In this document: one piece after another, positions 1 through 64,000 of the stretch
How the letters are laid out: each line of letters opens with the position of its first letter
Numbering within the stretch: position 1 is the first letter of the stretch
Source of the DNA: Myxococcota bacterium
GTDB lineage: Bacteria > Myxococcota_A > UBA9042 > PHBI01 > JAWLBL01
Length of the DNA: 64,000 nucleotides
Reading direction: 5' to 3'
NCBI GenBank assembly: GCA_041687695.1
Contig: JAWLBL010000006.1
Location: 224,001-288,000 of the forward strand
Notes under the pieces: generated by a model
The model's input: the letters and a program-made list of their open reading frames with translations, nothing else
What the model was told of the DNA's origin: nothing
The model's database searches: none
Position numbers and translations under genes: made by a program

Positions 1-2
1 GC

Positions 3-431
3 AACATCGGCGTGGTCAGCCGCTCGGGCACCCTGACCTACGAGGCCGTGGGCCAGCTCTCCAAGCTCGGCCTCGGCCAGTCGACCGCGGTCGGCATCGG
101 CGGCGACCCCATCAACGGCACCAACTTCATCGACGTCCTCGCGGCGTTCCAGGACGACCCGCAGACCGAGGGCGTCATCATGATCGGCGAGATCGGCGGC
201 AACGCCGAGGAGGCCGCCGCGGCCTGGGCGAAGGAGCACTTCACCAAGCCGCTCGCCGCCTTCATCGCCGGCACGACCGCCCCGCCGGGCCGCCGCATGG
301 GCCACGCGGGCGCCATCATCTCGGGCGGCAAGGGCTCGGCGGCCGACAAGATCGCCGCGCTCGAGGCGGCCGGCATCAAGGTCGCGCCGACCCCGTCCGA
401 CATGGGCACCACCCTGCAGTCCCTTCTGTAG
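3..431 (+). CDS. sucD: Succinyl-CoA synthetase alpha subunit (5'-truncated by window edge)
   Basis: [20 protein letters not shown] and RMGHAGA (phospho-His) motifs; frame open to the window start. Confidence 0.97.
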
Positions 432-492
432 CACCTCGCGCGGGGCCCATCGTCGCGGCCCCGCCCCCAACCGCACCCCTCAGGAGCACCCC

Positions 493-912
493 ATGGCCAT
501 CGAGCGCACGCTCGCCATCGTCAAGCCGGACGCGGTCGCCGCGAAGAACGCCGGCAACATCATCCAGATGATCGAGGACAACGGCTTCGACATCGTCGCG
601 ATGAAGAAGACCCGCCTCACCCCGGCCCAGGCCGAGGGCTTCTACTACGTCCACGCGCAGCGCCCCTTCTTCGGGTCGCTGGTCGAGTTCATGAGCTCCG
701 GCCCGGTCGTCCTGATGGTCCTCGAGGCCGACGACGCCATCACCAAGTGGCGCAACCTCATGGGCCCGACCGACGCCACCAAGGCCGGCCCGGACACCGT
801 GCGCGGCAAGTTCGGCACCGACATCGAGCGCAACGCCTCGCACGGCTCGGACGCCCCCGAGACGGCCGCCTTCGAGACCAGCTACTTCTTCAGCTGCTTC
901 GAGCGCATCTAG
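493..912 (+). CDS. ndk: Nucleoside diphosphate kinase
   Basis: [36 protein letters not shown] aggag upstream. Confidence 0.98.
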
Positions 913-966
913 TCGCCTCTGAGCCAGCCTGGGGCTCGCCTGCGGGCGGGCCCCGCGAGAATTGTC

Positions 967-1008
967 GACACCCGGCCCTGGAAAACGGGGCCGGGTGTCT
1001 TATTGTTG
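967..1008 (+). terminator. Probable intrinsic terminator after ndk
   Basis: 12-bp inverted repeat gacacccggccc/gggccgggtgtc followed by ttattgtt. Confidence 0.65.
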
Positions 1009-1015
1009 GGCCCTC

Positions 1016-2131
1016 ATGAGCGCACCGGTCCAAGACGAATCGAGCCGGGTCGAGGCCGCGGCGGCCAAGCCGGCGGCCCTCATCGACCTCAAGGCCCTGA
1101 CCTACGACGAGCTGAGCCAGTGGCTGACCGCCGAGCTGGGCGCGCCGCGCTTTCGGGCCGAGCAGCTCTTCCGCTGGATGCACGCCCGCCGCGTCCGCTC
1201 CTTCGACGAGATGACCAACCTGTCCAAGGCCATGCGCGAGCAGCTCGCCCGGGTGGCCTTCGTCGGCGGGCTCGAGCTGGACGAGGTGCTGGTCGCCCGG
1301 GACGGGACGCGCAAGCTCCTGCTGCGCCGCGCCGACGGCAACCGCATCGAGTCGGTCCTCATCCCGATGGAGGACCGCATCACCCAGTGCGTCTCCAGCC
1401 AGGTGGGCTGCAAGATCGGCTGCGACTTCTGCCTCACCGCGCGCATGCCCCTGCGCAAGAACCTGGCCGCCAGCGAAATAGCCGACCAGGTCTACTGGGC
1501 GCAGCGGGTGCTGGGCGAGGCGGGCGAGGGGCAGCAGGTCAACAACATCGTCTACATGGGCATGGGCGAGCCGCTCGACAACTACGAGCAGGTCGTCCGC
1601 TCGCTCAAGAACCTCATCGACGAGCGCGGCGCCAACTTCTCGGGGCGGCGCATCACCGTCTCGACCAGCGGGGTGGTCCCCAAGATCCCCCAGCTCGGTG
1701 AAGACGTCCCGGTGAACCTGGCGGTCAGCCTGAACGCGACCACCGACGAGATGCGCACGCGCCTCATCCCCATCAACAAGCGCTGGAACATCGCCGCCCT
1801 GATGGAGGCGCTGCACGCCTTCCCGCTGCAGCAGCGGCGCCGCATCACCGTCGAGTACGTCATGCTGGGCGGCGTCAACGACACCCTCGACGACGCGCGG
1901 CGCCTGGTGCGCCTGCTGCGCGGTCTGCGCTGCAAGGTCAACCTGATCCCGTTCAACCCCTGGCCGGGGTCGCGCTACCAGCGGCCCGACGAGGGGCATG
2001 TCGAGGCCTTCGGCGCCGTTCTACGAGACGCCCACTACACCGTGACCATCCGGTACTCGAAGGGCGAGGACATCGGCGCCGCCTGCGGACAACTGGACGG
2101 GCAGGTCGACGGGCAGTCCGAGGCCGCCTGA
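1016..2131 (+). CDS. rlmN: 23S rRNA A2503 / tRNA A37 radical-SAM methyltransferase
   Basis: CVSSQVGCKIGCDFC (CxxxCxxC), MGMGEP, AACGQL; ATG 1016 chosen downstream of the terminator. Confidence 0.95.
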   Translation: MSAPVQDESSRVEAAAAKPAALIDLKALTYDELSQWLTAELGAPRFRAEQLFRWMHARRVRSFDEMTNLSKAMREQLARVAFVGGLELDEVLVARDGTRKLLLRRADGNRIESVLIPMEDRITQCVSSQVGCKIGCDFCLTARMPLRKNLAASEIADQVYWAQRVLGEAGEGQQVNNIVYMGMGEPLDNYEQVVRSLKNLIDERGANFSGRRITVSTSGVVPKIPQLGEDVPVNLAVSLNATTDEMRTRLIPINKRWNIAALMEALHAFPLQQRRRITVEYVMLGGVNDTLDDARRLVRLLRGLRCKVNLIPFNPWPGSRYQRPDEGHVEAFGAVLRDAHYTVTIRYSKGEDIGAACGQLDGQVDGQSEAA

Positions 2132-2208
2132 CGCGCGCGGCCTGAAGCGCCGCTCGGTTGAACGCCGAGGCAGCCTCGCACGTTACGGTCCCACCACAAG
2201 GAGACAAC

Positions 2209-3726
2209 GTGGCAGAGCAGCTCGCCCAGGTCAGCGACGACACCGCGCGCTTGCGCATCCTCGACGCCATCAAGGCAGCGCCGGGCGGCGCGGTGACCGT
2301 CGGCGACGTCGTCGCCAAGAGCGGCGTGCCCCCGGCCGAGGCCGAGCGGCACCTGACGCTGCTGGTCAAGGAGTACACCTCCGACCTCGACGTCGACGAC
2401 GACGGCAACCTGCTCTACCGCTTCGACCCCGGGCTGTCCGCCCGCCAGGACATCGTCGAGGCCGACCGCAAGCGCCGCCGCAAGGAGGCGTTCAAGAAGG
2501 CGGCCATCGCCTTCTTCAAGGCCTGGACGGTCGTGATGATCGTCGTCTACGCCATCATCTACGTCACCCTGGCCATCATGGCGATGATCGCCGCCTCGTC
2601 GCAGCGGCGCGACGACCGCGGCTTCGGCGGCGGCGGGCGTCACCACGGCGGCGGCGGGACCTTCATCCCGATCTTCTGGGGCAGCGGCTCCTCCTGGCGC
2701 TCCGAGCGGACGCGGCGGCGCACCATCCGCGACGTCGAGCAGCGCGTCGGCCGCGGGGCCGACCCCTACGATCTCCGCGACGCGCGCGAGGACGAGGACA
2801 AGAAGCCCGGCATCATCGAGCGCACCTGGTACTTCCTGTTCGGCCAGCGCGGCCTCGAGCAGAACCCGCTCGAGCGCGAAAAGGAGCTGCTCACCTACGT
2901 CCGCGCCAAGAAGGGCCTGGTCACCAACGCCGACATCGTGGCCCTGCTGGGCGTGCCCTACGACGAGGCCGACGCCATCGGCACGCGCCTGGTCGCCACC
3001 TACGACGGCGAGCTGGACATCACCGACGAGGGCCTGGCGGTCTACCGCTTCCCGAACCTGATGCTCAGCGGCGCCCCCGAGGTGCAGGAGCAGGTCCCCC
3101 GCCTGGGCTACACCTGGCAGGTCCGCAAGAAGGAGCACGCGCTGCGGGCCAACCCGACCTTCCTCATCCCGTTCTTGAACGGCTTCAACCTGGTCCTGGC
3201 CTTCGTCACCTACACGACGCTGCTGCCCATCCTGGGTTGGTCCAACACCTTCGCGCACATCACCCTGGTCTTCTTCCCGGGGCTGTTCAGCGTCCTGTTC
3301 TTCGCGGTGGCGCTCAACCGAAAGCTGCGCGAGGCGCGCGCCGCCGGGCAGTACGAGCGCGACAACATGCGCATCGCCATCTACCGGCTGCTGTTCCAGC
3401 GGCGCCGTCCGGTGGTCATCCCCGGCGACGAGCAGGCCATCGCCGCGGCCGGCCTGGGCAGCTGGGGGACGCGCCGGCTTCACGAGGAGTGCGACGCCAT
3501 CGCCATGGAGCTGCGCGGCGACTGCGCCGCGCGCGGTGACGGGCGCCGCGAGATCCGCGCCGACCGCGTCTTCCGCGAGATGGACGTCGTCGAGCGCCTG
3601 CGCGCCCAGGCCGAGTCCAAGCAGGCCGTCGGCCGCACGGTCTTCTCGACCCGCGGGCCCCTCGAGGCGCGCCCCATCGAGGACGACGCGCTGGCCCAGG
3701 AGATCGCCCGCCTCGAGCGCGAGTAG
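2209..3726 (+). CDS. Uncharacterised membrane protein resembling the cyanobacterial/plastid At5g03900-like family
   Basis: GTG with SD aggag; two repeated modules (VTVGDV..LDVDDDGNLLYRF and LDITDEGLAVYRFPNL), FLFG motif, TM segments. Confidence 0.6.
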   Translation: MAEQLAQVSDDTARLRILDAIKAAPGGAVTVGDVVAKSGVPPAEAERHLTLLVKEYTSDLDVDDDGNLLYRFDPGLSARQDIVEADRKRRRKEAFKKAAIAFFKAWTVVMIVVYAIIYVTLAIMAMIAASSQRRDDRGFGGGGRHHGGGGTFIPIFWGSGSSWRSERTRRRTIRDVEQRVGRGADPYDLRDAREDEDKKPGIIERTWYFLFGQRGLEQNPLEREKELLTYVRAKKGLVTNADIVALLGVPYDEADAIGTRLVATYDGELDITDEGLAVYRFPNLMLSGAPEVQEQVPRLGYTWQVRKKEHALRANPTFLIPFLNGFNLVLAFVTYTTLLPILGWSNTFAHITLVFFPGLFSVLFFAVALNRKLREARAAGQYERDNMRIAIYRLLFQRRRPVVIPGDEQAIAAAGLGSWGTRRLHEECDAIAMELRGDCAARGDGRREIRADRVFREMDVVERLRAQAESKQAVGRTVFSTRGPLEARPIEDDALAQEIARLERE

Positions 3727-3738
3727 CCCGCCTCGCGG

Positions 3739-3972
3739 GTCATCTCCTGGTGCCCTCCGGCACCGAACGACGACCTGCGTGTCGTCTCCTGGTGCCCTCC
3801 GGCACCGAAGGACGACCTGCGTGTCGTTTCATGGTGCCCTCCGGCACCGAAGGACGACTCGCGTGTCGTCTCCTGGTGCCCTCCGGCACCGAAGACCGAC
3901 CTGCGTGTCGTCTCCTGGTGCCCTCCGGCACCGAACGACGACCTGCGTGTCGTCTCGTGGTGCCCTCGGGCA
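3739..3972. repeat. 42-bp palindromic tandem repeat, 5 full units plus 1 partial
   Basis: Unit gtcgtctcctggtgccctccggcaccgaaggacgacctgcgt starts at 3739, 3781, 3823, 3865, 3907, 3949; internal hairpin ggtgcc-ctcc-ggcacc inside gtcgtc/gacgac. Confidence 0.95.
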
Positions 3973-3981
3973 GCGCGCCGG

Positions 3982-4443
3982 TCAGTGCTTGCGGCGGGCG
4001 CGGCCCTTGTCGAGGTGGGGCGGGACCTCGGGGCGCTCTCCGCGCAGCCAGGCGTCGGCCAGGTCCTCGAGCACCTCGTTGTGGACGTCGCCGCGGGCCA
4101 TGATCTCGTGGTCGCCGAAGCGGTGCGGCTTCCAGTCGAGCGGCAGCAGCAGCTCGCGCTCGGCCCGGAAGTACTCGCCCAGGTACCAGTCGAGGAAGTC
4201 CAGCGCCAGCTCGAGCCCCTCGGCCACCGAGCGCACCTTGCTGTCGCTGGTCTCGACGGCCGACTCCATGTGGTAGACGTAGGTGCGGTCGGGGTTGGCC
4301 AGCGTGACGCGCGCGACGACCGTCTCGCCGTCCAGCCGCGCCTCGACGGAGAAGCGCTCGCCGCGCAGGTGTCCGCCGTGGCGGCTGACCAGCGCGTCGA
4401 CGATCTGGGTCTGGCTCTGCGGGGTGACGAGCGGCTTGGCCAT
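3982..4443 (-). CDS. Hypothetical protein
   Basis: Protein-like composition and GC3-biased codons; ATG at 4443. Confidence 0.75.
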   Translation of the reverse strand: MAKPLVTPQSQTQIVDALVSRHGGHLRGERFSVEARLDGETVVARVTLANPDRTYVYHMESAVETSDSKVRSVAEGLELALDFLDWYLGEYFRAERELLLPLDWKPHRFGDHEIMARGDVHNEVLEDLADAWLRGERPEVPPHLDKGRARRKH

Positions 4444-4596
4444 GGAGGCTCCTGGGTCGTGGGGCGCGAGGGCGCGTCCTATCACAGGTCGGGCCGACGT
4501 CCACGAGCGATCGCGCCAACAAGGTAGACTACAGCGTAGGCAAGGCGCCGCAGAAGTCGAACCGAGGCGAGCGCGCGCGCTGACGCGTCGCCCCGG

Positions 4597-6327
4597 TCAG
4601 GCGACCTGGCGCAGGCGCTGGAGCAGCCGCGGGACCACGTCCTCGGGCCCGCAGCGGAGGAAGGTCACGCCCGCGGGGCGCAGGGCCGCCTGGGCCAGCT
4701 CGAGGCTGTGGGACACGCGCAGGCGCGCCACGTCGAGCACGGCGTCCTCGAGGGCGTCGGCGCCGGCGGCCGCGCCCTCGAAGCCGGGGTGATCGGGGCA
4801 CACGACGACCACCGAGTGGCGGTGCCGGCGCGCGGCGGCGGCGATGTGCCGCAGGGCCTCGAGGTCGTCGGCCGAGTAGAGGTCGCTCATGATCACGATG
4901 GCGTGTGGGCCGCCGCGGGCCGTCAGCACGTGCTCCATCGCGGCCTCGAGGCCGCGGGCCTGGGCGCCGGGGCGCGGCGTCGGATCGAGCGGCAGCGGCA
5001 CGCCCAGGTGCCGACAGAAGGCGCGCAGGATGGCGCGCTGCGGGTCGCGGGCGTAGCTGAAGAGCGGGACGACCGGGCGGGACAGATCCCGGGCCACCAG
5101 CTCGGCGTCGAGGCGGCGCTGGGCCAGCTGCACGAGGCGCGCCAGATCGTGAGGGCTGGCCCGAGGGTCGGCGCGCTTGGGATCGCGGGTCGCGACGCGG
5201 CAGGTGACCCCGTCCTGGGCCTCGAGCCAGGCGGCGGCGCGCTCGACCAGCTCGCGGTCGGTCAGCTCGGTGCGGCCCTCGTGGACGAGGTGCGGCACCT
5301 CGAGCAGGGCCTCGAGCAGCCGCACCAGCTGAGGGCGGCCGCGGCCGGGCGTCACCTCGAGGCGGACGGCCTCGTCGTAGACCACCAGGCCCGCGCGATC
5401 GCCCCGCCCCACGACCAGATCGAGCAGGTGATGGGCCGCCTCGAGCACGTAGTCGATGCGCGCGCGGCCGGGAGGGCCCCAGAACATGCTGGGCGAGGCG
5501 TCGACCAGGACGAAGGTGCTCAGGACCAGATCCGACTCGAACTCGCGCGCGATGAGCTTGCCGCGGCGGGCCGAGGCGCGCCAGGCGATGTGCTTGAAGG
5601 GGTCGCCGGCCTGGTGGTCGCGCAGCTCGCGGATCTCCATGCCGGTGCCGCGGCGGCGCGTGTGGTCGGCGCCGGCGCGCTCCTGCAGCGAGGTGCGCGT
5701 GGCGCGCAGCGGGGCGTCGGGGCGCGCGGCGTAGCGCCGGGGCAGGACGGTGACCCGCGCGCGGGCGGGCACCCAGACGCGCACGCCGAACAGGCCGTGG
5801 GCGACCTCGGCCGAGGCGACGAAGCCCTGGAAGAAGGCGTCGCCGACGCGGCGGGGCGTGAGCTGCAGGGTGCCTTCGGCGGGCGGCGCGGCCGCGGTCA
5901 TCGTGACGGCGGCCTCGAGCGGGGCGACCGGCGCCGGGGAGAGCGTGACCACCCGCGGCGACAGCCCCGGCGCGACGTCGAGGCGGAAGGGCAGGGTGAG
6001 CGCCCGGCCCAGCGGGATCCGCAGCTCGCCCGGCTCGGCGACGCCCGGCCGGAGCGTGGCGATGAGGCCGCCGTGGCGCAGCCGGTGCCGGGCCACGCGC
6101 GCGACCGCGTAGGCCCAGGTCAGGAGGACCAGGGGCAGGCCCCCCAGGGCGGTCGCGATGGGCCGGTCGAAGGCCACGCCCACCAGCAGGAAGGTCAATC
6201 CGGTCAGCGCGAGCGTGCGCCCCGCCGGCGTGAGCCACAGGCGCGGACCGCGCGGCGTCGGCCCGCTCGGGGACCGCGCCGACGCGCCGGCCCTGCTAGG
6301 GCTCCTCGGTGTACGGGACCTCGGCAA
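4597..6327 (-). CDS. DUF58 (vWA-like) domain membrane protein
   Basis: GMEIRELRDHQAGDPFKHIAWRASAR, LVDASPSM, IMSDL motifs; follows MoxR; start uncertain. Confidence 0.88.
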   Translation of the reverse strand: MPRSRTPRSPSRAGASARSPSGPTPRGPRLWLTPAGRTLALTGLTFLLVGVAFDRPIATALGGLPLVLLTWAYAVARVARHRLRHGGLIATLRPGVAEPGELRIPLGRALTLPFRLDVAPGLSPRVVTLSPAPVAPLEAAVTMTAAAPPAEGTLQLTPRRVGDAFFQGFVASAEVAHGLFGVRVWVPARARVTVLPRRYAARPDAPLRATRTSLQERAGADHTRRRGTGMEIRELRDHQAGDPFKHIAWRASARRGKLIAREFESDLVLSTFVLVDASPSMFWGPPGRARIDYVLEAAHHLLDLVVGRGDRAGLVVYDEAVRLEVTPGRGRPQLVRLLEALLEVPHLVHEGRTELTDRELVERAAAWLEAQDGVTCRVATRDPKRADPRASPHDLARLVQLAQRRLDAELVARDLSRPVVPLFSYARDPQRAILRAFCRHLGVPLPLDPTPRPGAQARGLEAAMEHVLTARGGPHAIVIMSDLYSADDLEALRHIAAAARRHRHSVVVVCPDHPGFEGAAAGADALEDAVLDVARLRVSHSLELAQAALRPAGVTFLRCGPEDVVPRLLQRLRQVA

Positions 6328-7312
6328 GGCACTCCTCGACGACCTCGTCCACGGCCACCTGGTCCAGCTCGGACTCGGGGGTCAGGATGATGCGATGGTT
6401 CAGGATGGGCGGGACCAGCGCGCGGATGTCGTCGGGCAGGACGTGGCCGCGGCCATAGATGAGGGCGCGCACCTTGGCGCAGCGCATCAGCGCCAGCGAG
6501 GCGCGTGGGCTGGCCCCGAGCAGGACCGAAGGGTGCTCGCGGGTGCGCTGCACGAGGCGCACGATGTAGTCCAGAAGGCCCGGCGCGATGAAGATGCGCT
6601 CGGAGACCTCGGCGAGGTGCTCTATCTCCTCGGGCGACAGGATGGTGCGGACCTCGGGGACGGGCAGGTTGTAGGTCGCGAGGACGCGCCGCTCCTCGGC
6701 GAAGCTGGGGTAGCGCAGGACCAGCTTGAAGATGAAGCGGTCGACCTGCGCCTCGGGCAGCAGGTACACCCCCTCCTGCTCGACCGGGTTCTGGGTGGCC
6801 AGCACGATGAACGGCCGCGGCAGGCGCAGGGTCTGGCCCTCGATGGTGACCTGGCCCTCCTGCATCGCCTCGAGCAGGGCGCTCTGCGTCTTGGCGGGCG
6901 CGCGGTTGATCTCGTCGCCGAGCACCACGTTCGCGAACAGCGGTCCCTTGCGCAGGACGAAGGTCTGGTCCTTGAGGTTGAGCACGTAGGTGCCGGTGAT
7001 GTCGGCCGGCAGCAGGTCGGGCGTGAACTGGATGCGCGAGAAGTCGCAGCCCAGGGTGCGCGCGAAGGTCTTGACCAGGGTCGTCTTGGCGATGCCGGGG
7101 ACGCCCTCGAGCAGGACGTGGCCGCGGGCGAGCAGGGCGACCAGCAGGAGATCGGTGGTCGCCGCCGAGCCGACGTAGGCCTTGCCGATCTCGGCGTGCA
7201 GCTGCTGGCGGACCTCGGCGGCGCGCAGGATGTCGGCGGCGGCCGGCGTGCGGGGCGTCGAGGACGGGTCGGGGGCGGCGGCCACGTCGGCCGGAGATTC
7301 AAGCTGAGACAT
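6296..7312 (-). CDS. MoxR-family AAA+ ATPase
   Basis: LLEGVPGIAKT, RIQFTPDLLPADITG, DEINRAPAKTQSALLEAMQE, ATQNPVEQEG, GASPRAS. Confidence 0.96.
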   Translation of the reverse strand: MSQLESPADVAAAPDPSSTPRTPAAADILRAAEVRQQLHAEIGKAYVGSAATTDLLLVALLARGHVLLEGVPGIAKTTLVKTFARTLGCDFSRIQFTPDLLPADITGTYVLNLKDQTFVLRKGPLFANVVLGDEINRAPAKTQSALLEAMQEGQVTIEGQTLRLPRPFIVLATQNPVEQEGVYLLPEAQVDRFIFKLVLRYPSFAEERRVLATYNLPVPEVRTILSPEEIEHLAEVSERIFIAPGLLDYIVRLVQRTREHPSVLLGASPRASLALMRCAKVRALIYGRGHVLPDDIRALVPPILNHRIILTPESELDQVAVDEVVEECLAEVPYTEEP

Positions 7313-8630
7313 GCCGCTCCTTGCGAGGACCCGATGATCGGCCGCGGCCGCGCTGGTCGGCCCAGCGGGTGACGAGCCGGACGTTGTCGTACAGACGCTC
7401 GAAGCGGTCGGCCGTGACGACCGGCGGCTCAGGGGCCAGCAAGCTAGCGGCCTCCCGGTCGATGCGCAACAGCGCGCCCCGAGCCAGCTCGCGCTCGTCG
7501 GACGGGCCCGCCGCGCCGGCGGCCTCGTCGGTCAGCGAACGCAGCAGGCCGCGGGCGCGCAGGTGCTCGACCCGCTCGAGGAGCGTCTGGGCCAGCACGA
7601 CGAAGTCGGCCTCGGCGCGGTTGGCGGCGTAGCCGACGGCCTCCTCGGTGGGCGGCGGGCCGCCGGCGGCGGGCGCGGACAGGTGCGGCATCCGGTGCGG
7701 GCGTCGGCCGCGCGCCAGCATGACCAGGCCCAGCGCCAGCGCGACGAGCAGGACGACGCCCGCCACACCGAAGGCCCAGGGCCGCTCGGCGAGCTTGCGG
7801 CTCAGGGCGCCGATGGTCTCGTCGAGGGTCTCGAGGCCCTCGTCCAGGGTGCGCGCGAGGCCGCCCATCGGGCCCGCGCCGCGCCGATAGGTCCCCTGCG
7901 CGGTGGTCGTGGGCCCCAGCAGGCGCAGGCGGCACGGGTCCTGCTCGCAGTACAGGCGCATCACGTTCGCGGCGAACTGCTTGTTGCCGTAGAAGCGTCG
8001 CAGCATCTCATTGGTGAACAGGGACGGGTCGGCGATGGCCAGGACCGCGCCGCGCCCGTGCTGCACCTCGACCACCAGGCGCTCGGTGGCGACGTCGAAG
8101 CCCAGGACCCGCTCGCCCGCGCCCGACAGGACGGCCGGGTGGTTGCTGACGACCTCCTCGACGTTGAAGAACAGGAAGTGCTTGTGGTCGGGGACGGCGA
8201 TGGGCAGCCCCTCCTGGCCCTGGTACCAGCGCGAGTGGACGGTCGGGCCGTGCGGGCGGCGCTCTATGCCGAGCCGCGCGAACAGGGCGTCGGCGCGGCC
8301 GTGGTCGTCGGCGACGATGAGGTGTCCGCCGTCCTCGACGTAGTCGAGCAGCGCGTCGACCGGCAGGTCCTGGGTCGGGTAGAGCCACAGGAGGGTGTAG
8401 CTGGGCCGCAGGCGCGACAGATCGAGCTCGGCCGTCAGCTCGACGTCGACCTTGGCCTCGCGCGCCGTCTCGAGCAGGTAACCCAGGCCGTTCCAGGCGT
8501 CGCTGTCGGTCGCGTAGTCGCCGATGGGGTCGGCCTCGGGCGCCAGCGCCTCGGTCTGCGCGGCGGCGAGGCCGGGGAGCAGCGCCAGCAGCGCCAGGGC
8601 GGTCGCGATCAGGGCGGGGCGGGCGGTCAC
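7299..8630 (-). CDS. DUF4350-like exported/membrane protein
   Basis: Real start is GTG 8630 (GTGA overlap with the upstream stop); signal peptide, WNGLGYL, YVEDGGHLIVADD, ADPSLFTNEML, TM helix. Confidence 0.75.
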   Translation of the reverse strand: MTARPALIATALALLALLPGLAAAQTEALAPEADPIGDYATDSDAWNGLGYLLETAREAKVDVELTAELDLSRLRPSYTLLWLYPTQDLPVDALLDYVEDGGHLIVADDHGRADALFARLGIERRPHGPTVHSRWYQGQEGLPIAVPDHKHFLFFNVEEVVSNHPAVLSGAGERVLGFDVATERLVVEVQHGRGAVLAIADPSLFTNEMLRRFYGNKQFAANVMRLYCEQDPCRLRLLGPTTTAQGTYRRGAGPMGGLARTLDEGLETLDETIGALSRKLAERPWAFGVAGVVLLVALALGLVMLARGRRPHRMPHLSAPAAGGPPPTEEAVGYAANRAEADFVVLAQTLLERVEHLRARGLLRSLTDEAAGAAGPSDERELARGALLRIDREAASLLAPEPPVVTADRFERLYDNVRLVTRWADQRGRGRSSGPRKERHVSA

Positions 8631-10435
8631 GGGCGGCTCCCGCGCGCGGCGCCCGGCGCCGAGACCCCGATCTGCTCGAGCAGGCGCGAGGCGTCCTCGG
8701 CGTCCTGGGCGCGGAGCGAGTGGGGGGCGTACCAGGCGTGCTCGGTCAGGCGCTCGAGCGCGACCAGCGCCTCGGCGAGGCGGTCGTCGTCGGCGCGCGC
8801 GGTGGTCAGGGCCTCGGCCGGGGTGTCGTGGCCCCAGCGGAGGCGGCCGGCGGCGCGCGCCAGGGCGCGGGCGTAGAGATCGCGGACGCGGCGGCGGATG
8901 GCGACGACGGCGAAGGTCGCGCCATCGAGGGCGCCGGTGTGGGGCAGGCCGGTGACCAGGTGGCGGGGCAGGTAGTCGGCGCCGGTGACGTCGAGGCGCC
9001 AGCTGCCGGGGGGCGCCGGGCCCAGCTCGAAGCGGCCGAAGGCGTCGGTCGTCCCGGCGAGCAGCTGGCCGTCGCCGCCGACGAGGCGGACCGAGAGGCC
9101 GGGGACCGGCGCCTGGGTGTGGGCGTCGAGCACGCGGCCGGCGACGACGTCGAGGCGGGCCGAGTCGGCGGGCGAGGCGGCACCGAGCACGAACGGCGGG
9201 TCGACCAGCGCGGGCACGGGGTCGGCCCCGGGGCGGCGGCGACGGCGGAAGCGCCAGCGCAGGCGCAGCGCGCGCCAGGAGCGGTTGCGCACGACGTGGG
9301 CGGCGGCGAGGGCGCCGACGACCCAGAGCAGGCCCGCGAGGTACCAGCGGGCCGGGATGCCGGGCGGGGGCGGGACCGGGATGACGATGGGGCGGCTGAC
9401 GGCGGGGACGTGCAGGGTGTCGCTGGGGCGGAAGACGGCGCGCACCTCGAGGGCGCCGTCGATGGCGTCGAACAGGGCCCGGGCGTCGACGGCGGCGAGG
9501 TAGATGCCGTCGGCGTCGGTCGTGGTGACGAGCCACGGGCGCGGGGCGTCGGGGGCGTCGTCGGCGCCGGGGTCGGCGGTGACCGGGCCGGCGAGGATGG
9601 CGACCGTGGCGCCGGCGAGCGGCCCGTCCCCGTCGATGAGGCGGCCGCTGAAGCGATAGCGGCCGGTGGCGGCGTCGCCTTCGCGGCCGACGCGCAGGGT
9701 GAGGCGCGTGGGCAGCTGGACCCGGAAGCTGGTGGCGGCCTCGGCGGGGGCGAAGCGGTGGTCGCCGGTGAAGCGGGCGCGCAGGGCGTAGCGGCCGGCG
9801 GCGCCGAGGAGGGCGGGGCGGATGAGGAAGCGGGCGAGGCCCTGGGCGTCGGTCTCGCCGAGCAGCTCGGGGCCGTCGGCGACCTGGACGCGCACGGGGG
9901 CGGCGGCGACCGGGCCGGACTCGGCGTGCAGGGCGATGTGGACCATCAGGCGGTCGGCGTCGATGCTGACGGCGGCGGGGTCGACGGTCAGGTCGAGCCA
10001 GGTGGTGTGGCGGCGCAGGTCGACGTGGCCCGAGGCGGAGGCGGGGCCGTGGTCGGGGTCGCCCTCGAAGCGGACGGCGTAGGCGAGGCGGGCCCCGTGG
10101 CGGGCCTCGACGGCGGCGAGGTCGTCGTCGCGGACGGTCAGCTCGAAGGCGCCGTCGGCGAAGGTGCGGACGGCGCGGACCTCGAAGCCGGTGAGGGCGA
10201 CGTGGACGGTCTCGGCGCCGACGGGGCGGCCGCGGTCGTCGCGGAGGTGCCCGCGGAGGGCGACGCCGGTGGGCTCGCGGCTGGCGCGGACCTCGAGGCT
10301 GGTGCGGGCGCGGACCGTGATGGGCACCGCGAGCGCCGCCTGGGTGAGGCTGGCGGCGAGCAAAAAGGCGACGCATGGGAGGGCGGGGCCGCGCACCGGG
10401 GCACCATAGCAGACCTCGGCGGGCTGCACAGCCAT
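8627..10435 (-). CDS. Exported protein with Ig-like/carboxypeptidase-regulatory-like domains, TM helix and DUF4129-like C-terminus
   Basis: Signal peptide, repeated G-R-L/V-x-D...TTDADG/TTDAFGRF modules, TPAE..LTEHAWY tail; first gene of the MoxR operon; start uncertain. Confidence 0.7.
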   Translation of the reverse strand: MAVQPAEVCYGAPVRGPALPCVAFLLAASLTQAALAVPITVRARTSLEVRASREPTGVALRGHLRDDRGRPVGAETVHVALTGFEVRAVRTFADGAFELTVRDDDLAAVEARHGARLAYAVRFEGDPDHGPASASGHVDLRRHTTWLDLTVDPAAVSIDADRLMVHIALHAESGPVAAAPVRVQVADGPELLGETDAQGLARFLIRPALLGAAGRYALRARFTGDHRFAPAEAATSFRVQLPTRLTLRVGREGDAATGRYRFSGRLIDGDGPLAGATVAILAGPVTADPGADDAPDAPRPWLVTTTDADGIYLAAVDARALFDAIDGALEVRAVFRPSDTLHVPAVSRPIVIPVPPPPGIPARWYLAGLLWVVGALAAAHVVRNRSWRALRLRWRFRRRRRPGADPVPALVDPPFVLGAASPADSARLDVVAGRVLDAHTQAPVPGLSVRLVGGDGQLLAGTTDAFGRFELGPAPPGSWRLDVTGADYLPRHLVTGLPHTGALDGATFAVVAIRRRVRDLYARALARAAGRLRWGHDTPAEALTTARADDDRLAEALVALERLTEHAWYAPHSLRAQDAEDASRLLEQIGVSAPGAARGSRP

Positions 10436-10446
10436 GGGACGAGGCT

Positions 10447-10690
10447 TGGCCGTGGCCGTGAGCCGTGGCCGTGGCGGAGGCCGTGAGCGTGGCCGTGGCG
10501 GAGGCGGAGGCCGTGAGCGGGTGCCGTGGCCGTGAGCGTGGCCGTGGCCGGGTGCCGTGGCCGGGTGCCGTGGCCGTGGGCCGTGGCCGTGGCGGAGGCT
10601 GTGGCGGAGGCGGAGGCCGTGGCCGTGCCGGAGGCCGTGGCCGTGCCGGAGGCCGTGGCCGTGACTTTGGCCGAGGCGGAGGCCGTGGCC
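10447..10690. repeat. Hexamer simple-sequence tract (ggccgt/ggcgga variants), about 240 bp
   Basis: Continuous degenerate 6-bp periodicity between the divergent MoxR operon and ftsY. Confidence 0.9.
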
Positions 10691-10784
10691 CTGCCGGGAC
10701 GCCAAGAGGTTGGGATTGGTCAAGCGGGGGGAGCGCTGCTATAACCCGCCCCTCCCGAATTCAGGCGATTTCTTGGAGGCGACG

Positions 10785-12230
10785 ATGACGCAGCTGGCAG
10801 GGCTGTTGGCCCAGGCCGCTCCGGCGGAGACGGACTGGACGTGGCTCGCGGTGGGCGCGGCCGTGGTGGTGCTCCTCCTCATCGTGTGGGTGGCGCTGCG
10901 CCGCAAGAGCGAGACCGAGGCGCTCCCCGAGCGGCCCGCGCCGCGGCCCGAGCCCATCGCGCCGGCGCCCGAGGCCGAGGGGCTCGAGGCGGCCGAGCTG
11001 GCTGAAGACGAGCTGCCCGAGGAGCTGCGCGAGGAGCTCGAGGACGACGCGCCGGCCGGGGTGGTCGAGACCGCCCGCAAGCCCATCGAAGCCAAACGCA
11101 TCGAGGCCGAGGCCATGGACGCCATCGCGCCCGAGCGCAAGGCGCCCTCGAGCCTGCCGCTGCCCGAGGCCAAGCGGCCGGTCGTGCCCGAGGAGAAGGT
11201 CGAGGAGGCGCCGCCCGCCAAGGCGCCGCCCAAGCCGGCCGAGAAGGTCGCCGAGAAGGCGCCGGTCATCGTCGAGCCGGTCGAAAAGCCCGTCGTCGAA
11301 AAGCCCAAGTCCCTCAAGGAGGGGTTGGGACGGACCCGGCGCGAGGGGTTCATCGCGCGCCTCGGCGGGCTGTTCTCGCCGGGCAAGAAGCTCGACAAGG
11401 ATCTGCTCGACGAGCTCGAGGAGGTCCTGTTCACGGCCGACATCGGCGTCAAGACGGCCGACCGGCTGCTCGAGTCGGTGCGTGAGACGCTCGGGCGCTC
11501 GGACCTCAAGGACGCCGAGCGGGTCTGGGGCGTGATGCGCGAGGAGGCCAAGGCGATCCTCGGCGCGGCGTCGGCCAACGGGACCATGGCCCAGCCGGCG
11601 GCGGGGATGCCGCGGGTCACCATGGTCCTGGGCGTCAACGGGACCGGCAAGACCACCAGCATCGGCAAGCTCGCCAACCAGGCGGTGGCCGACGGCAAGA
11701 AGGTCGTGCTCATCGCGGGCGACACCTTCCGCGCCGCGGCCGCCGAGCAGCTCGAGCACTGGGGCCGTCGCGTCGGGGCGAACGTGATGCGCGGCAAGGA
11801 GGGGGCCGATCCGGCCTCGGTGGTGTTCGACGGGCTCAAGAAGGCCGTCGAGGAGCAGGCCGACGTGGTCCTGGTGGACACGGCCGGACGCCTCCACACC
11901 CAGGTCAACCTGATGGAGGAGCTGCGCAAGGTGCGGCGCGTCATGACGCGCGCCGTCCCGGACGCGCCGCACGAGGTCCTCATGGTGCTCGACGCCACGA
12001 CGGGCCAGAACGCCATCCAGCAGGCCAAGATGTTCAAGGAGGCGACCGACGTCACGGGCATCATCCTGACCAAGCTCGACGGCACCGCGAAGGGCGGCGT
12101 GGTCATCGGCGTGTGCGACGAGCTGGCCATCCCCATCCGCTACATCGGCGTGGGCGAGCGCGTCTCCGACCTGCGGACGTTCCAGCCCGACGAGTTCGTC
12201 GAAGCCCTGTTCACGCCGCCGAGCGAGTGA
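10785..12230 (+). CDS. ftsY: SRP receptor FtsY with N-terminal TM anchor and acidic/Pro linker
   Basis: [36 protein letters not shown] ggagg. Confidence 0.97.
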
Positions 12231-12406
12231 GCGCCGGTGAGCGCGGCCCCTTCGCGGCGTCGCGTCGTGGAAGGTCTTGAAAGAAGGGGCCGGCTTGACC
12301 GCCTCGTCACGGCAGGGGTACATTCCGACCCGCACGGCCACCAGCCAGGCGGCGAACGCGTCCATCGCGTCGCCGTCGCGCCACGACCTTTCACGAGCGG
12401 AGCGCC

Positions 12407-13144
12407 ATGCGTCTCAGTCCCGGGTTCACCCGCCTCCTCCTCGTCGGAGCGTTGACGCTGGCTGGCTCCAGCGCGCTCGCGCAGACGGCGCCGGGAGCCA
12501 CCCCAACCGCCGGCGGCCCGGCCGCCCCGGCCCAGGACGAGGGCCCGTCCGCGGAGGAGCGCCTCGCCGCCTCCATCCGGGTCGTCCAGCAGCGGCCCTT
12601 TCTGCGCAGCACGCGCTTCGAACTCCAGCTCATGGGCGGCCTCGGTATCAACGACGTGCTCTTCCAGCACTTCAGCGCCGTCGCCAATGGACGCTTCCAC
12701 CTGTCCGAGCGCTTCTCGCTCGGCGCGACCTACGCCCACTACTTCGCGGACGAGGCCTCGACCTTCAGCGAGGTCACCGACCGCTTCGAGGTCTTCCCCG
12801 AGCGCGCCCTCACGCGGTGGTACGCCGGCGCCGACTTCGCGTGGATCCCCATCTTCGGCAAGTACGCCCTGTTCGACGAGGCCGTGGTCCACTTCGACCT
12901 CTACACCATCGTCGGCGGCGGCGTCACGCGCACCAGCAAGTCCGACGACCTCAAGCCGACCGGCACCATCGGCGTGGGCTGGCGGCTCATCACGACGCGT
13001 TGGCTCGCCTTCGTCGTCGAGCTGCGCGACCACATCTACGTCGAGAAGTACAACCAGCGCGAAGAGCTGGTGAACAACGTCGTCGGCCAGGTCGGGCTGA
13101 GCTTCTGGCTGCCCTGGGACTTCGACTACCGCTACCCGCGATGA
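12407..13144 (+). CDS. Outer-membrane beta-barrel protein, GltA/GltB-like myxobacterial family
   Basis: Signal peptide; IRVVQQRPFLRSTRFEL..INDVLF, WIPIFGKYALF, HFDLY motifs; amphipathic strands. Confidence 0.8.
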   Translation: MRLSPGFTRLLLVGALTLAGSSALAQTAPGATPTAGGPAAPAQDEGPSAEERLAASIRVVQQRPFLRSTRFELQLMGGLGINDVLFQHFSAVANGRFHLSERFSLGATYAHYFADEASTFSEVTDRFEVFPERALTRWYAGADFAWIPIFGKYALFDEAVVHFDLYTIVGGGVTRTSKSDDLKPTGTIGVGWRLITTRWLAFVVELRDHIYVEKYNQREELVNNVVGQVGLSFWLPWDFDYRYPR

Positions 13145-13917
13145 GGTCCGCCTTGCTGAGCACCCGGTCCAGCTCGATGTCCAGCTCCGTCCGCGGCGCG
13201 CGTCGCGGCGTCGGCTCCTCCTTGCTCGCCCTGGTCGCCCTCGCCGGCGTCGCCGCGGCCCCCGCGACGGCCACGGCCCAGGAGCGCGCGGGCGGCGTCC
13301 TCGAGGGCGAGCCGTCCATCCGCCAGAAGCAGCTCTACCTCGAGGGGCGGCACCTGCTGCTGCCGACCTTCGGCGTCACCATCAACGACGCCTACCGGCG
13401 CAACCTCCTCGGCGGCGTCAGCTACCGCTACTTCGCGTCGCACTGGCTCGGCCTCGGCCTCGATCTGCTCGCGGGGACGGCCGTCGACACGGGCCTGACC
13501 GAGAACATCGAGAACGACCTCAGCACCGACGACACGGCCTTCGACGTCCAGGCGACCAGCCTGCGCTTCCTCGCCAGCGCCGTCGCCGAGCTGGTCCCGC
13601 TCGAGGGCAAGCTGATGATGCTCGGCGCCCAGATGCGCGCCGACTTCCACATCACGCTCGGCTTCGGCCTCGCCAGCATCGCCGGCGAGGGGCGCATCGA
13701 GGACACCCTGTCCATCATGCCGTCGATCGGCGTCGGCATGCGGTTTTTTCCCGAACCTTGGATCTCGGTCGGCCTCGACGTAAAGGACCTCATCATCAAC
13801 CGCGTCCTCGCGGCGGGGTTCGATGGCTCGGTGCCCGACAAGGGCTTCCACAACAACTGGCTCGTGGCCCTGTCCGTCGGGTTCGCGCTGCCGCCCGAGA
13901 CCGAGGTTCGTCCGTGA
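13141..13917 (+). CDS. Second outer-membrane beta-barrel paralog, GltA/GltB-like
   Basis: ATGA overlap; IRQKQLYLEGRH..TINDAY, VPLEGKLMM, ADFHITLG; terminal VGF strand. Confidence 0.75.
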   Translation: MRSALLSTRSSSMSSSVRGARRGVGSSLLALVALAGVAAAPATATAQERAGGVLEGEPSIRQKQLYLEGRHLLLPTFGVTINDAYRRNLLGGVSYRYFASHWLGLGLDLLAGTAVDTGLTENIENDLSTDDTAFDVQATSLRFLASAVAELVPLEGKLMMLGAQMRADFHITLGFGLASIAGEGRIEDTLSIMPSIGVGMRFFPEPWISVGLDVKDLIINRVLAAGFDGSVPDKGFHNNWLVALSVGFALPPETEVRP

Positions 13918-14405
13918 CGTCCGCCCTCCGCACCACCCTCGTCGCCACGCTGGCGCTGGCCCTCGTGGGCCTGGCCGCGCCTGCGTTCGCCTCGCACTAC
14001 CGCCTGCCGGCCGGCGACCTGGTCACGGCGACCGAGCTCAAGTCCCTGCAGAAGGCCGGCGTCGACACGACCCTGGCCCTGTACGAGCAGGCCGCCGGCA
14101 GCCAGGCCCGCAAGCAGCTCGCGCGCGCCAGCGGCCTGTCGGTCGCGCGCCTGACCGAGCTCGCCGCCCAGTGCGACCTCCTGCGCGTGTCCGGCGTCGG
14201 CCCGCTGATGGTGCGCGTCCTGCAGGCCGGCGGCGTCCGCCACTCGGGCGACCTCCGCAAGGCCAACGCCGCCGCCCTGCTCGACAAGCTGCGGGCCGCC
14301 AACCAGGTCCACAAGCTGACCGAGGTCCTGCCCGAGGTCGAGATGCTGCAGGCCTGGATCGCCCAGGCGCAGAAGCTGCCCGCCCGCCTCGAAGGGGTGC
14401 GGTGA
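13914..14405 (+). CDS. Exported DUF4332-like (helix-hairpin-helix) protein
   Basis: GTGA overlap; signal peptide; CDLLRVSGVGP..LQAGGV..L..AN...WIAQA pattern. Confidence 0.75.
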   Translation: MTSALRTTLVATLALALVGLAAPAFASHYRLPAGDLVTATELKSLQKAGVDTTLALYEQAAGSQARKQLARASGLSVARLTELAAQCDLLRVSGVGPLMVRVLQAGGVRHSGDLRKANAAALLDKLRAANQVHKLTEVLPEVEMLQAWIAQAQKLPARLEGVR

Positions 14406-15796
14406 ACCCCCTTCGCTGGGTCGCCGCGTCACGCCGAAGGCTCGCCACCGCCACGCTCGTCGCCTATGCGCTCGCGTTCGCGGTGGCGGTGCCGCTGGCC
14501 GCCCACCTCCGCGACGTCTCCGCCTCGCCGATCGCCGACTTCTGGGTGATGACGGCCTGGCTGGGGATCCTGGCCGCCGGCTCCCTGTTCCTGGGCGTCC
14601 TGCTGGGCGATCGGCTGCTGCCGGGGCGCTGGCGCGAGCGCGTCATCCTGGGGCGCGAGGTCCAGCTGCCCGGCACCGACGATGACCCCGCCCTGGCGAT
14701 GGCGGTCACCAAGTCGTACTTGCTGCACTTCTCGGCGCTGACGGTCGGGGCGCTGGCCCTGTCGGCCATGGCGCTCGAGGCGGTCACCGGCGGCTTCTTC
14801 GCCGAGTACCAGCGCCTCGGTTACGCGCGCGCCACCCTGCGCGGCGACGACACGGCTGCCAAGCTGGCGACGGTCGAGCGGCTCTCCGAGGTGCAGCGCG
14901 AGCAGAACGTGCGCGACTCGCTGGCCCTGCTCCGCGCCACCTGGGATGACCCGGCCCAGCCGCTCGAGGTCCGCGCCGCCTCCATCCGCAGCCTGGGACG
15001 GCTCGGGCACTCGCTGGTCACCAGCATCGACGCCTGGGACAACGAGGGGGTCAAGGAGCACTGGGAGTTCGATCTCGTGCGCGAGCTGCGCTCGGATCTG
15101 CTGCCCCTGTGGCGCGAGCGGCTCGCCACCGCCGACCCGGCCCTCGCCGGACCGATGGCGCTGGCGCTGGGCCGTTACCGCGACTTCGACAGCGCCCCGG
15201 CGCTGCTGGCGCGGGCCACGACCGGGCCGACCGGCGCGTCGCCGACCTGGCGGCAGACCGTGACCGCCCTGGGGCTGCTGCACCCCCTCGACATCCTCGC
15301 GCCCCTGGGCGAGCTGGCCACGGCCGCGACGGATCCCCAGGACTTCACCGCGCTGGCCTGGGCCGTGGGCGAGCCGATGCGGCGCCTGCCGCTCGACCAG
15401 CCGCCGCCGCCCGCCTTCGACCGCCTCATCGAGGCCTTCGGCGCGCTCGCCGCCTCGGGGGCGACCCCGGTGCATCGCTGCGACGCGGTCTACGTCCTGT
15501 ACAAGACCCGCGACGCGCGCATCGTCGAGCCGCTCCTGGCCGCCTTCGACGCCCAGGGCGCGGACATGGAGTGTCCGACGACCCACGTCGACGTCTCGGA
15601 CCGCGCGCCCCACGTCTCGGCCCACGGCGAGCCCTTCCGAGTGCGCGTCCTCAAGGCCCTGGCGGTGGTGGCCGTGGGCCAGCCCCGGGTGCTCGAGTGG
15701 GCGCGCTCGCGCGTCGACGACGCCAGCCTGTCGGACGTGGTCCGGCTCGAGCTGAAGCAGCTGGTGGCGCTGACCGAGGCGGGCGCGGGCCAGTGA
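14402..15796 (+). CDS. Membrane protein with helical (HEAT-like) repeats
   Basis: GTGA overlap; three N-terminal TM segments; VRAASIRSLGRLG-type repeats. Confidence 0.6.
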   Translation: MNPLRWVAASRRRLATATLVAYALAFAVAVPLAAHLRDVSASPIADFWVMTAWLGILAAGSLFLGVLLGDRLLPGRWRERVILGREVQLPGTDDDPALAMAVTKSYLLHFSALTVGALALSAMALEAVTGGFFAEYQRLGYARATLRGDDTAAKLATVERLSEVQREQNVRDSLALLRATWDDPAQPLEVRAASIRSLGRLGHSLVTSIDAWDNEGVKEHWEFDLVRELRSDLLPLWRERLATADPALAGPMALALGRYRDFDSAPALLARATTGPTGASPTWRQTVTALGLLHPLDILAPLGELATAATDPQDFTALAWAVGEPMRRLPLDQPPPPAFDRLIEAFGALAASGATPVHRCDAVYVLYKTRDARIVEPLLAAFDAQGADMECPTTHVDVSDRAPHVSAHGEPFRVRVLKALAVVAVGQPRVLEWARSRVDDASLSDVVRLELKQLVALTEAGAGQ

Positions 15797-15860
15797 TCAG
15801 GCGCTGCGCCTGCCGGGCCTCACATCATGAGGGCGGCGGCAGGCGCGGGGCCCGTCAGGC

Positions 15861-16595
15861 TCAGGGCAGGTCGCAGTAGCCGACCTGGCCGTAGTACTGC
15901 GAGCACCCGACGAAGTTGGGACAGGGCTCGACGGCCGTCGTGTCGCACAGCGGGTAGCACTTGTTGCCGACGCAGGCGGTGCCGGCCTCGCAGTCGCTGG
16001 CGTTGGTGCAGGCGCCGCCAGCGGCCGTGTTGCCGGCAGGCAGACAGACGGGCTCGGGCTGACCGGCGATGCGGTAGCAGCCCTTGGTGCCGCCGCAGTC
16101 CTGGGCCAGGAGATCGCAGGTCGTGTAGATGTCGTCGATTTCGCAGACCTTGTAGGGCGTGTCGGTCAGGGTCAGGCAGCTGTCGCCGGCCTCGCAGTGG
16201 CCATCGGTCTTGCAGAACTTGTAGCAGAGGAACTTGGTGTCGTTCAGGTTCAAGCAGATGCCGCGCTCGCAGCCGTCGTTGCCGCCGCACTCGGCGCCGT
16301 AAGGCTGCTCGCCCTCGGGCACGCACTCGGCCGTCTTGGCGCCGCTACCGACGTAGGTGCAGTTCTCGCCCTCTTCGCACCCGGTCTGCGTGATGGCGTT
16401 GCAGCTCGTGGCCGGGGTCGTGTCGTCGGTGGCGGCCGTGTCGTCGGCCGCGTCGCCGCCGCCCTCGTCGGGGGTGGTCGAGGTGTCGGCGTCGGTCTGG
16501 TCGGTCGGCGTGCCGGAGCCTCCGTCACCGCAGGCGGCGAGGGCCGAGGGCAGGGCGAAGGCGAGGGCGGCGAGCAGGGACAGGCGGAGCGACAT
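15861..16595 (-). CDS. Cys-rich lipoprotein
   Basis: Lipobox LAAC, acidic Thr linker, Cys-rich modules CNAITQTGC and CDLLAQDC. Confidence 0.85.
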   Translation of the reverse strand: MSLRLSLLAALAFALPSALAACGDGGSGTPTDQTDADTSTTPDEGGGDAADDTAATDDTTPATSCNAITQTGCEEGENCTYVGSGAKTAECVPEGEQPYGAECGGNDGCERGICLNLNDTKFLCYKFCKTDGHCEAGDSCLTLTDTPYKVCEIDDIYTTCDLLAQDCGGTKGCYRIAGQPEPVCLPAGNTAAGGACTNASDCEAGTACVGNKCYPLCDTTAVEPCPNFVGCSQYYGQVGYCDLP

Positions 16596-16674
16596 GGGCG
16601 CGGACCTTTCGGGAGCGGGGATGGCAATGGATGATGGAGCTTCGGACGCGGGGGCGCAAGATGGCCAGGCGGGC

Positions 16675-19407
16675 TCACTCGCCCTTCGCGGGGGCGGGCC
16701 GGGGCCCCTCCCACTGGCAGCGCTTGCCGGCGGCCTCGAGCTCGGGCCCGGGGTCGCCGACGCGCTCGAAGAGCGTGATGGGGAAGAGGCCCCCGTAGGT
16801 CAGCTGCGGGTCCTGGAAGGTCTTGACTGGCTTGAACCAGCGGCGCGCCGTCGGCAGCGAGGCCAGCTTCTGGGGCGTGAAGTAGCTGCGACCAGCCGAG
16901 ACGATGAAGCGGACGTCGTCGGCGCAGATGGCGTCCCAGTAGTCGGCCTCGCTGAGCAGCCCCGTGCGGAAGCGCTTGTTGTTGGTGTCGGCCTCGCCCG
17001 CGGCCAGGCGTCGCTCGGCGGCCAGCGCGATGAGCGGCGCCAGGGTCGAGGCGCCCGCGATGGTCTCTTCGGGGCCGGTGCGTTCGGCCACGAAGGCCGC
17101 GACCTCGTCCAGGGTCACGAAGTGGCGCTTCTTGGTCCACAGGTAGTAGCGGTAGCCCGGCTCCATGTTGCCCTTGAGGCGGTAGTCCTCCCAGAAGAGG
17201 GCGTGGGCGGGCGCGGACAGGTCCTGTAGCATCGGCGCGGGCGTCCAGGTGTACTCGTTGCGGGCGCCGCGCTGCTGGGCCTCGTCGGGGAAGGCGGCGT
17301 TGGCCTTCAGCGCCCACGGGACCCACAGGCAGAAGGCCGCCAGGGTCGCCACGCCGGCCGCCATCCGGCCGAGCCCGTCGCGACGCGGGCCCGCCTCGTC
17401 GGTGACGGCCGAGGCGACGAGCTGGGCGCCGTGGACGACCACGTAGGCGAGCAGCAGGCCGAGCGCCGGGTAGATGAGGGTGAAGTAGAAGCTGTAGAGC
17501 TCGCGGAACATGCTGTACTGGATGAACAGCGCCAGCGCGAAGAGGAAGACGAGGGCGGCGGCGGCGTGGGGGCCGGGCTCCCAGAAGCGGCGGGGATCGA
17601 GGAAACGCAGCGGGCGGGCGCGGCCCTCGGGGCTGAGCAGCCAGGCGGCGAGGCCCAGGGCCGGGGCGATGGCGAGCGAGATCCACAGGTGGGCGTGGTA
17701 GTAGACCTCCTTGGTGAAGCTGGAGCCGTCCACCATCACGGCGAGGTTGTGGACCAGGGCCGCCGGGAAGGGCTTGGGGCCGCCGGTCAGCGGGACCATG
17801 CGGGCGTCGGCGAAGGTCTTGAGCCCGTGGTAGCGGTAGACGCCGTCGACGAAGGCGTCGCCGGCCGCCGCCAGGAAGATCAGGTTGAGGCTGCCGAAGA
17901 CGAGGGCGAAGCCGGCGAGCTGCCGCAGGGCGAAGCGGCGGTCGCGGAAGGCGCCGAGCAGCAGGGCCGCGCAGATGCCGGCCATGCTGTAAAAGCCCGT
18001 GGTGGCGGCGGCGCCGAAGAGCAGGCCTGCGGTGAGGCCGCGGCCCTTCAGTGACTGCCACAGGCCGAGCATCAGCCACATGGTGGTCAGGTTGATGCCG
18101 GTCATGTTGGTGGTCGCCTTGAGGGTCTCGGCGGCGAAGAGGAAGGCGACCATGGCGAAGGCGGCGGCGAGGCGGCCGAAGGCGCGGCGGCCGATGGCCC
18201 AGACGGCCAGGCCCGCGACGGCGCCGGCGGTGACGCTGAAGAGCTTGGCGAGGGTGAGCGAGTAGCCGAAGACGGCGAAGAAGGCGCCCGGCACGAGGAC
18301 GTGCAGCGGCGGGTGGGCGAAGAAGTAGTCGACGTAGGGCCAGCGGCCGTTGGCGAGGTCGGCGGCCATGTAGAAGTAGATGTTCTCGTCGGTGTTCGAC
18401 GGGCCCATGCCGTGGATCTTGAGCAGGCCGTACAGGGCCAGGACGGCGGCCGGGACGGCGAGGTCGGCGGTGAGCCGGACGCGGGCGCGGTGCGGGTCGG
18501 GGAGGGGGGCCTGGGCCTCGCGGACCAGGAGCTCTTCGGTGAGCAGGGTGAGGGCGGCCACGAGGGCGGCGACGAGGAGGCCGGCCAGGGCGGCGCCGGG
18601 GGCCGGGGCGTCGGCGAGCCAGGGGGCGACGGCGTGGTGGGCGACGAACAGCCAGGGGGCGTGGACGAGGACGGGGCGTGAGGAGGCGGCTAGATCGCCG
18701 AGGGTGGGCGAGCGGCCGTGGGCGGTCGCGAGGGCGGTGACCCAGCCGGCGAGGACGGGCAGGGCGCAGGCCGTCACGACCAGGGCGGCGACCAGGGTGG
18801 ACAGGGCGGGGGCCGACAGGCCGTCGAGGGCCAGGCCCAGCGGCAGGCGCAGCTCGCCGAGCCAGGTGTGGGGGAACAGGAGGGTGGCGGTCGCCCACAC
18901 GAGGCCGGCCACGGTGGCCGTGGCGGCGAGGCGGCTGTCGGGGGCGCGGGCCCAGGCGCGGGCGCCGGCGCCGAGCAGGACGAAGGCGAGGGCGGCCGGG
19001 AAGCCGACGAAGTTCGGGTGGGCCAGTTCGAAGGCTGCCAGGTGGAGCTGCGGGTTGCGGCCGAGCGCGGCCATGAGGGCGAGCGTCGCGAGGAGGGCGG
19101 CGGCGCCCGTGACCCACTGGCGCGCCGGGCCGGCGAGGCGGAAGGCGACGATGGCGCCCAAACCTGCGGTGGCGGCCAGCCAACGGGCGGTCGTCCACAG
19201 GCCGGGGCGATCGAGGCCCTCGCCGGCGGGGCTGGCCAGGAACGCCAGGAGCAGGGTCAGCGCGCCCGCGCCCGGCAGGAGCCAGGTCGGCCAGAGGCGA
19301 GGCGGCTCGAGGGGGGCGCGGGGCTCGGGGGCCGGTCCGGCGGGGGGAGGGGAGGGGGACGCCTGGGCGGCGGCGGTCGCGGCGCGGGCGGCCTTACGTT
19401 TGGCCAT
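16675..19407 (-). CDS. Polytopic membrane glycosyltransferase (GT-C/ArnT-PMT-like) with extra N-terminal TM domain
   Basis: TDENIYFY..G.WPYVDYFFAHPPL motif; many TM helices; ATG 19407 overlaps meaB end. Confidence 0.7.
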   Translation of the reverse strand: MAKRKAARAATAAAQASPSPPPAGPAPEPRAPLEPPRLWPTWLLPGAGALTLLLAFLASPAGEGLDRPGLWTTARWLAATAGLGAIVAFRLAGPARQWVTGAAALLATLALMAALGRNPQLHLAAFELAHPNFVGFPAALAFVLLGAGARAWARAPDSRLAATATVAGLVWATATLLFPHTWLGELRLPLGLALDGLSAPALSTLVAALVVTACALPVLAGWVTALATAHGRSPTLGDLAASSRPVLVHAPWLFVAHHAVAPWLADAPAPGAALAGLLVAALVAALTLLTEELLVREAQAPLPDPHRARVRLTADLAVPAAVLALYGLLKIHGMGPSNTDENIYFYMAADLANGRWPYVDYFFAHPPLHVLVPGAFFAVFGYSLTLAKLFSVTAGAVAGLAVWAIGRRAFGRLAAAFAMVAFLFAAETLKATTNMTGINLTTMWLMLGLWQSLKGRGLTAGLLFGAAATTGFYSMAGICAALLLGAFRDRRFALRQLAGFALVFGSLNLIFLAAAGDAFVDGVYRYHGLKTFADARMVPLTGGPKPFPAALVHNLAVMVDGSSFTKEVYYHAHLWISLAIAPALGLAAWLLSPEGRARPLRFLDPRRFWEPGPHAAAALVFLFALALFIQYSMFRELYSFYFTLIYPALGLLLAYVVVHGAQLVASAVTDEAGPRRDGLGRMAAGVATLAAFCLWVPWALKANAAFPDEAQQRGARNEYTWTPAPMLQDLSAPAHALFWEDYRLKGNMEPGYRYYLWTKKRHFVTLDEVAAFVAERTGPEETIAGASTLAPLIALAAERRLAAGEADTNNKRFRTGLLSEADYWDAICADDVRFIVSAGRSYFTPQKLASLPTARRWFKPVKTFQDPQLTYGGLFPITLFERVGDPGPELEAAGKRCQWEGPRPAPAKGE

Positions 19408-20377
19408 CGAGCAGCACCTCGAGGACGCGGTCGGCCTCGGTGTAGGGGTCGGTCTCGCGGCTGGCCAGGCGGTCGAGCAGGGCCTCGCGGCCGTCACCGG
19501 CGTCAAGGGCGGCGGCCATGCGCTCGACAAGGCGGTCGCGGATGAGGCTCTCGAGGACGTGCGCCTCGCGGCGACGGCGGCGCTCGAGGGCCTCGCCGGT
19601 GGACGGCAGGGCGGCGGCGTGGGCGTCGATGGCGGCGGCCAGCTCGGGCAGGCCCTGTCCGTAGACGGCGACCGTCTTCACGATGGGTGGCGTCCAGGTC
19701 TCGCCGTCGGACACCAGGCCCTGCAGCGCCCGGATGTCCCGGATGGTGCGCTCGGCGCCGTCGCGGTCGGCCTTGTTGACCACGAAGACGTCGGCGATCT
19801 CGAGGATGCCGGCCTTGATGGCCTGGATGTCGTCGCCCATGCCGGGGACCAGCACGACCAGCGACGTGTGGGCCAGGCGGACCACCTCGATCTCGTCCTG
19901 ACCGACGCCGACCGTCTCGAGCAGGATGACGTCGTAGCCCATCGCGTCGAGCACGCTGACCACGTCGTTGGTCGACCGGCTGAGGCCGCCCAGGTGGCCG
20001 CGGGTGGCCAGGCTGCGGATGAACACGCCCGGATCGGTGGCGTGGTCGTTCATGCGGATGCGGTCGCCCAGGATCGCGCCGCCCGTGAAGGGGCTGGACG
20101 GGTCCACGGCGACGACGCCGACCTTGAGCCCCTGCGCCCGGTAGTGGCGGATGAGCTGATCGGTCAGCGTCGACTTGCCCGAGCCCGGGTTGCCGGTGAC
20201 GCCGATGATGCGGGCGCGCCCGGTGACGGCGTACAGGCGCCGCAGCACCTCGAACGCGATGGGCTCGCGGTCGTCGACCAGGCGCATCAGGCGGGCGCCG
20301 GCGCGCACGTCGCCGGACCGCACGCGGGTGACGAATCGCTCGAGCTGCCCCGCGTCAACGCGTGCAGAGGTGACCAT
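19394..20377 (-). CDS. meaB: MeaB/ArgK GTPase (B12-mutase chaperone)
   Basis: GNPGSGKST, AVDPSSPFTGGAILGDRIRM, ETVGVGQDE, VNKAD. Confidence 0.93.
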   Translation of the reverse strand: MVTSARVDAGQLERFVTRVRSGDVRAGARLMRLVDDREPIAFEVLRRLYAVTGRARIIGVTGNPGSGKSTLTDQLIRHYRAQGLKVGVVAVDPSSPFTGGAILGDRIRMNDHATDPGVFIRSLATRGHLGGLSRSTNDVVSVLDAMGYDVILLETVGVGQDEIEVVRLAHTSLVVLVPGMGDDIQAIKAGILEIADVFVVNKADRDGAERTIRDIRALQGLVSDGETWTPPIVKTVAVYGQGLPELAAAIDAHAAALPSTGEALERRRRREAHVLESLIRDRLVERMAAALDAGDGREALLDRLASRETDPYTEADRVLEVLLDGQT

Positions 20378-22502
20378 GGCCGCTCCGATCCTGGAGGGTC
20401 GCAGGGGGACCGAACGCGGGCTCGTGCCAGGCCGCGCCGGCCGCGAGGAAGGCGTCGCGCTGGCGGCCGAGGAGGTCGGCCAGGACGCGCTGGTTGGTGG
20501 GGTCGCTCTCGGCGACCTCGGGGGCGGGCGACCAGCGGCCCTCGCGGCGGAGCAGCAGCTGCGGCGCGCCGCCGCGACGGGGGACGCGCAGCGCGGCGTC
20601 GCCCTGGACGACCAGCTCGGCCTCTCCGCGGTGGGTCGCCAGCGTGGTCGCGGGCCACGCGACGGTCGCCCGGTCGACGGGGCGCCCGCTGGTGAGGTCG
20701 GCGGACGCGCCGCCCCAGGTCATGAGGGAGGCCGCCAGATCGGTCAGGTCGTGGGTCGCGCGCCGGGCGGCGGCCTCGACCGGGGTCCCGATGATCCAGG
20801 CCGGGACGTGCAGGTTGGCGGGCGTCAGCGCGTCGGCGGCCGGGTCGGCCGGCTCGCCGCCCAGGCCGACGACGACGACGATCGGGGCGAACTGCTCGAT
20901 GCTCTGCACCTGCGCGATGAACTGGCGCACGGCCCCCAGGGTCTCGGCGGCCGTCGCGCGGCGCAGCGTGTCCAGCCACAGGTGGTCGCGCTCGGTGAGG
21001 CGGCGCTTGCCGCCTGCGACGTCGATGAGCACCTCTCGGGTCTGCAGGGGCTTCCAGGGCTGGCGGCCTTCGGGCGGGCCGTGCTGCTGCCAGGCGTCCG
21101 TGCGGGGCATCCAGGGGGGGCCGCCGTCGCCGACGACCGCCAGCGCGAACACCGGGCGCTCGTCCGGGGCGCGCAGGATGGCGGTGACGACCGAGCGGAG
21201 GACGTCGGGCGCGAACGGCTCGCGGGCGCCCGGCGGGGCTCCCACGACCGCGTCCGCGAAGCCGGCCCACAGCGGCGAGGACGCGGTGAGCGGCAGGCGG
21301 CTGGTGCGCAGGATGGTGTGCCGCCCCGCGTCGGCCATGTGTTGGGCCAGGGTGCGGGTGCCCTTGGGGAGGGCGTCCGAGGTGCCGAGCAGCCCCAGCG
21401 CCTGCGGGTGGCGGCCGGTCAGCAGCGAGGCCAGGGCGGGCTCGAAGGTCGTCGCGGTGCTCCAGACGTCGTTCAGGCGCGCCGCGCCGGGCACGTCTGC
21501 CAGCGCCTCTCCGACCGCGTCGGCGCGCACGCCTCGCAGGGCGACCACCACGATCGGGCGGCCGACGGGCGGGGCCGCGGCGACGGCGGGTGCGTCCCCC
21601 GGGGCGGTCAAGCGCGGCGCGACCAGCCCGACGGCGCCGTCGGACGTCCCCTCGAGCGACACCCTCAGATACACCGGAGCGTGCGTGCGCGGATCGCCCA
21701 GCGCCAGGTTCCACGGCATGACCAGCGCGGCCGGCAGCCGGGCCACCTCGTGGCGGCCGCCGAAGGTCCAGATACGCTCGACGACCAGCGTCAGCCCCGA
21801 GACGTCGCCCCGGGTGCGCATCCCGCGCGTCTCCAGGGCGTGCCGGACGTGCTGCGTCAGCGGCAGCAGGACCTGCTCGCCGGGCTCGAGCCACAGGGCG
21901 TCGTGCTCGGCCACCGGGGCGGCGACCGCTCCACCCGGGCCCGCCGCGTTCGCGCTGAGGATCACCGCGTGCAGCAGCCCGCGCCAGCTCTGCGGCATCG
22001 CGGGGCCCTCCTCGACGGCCTTGCCGGCCCGCGTCAGCGTCAAGCCGAGCCGATGGCGCCCGACGGTCCCCTCGGGCAAGGCCACCGTCACGCGCTGCCA
22101 CCCCGCCTCGAGGGGCTCGACCGCGACCCGGTCCCCGTCCAGCGTGACCTGCAGGTCGCGCAGGCCATGAGCCGGGCGCAGGACCACGTCCAGCCGCTGC
22201 GACCCGGCCGGGACGTCGACGACCAGGCTGGCCTGCGGGTGGACGATGGGCCGGTAACCGAACCCGCCCGCCTCGCAGCCGACCGGCCCGAAGCCGAAGG
22301 CCCCCTCCGGCCCCGCGGCCGCGTCCAACGCCGGGCTCGCCGCCTCGATGCGCCCCACGCCGTAGGCGCGCAGCCGCACGAGGTCGACGACGTCCACGCG
22401 CCCCGGCAGCGCCGCGCGCGCCTCGCCCGGGCCGGTCGCCCCTGCCGTCATCCAAAGCGCCGCGAGCGCCGCCCCCGCCACCAACCCAGCTCTCGCCGCC
22501 AT
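20355..22502 (-). CDS. Exported protein with degenerate sulfatase-like C-terminal domain
   Basis: Signal peptide; PIVVVALRGVRAD..STATTFEPALASLLTGRHP resembles the sulfatase core; LHVPAWI. Confidence 0.6.
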   Translation of the reverse strand: MAARAGLVAGAALAALWMTAGATGPGEARAALPGRVDVVDLVRLRAYGVGRIEAASPALDAAAGPEGAFGFGPVGCEAGGFGYRPIVHPQASLVVDVPAGSQRLDVVLRPAHGLRDLQVTLDGDRVAVEPLEAGWQRVTVALPEGTVGRHRLGLTLTRAGKAVEEGPAMPQSWRGLLHAVILSANAAGPGGAVAAPVAEHDALWLEPGEQVLLPLTQHVRHALETRGMRTRGDVSGLTLVVERIWTFGGRHEVARLPAALVMPWNLALGDPRTHAPVYLRVSLEGTSDGAVGLVAPRLTAPGDAPAVAAAPPVGRPIVVVALRGVRADAVGEALADVPGAARLNDVWSTATTFEPALASLLTGRHPQALGLLGTSDALPKGTRTLAQHMADAGRHTILRTSRLPLTASSPLWAGFADAVVGAPPGAREPFAPDVLRSVVTAILRAPDERPVFALAVVGDGGPPWMPRTDAWQQHGPPEGRQPWKPLQTREVLIDVAGGKRRLTERDHLWLDTLRRATAAETLGAVRQFIAQVQSIEQFAPIVVVVGLGGEPADPAADALTPANLHVPAWIIGTPVEAAARRATHDLTDLAASLMTWGGASADLTSGRPVDRATVAWPATTLATHRGEAELVVQGDAALRVPRRGGAPQLLLRREGRWSPAPEVAESDPTNQRVLADLLGRQRDAFLAAGAAWHEPAFGPPATLQDRSGHGHLCTR

Positions 22503-22724
22503 GGCCTCTCCCCTGAGCGCCGCGCCCGCGCGACGCCCCGGTGGGGTAGCACGCCTGGCCCCGTCGAGACAAGGAGCCGTCACGCCTCGACTTCTCGGCG
22601 GTCGCCCGCTCCGAACGCCCCCCTTGACGCGTCCCCCTCCACTTCTCCAGCATCGGTCGGGCGCGCCGCGGCCCCACCGGGTCTCGGCGGCGCTCGCTCC
22701 GAACCGACCGAACCCGAGGCCGCC

Positions 22725-23234
22725 ATGACCCCCCAGCTCGCCCCGACCCGGACCGGCATCCTGTTCGTCTGCCTGGGCAACATCTGCCGGTCGCCCCTGG
22801 CCGAAGGGGTCTTCCTCGGCGAGGTCGTTCGCCGCGGCCTCGGCGACCGGTTCGTGGTCGACTCGTGCGGGACGGCCGCCTACCACGTCGGCGAGGCCCC
22901 CGACCCGCGCAGCTGCCAGGTCGCGGCGCAGTACGGCCTCGACATCACCCACCAGCGCGCCCGCCAGCTCGCGTCGGCCGACTTCGCCCGCTTCGACTGG
23001 ATCGTCGCGATGGACCGCGCCAACGCCCGCGCGATCGAGCAAGCCCGCCCGAACGGCGCCCGCGCTCGCGTGGCCCGCTTCATGGACTTCGTCCCAGACT
23101 CGACCAGCCAGGACGTCCCCGACCCCTACTACGGCGGCCCCGAGGGCTTCGAGCGCGTCTACGATCTGCTGCGGCGGGGCGCCGACCGGCTGCTCGACGC
23201 CGTCCTGGCGGAGCGGGCGCAGGAGGCCGGTTGA
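22725..23234 (+). CDS. Low-molecular-weight protein tyrosine phosphatase
   Basis: FVCLGNICRSP, HQRARQL, DVPDPYYG; SD gagg. Confidence 0.95.
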   Translation: MTPQLAPTRTGILFVCLGNICRSPLAEGVFLGEVVRRGLGDRFVVDSCGTAAYHVGEAPDPRSCQVAAQYGLDITHQRARQLASADFARFDWIVAMDRANARAIEQARPNGARARVARFMDFVPDSTSQDVPDPYYGGPEGFERVYDLLRRGADRLLDAVLAERAQEAG

Positions 23235-24097
23235 CGGCCCTGCCGCCGGTCGCGCGCGCCCTCGCGCGGCGCACCCTCGGGGTGCCGGAGGCGGCCCAGC
23301 CCACGGCGAGGTCGGTCGGCGGGGGCTGCATCAGCGAGGCGGCGCGCGTCGAGGCCGCAGGCCGGGCGGTCTTCCTCAAGTGGCGCGACGGAGCGCCGGC
23401 CGACTTCTTCGACGCCGAGGCCGACGGGCTCGACCGCCTCCGGGCCGCTGGCCTGCGGGTCCCGCGCGTGCTCGGACACGCCCACGACGGCCGCTGCGGC
23501 GCCATCGCCCTCGAGGCGCTCGACGAGGGCGCCGCCTCTGCCCGGGCCATGGCCGACGCCGGCCGCCGGCTCGCGCTCCTCCACGGCCGCCGCGGCCTCG
23601 CGCCCGGGCTCGCCCGCGACAACTACATCGGCTCGCTGCCACAGCCGAACGCTCCGGAGCCCGGCGGCGCCTGGCTCGCCTTCTGGAAGCAACGCCGGCT
23701 GCTGGCGCTGTCTCGCGGGTTGCCCCAGGGGCTGCGCCAACGCCTCGAGCGCCTCGATCCGACCGGCGTCCTCGCCGAGCCCGAGGGCGGCTGCGCCCTG
23801 CTGCACGGCGACCTGTGGAGCGGCAACCTGCTGTGCGACCGCGAGGGCCTCGCCTGGTTCATCGACCCGGCGGTCTACGCCGGCCACCCTGAGGTCGACC
23901 TCGCCATGACCCGCCTGTTCGGCGGCTTCCCCGCCGCCTTCTACGACGCCTACCAGGAGGTCGCCGGCCGGTTCGACCGCGAGCACCTCGCCCGCTGCGA
24001 CCTCCTCAACCTCACCCCCCTCATCGTTCACGCGCGGCTCTTCGGCGCTGGCTACCTCAGCCAGGTCGAGTCCGTGCTCACGCGCTTCGGCGCCTGA
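23231..24097 (+). CDS. Fructosamine-kinase family protein
   Basis: TTGA overlap; VGGGCIS, EADGL, DNYIGSLPQPN, LLHGDLWSGN, IDPAVYAGHPEVDLAM. Confidence 0.92.
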   Translation: MTALPPVARALARRTLGVPEAAQPTARSVGGGCISEAARVEAAGRAVFLKWRDGAPADFFDAEADGLDRLRAAGLRVPRVLGHAHDGRCGAIALEALDEGAASARAMADAGRRLALLHGRRGLAPGLARDNYIGSLPQPNAPEPGGAWLAFWKQRRLLALSRGLPQGLRQRLERLDPTGVLAEPEGGCALLHGDLWSGNLLCDREGLAWFIDPAVYAGHPEVDLAMTRLFGGFPAAFYDAYQEVAGRFDREHLARCDLLNLTPLIVHARLFGAGYLSQVESVLTRFGA

Positions 24098-24107
24098 TGG
24101 AGCCTCG

Positions 24108-24812
24108 ATGGGCACCGCCGCCCCCACCCGCCTCCTGCTGCCCTCTCGCCTCCTCTTGATCGTCGCCTTCGGCCTCGCGGTCGTCGGGTCCCTGTCCGCC
24201 TGTCGCGACGACGCCGACGACGTCGCGGTCCCCGCGCGGACCCCGGTCGCCCCGCCGCCCGCGCCCTCCCCGCTGACCCTCGACGGGACCACCGACGTCG
24301 CCTTCCGCTACCTCGACCCGGCGACCGGCCGCCCGGCCACCGCGACGACCGTCGACGCCATCCCCGAGGCCGCCCGCGCCCAGGTCATCGTCCTCCCGCT
24401 GGCCGGCGAGGCCCCGCCCGGCTGGGAGCACGTCGCCGACCTGACACGCCCGCTCCCCGTCACCACCGTCCCGACGCGCGGGTTCGTCCTCAGCCCGCCG
24501 TCCCCCGCCGAGGCCGCCCCGGACCCGGCCCCGCCCGCGCGCCGCCGCGTCGGCCCGCCCGAGGTCGTCATGTTCTCGGGGCCGGGCTGCAAACCCTGCA
24601 AGCACGCCCGCAAGTGGCTGAGCGAACGGCGCGTCCCCTTCACCGAGCTCGATCTGGGCACCGACCCCAAGGCGTGGACCCGCCTCGACGAGCTGGCCGC
24701 CCGCGCCGGCCTGCGCGAGCGCGACAAGCGCGGCGTCCCCATCTTCTTCGTCGACGGCCAGCCCGTCCTCGGCTTCGATCGCGCGCGCCTCGCCAAGCTC
24801 ATCGGCCTGTGA
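24108..24812 (+). CDS. Glutaredoxin-domain lipoprotein
   Basis: Lipobox LSAC; CKPC, GVPIFFVDG, GFD. Confidence 0.8.
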   Translation: MGTAAPTRLLLPSRLLLIVAFGLAVVGSLSACRDDADDVAVPARTPVAPPPAPSPLTLDGTTDVAFRYLDPATGRPATATTVDAIPEAARAQVIVLPLAGEAPPGWEHVADLTRPLPVTTVPTRGFVLSPPSPAEAAPDPAPPARRRVGPPEVVMFSGPGCKPCKHARKWLSERRVPFTELDLGTDPKAWTRLDELAARAGLRERDKRGVPIFFVDGQPVLGFDRARLAKLIGL

Positions 24813-24895
24813 GGCGGGGGCCGCGCGCCCCCACGGTCGATTTTCTGGACGGCGCGCGCGACCGCCCGGACCCTCGTCGCAAGGGAGGAACGAAC

Positions 24896-25246
24896 ATGGC
24901 TCTTGCGATGCACACGGTGGGTTCCGAGTCGGCGCTCGCGCCGGTCGATGACTGGGCGGCCGAGGTCACCTTCGGCGGGCGGACGTCGCCCCGGTCGCGG
25001 GCGCAGGCGCGCGTCGTCAGCCTCGGCCGTCGCGGCATGATGCTGTCGTCGCTGCGCGTCCCGGCGGGCGAGCGCTTCGCCTGGATCTCCTTCACCATGC
25101 CGAACGGGCAGACCCTGTCGCCGCTCGTCGAGGTCGGCGCCAGCTCCGAGGGCGCGGTCGCGGTGCGTTTCCGCCACCTCTTCCCCGATCAGCAGGCCCA
25201 GCTCGACGCCTTCCACGCCTCGCGCGCCACGGCGACGGGTTACTGA
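24896..25246 (+). CDS. Small protein, possibly a degenerate PilZ-like domain
   Basis: Strong SD ggagga; beta-rich pattern ending AVRFRHL..QQAQLDAF. Confidence 0.5.
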   Translation: MALAMHTVGSESALAPVDDWAAEVTFGGRTSPRSRAQARVVSLGRRGMMLSSLRVPAGERFAWISFTMPNGQTLSPLVEVGASSEGAVAVRFRHLFPDQQAQLDAFHASRATATGY

Positions 25247-25283
25247 GGGCGAGGCCGGCGACTGGCCGGCCTTCGCGCGCGCG

Positions 25284-26147
25284 TCATGCGGCCCCGCCGC
25301 GCCGCGGGATGGGGCCCAGGTCCGGGTCGCCGCGCTCCATCGGGAACGCGCGCAGCTCGGGCGCGATGGCGTCGGCGAACGGCGCGAGGAGCGAGCGCAC
25401 CTCGTCGGGGCGGTGGATCTGGCTGAAGTGGCTGAGGACCAGCGTGCGGTTGCGAAACCGCGCCGCACGCGCCGCGAGATCGTCCAGGTGGACGTGGCCG
25501 CCGGCGCGGACGTCCTCGTAGCGTTTGCGCGCGTCGAGGAAGGTGCACTCGAGCACGAGCACCTCGCTGTCGCAGATGGCGGGCTGCCGGTCGAGGACCT
25601 CGGGCAGCGTGTCGCCGGTCACCGAGAGCAGCGGGGTGACGTGGGCCTCCGTCACGGCCACGCCTTGCTTGCGTAGCCGCCCGATCTCGGGGCCCGGCGT
25701 CTCCGCGAACTCCGGCTTCAGCTTGTCGACGGTGCGCTCCACCGTGTAACCGAGCGAGGGCAGCGTGTGGTAGGTCCGGAACGGGACCAGGTCGACGCCC
25801 TGCTTGAGGGGATACCGCTCGCCGGGCCGGGCCGCGATCAGGTGGTAACGCGACTGGTAGCGCTGGACGCGATCGAAGGCCTCGATGAGCGCCACCAGCC
25901 CGTCGGCCATCTGGGCGGGGACGTAGACGGTCGGCGGCGCCATCCCGTACAGCTGGCGCAGTGCCATCAGGTAGGGCAGGCCGGCCGCATGGTCCATGTG
26001 CGTGTGCGTCAGCGCGAGGTGGTTCAGGCGCACCAGCTCGCGCGGTCCGCGGCCCACGTCGATGGCCAGGCTCCACTCGGGGATCCAGACGCAGGTCTCG
26101 ACGCCGCCGAGCGAGAAGCCGTTGAGTCGAAAGGTTCCAAAGTCCAT
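25284..26147 (-). CDS. MBL-fold hydrolase, RNase Z-like (short TM-type)
   Basis: SLGGVETC, THTHMDH, KLKPEF..GPEI arm, TGDT, LECTF, GGHVHL, SHFS. Confidence 0.8.
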   Translation of the reverse strand: MDFGTFRLNGFSLGGVETCVWIPEWSLAIDVGRGPRELVRLNHLALTHTHMDHAAGLPYLMALRQLYGMAPPTVYVPAQMADGLVALIEAFDRVQRYQSRYHLIAARPGERYPLKQGVDLVPFRTYHTLPSLGYTVERTVDKLKPEFAETPGPEIGRLRKQGVAVTEAHVTPLLSVTGDTLPEVLDRQPAICDSEVLVLECTFLDARKRYEDVRAGGHVHLDDLAARAARFRNRTLVLSHFSQIHRPDEVRSLLAPFADAIAPELRAFPMERGDPDLGPIPRRGGAA

Positions 26148-26235
26148 GATGTCGAAGGCAGTTCGCCGGACCCAGCCGGCTTGTTACAGAGAGGTGCCCG
26201 TGGTAGAAACCCCCGCAACCGGCAACGCGGAGGGC

Positions 26236-26775
26236 ATGATGTCGAGACCTCGGGCCACGAGCCTACGGCGCGCAGCGACACTGTCGATGTGCCTGATCTT
26301 CGGCCTGAGCGCCATCGCTTGTCAGGACAAGCCCGATCCCTACGAGGTCGGCTTCGGCGTCCCGGACACGGGAACCTCGCGCGAGGCCCCGCCCAAGATG
26401 GCCCAGCGCTGCCCGCTCGAAGAGGTCGTGACCGACCCGGCCGAGCGGTCGCCCGAGTGGGTCGTCAAGGAGCTCCTCGCCGCATCGTCCTCGGAAGGAG
26501 ACGAGCAGGCCGCCTTTCAGCGATTCTACGGCCTCTTCGACGGGCAACAGGAGTCGTGGGTGCGCCAACAGTACTGGCCGCGCGCCCGCCAGCACGTCTC
26601 GAAGTATCTGGCCGAGGGCGACGGCGTGGTCTACACGATCTGCCGCCGCGAGGGTCAGACCGACACCCATGTGAAGCTCTTCATCCGCAGTAACGACGAG
26701 GAAAAGAGCAATCCGCCCATCACCTTGAAGAAGAACGCCGACGGCGAGTGGAAGGTCACGGCCTACACGCCCTGA
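26236..26775 (+). CDS. Hypothetical lipoprotein
   Basis: Hydrophobic signal ending AIAC; good codon bias. Confidence 0.75.
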   Translation: MMSRPRATSLRRAATLSMCLIFGLSAIACQDKPDPYEVGFGVPDTGTSREAPPKMAQRCPLEEVVTDPAERSPEWVVKELLAASSSEGDEQAAFQRFYGLFDGQQESWVRQQYWPRARQHVSKYLAEGDGVVYTICRREGQTDTHVKLFIRSNDEEKSNPPITLKKNADGEWKVTAYTP

Positions 26776-26842
26776 TCCCAACCCCGCCCCGGCAGCCCCA
26801 ATGCCACGCCTCCCGGCAACAGCCACGGGACCCGAGCCACGC

Positions 26843-28525
26843 ATGAAGATCGCCCACACCGCCCTTCGCTCCCTCTGTGCCCTGTCCGTGGCGGCCACGA
26901 CCGGCGCCGCGTGTGACGCCGAGCTCGACGCCCCGGCGCCGGTGGCCGTCAGCGTGCTCGCCCTCGAGGGCGGCACCTGCGGCAGCGACCCCGCGACGGC
27001 GAACCCGTTCGCCGACGCGAGCCGCGTCTCCATCCGCGTCTCGGGCATCAAGGGCGACGACGAGCCCTTCACCATCCGCGACTCCGCCAACCTCCGCGCG
27101 GGCTCGGACATCACCATCTCCGGCATCCCGGTCGGCGTCGGCCACACGGTCGAGCTGTGGGCGCAGGGCGGCCAGAGCAACTGGTACGGCCGCGCGACCG
27201 GCGTCGCCGTCCGGCGGTCCGAGAAGAACCCCATCGAGATGACCCTGACCCGCCACGGCGCCTTCACCGACGTGGGGCTGCCGGAAGCGTTCAACAACAT
27301 GGTCTTCCCGGCCGCGGTCGAGCTCGGCGACGGCCGCGTCATGGTCTCGGGCGGCTTCCGACGCGTCATCAGCGACGCCAGCGGCACGTTCCTGGGCTCG
27401 CCCAGCGACCAGGCGGTCATCTACGACCCGCGCACGGGCGCGACCAGCGCCGTCCTGCAGATGCCCGCCGGCCAGGAGCGCGGCGCCCACGCGATGGCCT
27501 TCATCCCGGCCACCAACCAGGTCCTCATCGTCGGCGGCGCCCTGCGCATCGGCCTCGACGACGCCAAGGCCTTCCCCTACGTCTTCGACGTCGCCGACGG
27601 ACGCAACGACCTCGTCCTCTTCGACGTCGCGTCCAACACCTTCTCGGTCGTCGAGAACGACTCCGAGAGCAAGCGCACCCAGCTCAAGCGAGCCTTCCCG
27701 CGCGTCCACGCCATGAACGACGGCACGGTCGTCATCACCGGTGGTGGTCGCTGGCCGGTCGAGTCGTCCGAGGACTACAAGATCGTCGCCGTCTACGACG
27801 CGGCCCTCGGCAAGCTCCGCAACAGCGTCGGCTTCCAGAGCTTCTTCCCGCGCTCGGGCCACTCGATGACCTTCCTCAAGAACGAGGAGAACCTGGCCCA
27901 GCTGCTCCTCCTCGGCGGCACGACCAACGAGAGCGGTCGCCGTCAGGCCGAGATCCTCAAGCAGTCCAGCCGCCAGACCGACGGCATCGACGGCAACTTC
28001 GTCCAGGTCGACGTCGCCGGCGAGCTGCCCTTCCTGTTCTTCCACGAGGTCACGCCCCTGTCGGGCCAGCGCTTCCTCGTGACCGGCGGCGTCCGCGCGG
28101 ACGCCAAGCGCGCCCTGCAGGCGCCGCTCGACGACGAGGCCTGGCTCCTCAGCTACTCCGAGGACAGCGGCACGCCGACCCTCAGCTCCATCCAGGTGCC
28201 GGGCCTCGGCGCCGGCCGCGTCTTCCACTCGGCGCTGACCGGCGACTTCCTGAGGGCGAACGTGGTCGGCGGCCTGTCGGGCCGGACGGCCCTCGACAAC
28301 GACAAGGTGAAGTTCTTCGACGTCACGGCCTACGACTCCGGCGCCGCGCCCTGGACCGTGGCCCCCGAGACCAGCGCCTTCGTCAGCCGCGGCGGCCACG
28401 CCGGCGTCATGCAGCTCAGCGGATCGATCTTCCTGGTCGGCGGCGAGACGAACCTCACCCCGAACACCCCCGAGTGTGCGTTCAGCCAGGTCTACACGCC
28501 CTCGAGCATCGCGATCCCCAAGTAG
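26843..28525 (+). CDS. Kelch/beta-propeller repeat lipoprotein
   Basis: GAAC lipobox; repeated DGRVMVSGG, VLIVGG, VVITGG, RSGHSMT, FLVGG blades. Confidence 0.85.
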   Translation: MKIAHTALRSLCALSVAATTGAACDAELDAPAPVAVSVLALEGGTCGSDPATANPFADASRVSIRVSGIKGDDEPFTIRDSANLRAGSDITISGIPVGVGHTVELWAQGGQSNWYGRATGVAVRRSEKNPIEMTLTRHGAFTDVGLPEAFNNMVFPAAVELGDGRVMVSGGFRRVISDASGTFLGSPSDQAVIYDPRTGATSAVLQMPAGQERGAHAMAFIPATNQVLIVGGALRIGLDDAKAFPYVFDVADGRNDLVLFDVASNTFSVVENDSESKRTQLKRAFPRVHAMNDGTVVITGGGRWPVESSEDYKIVAVYDAALGKLRNSVGFQSFFPRSGHSMTFLKNEENLAQLLLLGGTTNESGRRQAEILKQSSRQTDGIDGNFVQVDVAGELPFLFFHEVTPLSGQRFLVTGGVRADAKRALQAPLDDEAWLLSYSEDSGTPTLSSIQVPGLGAGRVFHSALTGDFLRANVVGGLSGRTALDNDKVKFFDVTAYDSGAAPWTVAPETSAFVSRGGHAGVMQLSGSIFLVGGETNLTPNTPECAFSQVYTPSSIAIPK

Positions 28526-28631
28526 TCGGCCACCCATTGCGCTTCGGCGCGCTCAGCCTCCCGACCCCGCAGCGAGCGGGGCACCGGCCCCTCAGCAGCA
28601 TCAGCGAATGCTTCGTCAGCAGGAGAAGCGA

Positions 28632-30023
28632 ATGCTTCGTCGTCACCGTGCGCCCGCCCGTGTCATCGCCGTGATGAGCGCGCTATTGTTCCTCAACCTC
28701 GAGATGACCGTCCTGCTGCAGGGGCATCTGGCCGTGTCCCGCGCCCACGCCCAGGCCGGCAAGGAGCGGCGCGTCGCGCTCTTCGTCTTGTCGACGGGGC
28801 GCAACGCCGGCGACGCGCAGGTGCTCCAGACGCTGCTCCGCAAGGAGCTCAAGGGCCTGACCAACGTCCGTCTGGTCACCGGCTCTCCCGATCCCGACCG
28901 CAGCATCGAGGCCACTGCCGGCCCGATGGTCGAAAACGGCATCCGCTCGCTCAACGACGGCGTGCGCAGCCGAGAGGCGGCGGCCGCGGCCGAGGCCGAG
29001 CTGCAGAAGGCCTACGATCTGCTGGTGCGCGACACCGGCCCCCTCAACCGGCGGCTGCTCGCCCGCACGCTCAAGGGCCTGGGCGTCGCCCGCGTCATGC
29101 TGGGCCGCCGCGAGGAGGGCAAGGAGATGATCCGGGCCGCCCTGAACCTGTGGCCCGACCAGCAGGACGCCGAGTACGGCTACACCCTCGAGGTGCGCAA
29201 CGCCTACAAGGAGGTCCAGAAGGAGCGCCTCGAGCAGGCCGCCGGCAGCGTCGCCATCTTCAGCGAGCCGACCGGCGCCGAGGTCAGCATCGGCGGCCAG
29301 GTGAAGGGCTACGCCACCAGCGAGGGCATCAACGTCCGCGATCTGATGCCTGGCCCCCACTGGATGTCGGCGCAGCTCGACGGCTACAAGCGCTCCGGCG
29401 CCTTCGTCACCGTCGAGGCGGGCCAGGAGACCCTGCAGAACTTCTTCCTCGAGCCCATGCCGAACGCGCAGGCCTTCGAGTCGACCACCGCGGACATCGT
29501 CAAGAACTTCCGCAGCGAGGCCAAGGTCTCTGGTTCCCTGACCGGCCTCAAGGGCCTGGTCGGCGCGGACGAGGTGCTGGTGTTCCTGACTTCGAGCCGC
29601 GGCGGCGCCTACCACTTCAACGGCTGGCACCTTGGCCCGCAGGGCAAGGTCGAGCAGGTGCAGGCCAAGGTCAAGCAGGACGCCAGCTTCCTCACGGGCG
29701 TCCAGAACATGCTCGCCGGCGCCCTGAACACCACGGTGGCCGGCGAGTACGCCGAGCTGCCCCTGGACGCTCCGCCGGGCGCGAGCCAGATGGCCGGCGG
29801 CGGCGACGAGGTCTTCATCGACCCCAACGATCAGATCATCAAGGTCGACGACAAGGAGAAGCAGTCGCTGACCAGCGAGTGGTGGTTCTGGGCCATCCTG
29901 GGCGGCGCCGCCGCGGGCCTCACCCTGGGCGTGCTCGCCATCGTCGACCAGCCGACCTCCTCGGGCGCCGTCGGAGACATCACCATCGGCGTGAACCCCG
30001 CCACGGGCGCGGCCGCGCAGTAG
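28632..30023 (+). CDS. PEGA-domain protein with TPR-like region and C-terminal TM helix
   Basis: GSVAIFSEPTGAEVSIGG..PGPHWMSAQLDGY; WWFWAILG; SD aggag. Confidence 0.85.
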   Translation: MLRRHRAPARVIAVMSALLFLNLEMTVLLQGHLAVSRAHAQAGKERRVALFVLSTGRNAGDAQVLQTLLRKELKGLTNVRLVTGSPDPDRSIEATAGPMVENGIRSLNDGVRSREAAAAAEAELQKAYDLLVRDTGPLNRRLLARTLKGLGVARVMLGRREEGKEMIRAALNLWPDQQDAEYGYTLEVRNAYKEVQKERLEQAAGSVAIFSEPTGAEVSIGGQVKGYATSEGINVRDLMPGPHWMSAQLDGYKRSGAFVTVEAGQETLQNFFLEPMPNAQAFESTTADIVKNFRSEAKVSGSLTGLKGLVGADEVLVFLTSSRGGAYHFNGWHLGPQGKVEQVQAKVKQDASFLTGVQNMLAGALNTTVAGEYAELPLDAPPGASQMAGGGDEVFIDPNDQIIKVDDKEKQSLTSEWWFWAILGGAAAGLTLGVLAIVDQPTSSGAVGDITIGVNPATGAAAQ

Positions 30024-30043
30024 CCGGACGCCGCGAAGCTCAC

Positions 30044-30088
30044 CGAAGCGAAACGGCCGGGGCGCTCACCCCGGCCGTTTCGCTTTCG
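30044..30088 (+). terminator. Intrinsic terminator hairpin, likely bidirectional
   Basis: agcgaaacggccgggg/ccccggccgtttcgct stem followed by ttcg. Confidence 0.8.
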
Positions 30089-30112
30089 AATCCAGCCTCT
30101 CCTGGCTCTTTG

Positions 30113-30357
30113 GAGGGCCTCGAGCGCCGGCAGCCGGCTCGGGGCGTCAGAGGCCGTCGAGGGCCTGCGACAGGTCGCGTCCGGCCCTCGACACGCTCTG
30201 AGGGCCTGCACCAGACCGCTCTCGGTCCTGCAGAGGCCGTCGAGCGCCTGCACAAGACCGCTCTCGGTCGCGCAGAGGCCATCGAGCGCCTGCAACAGGT
30301 CGCTTCCGGAGCCGTCAGAGCGCTTCGAGCGCCTGCAGCAGGTCGGCTTCCAGATCG
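30113..30357. repeat. Degenerate ~42-bp tandem repeat derived from the adjacent gene's 3' end
   Basis: Anchor gag(c/g)gcc(t/g)gc at 30122, 30159, 30200, 30242, 30284 and 30327 (last one inside the CDS). Confidence 0.8.
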
Positions 30358-31520
30358 TCGGCGTCCTCGAGCCCCACCGACAGCCGCACCAGGCTGTCGC
30401 GGATGCCGACGGCCAGGCGCTCCTCGGTCGTCAGCTCGAAGTAGCTCATCAGGGCGACCTGCTCGATGAGCGTCTCCACGCCGCCCAGGCTGGGCCCGAT
30501 GCGCGGGATCCGGACCGCGTCGATGAAGCGCCCGGTCGCCTCGAGGTCGGCGCGCAACGTGAACGAGACCACGCCGCCGAAGCCGCTCATCAGCCGCCGC
30601 GCCACCTCGTGCGTCGCGTGCGTCTCGAGGCCCGGATAGTACACCTCGTCGACCTTGGGGTGGCTCGCCAGCCGTCGGGCCAGCCGCATCGCTGTCTCGT
30701 TCTGCTGCCGCACGCGCAGCGGCAAGGTCTTCAGGCCCCGGATCAGCAGCCACGCGGCGTGCGGGTCCAGCACGCCGCCCAGGATGGCCTGCAGCTCGCG
30801 GATGCCCTGCACCAGCGGCGCCGCCCCCGCGATGACCCCCGCCAGCAGGTCGTTGTGGCCGCCCAGGTACTTGGTCGCCGAGTGGACGACCAGGTCGGCC
30901 CCCTGCGTCAGCGGCCGCTGGTTCACCGGTGTGGCGAAGGTCGCGTCGATGACGATCTTGAACGACCGGCCCTTCTTCAGCGCCGCCAGCGCGGGGATGT
31001 CGACGACCTTCAGGTACGGGTTGGTCGGCGACTCCGTCACCAGGACCCGTGTCTCGGGCCGCAAGGCCGCCTCCAGGGCCGCCAGGTCGTCGGCCGGCAC
31101 GACGCTGACCTCGACGCCCAGCCGCCCCAGGACCTGTCTGCAGAACTGCCGCGTCCGGCGATAGCAGTCGTCGGTCAGCACGACGTGTTGGCCCTGCCGC
31201 AGCAGGGTCAGCAGGGTCGTCGTGACCGCCGCCATCCCCGACCCGAACAGCAGCGCGTCCTGCGCCCCCTCGAGCGCCGCGATCTTCTCCTCGGCCGCGC
31301 GCTGCGTCGGGTTGCCGTAGCGCCCGTACTCCATCCGCTCGACCTCGCCCGACATGAACGCCGTCAGCTCGGCCGTGTCCCGGAACGTGTAGGTCGCGGT
31401 CTGGTAGATGGGCACCTGCAGGGCCGCGTGCGGCTGCCGCGCGTCCGTCCCGGCGTGCACCGCCGTCGTCTGAAGCCCTGGCCCTCGACCCTCCACCCGC
31501 TCGTCCCCGCCGCTGGCCAT
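30315..31520 (-). CDS. PLP-dependent trans-sulfuration enzyme (cystathionine gamma-synthase family)
   Basis: YGRYGNPT, SGMAAV, ESPTNP, HSATKYLGGHND, SLGGVETL, VRLSVGLED. Confidence 0.93.
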   Translation of the reverse strand: MASGGDERVEGRGPGLQTTAVHAGTDARQPHAALQVPIYQTATYTFRDTAELTAFMSGEVERMEYGRYGNPTQRAAEEKIAALEGAQDALLFGSGMAAVTTTLLTLLRQGQHVVLTDDCYRRTRQFCRQVLGRLGVEVSVVPADDLAALEAALRPETRVLVTESPTNPYLKVVDIPALAALKKGRSFKIVIDATFATPVNQRPLTQGADLVVHSATKYLGGHNDLLAGVIAGAAPLVQGIRELQAILGGVLDPHAAWLLIRGLKTLPLRVRQQNETAMRLARRLASHPKVDEVYYPGLETHATHEVARRLMSGFGGVVSFTLRADLEATGRFIDAVRIPRIGPSLGGVETLIEQVALMSYFELTTEERLAVGIRDSLVRLSVGLEDADDLEADLLQALEAL

Positions 31521-31706
31521 GTCCCCTCCTCGTCGCCGCCCCACCATCGGGCGACTCCGCTATAGCGAAGTTCCTCGGCCCCGGTCCACCTCGCCGTGGA
31601 ACGCCGATGACGCATCGCCGAGGCGCTCGGTCGCCCCAACCGCCCACGCGGGCTCCGCCATCGCCCGCCGCCCGCTGCTGGCGCGGCCGCGAGCGGCGGA
31701 CCTTCG

Positions 31707-31763
31707 AAAAGGCGAGGGCCGCGTCGCCGGCTCCCCCTAAAGGGAGCCAGGCGCGCGGCCCTC
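31707..31763 (-). terminator. Intrinsic terminator of the DsbA gene
   Basis: gagggccgcg..ggctccc/gggagcc..cgcggccctc stem followed by tttt on the minus strand. Confidence 0.7.
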
Positions 31764-31790
31764 GTCAGACCAGCGTGGCCTGAACGCGAA

Positions 31791-33773
31791 TTACTTCTTG
31801 TTCAGGATGTGCTTGTCGATGACGCGCGTGAAGGCCTCGAGGTTGTAGCCCGAGGGCGACGTGAACTTCCGACCGTTGATGTAGATGGTCGGGGTGCCAC
31901 GGACGCCGGCCTTGCGGCCCTCCTCCATGTCGGCGTTGACGAGCTCCTTGTGCTTGCCGGACTCCATGCACTTCTTGAAGGCATCGATGTCCTTGACGCC
32001 GGCCTCCTTGGCCCACTCGTCCCACTTGGCCTGCGCGAGGTCCTTCTGGACCTCGAACAGCTTGTCGTGCATCTCCCAGAACTTGCCCTGGTCGTTGGCG
32101 CACAGCGACGCCTCGGCGGCCGGGAAGGCCTCCTTGTGGAAGTTCAGGGGGAAGTGCTTGAAGCCGATGACCGCCTGGTCGCCGTAGTGCTTCTGGACTT
32201 CCTTGAGCGGCGAGCCGACGCGCGCGCAGAAGGGGCACTGGAAGTCCGAGAACTCGACGATCTGGATCTTGGCCGTCGGCTTGCCCATGACCGCGGTCTT
32301 GGACAGGTCGAACTGGTTGACCTGCTCCTCGAGCGGCTCGAAGACCTTGCCGTCCTTGATGATGGCGGCGTAGACGTCCTCGCGGGCGGTGCCCTTGCCG
32401 ACGAGCTCCTCGGCCTTCTTCAGCTCCTCGTCGATGAGCTCCTTGAACTCCTCGAAGGGCTTGGCGCCCGTGAGCTTGCGGCCGTTGACGAAGCTGTTGG
32501 GCGTGCCACGCGCGGTGACCTTGCCGGCCAGCTCCTGGTCCGCCTCGATGCGGGCCTTGTGCTTGTTCGAGTCCATGCACTTCTTCCAGTCGGCCACGTT
32601 CAGGCCGACCTCACCCGCGTACCGCTCGAGGTCGGCGGGCTGCAGGGCGCGCATGTTCGCGAAGAGCTTGTCGTGCATCTCCCAGAACTTGCCCTGGTCG
32701 TTGGCGCACATCGACGCCTCGGCGGCCGGGAAGGCCTCCTTGTGGAAGGGCAGCGGGTTGTGCTTGAAGACGACGCGGACCTTGTCGCCGTAGGTGCTCA
32801 TGATCTGGTCGAGGACCGGATTGAGGCGGCTGCAGAAGGGGCACTGGAAGTCCGAGAACTCGACGATCGTGACGAGCGCGCCCTTGGCGTTGCCCTTCAT
32901 CGCGTCGCCCGGATCCACGTCCACCTTGTAGACCGTGCGGTCCACGGGGCGCGGCTGCTGCTGCTGAGCGGCCGGCGCGGCGGCCGGGGGCTCCTTGCCC
33001 TCGTAGACGAACGCGGCGAGCTGCGCGTTGTTCGTCTTGGTGCGCTCCTTCACGTAGTCCATGCCGCGCTTGCCGGCGTCGTCGGCCGCCTTGATCTCGG
33101 CGTCGATGACCTGCTTGAACTGCTCGAAGGGCTGAGCGCCACGCAGCGACTGGCCGTTGATGAAGAAGGCCGGCGTGCCCGAGGCGCCCACCGCGTTCGC
33201 GATCGCCTGGTTGCGATCGACGAACTTGGCGATCTCGGGATCAGCCACGTCCTTCTTGTACTTCTCCATGTCCAGGCCGACCTCCTGGGCATACTTCTCG
33301 AGCTCGGGCTGCGACAGCGCGCGCTGGTTCGCGAACAGCTTGTCGTGCATCTCCCAGAACTTGCCCTGACGCCAGGCCGCCATCGACGCGATGGCCGCCG
33401 GCCGCGCGTCCTTGTGGAAGGGCAGCGGCTGGTGCAGGAAGGTCACGCGGACCTGGTCGCCGTAGGTGTCCTTGATCTGCTTGATCGTCGGCAGGACGCG
33501 CGAGCAGAAGGGGCACTGGAACTCGGAGACCTCGAAGATCTCGACCTTCGGGTTCTCGACGCCGGTCGACGGGAAGGTGACCGGGCCGCTGGCCGGGTCG
33601 GCCGGCTTCTCGCCGGTCTGGGCGGTGCCCTCGGCCGGCTGGGCCGGCTGCTGCGCGCCTTGCTCGGTGGCCGGCTTGACGGGCTCGCCCGCCGGCTTCT
33701 GCTGCTCTCCACCCTTGCCGCATCCCGCGACCAGGGCCATGACGGCCACCATGGCCGCAACCCTCAACTTCAT
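31791..33773 (-). CDS. Lipoprotein with three tandem DsbA/thioredoxin domains
   Basis: Lipobox VAGC; three FQCPFC motifs and three GTP cis-Pro loops; SD aggagga. Confidence 0.93.
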   Translation of the reverse strand: MKLRVAAMVAVMALVAGCGKGGEQQKPAGEPVKPATEQGAQQPAQPAEGTAQTGEKPADPASGPVTFPSTGVENPKVEIFEVSEFQCPFCSRVLPTIKQIKDTYGDQVRVTFLHQPLPFHKDARPAAIASMAAWRQGKFWEMHDKLFANQRALSQPELEKYAQEVGLDMEKYKKDVADPEIAKFVDRNQAIANAVGASGTPAFFINGQSLRGAQPFEQFKQVIDAEIKAADDAGKRGMDYVKERTKTNNAQLAAFVYEGKEPPAAAPAAQQQQPRPVDRTVYKVDVDPGDAMKGNAKGALVTIVEFSDFQCPFCSRLNPVLDQIMSTYGDKVRVVFKHNPLPFHKEAFPAAEASMCANDQGKFWEMHDKLFANMRALQPADLERYAGEVGLNVADWKKCMDSNKHKARIEADQELAGKVTARGTPNSFVNGRKLTGAKPFEEFKELIDEELKKAEELVGKGTAREDVYAAIIKDGKVFEPLEEQVNQFDLSKTAVMGKPTAKIQIVEFSDFQCPFCARVGSPLKEVQKHYGDQAVIGFKHFPLNFHKEAFPAAEASLCANDQGKFWEMHDKLFEVQKDLAQAKWDEWAKEAGVKDIDAFKKCMESGKHKELVNADMEEGRKAGVRGTPTIYINGRKFTSPSGYNLEAFTRVIDKHILNKK

Positions 33774-34058
33774 TGAATCCTCCTGATGACGGAACCGGTC
33801 GTCTCGGCCCTGCGGGCGCGCGTGGACTCGCGCAACCTCGCGAAAGGACTGAAGAAAACGCTCTCGCTGGACCTCGAGTCCGCGGGACTATGTCACACCA
33901 CCTGGGGCCCCGCAAGCGAAGCGCCCGAGTGGACGCGCCGACCAAAACGCCGGCCCGGCGCCAATAGTTCACGTGGGCCCCTAGAAATTTCCGCGGCGCG
34001 CGATGTGCTATACCGGACCTCGCTCAAAGCGCCGACCCACCGGACGGAGAATCCAGCG

Positions 34059-35702
34059 ATGCAGCTCGGGACGATGACTCATGGACGGCGCGGCCGGCTC
34101 GGTCGCCTGGCGCGGGCGCTGCTCCTGCTCGCGCTGACGCTCGGAGGCTGCCGTGGCGCCGCGGGCGAACCTCCGTCAGTGGCCGCCGCGCCGCCGCCCG
34201 TTCAGCCGGCCCGGGCTGGTCTCGGGTCCGAAGCGGGGCCCGACAGCGAAGCCGTCCCGCGCCCGCAGGCCCAGGCGGCCCCAACGGCCGAGGCTGCGTC
34301 GGCCGGACTGGGCGCTCTGGCCAGCCCCGACGCTCTGGCCGCGGCCATCGAGCGTCACCACAGCGACCAGTGGTACGGCGTCTACATGCTGGGCAAGAAG
34401 ATCGGGCACGCGCGGGTCTGGATGCGGCCGTCGGGCGAGGGCGAGCCTGGCGCGTACGCGACCGGGACGGAGCTCGAGATGACGGTCCGCGGGCTGCTCG
34501 GCGAGGCGCGCATGGACATGAGCGAGGCGCGGTTCTACGCAGCCGAGGCACCTCATTCGCTGATCGAGACCCGCATGCGCTCCGAGGCGTCGGGCGTCGT
34601 CGACGAGCGGGTAGGGCGCAACACTCCCGAGGGCCTGGTGGTCACCCGCACCACGGCGGGGCGCGCCGCCGCGCCGCGCACCATCGCCCGGAGCCAGGAG
34701 TCGCTCGCGTCGCTCTTCGTGACGATGCCGACGGACGCCGCGTCGCTACGCCCCGGGCAGTCGGCCCGGGCGCCCTGGTTCAACTGGGAGGCCGAGAAGG
34801 ACGACTTCGTCTCGGTGACCGTGGCGTCGGTGCGGCCGGGCACCCACGCCGGCGTCGACACCACGCTGGCCACCCTGGACGTGAAGTACGAGAAGATGGG
34901 CCTGTCGGCCACCAGCCTGGTCGCCGGGGCGGGCGTGGTCGTCGAGACCGCGCTCGGCCAGGGCCTGGTCCTCAAGCTCGAGGAGAAGGACGTCGCGCGC
35001 AGCGACGTCGTGGGCCTGGACGTCATGGGCTCCGGCGTGCCGGTCGCCAAGAAGCTGGGACGCCCTCATGACATCATCGAGCTGACCCTGAAGGTGAAGA
35101 CCCCCGGCGACTACGCCCTGCCGAGCGCCGCCAACCAGGAGGTGACCCCCCTGGAGGACGGCTGGTCCCGCGTCGTCCTGCGCTCAAGTCCCGGCGCGCC
35201 CGTCACGACCGACGAGCGCGCCGCCGCCCTCGAGAGCGACGCCACCATGGACGCCGACTCACCCAGCATCCAAGCCAAGGCCAAGGAGCTGACCGAGGGC
35301 GCGGCCGACGACGCCGACAAGGCCCGACGTCTGGGCGCCTGGGTCTTCCAGACGCTCGACAAGCAGCTGGCGACGCACCTGCCGACCGCTTCGACCGTCC
35401 TGGACAAGAAGCTCGGCGACTGCACCGAGCACACCTGGCTCTTCGTCGCCCTGGCCCGCGCCGCCGGCCTGCCCGCGCGCCCGGTCTACGGCGTCGGCTA
35501 CACGGGCGACGGCCACGCCAGCTTCGGCTACCACGCCTGGGCCGAGGTCGCCATCGACGGCCACTGGGTCGCCGTCGACCCCACCTGGGGCGAGCCCGTC
35601 GCCGACGCCACCCACCTGCGCCTGGCCTCCGAGCTGAGCGACGTCGCCGCCATCATCGGCGGCCTCGAGATCCAGGTCGAAGGCGAGCCGCGCCGCCGCT
35701 GA
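34059..35702 (+). CDS. Transglutaminase-like domain lipoprotein
   Basis: Lipobox LGGC; GDCTEH, YHAWAEV, WVAVDPTWG Cys-His-Asp triad. Confidence 0.9.
   Translation: MQLGTMTHGRRGRLGRLARALLLLALTLGGCRGAAGEPPSVAAAPPPVQPARAGLGSEAGPDSEAVPRPQAQAAPTAEAASAGLGALASPDALAAAIERHHSDQWYGVYMLGKKIGHARVWMRPSGEGEPGAYATGTELEMTVRGLLGEARMDMSEARFYAAEAPHSLIETRMRSEASGVVDERVGRNTPEGLVVTRTTAGRAAAPRTIARSQESLASLFVTMPTDAASLRPGQSARAPWFNWEAEKDDFVSVTVASVRPGTHAGVDTTLATLDVKYEKMGLSATSLVAGAGVVVETALGQGLVLKLEEKDVARSDVVGLDVMGSGVPVAKKLGRPHDIIELTLKVKTPGDYALPSAANQEVTPLEDGWSRVVLRSSPGAPVTTDERAAALESDATMDADSPSIQAKAKELTEGAADDADKARRLGAWVFQTLDKQLATHLPTASTVLDKKLGDCTEHTWLFVALARAAGLPARPVYGVGYTGDGHASFGYHAWAEVAIDGHWVAVDPTWGEPVADATHLRLASELSDVAAIIGGLEIQVEGEPRRR
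35631..35702 (+). repeat. Left copy of a 72-bp direct repeat (last 24 codons of the transglutaminase gene)
   Basis: Matches 37711-37782 at 70/72. Confidence 0.95.
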
Positions 35703-35777
35703 GGGTCAAGGCTCGTCCATCGGGCGGACCGATGTCCCCGAGTCGACACCGGTTCGCCCGGCTGAACCTCGCTTCCC

Positions 35778-35831
35778 GCTTCCTTTATCTGCAGACTTTC
35801 CAGGCCTGGAAGGACGCCGTATAAAGGAAGC
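35778..35831 (+). promoter_or_regulatory. Nested palindromic operator overlapping a sigma70-like promoter
   Basis: gcttcctttat/ataaaggaagc arms and inner ttccaggcctggaa share one centre; tttcca-17bp-tataaa. Confidence 0.7.
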
Positions 35832-36875
35832 ATGCGCCGCATCGACGCCATCGGTGTTCGAGAGATCCCCCGGCTGATGGAGGAGTGGCTCGGGTCCCCA
35901 GTCGAAGCCGAGGCGGAGGTCCGAAACGGCAAGGATCGCCACGGTCTCGTCCTCCGTCACGACGGCACGATCTTCGTCGTGGAGGTGAAGCGAGCGGACG
36001 ACATCGCCCTCCTGGACTCGGCACGCCATCAACTCGCACGGTACATCGCGTCCCGCACCGATGCAGTCGGTGTGCTGGCCGTCCCGTACATGGGGCCCAA
36101 GGCTCGGGAGTTCGCTCGCACGGTGGGCTTGTCGTGGCTCGACCTGTCGGGCAACGCCGACATCCGCGGACCGGGCGTGCGGATCTTGGTCGAGGGCAAG
36201 CCCAACCGCTTCGCCTCCCCTGGTCGCCCGTCCTCGGCGTTCTCCGACAAGGCGTCGAGGATCTCCCGGGTGCTGCTGGTGGAGCCTGAGCGATGGTGGC
36301 GGCAGGCGGAGGTCGTGGAGGCCACCGGCCTGAGCAGCGGCTTCGTCAGCAAGGTCATCGGTCGGCTCGACGACGACGGCCTCCTCGACAGACTGACGGA
36401 GGACCGAAGCTTCCGGCCTCGCTCACCCGACCTGCTCCTCGACGCGTGGGCGCAGGTCTACGACTTCCGCAAGCACGACATCATCCGCTTCCACGCCCTC
36501 GGCCGCACCGGGGCCGAGGTCACCGAGGCCGTAGCCCGCCAGCTGGCGGGGCGCTCCGACCTCCAATGGGGGGCGACGGGGCTGGCGGCGGCGTGGCGGT
36601 GGACCCGGTACGCCGACTTCCGCCTCGCCACGTTCTTTGTCTCGGCGCCCCTGCTCGACCCGGAGGCGCTGGGCCTGCGGCGTGTCGAACAGGGCGAGAA
36701 CGTCTGGATCGCCGTCCCTCGGGACGAAGGCGTCCTGTACGGCGCCGAGGAGGTCTCGGGCGTCCGCTGCGCCCATCCGGTGCAAGTCTACCTCGACCTG
36801 CTAGGCCACCCCGAGCGAGCCGAGGAGGCCGCCTCCTATCTCCGCACCCACAAACTCGCTTGGGGGCGGTCATGA
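35832..36875 (+). CDS. AbiEi-like type IV antitoxin / transcriptional regulator
   Basis: FVVEVK N-domain, WLDLSGNA, wHTH (QAEVVEATGLSSGFVSKV), LLDAW, GENV, HPVQVYLDLL..ERAEEAA. Confidence 0.8.
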   Translation: MRRIDAIGVREIPRLMEEWLGSPVEAEAEVRNGKDRHGLVLRHDGTIFVVEVKRADDIALLDSARHQLARYIASRTDAVGVLAVPYMGPKAREFARTVGLSWLDLSGNADIRGPGVRILVEGKPNRFASPGRPSSAFSDKASRISRVLLVEPERWWRQAEVVEATGLSSGFVSKVIGRLDDDGLLDRLTEDRSFRPRSPDLLLDAWAQVYDFRKHDIIRFHALGRTGAEVTEAVARQLAGRSDLQWGATGLAAAWRWTRYADFRLATFFVSAPLLDPEALGLRRVEQGENVWIAVPRDEGVLYGAEEVSGVRCAHPVQVYLDLLGHPERAEEAASYLRTHKLAWGRS

Positions 36876-37705
36876 AGTTCGACAGCGCCTCCGACTACCC
36901 GCCCGGACTTGCAGTCGACGCCCGGCGTATGTGCCTCCACGTCGCCACGATCCTCGGTGACCTCCTCGACGAGATGGTCGTAGTGGGTGGGCTCGTGCCG
37001 TACCTGATCGTCGACCAAGCCGCCGCCCACGAGGCCCACGTCGGCACGAGGGAGCTCGACCTCGGCCTGTCCATCGCCGTGCTCGATGACGAGCGCTACC
37101 GGGAGATCAGCGCCCGGCTTCGGGACCGGGGCTTCGAGCCCAGCCGCACCGAAGAGGGGAAGGTCACCCGGCAGACATGGGTGCTGCCGGGTCAGCGGAT
37201 CACCCTTGATTTCCTCATCCCCCGCACCGACGGCGGCCCGAGCCCCGGCAAGCTCCAGAGCCTCGAAGGCGACTTTGCCGCCATCGTCACTCCGGCCCTT
37301 TCGCTCGCCTTCAGGGACTTCGACTCCGTCACCATCGAGGGGCCGACGCTGGCCGACGAGGTGGCGGCCCGCACGGTCAAGGTCTGCGGCCCGGCGGCGT
37401 TCGTGGCCATGAAGGCTCATGCCATCAACCTCAGGGCCAAGGACAAGGACGCCTACGACCTCGTCTACGTCCTCAGGCACTACGGCGACGGCACCGTGGC
37501 CGACGTGGTAGCCCGGTACGTCGCCTTCGCCGAGGTCGATGAGGCGAAGCAGGCGCTCGACATCCTCCGAGCAGACTTCGCCTCCGAGAAGCACCTCGGG
37601 GCCGTGCGGGCCGCGAGGTTCAGGGCCGGGCGCCCAGACCCCGCACTTCAGGCCGACGCCTTCGGCTACGTGCAGGAGTTCCTGAAGCGGGTCGGGAGGC
37701 GCTGA
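36872..37705 (+). CDS. AbiEii-like nucleotidyltransferase toxin
   Basis: ATGA coupling to the antitoxin; VVVGGLVP..HVGTRELDLGL, LDFL, MKAHA..KDAYDL. Confidence 0.75.
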   Translation: MKFDSASDYPPGLAVDARRMCLHVATILGDLLDEMVVVGGLVPYLIVDQAAAHEAHVGTRELDLGLSIAVLDDERYREISARLRDRGFEPSRTEEGKVTRQTWVLPGQRITLDFLIPRTDGGPSPGKLQSLEGDFAAIVTPALSLAFRDFDSVTIEGPTLADEVAARTVKVCGPAAFVAMKAHAINLRAKDKDAYDLVYVLRHYGDGTVADVVARYVAFAEVDEAKQALDILRADFASEKHLGAVRAARFRAGRPDPALQADAFGYVQEFLKRVGRR

Positions 37706-37710
37706 CCTCG

Positions 37711-37782
37711 GAGCTGAGCGACGTCGCCGCCATCATCGGCGGCCTCGAGCGCCAGGTCGAAGGCGAGCCGCGCCGCCGCTGA
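37711..37782 (+). repeat. Right copy of the 72-bp direct repeat
   Basis: Starts 5 bp after the toxin stop; copies the host gene 3' end including its TGA. Confidence 0.95.
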
Positions 37783-37830
37783 AGCCTGTGAAAGGCGGCG
37801 GGACGGTGCCCGAGCGTCAGCGAGCATTCA

Positions 37831-38232
37831 TCAGGCGAGCTCGAGGACCACGCCGTCCTCGGGCTCATCGCCCTTGGGCTCGTGCGTCTCGATGATCTCG
37901 ACCAGCCAGTCGAACACCGTCGGCCCTTCGCCAGCCCGGGCCGCGTCGAGTTCACGGCTGACCCTCGGCCGGTTGGCTTGATGACAGCGCACCAGCTGCC
38001 GTTCCAGGATCCGGCACGTCTCCGCATGACCAAGGCGCTGTCGACTCTGCGCCGAGTTGACCCACCGAAGGATGAAGCCCTCGTCGGGCGTCCCGAATCC
38101 ACCGCGGAGTATGTCGTTGAAGGCGTCCAGGTTGCGCCCCCAGGAGGCCGCCGGGACCAGGACGCGCTCCACCTCATCGTAGAACTCGCCGAGGGTAGAG
38201 AAACGCGCTCCATCGATTACGTAGAGCTTCAC
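37831..38232 (-). CDS. Barstar-family ribonuclease inhibitor
   Basis: GTG 38232 overlaps the upstream TGA; IDGARFSTLGEFYDEV..WGRNLDAFNDILRGGFG. Confidence 0.88.
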   Translation of the reverse strand: MKLYVIDGARFSTLGEFYDEVERVLVPAASWGRNLDAFNDILRGGFGTPDEGFILRWVNSAQSRQRLGHAETCRILERQLVRCHQANRPRVSRELDAARAGEGPTVFDWLVEIIETHEPKGDEPEDGVVLELA

Positions 38233-38522
38233 GGCTCGTCCAGCGGACCGAAACGATGCTCCAGCTCCGCGTCGAGGTCGTCGTCGTCGATCCCGAGGCC
38301 AGCCTCCGATTCCGCCAGCCCTTGATTGACGGCTGCCAGGAAGCGATCGCGTTCCGTCAGGCGGTCGTAGTCCTCGGGTGAGACGAGGACGCCGGCTGGG
38401 CGCCCGCGCTGCGTGATGACGATGGGACGGCGGTCCTTCTGCAGGCGTCGCATGATGCTGGAGGCGTGCGCCTTGAACTCGCCGATCGGGATGATGTCGT
38501 CCTGAACCTGCAGCGGCTTCAT
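38229..38522 (-). CDS. Phd/YefM-family antitoxin
   Basis: IIPIGEFKAHAS..PIVITQRGRPAGVLVSPEDY; acidic tail; SD caggag. Confidence 0.9.
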   Translation of the reverse strand: MKPLQVQDDIIPIGEFKAHASSIMRRLQKDRRPIVITQRGRPAGVLVSPEDYDRLTERDRFLAAVNQGLAESEAGLGIDDDDLDAELEHRFGPLDEP

Positions 38523-38524
38523 GT

Positions 38525-38590
38525 TGGCTCCTGTCCTGAAGTCCGACCAGTAGAGTGGTTCGTTGCCGGGTCGGATTCAAGCCAGGAGCC
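38525..38590 (-). promoter_or_regulatory. Long inverted repeat upstream of phd (operator or SD-sequestering hairpin)
   Basis: ggctcctg..tgaa.tccgacc / ggtcgga.ttca..caggagcc. Confidence 0.55.
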
Positions 38591-38611
38591 TCGCGAGCCA
38601 GCGGCTCCAGG

Positions 38612-39703
38612 CTAGACGTTGAACCGGAAATGCATGATGTCGCCGTCGTGGACGACGTACTCCTTGCCTTCCACGGCCATCTTGCCGGCGGCCTTGCACT
38701 GGGCCTCGCCGCCGAGGCGCACGTAGTCGTCGAACTTGATGACCTCGGCGCGGATGAAGCCGCGCTCGAAGTCGGTGTGGATGACGCCGGCGGCGCCCGG
38801 GGCCTTGGTGCCGCGGGTGATGGTCCAGGCGCGCACTTCCTTCACGCCGGCGGTGAAGTAGGTGATGAGGCCGAGCAGCTCGTAGCCGGCGCGGATGAGG
38901 CGGTCGAGGCCCGACTCCTCGAGGCCGAGGCTGTCGAGGAAGTCCTTGCGCTCCTCCTTGTCCAGCTCGGAGATCTCCGCCTCGATGGCGCCGCAGATGA
39001 CCACGACGCCGCTGCCCTCGGCGGCCGCGTGCTGGCGGACGCGCTCGACGTGCTCGTTGCCGTCCGGCAGGCTGCCCTCGTCGACGTTGGCGGCGTACAG
39101 GACGGGCTTGCTGGTCAGCAGGAACAGCTCGCGGAAAGCGGCCTTCTGGTCGTCCTCGACCTGGAACGACCGGCCGGGCTTGCCCTCGGACAGCCACACG
39201 CGCAGCCGCTCGAGCATCTCGACCTGAGGCTGCAGCTTCTTGTCGCCCTTGGCCTGCTTGGCCACGCGGTCGAGGCGCTTTTCGACCGAGTCCAGGTCCT
39301 TGAGCAGCAGCTCGGTGTCGATGATGCCGATGTCGCGGATCGGGTCGACGCTGCCCTCGACGTGGACGACGTTCTCGTCCTCGAAGCAGCGCACCACGTG
39401 GACGACCGCGTCGGTGTTGCGGATGTTGGCCAGGAACTGGTTGCCCAGGCCCTCGCCCTTGCTGGCGCCGCGCACCAGGCCCGCGATGTCGACGAACTCG
39501 ACCGTCGCCGCCTGCACGTTCTGCGGCTGGACCATCTCGGTCAGCTTGTCCATGCGCCGGTCCGGCACGGGCACGATGCCCACGTTCGGCTCGATGGTGC
39601 AGAACGGGTAGTTCGCCGCCTCGGCCCCGGCGGCCGACAGCGCGTTGAAGAGGGTGGACTTGCCCACGTTCGGCAGGCCGACGATGCCCAGGCTCATTCC
39701 CAT
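38612..39703 (-). CDS. ychF: Redox-regulated ATPase YchF
   Basis: [43 protein letters not shown]. Confidence 0.98.
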
Positions 39704-39801
39704 GACGCGACTCCGATGCGCTCGCGGGTCCGCCCGCGAGGACGGCCCTCTATAACGTCGGCTTCGGCACGGTCAAGGGAGTCGGAGCGCCGGCGTCGGG
39801 C

Positions 39802-40647
39802 TCACCACTTGTAGAAGCCCTCTCCGGTCTTCTTGCCCAGCCGGCCGGCGCGGACCATCTGCCGCAGCAGGGCAGGGGGGCGGAACTGCTCGCCCAGCTC
39901 GGCGTGCAGGTGCTCGGCGATGCGCAGGCGCGTGTCGAGGCCCACCAGATCGGTCAGCCGCAGCGGCCCCATCGGGTGCCGATAACCCAGCTCCATGGCC
40001 CGATCGATGTCCTCGGCCGTGCCGACCCCGGCCTCCAGCATCCGGATCGCCTCGAGGCCGATGACCAGCCCCAGGCGGCTGGTCGCGAAGCCCGGCGTGT
40101 CCTGCACCACGATCATCTCGCGGCCCATCCGCTCGCCCATCGCCCGCGTCCGCGCGATCGCCTCGTCGCTGGTCTGCACCGCCCGCACCACCTCGAGCAG
40201 CTTGACGATGTGCGGCGGGTTGAAGAAGTGCATCCCGATGACCCGCTCGGGGTGCCGCGTCGCCGCCGCGATCTCGGTCACCGGCAGGCTCGACGTGTTG
40301 GTCCCCAGCAGCGCGTCCGGCCGGCAGCGCTCACCCAGGCGCGAGAACAGCTTCCGCTTGAGCCCGATGTCCTCGCTGACCGCCTCGATGACGATGTCCG
40401 CCTCTTCCGACGCCGCGTCGCTGTCGGTCGACGTCGCGATGCGCTCCAGCGTGGCGGCCCGGTCCTCGGCCGTGACCTTGCCGCGCTCGACGCCCTTGTC
40501 CAGGTTGGCCTTGATCGCCAGCACCGCCGACTCGAGCCGGATGGCGTCCAGATCCGCCAGCGTCACCGCATACCCGGCCGCCGCCGCCACCTGCGCGATG
40601 CCGTGGCCCATGACCCCGGCCCCGATGATCAGCACCTGCTCGCCCAT
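39802..40647 (-). CDS. 3-hydroxyacyl-CoA dehydrogenase
   Basis: GAGVMGHGIA, EAVSE, NTSSL, GMHFFNP, HPMGPL.L.DLVGLD. Confidence 0.93.
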   Translation of the reverse strand: MGEQVLIIGAGVMGHGIAQVAAAAGYAVTLADLDAIRLESAVLAIKANLDKGVERGKVTAEDRAATLERIATSTDSDAASEEADIVIEAVSEDIGLKRKLFSRLGERCRPDALLGTNTSSLPVTEIAAATRHPERVIGMHFFNPPHIVKLLEVVRAVQTSDEAIARTRAMGERMGREMIVVQDTPGFATSRLGLVIGLEAIRMLEAGVGTAEDIDRAMELGYRHPMGPLRLTDLVGLDTRLRIAEHLHAELGEQFRPPALLRQMVRAGRLGKKTGEGFYKW

Positions 40648-40659
40648 CGCCCTGCCTCC

Positions 40660-41445
40660 TCAGCCCTTGCGTCCGCGCCGCTCGAGGAACGCCGCCATGC
40701 GCGCCTCCTTGTCCGGGTCGTCGTACAGCACCGTCTGCCCCAGCGCCTCCAGCGCCAGCCCGGTCGCCAGGCTGGCCTCTCGGCCCTGGTCGATGGCGAT
40801 CTTCGCCAGCCGCACCGCCATCCGGCTCTGCCGCGCCACCGCCTGCGCCAGCTCGCGGGCCTTGTCCAGCACCGCCTCGTCATCGACGACGTGGTTGACC
40901 AGCCCCATGGCCCGCGCCTCTTCGGCGTCGATGATCGCCGCCGTGAAGATGAGCTCCTTGGCCTTGGCCAGGCCGACGATGCGCTGCAGCCGCCAGGTCC
41001 CGCCCGCGGCCGGCAGGATGCCCAGCCCCACCTCGGGCTGACCCAGCTTCGCCGAGCGCCCCGCGACGCGCAGGTCACAGGCCAGCGCCACCTCGCAGCC
41101 GCCGCCCAGCGCGAAGCCGCGGATGGCCGCGATGGTCGGCACCGGAAAGGCCTCGATCGCGTCGCACAGCTTGGCGTTGTGGCGCAGCAGCGCCTCGGAC
41201 CCGCGCCGCGCCCGCAGCTCGGCGATGTCGGCGCCGCTGACGAAGGCCCGGTCACCGGCCCCGGTGAAGATGAGGGCGCGCACGTCCTCGCGCACGGCCA
41301 GCGCGTCGAGCGCCGCCCGGATCTCGAGGTTCATCTCGAGGCTGAGGGCGTTTCGGACCTCGGGCCGGTCGAAGGTGATCGTGGCGACGCCGTCGGCGTC
41401 GACCTGGACCTGAATCAGCGGGCGGTCGTCGATGCGCTCGGTCAT
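40660..41445 (-). CDS. Enoyl-CoA hydratase
   Basis: AFVSGADI, ALGGGCE, GQPEVGLGILPAAGGT. Confidence 0.93.
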   Translation of the reverse strand: MTERIDDRPLIQVQVDADGVATITFDRPEVRNALSLEMNLEIRAALDALAVREDVRALIFTGAGDRAFVSGADIAELRARRGSEALLRHNAKLCDAIEAFPVPTIAAIRGFALGGGCEVALACDLRVAGRSAKLGQPEVGLGILPAAGGTWRLQRIVGLAKAKELIFTAAIIDAEEARAMGLVNHVVDDEAVLDKARELAQAVARQSRMAVRLAKIAIDQGREASLATGLALEALGQTVLYDDPDKEARMAAFLERRGRKG

Positions 41446-41457
41446 GCGTCCGTCACC

Positions 41458-42486
41458 TCAGGGCACCATGATGACCTTGCCGAAGACCTCGCGGCCCTCG
41501 AGCGCGGCGTGGCCCTCGGCGATGCGCTCGAGCGGCAGCACCCGGTCGACCACCGCCTGGAACAGGCCCTGCTCGTACAGCCGCACGAGCTGGTGGTACT
41601 CGCCCTTGCTGCCCATGGTCGAGCCCAGGATCGACTGGCTCTTGAAGAAGAGGTGCCGCAGGTTGATGCGCGCGTCGATGCCCGTGGTCGCCCCGCAGGT
41701 CACCAGGCGCCCGCCCCACGCGAGGCAGCGCATCGACCTCTCGAAGGTCTCGCCGCCCACGTGCTCGAAGACCACGTCGACGCCCCGCCGGCCGGTCAGC
41801 TCCTTGACCCGCGCGACGAAGTCCTCGGTCCGGTAGTTGATGACGTGGTGGGCGCCCAGCGCGCGCGCCGCCTCGAGCTTGTCGTCCGAGCCGGCCGTCG
41901 TGATGACCTCGGCCCCCAGGTAGCGCGCGACCTGGATGCCCGCCGCGCCGACCCCGCTGCCGCCGGCCTGCACCAGCACCGTCTCGCCGCCGCGCAGCTC
42001 GGCGCGGGCGACCAGCATGTGCCAGGCGGTCAGCATCGTCAGCGACAGGGCCGCCGCCTCCTCGTAGGACAGCCGCGCCGGCTTGGCGACCACGTTGGCC
42101 CGCGGCACCACGACCAGCTCGGCCAGCCCGCCCTGGCCGGTCTCGCCCAGGATGCCGTACTTGGAGCACAGGTGGTCGACGCCCGAGACGCACCGCACGC
42201 AGTGGCCGCAGCTGACGCCCGGCAGCACCATCACCGGCGTGCCGACCGCGATGTCGTCCACGCCGGGCCCGACCGCGGCGACGTCGCCGGCGATGTCGGC
42301 GCCGGTGATGGCCGGCAGGTGGAAGGGCGCGCCGGGGACGCCCTTGCGCACCCAGACGTCCAGGTGGTTCAGCGCACAGGCCCGCACCCGGACCTGCACC
42401 TCGCCGGGGCCCGGCTGCGGGTCGGGCACCTCTTCGACCCGCAGGACCTCGGGGCCCCCGTGCTCTCGAACGACGACGGCGCGCAT
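41458..42486 (-). CDS. Zinc-binding (MDR) dehydrogenase
   Basis: CGHCVRC..C structural Zn site; AGGSGVG; GKVI. Confidence 0.9.
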   Translation of the reverse strand: MRAVVVREHGGPEVLRVEEVPDPQPGPGEVQVRVRACALNHLDVWVRKGVPGAPFHLPAITGADIAGDVAAVGPGVDDIAVGTPVMVLPGVSCGHCVRCVSGVDHLCSKYGILGETGQGGLAELVVVPRANVVAKPARLSYEEAAALSLTMLTAWHMLVARAELRGGETVLVQAGGSGVGAAGIQVARYLGAEVITTAGSDDKLEAARALGAHHVINYRTEDFVARVKELTGRRGVDVVFEHVGGETFERSMRCLAWGGRLVTCGATTGIDARINLRHLFFKSQSILGSTMGSKGEYHQLVRLYEQGLFQAVVDRVLPLERIAEGHAALEGREVFGKVIMVP

Positions 42487-42501
42487 CGGCTCTCCCTCCG
42501 T

Positions 42502-43311
42502 TCAGCGCCCGGTGAAGGCGGGCTTGCGCTTTTCGGCGTAGGCGGCCAGCCCCTCGGCGGCGTCGGCGCCCACGAACAGCTGCTGCTGGAGCTCGCGCTC
42601 GAGGGCGAGGCCTGCCTCGAGCGACACCTCGGCGCCGGTCTGGCAGGCGCGCTTGATGAGGCCCACGGCCCGCGACGCCCGCTCGGGCGGCACGAACTGG
42701 CGTGCGTAGGCCAGCGCCTCGCGGCGGAAAGCGTCGGCCGTGGGGGCCTCGACGACCTTGTTCACGAGCCCCATCGCGTGGGCCTCGTCGAAGCTCAGGC
42801 GCGAGCCCTCGATCATCAGCTCGATGGCCCGGCTCTTGCCGATGAGGCGCGACAGGCGCTGCGTCCCGCCCGTCCCGGGCAGCACACCCAGCTGCACCTC
42901 GGGCAGGCCGACCAGGCCCCCGGCGCGGCGGCCGATGCGCAGATCACAGGCCAGCGCGACCTCGAGCCCGCCGCCGACCGTGTGACCGTTCAGCGCCGCG
43001 ATGACCAGCTTGGGCGTCTGCTCGAGGCGGCTGAGCGTCTCGTTGGCGTGCAGGCAGAAGGCGTACTTGAAGCTGGGGCTCGCGCCGCGAAGCATCGAGA
43101 TGTCGGCGCCCGCGCAGAAGAACTTGTCCCCCTCCCCGGCGACGACGATGACGTGCACGTCGTCGTCCATGCGCGCCTTCAGGATCCAGCCGTCCAGCTG
43201 GCGCATCATGTCGTACGAGTAGGTGTTCGCCGGCGGGTTCGACAGCGTCAGGACGGCGACGCCGCCCGAGACCTCGTAGTGGACCAGCTTGCGCTCGTCG
43301 GCTGAGCTCAT
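42502..43311 (-). CDS. Enoyl-CoA hydratase/isomerase family
   Basis: FFCAGADI, VGGGLE, GLPEVQLGVLPGTGGTQRL. Confidence 0.92.
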   Translation of the reverse strand: MSSADERKLVHYEVSGGVAVLTLSNPPANTYSYDMMRQLDGWILKARMDDDVHVIVVAGEGDKFFCAGADISMLRGASPSFKYAFCLHANETLSRLEQTPKLVIAALNGHTVGGGLEVALACDLRIGRRAGGLVGLPEVQLGVLPGTGGTQRLSRLIGKSRAIELMIEGSRLSFDEAHAMGLVNKVVEAPTADAFRREALAYARQFVPPERASRAVGLIKRACQTGAEVSLEAGLALERELQQQLFVGADAAEGLAAYAEKRKPAFTGR

Positions 43312-43470
43312 GGCGGGCTCCTCGGCAGGGGGGGATCGGCGGTTGGCTTCGGCAAGGCTCCGATCCCATGCGCGCCTTCCGGTGTCAACCGATCATGCCT
43401 CGGCGTAGGGTAGGGCGGTCCGAGCCCCCGTCTGGACCTCGCGCGGCGCCTTCGGTTAGGCTCCGCCCCG

Positions 43471-43779
43471 ATGCAGGTCCTGCTCCCAGCGCTCTCGGCG
43501 ATCGTCCCCGGCCTCGGCCAGCTCCTGCGCGGGCGCGTGTCCGACGGGCTGCTGTTCCTGTTCTTCGCGCTGTGGCTGCGGGTCACGCTGGGCGGCCTCG
43601 CCTGGACGGCCGGCGTCGGCGATCGCCTGCTCGACGTCGCGCTGTGGGGCTTCCCGGCGCTGCCGGCCGGCCAGCGGGTCCCGCTGTCGGTCCTGGCGAC
43701 CGTGATGGCGGTCGTGGTCCACGCCTGGGCGGCCCTGGACGCGCGCCGCCCCCGCGCGCCTCGTCCCGCCGCGACCTGA
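43471..43779 (+). CDS. Small membrane protein
   Basis: SAIVPGLGQLLRGR..GLLF motif; TM helices. Confidence 0.65.
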   Translation: MQVLLPALSAIVPGLGQLLRGRVSDGLLFLFFALWLRVTLGGLAWTAGVGDRLLDVALWGFPALPAGQRVPLSVLATVMAVVVHAWAALDARRPRAPRPAAT

Positions 43780-43819
43780 GCCTTCCCGGGCGTCGCGCGA
43801 CGACCTCGACCCGCGAGGA

Positions 43820-44005
43820 GCGCCGTCAGGTGCTCGCGCCCCCACGCTGGCCCGCGTAGGCCGCCGTCAGCCGTTCGCGCATGCGCAGCGGCCAGCTCCG
43901 AGCGTCGTCAGCCGCTCATGCACGCGCTTCGGCCCGCGTACGGCGTGTCAGGTGCTCGCGCGCGTACGTCGGGCCGCGCAGGGCGCCGTCAGGTGCGCGT
44001 GCGCG
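43820..44005. repeat. Degenerate 41-bp tandem repeat, about 4.5 units
   Basis: gtcag anchors at 43825, 43866, 43907, 43947, 43988; shared gcgccgtcaggtgctcgcgc..ggcccgcgtagg consensus. Confidence 0.7.
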
Positions 44006-44038
44006 CGGCGCGTCGGATCGCGGGACGGGGGAGCAACC

Positions 44039-44068
44039 GGCGAAACGCGCCCTGGAGCGCGTTTCGCC
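44039..44068 (-). terminator. Hairpin downstream of the putative 6S RNA
   Basis: ggcgaaacgcg/cgcgtttcgcc 11-bp stem. Confidence 0.6.
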
Positions 44069-44080
44069 AGTGACAGCAAG

Positions 44081-44260
44081 GATTCGGGCTGGCACCGGCC
44101 GTCAATCTAAACCCAGGCACCTTGTAGGTGGGCTCCATGGTCGTCTGCTTCAGGCTTCCTGCCGGAACGGAAGGCGTGCACACCACAGACAGGAACGGAT
44201 CCCGGGTATAGAAGCATAGGAATAGATTTTGTGGCTCGGTGGAACCAACCCTTCAGAATC
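44081..44260 (-). ncRNA. ssrS: Probable 6S RNA
   Basis: About 180 nt, low GC, self-complementary ends (gattc/gaatc, gggttgg/ccagccc, aatcta/tagatt); gtgtgcacg, aagcctgaag and gcccacct elements recalled from 6S RNAs. Confidence 0.75.
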
Positions 44261-44493
44261 ACTCACCGTTCGAGACGGTAACACGCTCCGGGGGGCAAGT
44301 CGATTCCCAGACGCCAACGAAGGGCGCGATTCCGGTCGGCTGCCGCTGGGCAGGCGCGACGAGGCGGGACCGGCGCGGAGCGAGGACGGGCCTTCGAAAC
44401 GCGAAAGGGCCCCGAAGGGCCCTGACGATGTCGGTCGGCGCCGGTGAGCGACCGAGGTTCGAAACACGAAGGGGCCCCGAAGGGCCCCGACGT

Positions 44494-44581
44494 TGGTGCG
44501 AAAGGGGGGACTTGAACCCCCACGAGCGTATTGCTCACTAGAACCTGAATCTAGCGCGTCTACCAATTCCGCCACTTTCGC
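44494..44581 (-). tRNA. tRNA-Leu(CAG)
   Basis: gcgaaag acceptor, ggtagacgcg D-arm, ctaga-ttCAGgt-tctag, long variable arm, ggttcaagtcc, encoded CCA. Confidence 0.97.
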
Positions 44582-44672
44582 GTAGCGCCCGCTCCGGCCG
44601 AGCGGTGACGGCTTAATAGGGCCATCACCGTCGGCCGTCAAGAGGGAAAGTGCATCGAACTCACTGGGGGGC

Positions 44673-47600
44673 TCAGTTGGTGCACCCGAAGATGAACTCG
44701 TGCTCGCACGACGTGCCGTTGATGCAGATGTCGTTGGTGCACGGGTCGCCGTCGTCGCAGCCGAAGTCGTTGGCCTCGCACTTGCCCGTCGCCAGGTCGC
44801 AGGTGACGCCCACGCAGGGCGAGCCCGTCGTGTTCACGCACTGGGCGTCCGAGGTGCACGACTGGTTGCAGATCGTCGTGTTGAAGTGGTCGCAGCCGTT
44901 CGCGTCGCAGCCGTCGACCGTGCAGGGGTCGTCGTCGTCGCAGTCGGTCGGGATGGCGACGCAGGACTTCGAGATCGGACCGCAGACGTAGGTGTTGCAC
45001 GGGTCGTTCTGCGGGCAGCCGATGGCCGGCGGCTCGCAGGGGATGCCGCAGCTCAGGACCGGGATGCTGATGCAGCCCAGGGCCGGGTCGCACACGTCGA
45101 AGGTGCACGGGTCGCCGTCGTCGCACGGCACCGGCGCCTGCTGACACTTGGCGGTCGCGCCCTGCTGCACGCAGCTGTCGATCGTGCAGTCGTTGGCGTC
45201 GTCGCAGTCGCTCAGCTTGGTGCAGGTCGCGCCGCAGGTCGACAGCGCCAGGTTCTGGCAGCCCGTCCCCGGCTTGCAGTAGTCGTAGGTACACGGCTGG
45301 CCGTCGCCGCAGGTCTTCATCGTGTACGTGCACGCGCCGTCCTCGGGGTCGCACAGGTCGTTCGTGCAGGGCTCGCCGTCGTCGCAGCGCGGCGTGTGGA
45401 CGCAGCCGCCGATGGAGTTGCAGAAGTCGTCCGTGCACGGGTTGCCGTCGTCACAGTCGACGCCGCCGTTGATCTGGCAGCCGTTGTTCTTGTCGCAGGT
45501 CGCGTCGATGCAGTCGTTGCCGCCCGTGCAGTCGACGGGCGCATGGGTGCAGGCCCCGGTGTCGGGATCGCAGCTGTCCATCGTGCAGGCGTTCTTGTCG
45601 TCGCAGTCGACGGGCTTCACCTCGCACTGGCCGGTGGCGAGGCTGCACGAGTTCGGGTAGCACTTGTCCTGCGAGGGGCACTCGAGCGGCGCGAACGTGC
45701 ACTGGCCGGTGGTCGGGTCGCAGGTGCCCTGGCTGCACTTGTTGGGGCCGACGCAGACCTTGGGGGCGTAGTTGCACCCGGTGGCCGGCTGGCAGGTGTC
45801 GACCGTGCACGGGTTGTCGTCGCTCGGGCAGGTCAGCGGCGTGAAGGTGCACTTGCCCGTGTCGGGGTTGCACTCGTCGGTGGTGCAGGCGTTGTTGTCG
45901 TTGCAGGTCGGCTTGCTGAAGACGCAGATGCCCAGGGTCGGGTCGCAGACGTCGACCGTGCACAGGTTGCCGTCATCGCAGTCGTCGCTGGTCGCGCAGA
46001 CCGTGAAGCACCCCTCGACCTGCAGGGCCGTGTGCTTGCAGGTCCCGGTCTCGGCGTCGCAGCTGTCCGCGGTGCAGTCGTCGCCGTCGTCGCACGGGTT
46101 CTGCTCGTGCACGCAGCCAGAGCCGACCTGGCAGCTGTCGACGGTGCACTCGTCGCCGTCGTCGCAGTCGGAGGCGGGCCGGGGCGTGTAGACGCACTCG
46201 CCGGTCTCCGGGTCGCAGGCGTCGATGGTGCACTCGTTCGAGTCGTCGCACGTCTCGGTGACGTGGGTGCACGACGGCTTGGTGGGATCCTCGGGATCCG
46301 GGACGCCGGGGTTGCACAGGTCGACCGTGCAGGGGTTGCCGTCGTCGCACGCCTGCAGCTGCTCGCAGGTGCCGGTCGCGCTGACGCAGACCGACGCGAA
46401 GCACGGGTCGGTCGACTCGCAGACGACCGGCTTGTGGGCGCACTGGCCGCTGGCCAGGTCACACGAGTCGATGGTGCAGGGGTCGCCGTCGTCGCAGTCC
46501 TTGTCCGCCGTCGTGCAGATGCCCGTCGTGGGGTTGCAGGCCTCCACCGTGCACTCGCTGGCGTCCTCGCACTTGTTGGTGAAGACGCAGCCGGTCTGCG
46601 CGTTGCACAGGTCGTTGGTGCAGATGTCGTCGTCGTCGCAGACGACCGGCTCGTGCGAGCAGGCGCCGGTGACCGGGTCGCACAGGTCGGTGGTGCAGGC
46701 GTTCGAGTCGTCGCAGGCGCTCTGGGTCATGCACCCCTGGACCGCGTCGCACCCGACGATGGTGCAGGTGTTGCCCTCGCCGCAGTCGATGTCCTGGTAG
46801 TCGCACTGCCCGTCGGACGGGTCGCAGACCTCGGTCGTGCACGAGTTGTTGTCGTCGCAGGTGCGCGGCGTGAACGTGCAGCCCGTCTCCGGGTTGCAGC
46901 TGTCGATGGTGCACAGGTCGTCGTCGTCGCAGGTGATGAACGCGTGGACGCAGCCCAGGCTGGGCACGCAGGTGTCGGTGGTGCAGGCGTTGCCGTCGTC
47001 GCAGGCGATGGCTTCGTTCACGCACTCGCCGGTCACCGGGTTGCAGGCGTCGGTCGTGCACAGCGTGCCGTCGGCGCAGTCCTTGCCGACGTACACGCAG
47101 TCACCCGTCGCCGGGTCGCAGGTGTCTTCGGTGCAGGCGTCCGAGTCGTTGCAGTCGATGCCGTCGAACGAGCAGTTGCCGGTCTCGGGGTTGCAGGTGT
47201 CGATGGTGCAGGGGTTGTCGTCCTGGCACTCGATGAACTCGTTGACGCAGCCGGCCGCCGTGCAGGTGTCGGTCGTGCACGGGTTGCCGTCGTCGCAGTC
47301 GCTGCCGGTGAACACGCAGCCGACCGCCGGGTCGCAGGTGTCGACCGTGCACGGGTTGAAGTCGTTGCAGGTCACCGGGCTGCCGCAGCCGACGTCGGGG
47401 ATGCAGGTGTCGAGCGTGCAGGCGTCGCCGTCGTCGGGGCAGACCACGGCCGGGTACTCGTCCGGGCACTCCCACGAGCCGTCGCCGACCTCGGTGCAGC
47501 CGTCGACGGTGCACGGGTCGTCGTCCGCGCAGGGGTTCGTGTAGACGCACTCGCCGGTCTCGGTGTCGCACAGGTCGAGGGTGCAGGCGCTATCGTCCGA

Positions 47601-49523
47601 GCAGTCCTTGGCGACGTGCGTGCAGACGCCGGTCGCCGGGTCGCAGCTGTCGATGGTGCAGGGGTTGCCGTCGTCGCAGGTGGCGCCGTCGTGGCTGCAG
47701 CCCGTGACCGGGTCGCACACGTCGGTCGTGCAGAAGTCGCCGTCGTCGCAGACGGTCGGCTGGTTCTTGCAGCCCTGGAAGGGCGAGCAGGTGTCGGTCG
47801 TGCAGACGTCGCCGTCGTCGCAGTCGGTGGGCGTGTCGAAGACGCAGTCGCCCGTCTCGAGCGCGCACTCGTTCTCGGTGCACAGGTCGCCGTCGTCGCA
47901 CGAGGCCGCGGTCGAGGTGCAGGCCCCGGAGCCGGGGGTGCAGGCGTCGACGGTGCACAGGCTGCCGTCCGAGCAGTCCTTGGGCTTGATGCTGCAGCCG
48001 CCCACCTGCGGGTCGCAGTAGTCGGTGGTGCAGGGGTTGCCGTCGTTGCACTGGGGCGCGAGGTGGACGCAGGCGCCGGTGAGGTCGTAGCAGGCGTCGG
48101 CCGTGCAGGGGTTGCCGTCGTCGCAGTTCTTGGGCTTGCTCGTGCACAGCCCCGTGATGGGGTCGACGAAGTCGGTCGTGCAGGGGTCGCCGTCGTCGCA
48201 GTTGACCAGCTTGCAGGTGCAGGAGCCGTCGAAGCTGTTGCAGAAGCAGGTGGTGTTCACGTCGCCGTCGTCGCAGGTCACGGTCGCGTGCTGGCAGCCG
48301 GTCACCGGGTTGCAGCTGTCGGTCGTGCAGGGGTTCAGGTCCTCGCAGGTCTTCGGGGTGAAGACGCAGCCGCCCTTGGCCGGGTCGCAGGTGCCGATCT
48401 CACAGGGGTTGCCGCTGTCGCACTGGAGCAGGCTGTGCGAGCACTCGCCGGTCGCCGTGTTGCAGCTGTCGAAGGTGCAGGGGTTCTGGTCGTTGCAGTC
48501 GCCGACGAACTGGCACTTCTTCTTGCACTGTTCCGGCTCGGTGGTCGGCGTGTGCTTGCAGCCGGTGACCGGGTCGCAGGTGTCGATGGTGCACGGGTTG
48601 TTGTCGTTGCAGGCCAGGCTGGCCGTGAAGACGCAGGTCAGGGTGTCCTGGTTGCAGGAGTCGTTGGTGCAGACGCTGTTGTCGTCGCACTGCTCGTCGA
48701 TGAAGCAGCTGGTGCAGTCGTCGATGGGCTCGAAGACGCAGGGGTTCTGCGGGTCGGCGGCCAGCGGATCGCAGTACTGAGTCGTGCAGGCGTCCAGGTC
48801 GTCGCAGTTGAAGGGCGTGTAGACGCAGGGGCTGGCGGGGTTCGGCGCGTTGTTGTCGCAGTACTCGACCGTGCAGGGGTTGCCGTCGTCACAGACCACG
48901 CCGTCGCAGGGCTTGGGCGGCGCGCAGCCGGGCAGGGCGGTGTTCGTGGGGTTGAGGCAGCCGGCGCCGTTGACGCAGTAGTCGTCGGTGCAGGGGTCCT
49001 CGTCGACGCAGTTGGCCTGGCTGAAGCAGTCCTCGGAGCCGGCCGGGCAATCGTCGTTGGACAGGCAGACGATGGGCGGGTCCACCGGGCCCTCGTCCTG
49101 CTCGACGTCCGCGTCGGCGTCCGGGGTCGAGGTGCCGTCGTCCGAGCCCTCGTCGGGGACGATGTCGGCGTCCGTCACGTCGGCGTCCTCGAGCGAGACG
49201 TCGACGTCGGCCACGTCGGGGTCGACGTCCGGGACGTCGCTCGTGTCGGGCAGCACGTCCGCGTCGCCCGGGTCGACGTCCGGCACGTCCGGGGTCACGT
49301 CGGGGCCGAGATCACCGGGATCGGCGTCGGGCGTGTCGTCGCCGCCCTCGTCGCGATCGGTCACGTCGCCGCCGGCGTCGTTCTTGGTGTCGGGCGAGAC
49401 GTCGAGGTCCGGCACGTCCACCCCGGGCGTCGTGCCTGGCTCCGTCGTGCAACCTGCGAGCGAGGTGAAGATCGCGAGCGCGCTCGCGGCGACGATCGAA
49501 GCGGTTCCCTGTCTGAACAACAT
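44673..49523 (-). CDS. Giant Cys-rich repeat lipoprotein (about 1616 aa, about 54 CDDGNPCTxDxC repeats)
   Basis: Lipobox LAGC after ATG 49523; Asp/Pro-rich linker; Dictyostelium-type repeats to the C-terminus. Confidence 0.92.
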   Translation of the reverse strand: MLFRQGTASIVAASALAIFTSLAGCTTEPGTTPGVDVPDLDVSPDTKNDAGGDVTDRDEGGDDTPDADPGDLGPDVTPDVPDVDPGDADVLPDTSDVPDVDPDVADVDVSLEDADVTDADIVPDEGSDDGTSTPDADADVEQDEGPVDPPIVCLSNDDCPAGSEDCFSQANCVDEDPCTDDYCVNGAGCLNPTNTALPGCAPPKPCDGVVCDDGNPCTVEYCDNNAPNPASPCVYTPFNCDDLDACTTQYCDPLAADPQNPCVFEPIDDCTSCFIDEQCDDNSVCTNDSCNQDTLTCVFTASLACNDNNPCTIDTCDPVTGCKHTPTTEPEQCKKKCQFVGDCNDQNPCTFDSCNTATGECSHSLLQCDSGNPCEIGTCDPAKGGCVFTPKTCEDLNPCTTDSCNPVTGCQHATVTCDDGDVNTTCFCNSFDGSCTCKLVNCDDGDPCTTDFVDPITGLCTSKPKNCDDGNPCTADACYDLTGACVHLAPQCNDGNPCTTDYCDPQVGGCSIKPKDCSDGSLCTVDACTPGSGACTSTAASCDDGDLCTENECALETGDCVFDTPTDCDDGDVCTTDTCSPFQGCKNQPTVCDDGDFCTTDVCDPVTGCSHDGATCDDGNPCTIDSCDPATGVCTHVAKDCSDDSACTLDLCDTETGECVYTNPCADDDPCTVDGCTEVGDGSWECPDEYPAVVCPDDGDACTLDTCIPDVGCGSPVTCNDFNPCTVDTCDPAVGCVFTGSDCDDGNPCTTDTCTAAGCVNEFIECQDDNPCTIDTCNPETGNCSFDGIDCNDSDACTEDTCDPATGDCVYVGKDCADGTLCTTDACNPVTGECVNEAIACDDGNACTTDTCVPSLGCVHAFITCDDDDLCTIDSCNPETGCTFTPRTCDDNNSCTTEVCDPSDGQCDYQDIDCGEGNTCTIVGCDAVQGCMTQSACDDSNACTTDLCDPVTGACSHEPVVCDDDDICTNDLCNAQTGCVFTNKCEDASECTVEACNPTTGICTTADKDCDDGDPCTIDSCDLASGQCAHKPVVCESTDPCFASVCVSATGTCEQLQACDDGNPCTVDLCNPGVPDPEDPTKPSCTHVTETCDDSNECTIDACDPETGECVYTPRPASDCDDGDECTVDSCQVGSGCVHEQNPCDDGDDCTADSCDAETGTCKHTALQVEGCFTVCATSDDCDDGNLCTVDVCDPTLGICVFSKPTCNDNNACTTDECNPDTGKCTFTPLTCPSDDNPCTVDTCQPATGCNYAPKVCVGPNKCSQGTCDPTTGQCTFAPLECPSQDKCYPNSCSLATGQCEVKPVDCDDKNACTMDSCDPDTGACTHAPVDCTGGNDCIDATCDKNNGCQINGGVDCDDGNPCTDDFCNSIGGCVHTPRCDDGEPCTNDLCDPEDGACTYTMKTCGDGQPCTYDYCKPGTGCQNLALSTCGATCTKLSDCDDANDCTIDSCVQQGATAKCQQAPVPCDDGDPCTFDVCDPALGCISIPVLSCGIPCEPPAIGCPQNDPCNTYVCGPISKSCVAIPTDCDDDDPCTVDGCDANGCDHFNTTICNQSCTSDAQCVNTTGSPCVGVTCDLATGKCEANDFGCDDGDPCTNDICINGTSCEHEFIFGCTN

Positions 49524-49732
49524 ACGGCCTCCCCCCCGGGACACGGCGGACCCTCGACACTGCTGGCCCACGGCTGGCGCACACCATAGCCGTGACGCCG
49601 CGCTCGCCGCAACCGGTCTGCCGAGCCGACCCGGACGCGGCGAAACCCGCGGGGAACCGACCAGACCCACGGGCCGCTCCTTGACACGCGCCCGTGCCCG
49701 ACGTTGCCTTGCCGCCGGAGGTCGCGCCGCAC

Positions 49733-50530
49733 ATGTTCTCGGACCACAGGGTCGCCGTCGTCATCCCCGCCCGCGACGAGCAGCGTCTGCTGCCGCGGGT
49801 GCTCGCGGGCCTGCCGGCCTGGGTCGATGACGTGGTGGTCGTCGACGACGGGTCGACCGACGGCACCGCCGCCATAGCCCAGCGCTGGGGCCCGCCGGTT
49901 CGCGTGGTCCGCCTTCCGGTCAACCGCGGCGTCGGCGCGGCGATCGCGACGGGCTACCGGGTCGCCCTCGAGGGCGGCGCCGACGTGGTCGCCGTCATGG
50001 CCGCCGACGATCAGATGCGCCCCGACGAGCTGTGGCGCCTGGTCGGGCCCGTGGTCCGCGGCGAGTGCGGCTACTGCAAGGGCGAGCGCCTGGGGCACCC
50101 CGAGGTCGGCCGCCGCATGCCGCGCGCGCGGCGCCTGGGCGTCGTCGGGCTGTCCTGGCTGACGCGCCGGGTGGCCGGCCTGCCGGCGCTGGCCGACGCG
50201 CAGTGCGGCTTCACCGCGGCCAGCGCCGCCGCCCTGCGCGCCATCCCGCTCGAGCGCCTCTACCCGCGCTATGGCTACCCCAACGACCTGTTGGTGATGC
50301 TGGCGGCGGCCGGCGTCACCATCGCCGAGCGCACGGTCACGCCCGTCTACGCGGACGAGTCCTCGGGCCTGCGGCCCGCGCTGGCGCTGCTGACCCACTC
50401 GTTCGTGCTGGCGCGCGCCGCCTGGTGGCGTTGGGCCGGCGGCGCGCCCGGAGCACGTCGGGCCGACGCGGCGGACCCGGTCTCCGAGTCTGCGCCGGAC
50501 CCGCGCCGCTCCGCCGGCCAGCGCGCGTGA
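49733..50530 (+). CDS. Family 2 glycosyltransferase
   Basis: VVIPARDE, VVDDGSTDGT, NRGVGAAI, ADDQM, DAQCGF. Confidence 0.9.
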   Translation: MFSDHRVAVVIPARDEQRLLPRVLAGLPAWVDDVVVVDDGSTDGTAAIAQRWGPPVRVVRLPVNRGVGAAIATGYRVALEGGADVVAVMAADDQMRPDELWRLVGPVVRGECGYCKGERLGHPEVGRRMPRARRLGVVGLSWLTRRVAGLPALADAQCGFTAASAAALRAIPLERLYPRYGYPNDLLVMLAAAGVTIAERTVTPVYADESSGLRPALALLTHSFVLARAAWWRWAGGAPGARRADAADPVSESAPDPRRSAGQRA

Positions 50531-51555
50531 GGCGCCTCGGCGTCGTCACGACCAGCTGGCCCAGCGAGGGGCGGCCCTGGGCCGGCCACTTCGTCGCCGA
50601 GCTGACGGCCCGCCTGGCCGCCGACTTCGCCGCGGTCACCGTCGTCGCCCCGCGGCTTCGTGGCGATGGCCGGCTTCTGGCGCCGCCGGACCTGAGCGTG
50701 CGCGAGGCGCCGCTAGGCCTGCCGTCGGTCGGGCTGGCCGGCGCCGACGCGGGGACGGCGGTCCGGGCGCTGACGGCGCTCGCGGGCGCGGCCCGTTCGG
50801 TCACCGCCGATCTCTGGATGGCGCACTGGTGGCCAACGCGCCTCGCTCTGCGCCCCTCGGCGCCGGTGCTGACGGTCCTCCATGGCTCGGACGTGGACCG
50901 GCTCGAGGCGTGGCCCGCGCTCGTACGGCGGACGCTCGGGCGCGCGATGGCGCCGGTCGCCGTGGCGGACGGGGTGGCCCGGCGTTGGGCCGACGCGACC
51001 GGTGCCCCGACGCCGCCGGTCTGTCCGCTCGGCGCCGATCCGGTCGCGGCGGCCACCGAGCTGCCGGCCCTGTGGCGTCTTCCCGGGCCGCGCGTCCTGA
51101 CGGTGGCGCGACGGGCGTCGGGGAAGGGGCTGGACGCCGCGCGCGAGGCGGCCCGACGCCTGCCCGGCGTGCGTTGGCTGGTCGTGACGGCGCCGCCGGG
51201 CCTGCCGCCCGAGCGTCTGCGCGGGCTGATGGCGGCGGCCGACCTGGTCGTCGTGCCCAGCGAAGCGGGCCCGACGCTGCCGGCGGAGGGGCGCCCCTAC
51301 GTCATCGCCGAGGCGCTGGCCTGCGGCACGCCGGTGGTGGGCGGTCCGAACGCGTCGGTGCGTCAGGCCCTGCTCGAGGCGGGCCAACGCGCCGTGGCCG
51401 CCGCGGGCCCCGAGGCCCTGGCGAGCGCCGTCTCGGCCGCGCTGGCGCCGAAAGAGCACGCCACGCTCGCGGCTCGCGCCCGGGAGGCCTCGGTGGCCGT
51501 CCGCTGGGCGCGCTGCCTGCCGGCGTGGCGATCGCAGCTGACCCGGATCGGCTAG
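50527..51555 (+). CDS. Family 4-like (GT-B) glycosyltransferase
   Basis: GTGA overlap; TTSWP..GHFV, LHGSDV, ADLVVVPS..EG.P.VIAEALACGTPVV. Confidence 0.8.
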   Translation: MRRLGVVTTSWPSEGRPWAGHFVAELTARLAADFAAVTVVAPRLRGDGRLLAPPDLSVREAPLGLPSVGLAGADAGTAVRALTALAGAARSVTADLWMAHWWPTRLALRPSAPVLTVLHGSDVDRLEAWPALVRRTLGRAMAPVAVADGVARRWADATGAPTPPVCPLGADPVAAATELPALWRLPGPRVLTVARRASGKGLDAAREAARRLPGVRWLVVTAPPGLPPERLRGLMAAADLVVVPSEAGPTLPAEGRPYVIAEALACGTPVVGGPNASVRQALLEAGQRAVAAAGPEALASAVSAALAPKEHATLAARAREASVAVRWARCLPAWRSQLTRIG

Positions 51556-51656
51556 CGGCGCTTCTTGCCGCTCTCGATCTTGCGCTTCTCGCGCGCCTTC
51601 TTCTTGTTCTGCGACTCGATGTTGCGCATCTTCCGGCTCTTGTCGCCCTTGCCCAT
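51552..51656 (-). CDS. Small basic protein, 34 aa (MGKGDKSRKMRNIESQNKKKAREKRKIESGKKRR)
   Basis: SD gagga 4 nt before ATG; every codon ends in G/C; below the ORF-track cutoff. Confidence 0.7.
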   Translation of the reverse strand: MGKGDKSRKMRNIESQNKKKAREKRKIESGKKRR

Positions 51657-51749
51657 GTCGTCCTCGCTGGTCGTGGTTCAGGTCCCCCGGAGGGGCCGCG
51701 GAGTATAGGGGCGACGCTTCGCGGGCGCCAACCCCGAAAGCACGCGTCG

Positions 51750-52487
51750 CTACTCGAGCGCGTAGACCTTCAAGTTGTCGAAGTACACGTTGGCTTCCCA
51801 GTTGTTGAAGCCGAAGTAGTTCCCGCGGACCGGGTTCGCGTCTTGGTAGCTCATGTGGAGCTGGCCGTCGCGGAACCAGTAGACGGTGTCGCCGGCGCGC
51901 GCGATGGCCCAGCGATAGGTCTTCGACGGCTCGACCTTGGCGGCCGCCTGCTCCTTGCGGTCGTCGCCGTGCTCGTCCTGGCGCGCGATGATGTCCAGCC
52001 GGTTGGTCCAGCCGCCGTTGACCAGGATGTAGCCGGCCTCGTGCTCGGGGCGCTCGGCGAAGATCTCGGCCTTGAGGTCGCCGGGGAAGGGCTTGCCGCC
52101 GGGCAGCGGCTCGCTGCGCGCGTCGAACTCGACCCGGGTCTCGTCGGGCAGCTCGCGGGTCAGCCACAGGCCGTCGTTGCGAGCGCGCGTGCTGTGGGCC
52201 CAGCCGCCCTCGATGACCCAGCCGGCGTGGTCGGTCTTCCACGCGTCGCCGAAGGTCGCCCGCTCGAAGTCGTCCTCGAAGACCAGCTCGCCGCCCTCGA
52301 GCAGCGTCCGCGGGTCGACCGCGGGCCGCTCGTCCGCCGCGGCGCCGCCGGCCTGGGTGGCCGGCCCGGTCGCGGGAGCGCGGGGCGGGATGGCCTTCTT
52401 CTCGCACCCGGCGAGGGGGACGAAGGCGAAGGTGGCGGACAGTCCGAGGGCGCCGAGGCGCGTCAGCAAGGGCGTGAGGGCGTTCAT
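51750..52487 (-). CDS. Lipoprotein with beta-sandwich (ConA/LamG-like) domain
   Basis: Lipobox LAGC; LVFEDDFER, W.IEGG, FGFNNWE..VYFDNLKVY. Confidence 0.75.
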   Translation of the reverse strand: MNALTPLLTRLGALGLSATFAFVPLAGCEKKAIPPRAPATGPATQAGGAAADERPAVDPRTLLEGGELVFEDDFERATFGDAWKTDHAGWVIEGGWAHSTRARNDGLWLTRELPDETRVEFDARSEPLPGGKPFPGDLKAEIFAERPEHEAGYILVNGGWTNRLDIIARQDEHGDDRKEQAAAKVEPSKTYRWAIARAGDTVYWFRDGQLHMSYQDANPVRGNYFGFNNWEANVYFDNLKVYALE

Positions 52488-52534
52488 GGCACCAGGCGGG
52501 CAGGGGGCGTCGGCCGCCGCAGGGGCGGGCGGAC

Positions 52535-54547
<2,013 letters not shown>

Positions 54548-54678
54548 GGAGGCACGCTAGCACCCGGGTCCGTGAGCGTCAAAGAAACCCTCGGGCAGGC
54601 GGGACCAAAATGTCAAGCGGTGACGGGCGGTTAGTCGGCCCCGCGCGAGGCGTCGCCGGCGGCCGGCGCCGGAACGCG

Positions 54679-54715
54679 GAAAGGGCCCGCAGGCGCTTGC
54701 TCTGCGGGCCCTTTG
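54679..54715 (-). terminator. Terminator after tRNA-Leu(CAA)
   Basis: aaagggcccgcag/ctgcgggcccttt stem. Confidence 0.75.
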
Positions 54716-54724
54716 CTGCGTGAG

Positions 54725-54810
54725 TGCCGAAGGTCGGGCTCGAACCGACACGGGACGTGATGCCCACCGGATTTTGAGTCCGGCGCGTCTACCTGTTCCG
54801 CCACTTCGGC
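54725..54810 (-). tRNA. tRNA-Leu(CAA), CCA not encoded
   Basis: gccgaag acceptor, ccgga-ctCAAaa-tccgg, long variable arm, ggttcgagccc. Confidence 0.96.
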
Positions 54811-54969
54811 GCGCGCGACACCATAGTCGGCCGGCGGGCGAAGTCAATCGCCACGCGTGCCACCTCACGGCGCTCCGGGGCCCGGGCCGTGCGCGCACCG
54901 CCCGTCCAAGCACGGGTTGTTGCGACCCCGCGGGGCCCTGTGCCATGGTCCGCGCTCCGGAGGTGACCG

Positions 54970-55812
54970 TTGCTCCTCAACAAGACCCTGGGCGTTCTGG
55001 GCGCGGGGAACATGGGCGAGGCGCTCATCCGCGGCGTCCTCAAGGCCTCGCTCATGCGGCCGGCGCAGATCATCGCCTCGCGCCGCAGCGACGAGGCCCT
55101 GGTCCGGCTGCACACCGAGCTGCGCGTCCGCACGACGACCGACAACGGGGCGCTGGTGCGTGCCAGCGACATCGTCATCCTGGGCGTCAAGCCGCAGGTG
55201 CTGCTCGAGACCGTCGCGGCCCTCCGCGACGCCTTCAACCCCGACCAGACCGTGGTCAGCATCGCCGCGGGCATCCCGGTCGCCGCCATCGAGGCGGCCC
55301 TGGACAAGCCGGTGCCCGTCGTCCGCGTGATGCCAAACACCCCGAGCCTGGTCGGCGAAGGCGCCAGCGCTTACTGCCTGGGCACCTACGCCGACGCCGC
55401 CCACGCCCTCGAGGCGGCCTCGCTCTTCAGCTCCGTCGGCATCGCCCTGCAGGTCGCCGAGGAGCACATGGACGCGGTGACGGCCCTGAGCGGCAGCGGC
55501 CCTGCCTACATCTTCTATCTGCTCGAGGCGCTCTACCGCGGGGCCGAGGACGTCGGGCTGCCGACCGAGCTGGCGCAGGCCCTGGTCAAGCAGACCGTGC
55601 TGGGCGCGGCCCGCCTGGTCAGCGACACCGGCGACGACCCGGCCGATCTCCGCCGGCGCGTCACCTCGCCGGGCGGCACCACCGAGGCGGCCCTGCGCGT
55701 GCTCGAGCGCGGCGGGTTCCAGGACCTCATGCGGGGCGCGGTGCAGGCGGCCTGCGACCGTGGCCGCGAGCTGGGCCGCGCGCTGGCGGCCGAGGCCCGC
55801 GACGACGACTGA
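54970..55812 (+). CDS. proC: Pyrroline-5-carboxylate reductase
   Basis: GAGNMG, GVKPQ, RVMPNTP, ALSGSGPAY, VTSPGGTT; TTG start with SD ggagg. Confidence 0.96.
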   Translation: MLLNKTLGVLGAGNMGEALIRGVLKASLMRPAQIIASRRSDEALVRLHTELRVRTTTDNGALVRASDIVILGVKPQVLLETVAALRDAFNPDQTVVSIAAGIPVAAIEAALDKPVPVVRVMPNTPSLVGEGASAYCLGTYADAAHALEAASLFSSVGIALQVAEEHMDAVTALSGSGPAYIFYLLEALYRGAEDVGLPTELAQALVKQTVLGAARLVSDTGDDPADLRRRVTSPGGTTEAALRVLERGGFQDLMRGAVQAACDRGRELGRALAAEARDDD

Positions 55813-55828
55813 CCCAACGGAGGCGAAC

Positions 55829-57511
55829 ATGACCGACATCACCTTGAAGGTGGGCGATCGCGAGCTGGCGCTGGGCGATCTGGTGTCCCTGACGGTCAAG
55901 GAGCGCGTGCTGCAGGCCGCGCCCGAGCTGGTGCAGGCCCTGTCGGCCGCCGGCGTGCGCGTGGGGCCGGCCGCCGAGATCGCGGCCGTGACCGACGACA
56001 CGGGCGTGTACCTCAACTACGTCGACGGCCGGTGGGTGGCCTCGAAGAGCAACCGGACGCACCCGAACGTCAACCCGGGCCTTCAGCACGACGTGCTGGG
56101 GCAGGTCCCCGAGAGCCTGCCCGAGGAGGTCGACATCGCCTGCCGCGCCGCGCAGCGCGACTTCGACGCGTGGCGGGCCGTGTCGGGCGACATCAAGGTC
56201 AAGGTGTTCTACCGCCTGGCCGAGCTGATGAAGGAGCAGATCGAGCCCATGGTGCGGGTGATGACCCGCGAGATGGGCAAGAGCTGGTACGACTCGCGCC
56301 TGGACGTGCTCGAGGCCATCGGCGTGTGCGAGGCGCTGGCGCCGCAGGGCATGAGCGTCACCGGCAAGACCTACCCCAACATCATCGCCGGACTGACGAT
56401 GGAGAGCCGCCTCGCCCCGCGCGGCGTCGCGGCCATCGTGACCCCCTTCAACTTCCCCGTGGCCATCCCGCTGGCGCAGGTCGTCGCGGCGCTGGTGACC
56501 GGCAACACCGTGGTGTGGAAGCCGGCGCATCTGGTGCCCGAGTCCAGCCAAGCGCTGGCGCGCCTCATCACCCGGGCGCTGGACGACACCGCGGCCCAGT
56601 GGAACGTCCGGCTGCCCTCCGGGATCTTCAACCTGGTCCAGGGCGACGAGACGACCGGCGCGGCCCTCATCGCCAACCCGCACGTCCAGACCCTGTCCTT
56701 CACCGGGTCCAAGGCGGTCGGCGACAAGGTGGACGCGACGGCCTCGTCGCTGGGCAAGCGCGTCATGAAGGAGGTCGCGGGCATCAACTGCTTCTACGTC
56801 CACGCCAGCGCCGACCTCGACCGCGCCGCCCGCAACTTCGTCTACGGCAAGACCATCACCAGCGGCCAGCGCTGCACCTCGATCCAGGAGCTGCTGGTCG
56901 ACGAGGCGGTCGCCGACGCCTTCATGGCCAAGGTCGAGGCCCTGATGGGCGGCATCGTGTACGGCGCCGGCGACGACCCGCGCCTGGCCGAGGCGGACAG
57001 AGACCCCAACCGCTTCAGCCTGCCGCCCGTGGTCACGCGCGAGGCCCAGCAGCGCATCCTGGAGTGGGTCGAGCGGTCGGTCTCGCAGGGCGCGCGGATC
57101 GCGCTGCAAAAGCCCGTCCCCGACGACCTGGCCGCGGCCGGCTTCTACGTGCCCTTCACGATCGTGACCGACGTCGCCGAGGGCAACATCCTGTTCGATC
57201 ACGAGATCTTCGGGCCCGTCGCCGTCATGCGGCGCGTGTCGGGCCTCGCCGAGGCCATCCAGATCATCAACACCAAGGTCGGCATCGTCGGCTGCGTCGA
57301 CGCCCGCGACAAGGACGTCAGCGAGACCTTCATCGACCGCGTCCTGCGCACCCGCATCGATGACGGCCGCCACGGCACCGGCTGCTTCTGGGCGACCAAG
57401 TTCGGCGGCGACCGCGGCGCCGGCAGCGGCAACCCGGCGCTCGACGAGGAGATGGTGTTCGGCTACCTGGTCTGGAAGACCATCTACCGCGCCTATACGC
57501 CCCAGGTCTGA
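55829..57511 (+). CDS. Aldehyde dehydrogenase family protein
   Basis: TPFNFP, GNTVVWKP, SFTGS, GQRCTS, EIFGPV; SD ggagg. Confidence 0.9.
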   Translation: MTDITLKVGDRELALGDLVSLTVKERVLQAAPELVQALSAAGVRVGPAAEIAAVTDDTGVYLNYVDGRWVASKSNRTHPNVNPGLQHDVLGQVPESLPEEVDIACRAAQRDFDAWRAVSGDIKVKVFYRLAELMKEQIEPMVRVMTREMGKSWYDSRLDVLEAIGVCEALAPQGMSVTGKTYPNIIAGLTMESRLAPRGVAAIVTPFNFPVAIPLAQVVAALVTGNTVVWKPAHLVPESSQALARLITRALDDTAAQWNVRLPSGIFNLVQGDETTGAALIANPHVQTLSFTGSKAVGDKVDATASSLGKRVMKEVAGINCFYVHASADLDRAARNFVYGKTITSGQRCTSIQELLVDEAVADAFMAKVEALMGGIVYGAGDDPRLAEADRDPNRFSLPPVVTREAQQRILEWVERSVSQGARIALQKPVPDDLAAAGFYVPFTIVTDVAEGNILFDHEIFGPVAVMRRVSGLAEAIQIINTKVGIVGCVDARDKDVSETFIDRVLRTRIDDGRHGTGCFWATKFGGDRGAGSGNPALDEEMVFGYLVWKTIYRAYTPQV

Positions 57512-57513
57512 CG

Positions 57514-58248
57514 GTGACGCGCCCCCTCGCTCCCGCGCTGGCGCGGCGCGTCGCGGCGGCGCGGGCCGAGGGTCGGCCGCCGGTCGCCGTCCTGGACGTG
57601 GATCTGACGCTGCTCGAGAACGCGCCGCGCACCCGGGCCATCTTCGTCGACTGGCTGCACCGCGTCCGCGACCGCTGGCCCGGCGCCGAGCCGGCGATGG
57701 TGCGCGCGCAGACCATGCCCATCGTCTTCAGCGTGCGCGACAACGTGGCGGCGCTGGGCATCGACGACCCCGCGCTGGCGCGCGAGGCGATGCACGCCTG
57801 GGCGGCCGGCTTCTTCACCAGCCACTACTGCCGCCGCGACGCCCCGCTGCCGGGCGCGCTGGACACGGTGCGCGCGCTGCGGGCCCACGACGTCACCGTG
57901 GCCTACCTGACCGCGCGCCCCAGCCGCATGATCGAGGGCACGGTGGCGCGCTTCGCCGAGCTTGGCTTCCCGGTGGGCGAGCCCGGGACGCTGCTGGTGA
58001 TGAAGGACGACCCGGACGAGCCCGACGGCGCCTTCAAGGAGCGGGCCCTGGGGTGGATCGGAGCGCTGGGCGCGGTGGTCGTCTGCGCCGACAACGAGCC
58101 GGGGCACGTCAACGCCATGGCGCGGGCCTTCCCGAATGCGCTTGCGCTGCTCGTCCAGACGCGCCATAGCCCCGGGGCGCCGGCCCTCGCGGACGGGGCC
58201 GTGCGCGCGGCCAGCCTGCTGACGGGGTGCCTGGACCATGACGACTGA
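57514..58248 (+). CDS. HAD-superfamily (acid phosphatase-like) hydrolase
   Basis: VLDVDLTLL, YLTAR, FK, DNEP. Confidence 0.8.
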   Translation: MTRPLAPALARRVAAARAEGRPPVAVLDVDLTLLENAPRTRAIFVDWLHRVRDRWPGAEPAMVRAQTMPIVFSVRDNVAALGIDDPALAREAMHAWAAGFFTSHYCRRDAPLPGALDTVRALRAHDVTVAYLTARPSRMIEGTVARFAELGFPVGEPGTLLVMKDDPDEPDGAFKERALGWIGALGAVVVCADNEPGHVNAMARAFPNALALLVQTRHSPGAPALADGAVRAASLLTGCLDHDD

Positions 58249-61200
58249 TTCGAAGCGCCTGCCCTTCCTCGAGCGTCTGAAGGCCGGTGTCGTCGTGTTC
58301 GACGGCGCCATGGGGACCAGCCTGCAGAAGCGCACGCTGACCCTGGACGACTTCGAGGGGCTCGACGGCTGCAACGAGGTGCTGGTCCGGTCGCGGCCCG
58401 ACGTGGTGCGCGACATCCACGCCGAGTACTTCGCGGCCGGCGCCGACGTGGTCGAGACCAACACCTTTGGCGCCAACGAGGTGGTGCTCGACGAGTACGG
58501 CCTCGCCCACGAGACGCGGGCGCTCAACGCGCAGGCGGCGCGGCTGGCGCGCGAGGTGGCGGCCAGCTTCACCGACCGGCCGCGCTTCGTCAGCGGCTCC
58601 ATCGGGCCGGGCACCAAGCTGCCCAGCCTGGGGCACATCGACTACCGGACCCTGGTCCGCAGCTACGCGGCGCAGGTCGACGGCCTGCTCGAGGGCGGCG
58701 TCGACGTGCTGCAGATCGAGACCTGCCAGGACATCTTGCAGGTCAAGTCGGCGCTGGCCGGGGCGCGGGCGGCCTTCAAGGCGGCCGGGCGTCGGGTGCC
58801 CATCATCGTGCAGGTCACCATCGAGACCACCGGGACGATGCTCATCGGCACCGAGGTCGCCGCCGCGGTGCGCATCCTCGAGCCCTTCGCCGAGGTCGAC
58901 GTGCTGGGCCTGAACTGCGCGACCGGCCCGGCCGAGATGGAGGAGCACGTGCGCACGGTCGCGCAGACCTGGCGCGGCCTCATCAGCGTGCTGCCCAACG
59001 CAGGCCTGCCCGAGAACGTCGGCGGGCAGGCGGTCTACCGGCTCACCCCGGACGACATCGCGGCCTACCTGAGCCGCTTCGTGCGCGAGTACGGCGTGAG
59101 CGCGGTCGGCGGCTGCTGCGGGACGACCCCGGCCCACATCGCGGCCATCGCCAAGGCCTGCGGCGGGCTGACCCCGGCGGCGCGCACGCCCGAGCTGGTC
59201 CCCAGCGTGGCCAGCATCTACAGCGCGGTGTCGCTGGCGCAGGAGCCGCCGCCGCTGATGGTCGGCGAGCGCACCAACGCGAATGGCTCGCGCAAGTTCA
59301 AGCAGCTGCTGGCGGCCGACGACTTCGACGGCATGGTCGCCATGGGCCGCTCGCAGGCGCGCGGCGGGGCGCACCTGCTGGACGTGTGCACCGCCTATGT
59401 CGGGCGCGACGAAGTGCGCGACATGAAAGAGGTGGTCGGGCGCTTCGCCACCCAGGTCGCGCTGCCGCTGATGATCGACTCGACCGAGCCGCCGGTCATC
59501 GAGGCGGCGCTCGAGCTCATCGGCGGGCGTGCGGTCGTCAACAGCATCAACCTGGAAGATGGCGGCGAGCGCCTGCACCAGATCGTCCCCATGGCCAAGG
59601 CCCACGGCGCCGCGCTGGTCGCGCTGACCATCGACGAGCAGGGCATGGCCAAGACGGTCGAGCGCAAGGTCGAGATCGCCCGCCGCATCCACGACATCGT
59701 GGTCGGCGAGTACGGGATGCGGCCCTGCGACCTCATCTTCGACCCGCTGACCTTCACCATCGGCTCGGGCGACGCCGAGTTCCGCGACGCGGGCGTCGCG
59801 ACCCTGAAGGGCATCGCCGCCATCAAGGAGGCGCTGCCCGGCGTCTTCACCATGCTGGGGCTGTCCAACATCAGCTTCGGCCTGAACCCCGAGGCGCGGC
59901 ACGTCCTCAACTCGGTCTACCTGCACGAGGCCGTGCAGCACGGGCTCGACGCCGCCATCGTCCACGCCAGCAAGATCACGCCCCTGTTCAAGATCCCCGA
60001 CGGCGAGCGCGAGGCCGCGCTGGACCTCGTCTACGACCGCTGGCGGCAGGACGGCGAGAAGGACCCGCTGGTCCGGTTCATGGCGCTGTTCGAGGACCTG
60101 TCGGCCCGCAAGAAGAAGAAGGGGCCCTCCAAGGACGTGCCGATCGAGCAGCGCCTGCGCGACCACATCGTCGACGGCGAGCGCGAGGGCCTGGAAGGGA
60201 CGCTGGACGAGGCGCTGAAGACGTACACGGCGCTGGAGATCATCAACCAGCACCTGCTGGACGGGATGCGGGTCGTCGGCGAGCTGTTCGGGGCGGGGCA
60301 GATGCAGCTGCCCTTCGTGCTGCAGAGCGCCGAGGTGATGAAGAAGGCGGTGGCCTACCTGGAGCCGCACATGGACAAGGCCGCCGGCAGCAAGAAGGGC
60401 CGGCTGGTCCTGGCGACGGTGCAGGGCGACGTCCACGACATCGGCAAGAACCTGGTCGACATCATCCTGACCAACAACGGCTACGAGGTGGTGAACCTGG
60501 GCATCAAGCAGCCCGTGGGCAACATCCTGGCCGCCTACAAGGAGCAGGGCGCCGACGCCATCGGGCTGTCGGGCCTGCTGGTCAAGTCGACCGTCATCAT
60601 GAAGGAGAACCTGGAAGAGCTGAACGCGCGCGGCATCAGCGTCCCGGTCATCCTGGGCGGCGCGGCGCTGACCCGGCGCTACGTCGAGGAGGACCTGCGG
60701 GCGCTGTACGGGGGCGAGGTCTACTACGGCCGCGACGCCTTCACCGGCCTGCACATCATGGACGAGCTGTGCGACCCGAGCCGGCCGAAGAAGCTGACCG
60801 GCTACAAGCAGGCGGGGCAGGGCGGGGCGACGGCCGAGGCCGGCCTGCCGCGGCGCCTGAGCATCACCGGCTCGGGCGACACTCGCCGCTCGGACGTCAT
60901 CGCGGCCGACGCGCCCATCCCGACGCCGCCCTTCTGGGGCGCCCGCATCGCGCGGGACCAGGATCTCGACACGATCTTCGGCTTCATCAACCAGCGCGCG
61001 CTGTTCCAGGGCCAGTGGCAGTTCAAGCAGCGCCGCACCAGCGCCGAGGACCAGAAGGCGCTCATCGAGGACGTCGTCCAGCCCCTGTTCGCCGAGTGGA
61101 AGCAGCGGGTGCGCGACGAGGGGCTGTTCGAGCCGGCGGCGGCCTGGGGGTACTTCCGCGCGGTCAGCGAGGGCAACGACATCGTGGTGCTGGGCGAGGA

Positions 61201-61756
61201 CGGGGCCGAGCTGACCCGCTGGACCTTCCCGCGGCAGAGCGGCAAGAAGCGCCTGTGCCTGGCCGACTTCGTGCGGCCGCGCGAGGCGGGCGAGGTCGAC
61301 GTCATCGCCCTGCAGGCGGTGACCCTGGGGCCCCGGCCGACCGAGCGCTGCCAGGCGCTGTACGCCGAGGGGCGCTACACCGACTACCTGTACCTGCACG
61401 GGCTGGCGGTCGAGACGGCCGAGGCGATGGCCGAGCTGGTCCACCGGCAGATCCGGCACGAGCTGGGCATCGGCGGGGCCGACGCGCCCGAGATCGAGGC
61501 CCTGTTCCGCCAGGGCTACCAGGGCAGCCGCTACAGCTTCGGTTACCCGGCCTGCCCCGATCTCGCCGGGCAGCGGCAGCTCTTCCAGCTGCTGCCCTGC
61601 GGCGACATCGGCCTGACCCTGACCGAGAGCGACATGATCGAGCCCGAGCAGTCGACCTCGGCCATCGTCTTCCACCACCCGCAGGCGCGCTACTTCAGCG
61701 TGGTCGACAAGCGGGCCGGCGGCGACGACGGCGGCGACGACGGGGACGGCGCATGA
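58238..61756 (+). CDS. metH: Cobalamin-dependent methionine synthase
   Basis: DGAMGT, GLNCATGP, GGCCGTTP, GERTNANGS, GDVHDIGKN, RYSFGYPACP. Confidence 0.97.
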   Translation: MTTDSKRLPFLERLKAGVVVFDGAMGTSLQKRTLTLDDFEGLDGCNEVLVRSRPDVVRDIHAEYFAAGADVVETNTFGANEVVLDEYGLAHETRALNAQAARLAREVAASFTDRPRFVSGSIGPGTKLPSLGHIDYRTLVRSYAAQVDGLLEGGVDVLQIETCQDILQVKSALAGARAAFKAAGRRVPIIVQVTIETTGTMLIGTEVAAAVRILEPFAEVDVLGLNCATGPAEMEEHVRTVAQTWRGLISVLPNAGLPENVGGQAVYRLTPDDIAAYLSRFVREYGVSAVGGCCGTTPAHIAAIAKACGGLTPAARTPELVPSVASIYSAVSLAQEPPPLMVGERTNANGSRKFKQLLAADDFDGMVAMGRSQARGGAHLLDVCTAYVGRDEVRDMKEVVGRFATQVALPLMIDSTEPPVIEAALELIGGRAVVNSINLEDGGERLHQIVPMAKAHGAALVALTIDEQGMAKTVERKVEIARRIHDIVVGEYGMRPCDLIFDPLTFTIGSGDAEFRDAGVATLKGIAAIKEALPGVFTMLGLSNISFGLNPEARHVLNSVYLHEAVQHGLDAAIVHASKITPLFKIPDGEREAALDLVYDRWRQDGEKDPLVRFMALFEDLSARKKKKGPSKDVPIEQRLRDHIVDGEREGLEGTLDEALKTYTALEIINQHLLDGMRVVGELFGAGQMQLPFVLQSAEVMKKAVAYLEPHMDKAAGSKKGRLVLATVQGDVHDIGKNLVDIILTNNGYEVVNLGIKQPVGNILAAYKEQGADAIGLSGLLVKSTVIMKENLEELNARGISVPVILGGAALTRRYVEEDLRALYGGEVYYGRDAFTGLHIMDELCDPSRPKKLTGYKQAGQGGATAEAGLPRRLSITGSGDTRRSDVIAADAPIPTPPFWGARIARDQDLDTIFGFINQRALFQGQWQFKQRRTSAEDQKALIEDVVQPLFAEWKQRVRDEGLFEPAAAWGYFRAVSEGNDIVVLGEDGAELTRWTFPRQSGKKRLCLADFVRPREAGEVDVIALQAVTLGPRPTERCQALYAEGRYTDYLYLHGLAVETAEAMAELVHRQIRHELGIGGADAPEIEALFRQGYQGSRYSFGYPACPDLAGQRQLFQLLPCGDIGLTLTESDMIEPEQSTSAIVFHHPQARYFSVVDKRAGGDDGGDDGDGA

Positions 61757-62928
61757 GCGATGCGGCCCGGCTGGCAGCTCGGCTCTCGGCGTGGACACAG
61801 GGCCGCGCCGAGGCGATGCAGCAGCTGTGGGCCGCGCTGGTGACCATCGCCTCGCCGACCGGCGACGCCGAGGGCAACGAGCAGTGCCTCGAGATCCTGG
61901 AGGCCGGCTATGGCGTCCTGGGCTTCACGCCGACCCGGGTGCCGGCGGCGCTGGGGCGCGAGCACCTGGTGCTGACTCGGACGGGCCAGGGCGGCGCGCC
62001 GCGGGTGATGCTGATCGGGCACACCGACACGGTGTTCGCGGCCGACGCGGGCTTCGACGGGTTCACGGTCGAGGGCGAGCTGGCGCGCGGGCCGGGCGTC
62101 GCCGACATGAAGGGCGGCCTGGTGGTGATGCTGTCGGTCGCGCAGGCGCTGGCACAGGTGGGGCGGCTGGACGACTTCGACTGGGTCGTGGTGATCAACA
62201 CCGACGAAGAGCAGCAGTCCGAGACCAGCCGCGAGCTGGTCGAGACGCGGGCGGCCGGGGCGCAGCTGGCGCTGGTCTTCGAGTCGGGGCGGGCCTCGGG
62301 GGCGCTGGTGAAGGCGCGGCGCGGGACCGGGCGCTTCACGCTGACGACGCGCGGGCGGGCGGCGCACGCCGGGCAGGCCCACGGCGAGGGGCTGAACGCC
62401 ATCGTCGAGTTGGCGGCCAAGGTGGGGCCCATCGCGGCGCTGAGCGATCCTGCACGCGGGGTGACGGTCAACTGCGGCCTCGTCTCGGGCGGCACCCGGG
62501 CCAACGTGGTGCCCGAGCGGGCCGAGCTGGTGGTCGACGCGCGGGCCGACGACCCGGCGGGGGCCGCGTGGTTGGCGCAGCGCATGAGCGAGATCGCGGC
62601 CGCGGTGGTGGTCGAGGGCTGCGAGACGGCCGTGAGCGGCGGCATCGCGCGGCCGCCCTGGCCCGAGAACGAGCCGACCGAGCGGCTGGTGGAGACCTGG
62701 ACCGAGGCGGGGCGCCTGCTGGGGCAGACCGTGACCGCCGAGGTGACCGGCGGCGGCAGCGACGGCAACTTCACCCGGGCGCTGGGCGTGCCGACCCTGG
62801 ACGGGCTGGGCCCGCGCGGCGGCGGGTACCACACGGCCGGCGAGTGGGCCGAGGTGGCCAGCCTGCCGGCGCGGGTCGCGCTGACGGCGCTGGCGCTGAC
62901 GATGTGGCGCGAGACCCTGGAGGGCTGA
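61753..62928 (+). CDS. M20 family metallopeptidase (glutamate carboxypeptidase-like)
   Basis: ATGA overlap; GHTDTV, GPGVADMKGG, TDEE, AAHAG, GGGSDGNF, DGLGP.G..YH. Confidence 0.92.
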   Translation: MSDAARLAARLSAWTQGRAEAMQQLWAALVTIASPTGDAEGNEQCLEILEAGYGVLGFTPTRVPAALGREHLVLTRTGQGGAPRVMLIGHTDTVFAADAGFDGFTVEGELARGPGVADMKGGLVVMLSVAQALAQVGRLDDFDWVVVINTDEEQQSETSRELVETRAAGAQLALVFESGRASGALVKARRGTGRFTLTTRGRAAHAGQAHGEGLNAIVELAAKVGPIAALSDPARGVTVNCGLVSGGTRANVVPERAELVVDARADDPAGAAWLAQRMSEIAAAVVVEGCETAVSGGIARPPWPENEPTERLVETWTEAGRLLGQTVTAEVTGGGSDGNFTRALGVPTLDGLGPRGGGYHTAGEWAEVASLPARVALTALALTMWRETLEG

Positions 62929-62931
62929 ACC

Positions 62932-63576
62932 ATGACAGCGGCGGCCTGGAGCCGGGACGAGATGGCGAGGCGGGCGGCGGCGGAGGTGCAGCCCGGGATG
63001 GTGGTCAACCTGGGCATCGGCATCCCGACCCTGGTGGCCAACCACCTGCCCGAGGCGGCGCCGGGCGAGGCGCCGGTGATGCTGCACAGCGAGAACGGCC
63101 TGCTGGGCATGGGCCCCTTCCCCTTCGAGGGCGAGGAGGACCCGCAGATCATCAACGCCGGCAAGCAGACGGTGACCATCGTCCCCGGCGGCAGCACCTT
63201 CGACTCGACCCTGTCCTTCGCCATGATCCGCGGCGGGCATGTGGATCTGGCCATCCTGGGGGCGATGCAGGTGGCGCAGAGCGGGGATCTGGCCAACTGG
63301 GCCATCCCGGGCGGGCTGGTGACCGGCATGGGTGGGGCGATGGATCTGGTGTCGGGCGCCCGGCGGGTCATCGCGGTGTGCACCTTCCGCAGCAAGGAGG
63401 GCGAGCCCAAGCTGGTCCGCCAGTGCGACCTGCCGCTGACCGGCGTCGCCTGCGTGCACCGGGTGGTGACGGACGTGGGCGTCTTCGACCCGGCCGGCGA
63501 CGGCTTCCGCATCGTCGAGCTGGCGCCCGGCGTCACCCGCGAGGCGCTGGGCGACGACGTCCCGCTGCTGGATTGA
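62932..63576 (+). CDS. 3-oxoacid CoA-transferase subunit B
   Basis: VNLGIGIPTLVAN, SENG, INAGK, GMGGAMDL, LPLTG. Confidence 0.93.
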   Translation: MTAAAWSRDEMARRAAAEVQPGMVVNLGIGIPTLVANHLPEAAPGEAPVMLHSENGLLGMGPFPFEGEEDPQIINAGKQTVTIVPGGSTFDSTLSFAMIRGGHVDLAILGAMQVAQSGDLANWAIPGGLVTGMGGAMDLVSGARRVIAVCTFRSKEGEPKLVRQCDLPLTGVACVHRVVTDVGVFDPAGDGFRIVELAPGVTREALGDDVPLLD

Positions 63577-63716
63577 CGCGGCCGGGCCCCGACGCGGCTG
63601 GATGGGGCTCGGTCGCGGACCGCGCGCCCGCGTGGCTCGACAGGGGGCTTGTCCGGCGGGTGGCGGTTCCACTTTAGCGGGCAGACCGAGCGCCAATGAG
63701 CCGCAGGGGGCGTGGG

Positions 63717-64000
63717 ATGACGAGAGGGATCAAGGGCAAGTGGGCCGCGGTAGGCCTGGCCGGGCTGCTGATGGCGAGCGCGCCGGCCTGCGCGCCGGTC
63801 TACGTCGAGGGCCAATACGAGGCTGTGTACGCCGAGGTGTCGCCGCCGCCGCCGCCCAACGAGGTCATCCCGCAGCCGCCCGGACCCGGGTACGCCTGGG
63901 TGCCGGGGCATTGGTACTGGACGGGCGACCAGTACGTGTGGTCGCACGGCTATTGGACGCGGCCGCCGGTCACCGGGCACGTCTGGGTGCCGGCGGGCTG
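63717..64000 (+). CDS. YXWGXW-repeat lipoprotein (3'-truncated)
   Basis: Manual translation MTRGIKGKWAAVGLAGLLMASAPAC..PGPGYAWVPGHWYWTGDQYVWSHGYW; absent from the ORF track. Confidence 0.85.
   Translation, partial: MTRGIKGKWAAVGLAGLLMASAPACAPVYVEGQYEAVYAEVSPPPPPNEVIPQPPGPGYAWVPGHWYWTGDQYVWSHGYWTRPPVTGHVWVPAG

Follow-up and report, generated by a model that had tools for sequence, protein, structure and literature searches.

The question raised by this locus is how a two-gene toxin-antitoxin pair came to lie between the 3′ end of a transglutaminase gene and a second copy of that same 3′ end, on a contig in which recombinases of the tyrosine, large serine and resolvase types were sought and not found. 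The window is a 64,000-nucleotide stretch of contig JAWLBL010000006.1 (C6 in our numbering) from a Myxococcota bacterium. Its two direct repeats, at 35626–35702 and 37706–37782, are 77 bp long with three mismatches and lie 2080 bp apart from start to start; the coordinates and a search of the whole 7.97-Mb genome agree with the initial annotation that they are the end of the transglutaminase gene, and the absence of a recombinase nearby, which it also noted, holds for the whole contig. Taking in 4 more nt on the left adds one mismatch and gives a match of 81 nt at 95% identity (E = 5.5e-31), and elsewhere in the genome matches to these 81 nt span at most 57 of them (best E = 2e-4).

The left repeat, on the forward strand, is the functional 3′ end of the transglutaminase-like host gene up to its TGA; the gene (33786–35702, forward strand, start uncertain; Transglut_core PF01841, E = 1e-21) is intact. 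The right repeat, also forward, is an orphan copy of the last 77 bp of the gene and, judged from its letters, is a decaying gene fragment: the mismatch at 35630/37710 (TCC/TCG) is synonymous, and those at 35670–71/37750–51 (ATC/CGC) turn Ile into Arg at a position that is hydrophobic in all 13 of the same-order orthologues that could be read there and is kept so in the left copy. Between the repeats lie 2003 bp without a mobile-element gene, present once in the genome. As had been claimed, the right repeat abuts the toxin stop, beginning at the base after its TGA, and this leaves no room for att arm sites; the last bases of the toxin gene (37702–37705, forward) share a 3-nt microhomology with the transglutaminase gene at 35622–35624, and the stop position at this junction recurs in close homologues of 277 aa. 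Two candidates were rejected: retro-insertion by reasoning, the insert containing an operator and stopping at a stop codon, and an integron or tRNA target, the nearest tRNA being at 44494 and the repeat being coding sequence.

The insert opens with a 75-bp leader (35703–35777, forward), followed by an operator-like element (35778–35831, forward) in which an 11-bp perfect inverted repeat (35778–35788/35821–35831) flanks a 14-bp palindrome (35798–35811) and which abuts the ATG of the first gene. The layout recurs upstream of relatives of the pair, and the element is likely bound by the antitoxin. The earlier description of the insert as an operator/promoter and an AbiEi/AbiEii-like pair stands for the operator and the pair; the promoter is inferred solely from position, a sigma-70 consensus having been sought and not found. 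The antitoxin gene comes first (35832–36875, forward; 347 aa with an HTH region; AbiEi_2 PF09952, 32.9 bits against a cut-off of 21; MarR_2 HTH match below the Pfam cut-off) and its frame overlaps that of the AbiEii/MenT-type nucleotidyltransferase toxin (36872–37705, forward; 277 aa; PF08843 above the Pfam cut-off). The structure model of the toxin (pLDDT 93), with MenT1 (E = 6.5e-5) and MenT3 as top Foldseek matches, has the Pol-beta nucleotidyltransferase fold. Searching PDB sequences with a profile of the toxin gave chance matches only, and NCBIfam gave no match to the pair. The pair shares with AbiE (S. agalactiae AbiEi/AbiEii, PMC3985639) and the MenAT nucleotidyltransferase toxin-antitoxin systems (MenT1/MenT3, PMC11375011) a bicistronic antitoxin-toxin operon with an inverted-repeat operator, the GG / T-R-[DE]-x-D / KAH / KDAYD motifs and the MenT-like fold; it differs in being a distant subfamily, with 12–16% identity to solved MenT and weak PADLOC scores.

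The toxin departs from active AbiE/MenAT toxins in motif II. Codon 61 (37052–37054) encodes glutamate in place of the first metal-binding aspartate, a position that is Asp in 116 of 117 motif-matched homologues and Glu in one, so the motif-II aspartates are not both intact; T59-R60-E61-L-D63 corresponds to T39-R40-D41 of MenT1 by motif, not by residue-level structural alignment. In S. agalactiae AbiEii the change D67E is reported to have abolished toxicity (PMC3985639), and E61 is accordingly predicted to blunt the toxin. The islet is thus now likely a passenger and not an addiction module. An intact-looking AbiE match may be catalytically blunted.

The same scar is found at other genes of the genome. 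Gene-end duplications of 28–125 bp, with copies 0.7–3.7 kb apart, occur at 13 loci (the focal locus and 12 sister loci), each at a different gene, the limits of the class having been fixed after the data were seen and the genes called by our own simple caller. The cargo is unrelated among the loci, consisting at the 12 sister loci mostly of metabolic or lipoprotein genes, and most of it encodes no nuclease; several of the target genes are accessory. Of the 22 repeats that have two copies, one of them inside a called gene, 12 pair a 3′ end with a fragment downstream (binomial p = 3e-12 against random placement), an excess of the kind that selection for intact genes would also produce (PMC2853133). 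In 9 of 12 cases the distance of the distal repeat end from the stop is 0 to +13 nt, and in four the two coincide. At 4 of the 13 loci the copies are still 100% identical, while orphan copies at sister loci carry indels and one stop, which on their sequence are decay. Eight recombinase queries found no match in the 13 inserts; the genome holds three tyrosine and three large serine recombinases, none of them in an insert, and 13 different targets are more than these six could plausibly serve. Neither a shared end motif (best score 11; random sets 10–14) nor shared terminal repeats were found among the inserts, nor was a transposase of IS1634, the sole IS family searched, and with no shared ends and no IS1634 match an IS, MITE or MIC with long target duplication is not supported. 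The open frames of the genome include comEC, dprA, Ku and LigD-N, but such competence and NHEJ genes are widespread, and their presence does not show a role. In other samples, no event was seen in 0.8 Mb from genomes G006 and G011, where about 1.3 were expected, a shortfall too small to mark the class as lineage-specific; transglutaminase loci (0.27 Mb) gave none, and ychF loci (0.40 Mb) and AbiE loci (0.32 Mb) gave one each.

Insertion with long target duplication (ILTD) of restriction-modification genes was reportedly described by Nobusato et al. in 2000. Restriction-modification gene inserts of this type are treated by Furuta, Abe & Kobayashi (2010, PMC2853133), who suggest double-strand breakage behind them, and the focal footprint fits: insert below 20 kb, direct repeat above 30 bp and variable in length, no mobile-element gene, a repeat spanning the translation stop with the target left intact, and a host with competence genes. 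Unlike those cases, in which R and M genes were the search criterion, the cargo here is a toxin-antitoxin pair; the locus is ILTD-like but outside the published restriction-modification class. Since the cargo is of other kinds at the focal and 12 sister loci, a DNA break made by the cargo cannot explain the class. A search of literature titles for a toxin-antitoxin pair with long target duplication gave no such title among the matches listed.

The neighbourhood suggests where the pair may have come from. Outside the repeats lie, all on the reverse strand, an accessory barstar-family gene (37831–38232; PF01337; start chosen by us), an accessory solo Phd/YefM antitoxin gene (38229–38522; PF02604) and ychF (38612–39703), whose 3′ end behaves in this bacterial class like an integration hotspot and often adjoins the AbiE family. 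Copies of the ychF-end core occur in 12 of 46 ychF loci examined, and AbiE matches lie downstream of ychF in 6 of the 46, four of those six having been chosen for the pair; at 4 of the 14 loci from the same order, ychF and the transglutaminase orthologue are no more than about 2.4 kb apart. The ychF-end integrative elements share with the focal cassette the neighbourhood, the AbiE family and the orientation toward ychF, and this apparent integrase hotspot is a likely source of the cassette. Such elements differ, however, in that they leave a core copy of ~15 bp and can bring along a tyrosine integrase. Both are missing from the window, and no recognisable core copy was found in the leader.

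Our preferred reading, which we hold to be probable by a modest measure, is that the cassette is an acquired AbiE/MenAT-type operon, one of whose junctions was made by homologous recombination of the host and the other by an illegitimate join, with no recombinase of its own. A related strain would have borne the pair just behind its transglutaminase gene, likely delivered there by ychF-targeting islands carrying the AbiE family; this donor history is conjecture, because the window retains no copy of the ychF core. The donor DNA would have come in and paired via the transglutaminase gene, and its far end would have been joined, directly or after circularisation and a single crossover, at the 3-nt microhomology 77–81 bp before the resident stop, pushing the resident gene end downstream, where it would now be decaying. 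Donor, route and order of events are what we infer. One homologous anchor with an illegitimate joint at short microhomology is also the pattern of HFIR and single-crossover integration (PMC3240628); those data come from E. coli plasmids, where circularised incoming DNA and a single crossover gave duplications of the homologous locus of 109–950 bp, longer than the 77 bp here. It counts against this origin that HFIR usually deletes recipient DNA and seldom duplicates it (PMC3240628). Divergence between repeat copies (14 of 154 fourfold against 21 of 429 zerofold sites, p = 0.07) fits copies identical at origin with the fragment decaying afterwards, so neither an allelic origin of the two copies nor a donor allele is established. 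Of the routes that had been proposed, homologous recombination fits best, and for mobilisation in trans no helper candidate is linked.

A site-specific element may have entered the transglutaminase 3′ end, restored the gene and later been deleted down to the pair, which we consider unlikely though worth retaining. Cargo that lacks integration and transfer genes and is framed by the 3′ end of a gene and a duplicate of it matches the attL/attR geometry with gene restoration of a CIME, or cis-mobilizable element (PMC5704250), stop codons are where the repeat ends gather, the position of the toxin directly against the repeat would fit a deletion joint, and the same toxin-antitoxin family occurs in 2.6–3.2-kb islets between tRNA/tmRNA-end repeats (L088, L129, L134) and between ychF-end cores (L079). 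Against this, no cognate integrase or attB is known for the transglutaminase gene, whose end is poorly conserved; a 29-nt stretch of the repeat had no exact match in viral contigs; arm-site space is lacking; and the 13 targets are unrelated, several of them accessory, with no recombinase remnant. The gene is conserved beside a dsbA-like gene across the order (orthologues 41–51% identical in 14 same-order genomes); among 20 orthologue loci, all from distant relatives and none of the same family, neither a duplicated gene end nor an AbiE pair was found. In an improbable alternative, foreign DNA went into a broken chromosome in a single step, and 30–125 bp of the target were duplicated by repair synthesis or staggered cutting, a true long target duplication for which no linkage in a donor is needed; the identical copies at four loci, the site-class divergence, Ku and LigD, and the breakage suggested for ILTD speak for it, but the repeat ends pile up exactly at stops instead of spreading beyond them, the cargo is mostly nuclease-free, and there is no IS1634 transposase or shared terminal repeat.

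The initial annotation had seen a self-stabilising minimal islet, mobilised in trans or by homologous recombination; in its trans form the islet would still be active, stabilised by the toxin and moved by a helper recombinase. Tight boundaries around the operon and the plasmid stabilisation and presence on ICEs reported for AbiE (PMC3985639) suit that idea, as does a repeat-flanked relative at an mcrC 3′ end (L100); E61, the decayed right copy, the single-copy cassette and 12 other scars with unrelated cargo make it very improbable. The same family does lie between other gene-end repeats, which the initial annotation had proposed to look for, but enrichment is not clear: 8 of 50 relatives of the pair are repeat-flanked (16%), against 16 of 200 (8%) and 9 of 120 (7.5%) controls in raw counts, the 50 being de-duplicated loci, each flanked on either side by 800 bp or more, that remained of about 125 once short-flank or antitoxin-less loci were dropped, and the kind of repeat differs from locus to locus. 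That the genome is a 63-contig assembly might point to a chimera, with two strains merged during metagenome assembly, the misassembly once named as a refuter, but we give this almost no credence: a second NCBI assembly encodes identical AbiEi, AbiEii, barstar, Phd and YchF proteins beside variant transglutaminase and DsbA, and orphan copies at other loci have decayed.

The locus is an ordinary toxin-antitoxin acquisition with a known footprint. What stands of the earlier claim is an acquired, integrase-free cassette that duplicated the 3′ end of a protein-coding gene; a specific target does not, with 12 other gene ends scarred, and the recurrence of the scar makes ordinary host recombination more likely than a novel element that moves itself. 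The locus is valuable because it belongs to a set of 13 in a single genome whose cargo is mostly not nucleases; these weaken the published idea of insertion dependent on breaks by the restriction enzyme of the cargo and point to host recombination for an ILTD mechanism sought since 2000. Repeats of a gene end are not necessarily att sites when no integrase accompanies them. It is conceivable, and we put it forward tentatively, that genes of any kind, including defence pairs, are routinely acquired in this lineage by a host route that needs no recombinase, made up of DNA uptake, 3′-end homology anchoring and Ku/LigD-type joining, and that this route leaves a duplicated tail. If so, 13 dated scars would make ILTD a general host pathway instead of a property of restriction enzymes, and toxins gained in this way would subsequently be disarmed. 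Multi-copy repeat segments, absent from the focal insert, occur in 6 of the 13 inserts and in 17 of 100 random 2-kb windows.

The 77-bp direct repeats at 35626-35702 and 37706-37782, initially annotated with 3 mismatches and 2080 bp apart, are real, and the repeat has no further full-length match elsewhere in the 7.97-Mb genome. The left copy is, as had been claimed, the end of the host transglutaminase-like gene (33786..35702, start uncertain, + strand), and only a 129-bp leader, an AbiEi_2 gene and an AbiEii gene lie, in that order, between the copies. An 11-bp inverted repeat closes the leader, touching the ATG, in a layout common to the upstream regions of relatives. The right repeat is a decayed copy with arginine in place of an isoleucine, a position hydrophobic in 13/13 readable same-order orthologues. 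The right flank beyond the repeats consists of barstar, a solo Phd antitoxin and ychF; the barstar-family gene lacks a barnase and the Phd gene a toxin (37831-38522), and both are lower in GC and directly behind ychF. At 30148-30352, about four repeats of ~42 bp are flanked by a PEGA-domain gene and a Cys/Met PLP enzyme gene. The names of homologues indicate Myxococcota.

The transglutaminase gene adjoins a dsbA-like gene, a pairing conserved in the order, and the interval behind it holds other genes, or none, in orthologue loci. Neither the AbiE pair nor a second transglutaminase gene end occurs in any of 20 orthologue loci; a toxin match was found in 36 of the 401 genomes of a phylum sample (own genome counted). 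At the protein level, a second NCBI assembly has identical AbiEi, AbiEii, barstar, Phd and YchF, with variant transglutaminase and DsbA. This speaks against misassembly, and an artefactual arrangement is extremely improbable.

The cassette is one of 13 loci in the genome, found by a genome-wide scan with our own gene caller (5566 genes), at which 28-125 bp of a gene's 3′ end are repeated 0.7-3.7 kb downstream. The 12 sister loci (contig:position C2:79090, C2:125734, C3:31549, C5:200479, C11:85927, C12:146657, C15:46457, C21:162892, C31:21693, C31:94101, C36:24023 and C50:9266; most contained in sequence loci L245-L260) likewise enclose cargo without a recombinase. Exactly one copy lies within a called gene in 22 of the 62 two-copy repeats, and 12 of these 22 represent a gene's 3′ end with the fragment downstream (p=3e-12 versus random placement), a bias equally predicted by selection for intact genes; the thirteenth, the DAHP synthase locus, lies outside this tally. 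The distal repeat end lies 0 to +13 nt from the stop in 9/12. Other targets include alcohol dehydrogenase, a CapD-like gene, deoxynucleoside kinase, a PPDK-domain gene and DUF1722, while cargo at the 13 loci includes CotH+YceI, YhcG, an oxidoreductase, a Rieske protein and lipoproteins. The insert at the CapD-like gene (L247:2596-3477) contains a gene for an RHH antitoxin plus a frameshifted partner, GNAT-like by eye with no Pfam hit, and looks like a second toxin–antitoxin insert with a damaged toxin. At the C12 locus, the downstream copy runs into a stop codon 7 nt after the repeat and the first copy reads into a different tail, suggesting replacement of the gene's C-terminus. In general, sequence differences between copies are no proof of a donor allele. 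No motif common to the ends of the 13 inserts was found, and a control scan in two relatives gave 0 events in 0.8 Mb, a sample too small to interpret.

An interspersed repeat family of ~200 bp, which gives >200 BLAST hits across the genome, occurs in 6/13 inserts (for example where the C50 insert, L255, begins, and at C31:93286-94093). Reverse cases at L254 (2353-2507 and 8033-8187), L257 and L264 comprise an osmC 3′ fragment upstream of intact osmC, a P-type ATPase gene whose 5′ end is duplicated and, on C5, an array of multi-copy gene stubs.

None of the 13 inserts matches any of 8 recombinase queries, and across the whole genome there are three tyrosine and three large serine recombinases, together with comEC, dprA, Ku and LigD-N. 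IS1634-family elements produce long duplications; IS1634 has no match in the genome. We lean towards a homology-anchored insertion with an illegitimate joint. As PMC2853133 describes them, insertions with long target duplication (ILTDs) have repeats >30 bp, span <20 kb, carry no mobile genes, often span the stop and occur mostly in competent species, with DNA breakage by restriction-modification enzymes suggested as a possible mechanism. The cassette's footprint fits that description, in a locus known here in occupied form only; unlike the restriction-modification cases there, its cargo is an AbiE pair.

A remnant of a cis-mobilizable element would have the same geometry (PMC5704250), but such elements need a cognate integrase family, and none was found for the cassette; we regard this origin as rather unlikely. 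Target duplication by break repair is less probable again, and the actively trans-mobilised islet of the initial annotation is quite improbable. In E. coli, duplications of 109-950 bp arose when incoming DNA was circularised and then integrated by a single crossover (PMC3240628); repeats surrounding small variable segments are mostly <30 bp in PMC2884548.

This toxin–antitoxin family is ordinary island cargo. In relatives, the pair lies beside an integrase (L031) or between tRNA or tmRNA end repeats (L088, L129, L134). In another genome, the mcrC 3′ end is duplicated (L100:2004-2054 and 6094-6144; 51 bp, 90%) around three components, an AbiEi_4 gene, the AbiE pair and a hypothetical gene; no integrase was found at this locus. 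At L032 (6814-6856 and 8870-8912), L093, L155 and L180, the pair is tightly bracketed by repeats of other kinds (GC-rich intergenic, operator-like, palindromic). Flanking repeats were found at 8/50 AbiE-family loci versus 16/200 and 9/120 controls. A tadA-like deaminase gene lies between two tRNA-like repeats (L262:1708-1800 and 2860-2952), and a 2.2-kb islet with no gene called inside lies between tRNA 3′-end repeats in the source genome (C7:243225-245531).

In this class, the 3′ end of ychF looks like a hotspot for integration: it features copies of a ~15-bp core, modules in tandem and an L031-type tyrosine integrase (L079, L216, L070:62, L074:3961, L230, L243). The last 16 nt of ychF (~15-bp core) recur downstream in 12/46 loci, one of the 12 with an integrase match, and AbiE matches lie downstream of ychF in 6/46, four of the six having been selected for carrying the pair. 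L079 has three ychF-end motifs (2960, 4450, 6588), two of which bracket the AbiE pair. Literature matches listed for ychF with attB were pneumococcal reports only. From the ychF-end copies and the AbiE genes near ychF, a ychF-delivered pair beside the transglutaminase gene is a plausible donor state; no ychF core copy was found in the window.

The toxin's structure model (pLDDT 93) best matches MenT1 and MenT3. Its motif II, T59-R60-E61-L-D63, corresponds to MenT1 T39-R40-D41, in which D41 binds Mg2+ (PMC11375011). Among the matches listed, 117/120 match motif II, with Asp in 116 and Glu in this toxin alone; the D67E substitution made S. agalactiae AbiEii non-toxic (PMC3985639). The toxin thus looks blunted, and loss of toxicity is predicted.
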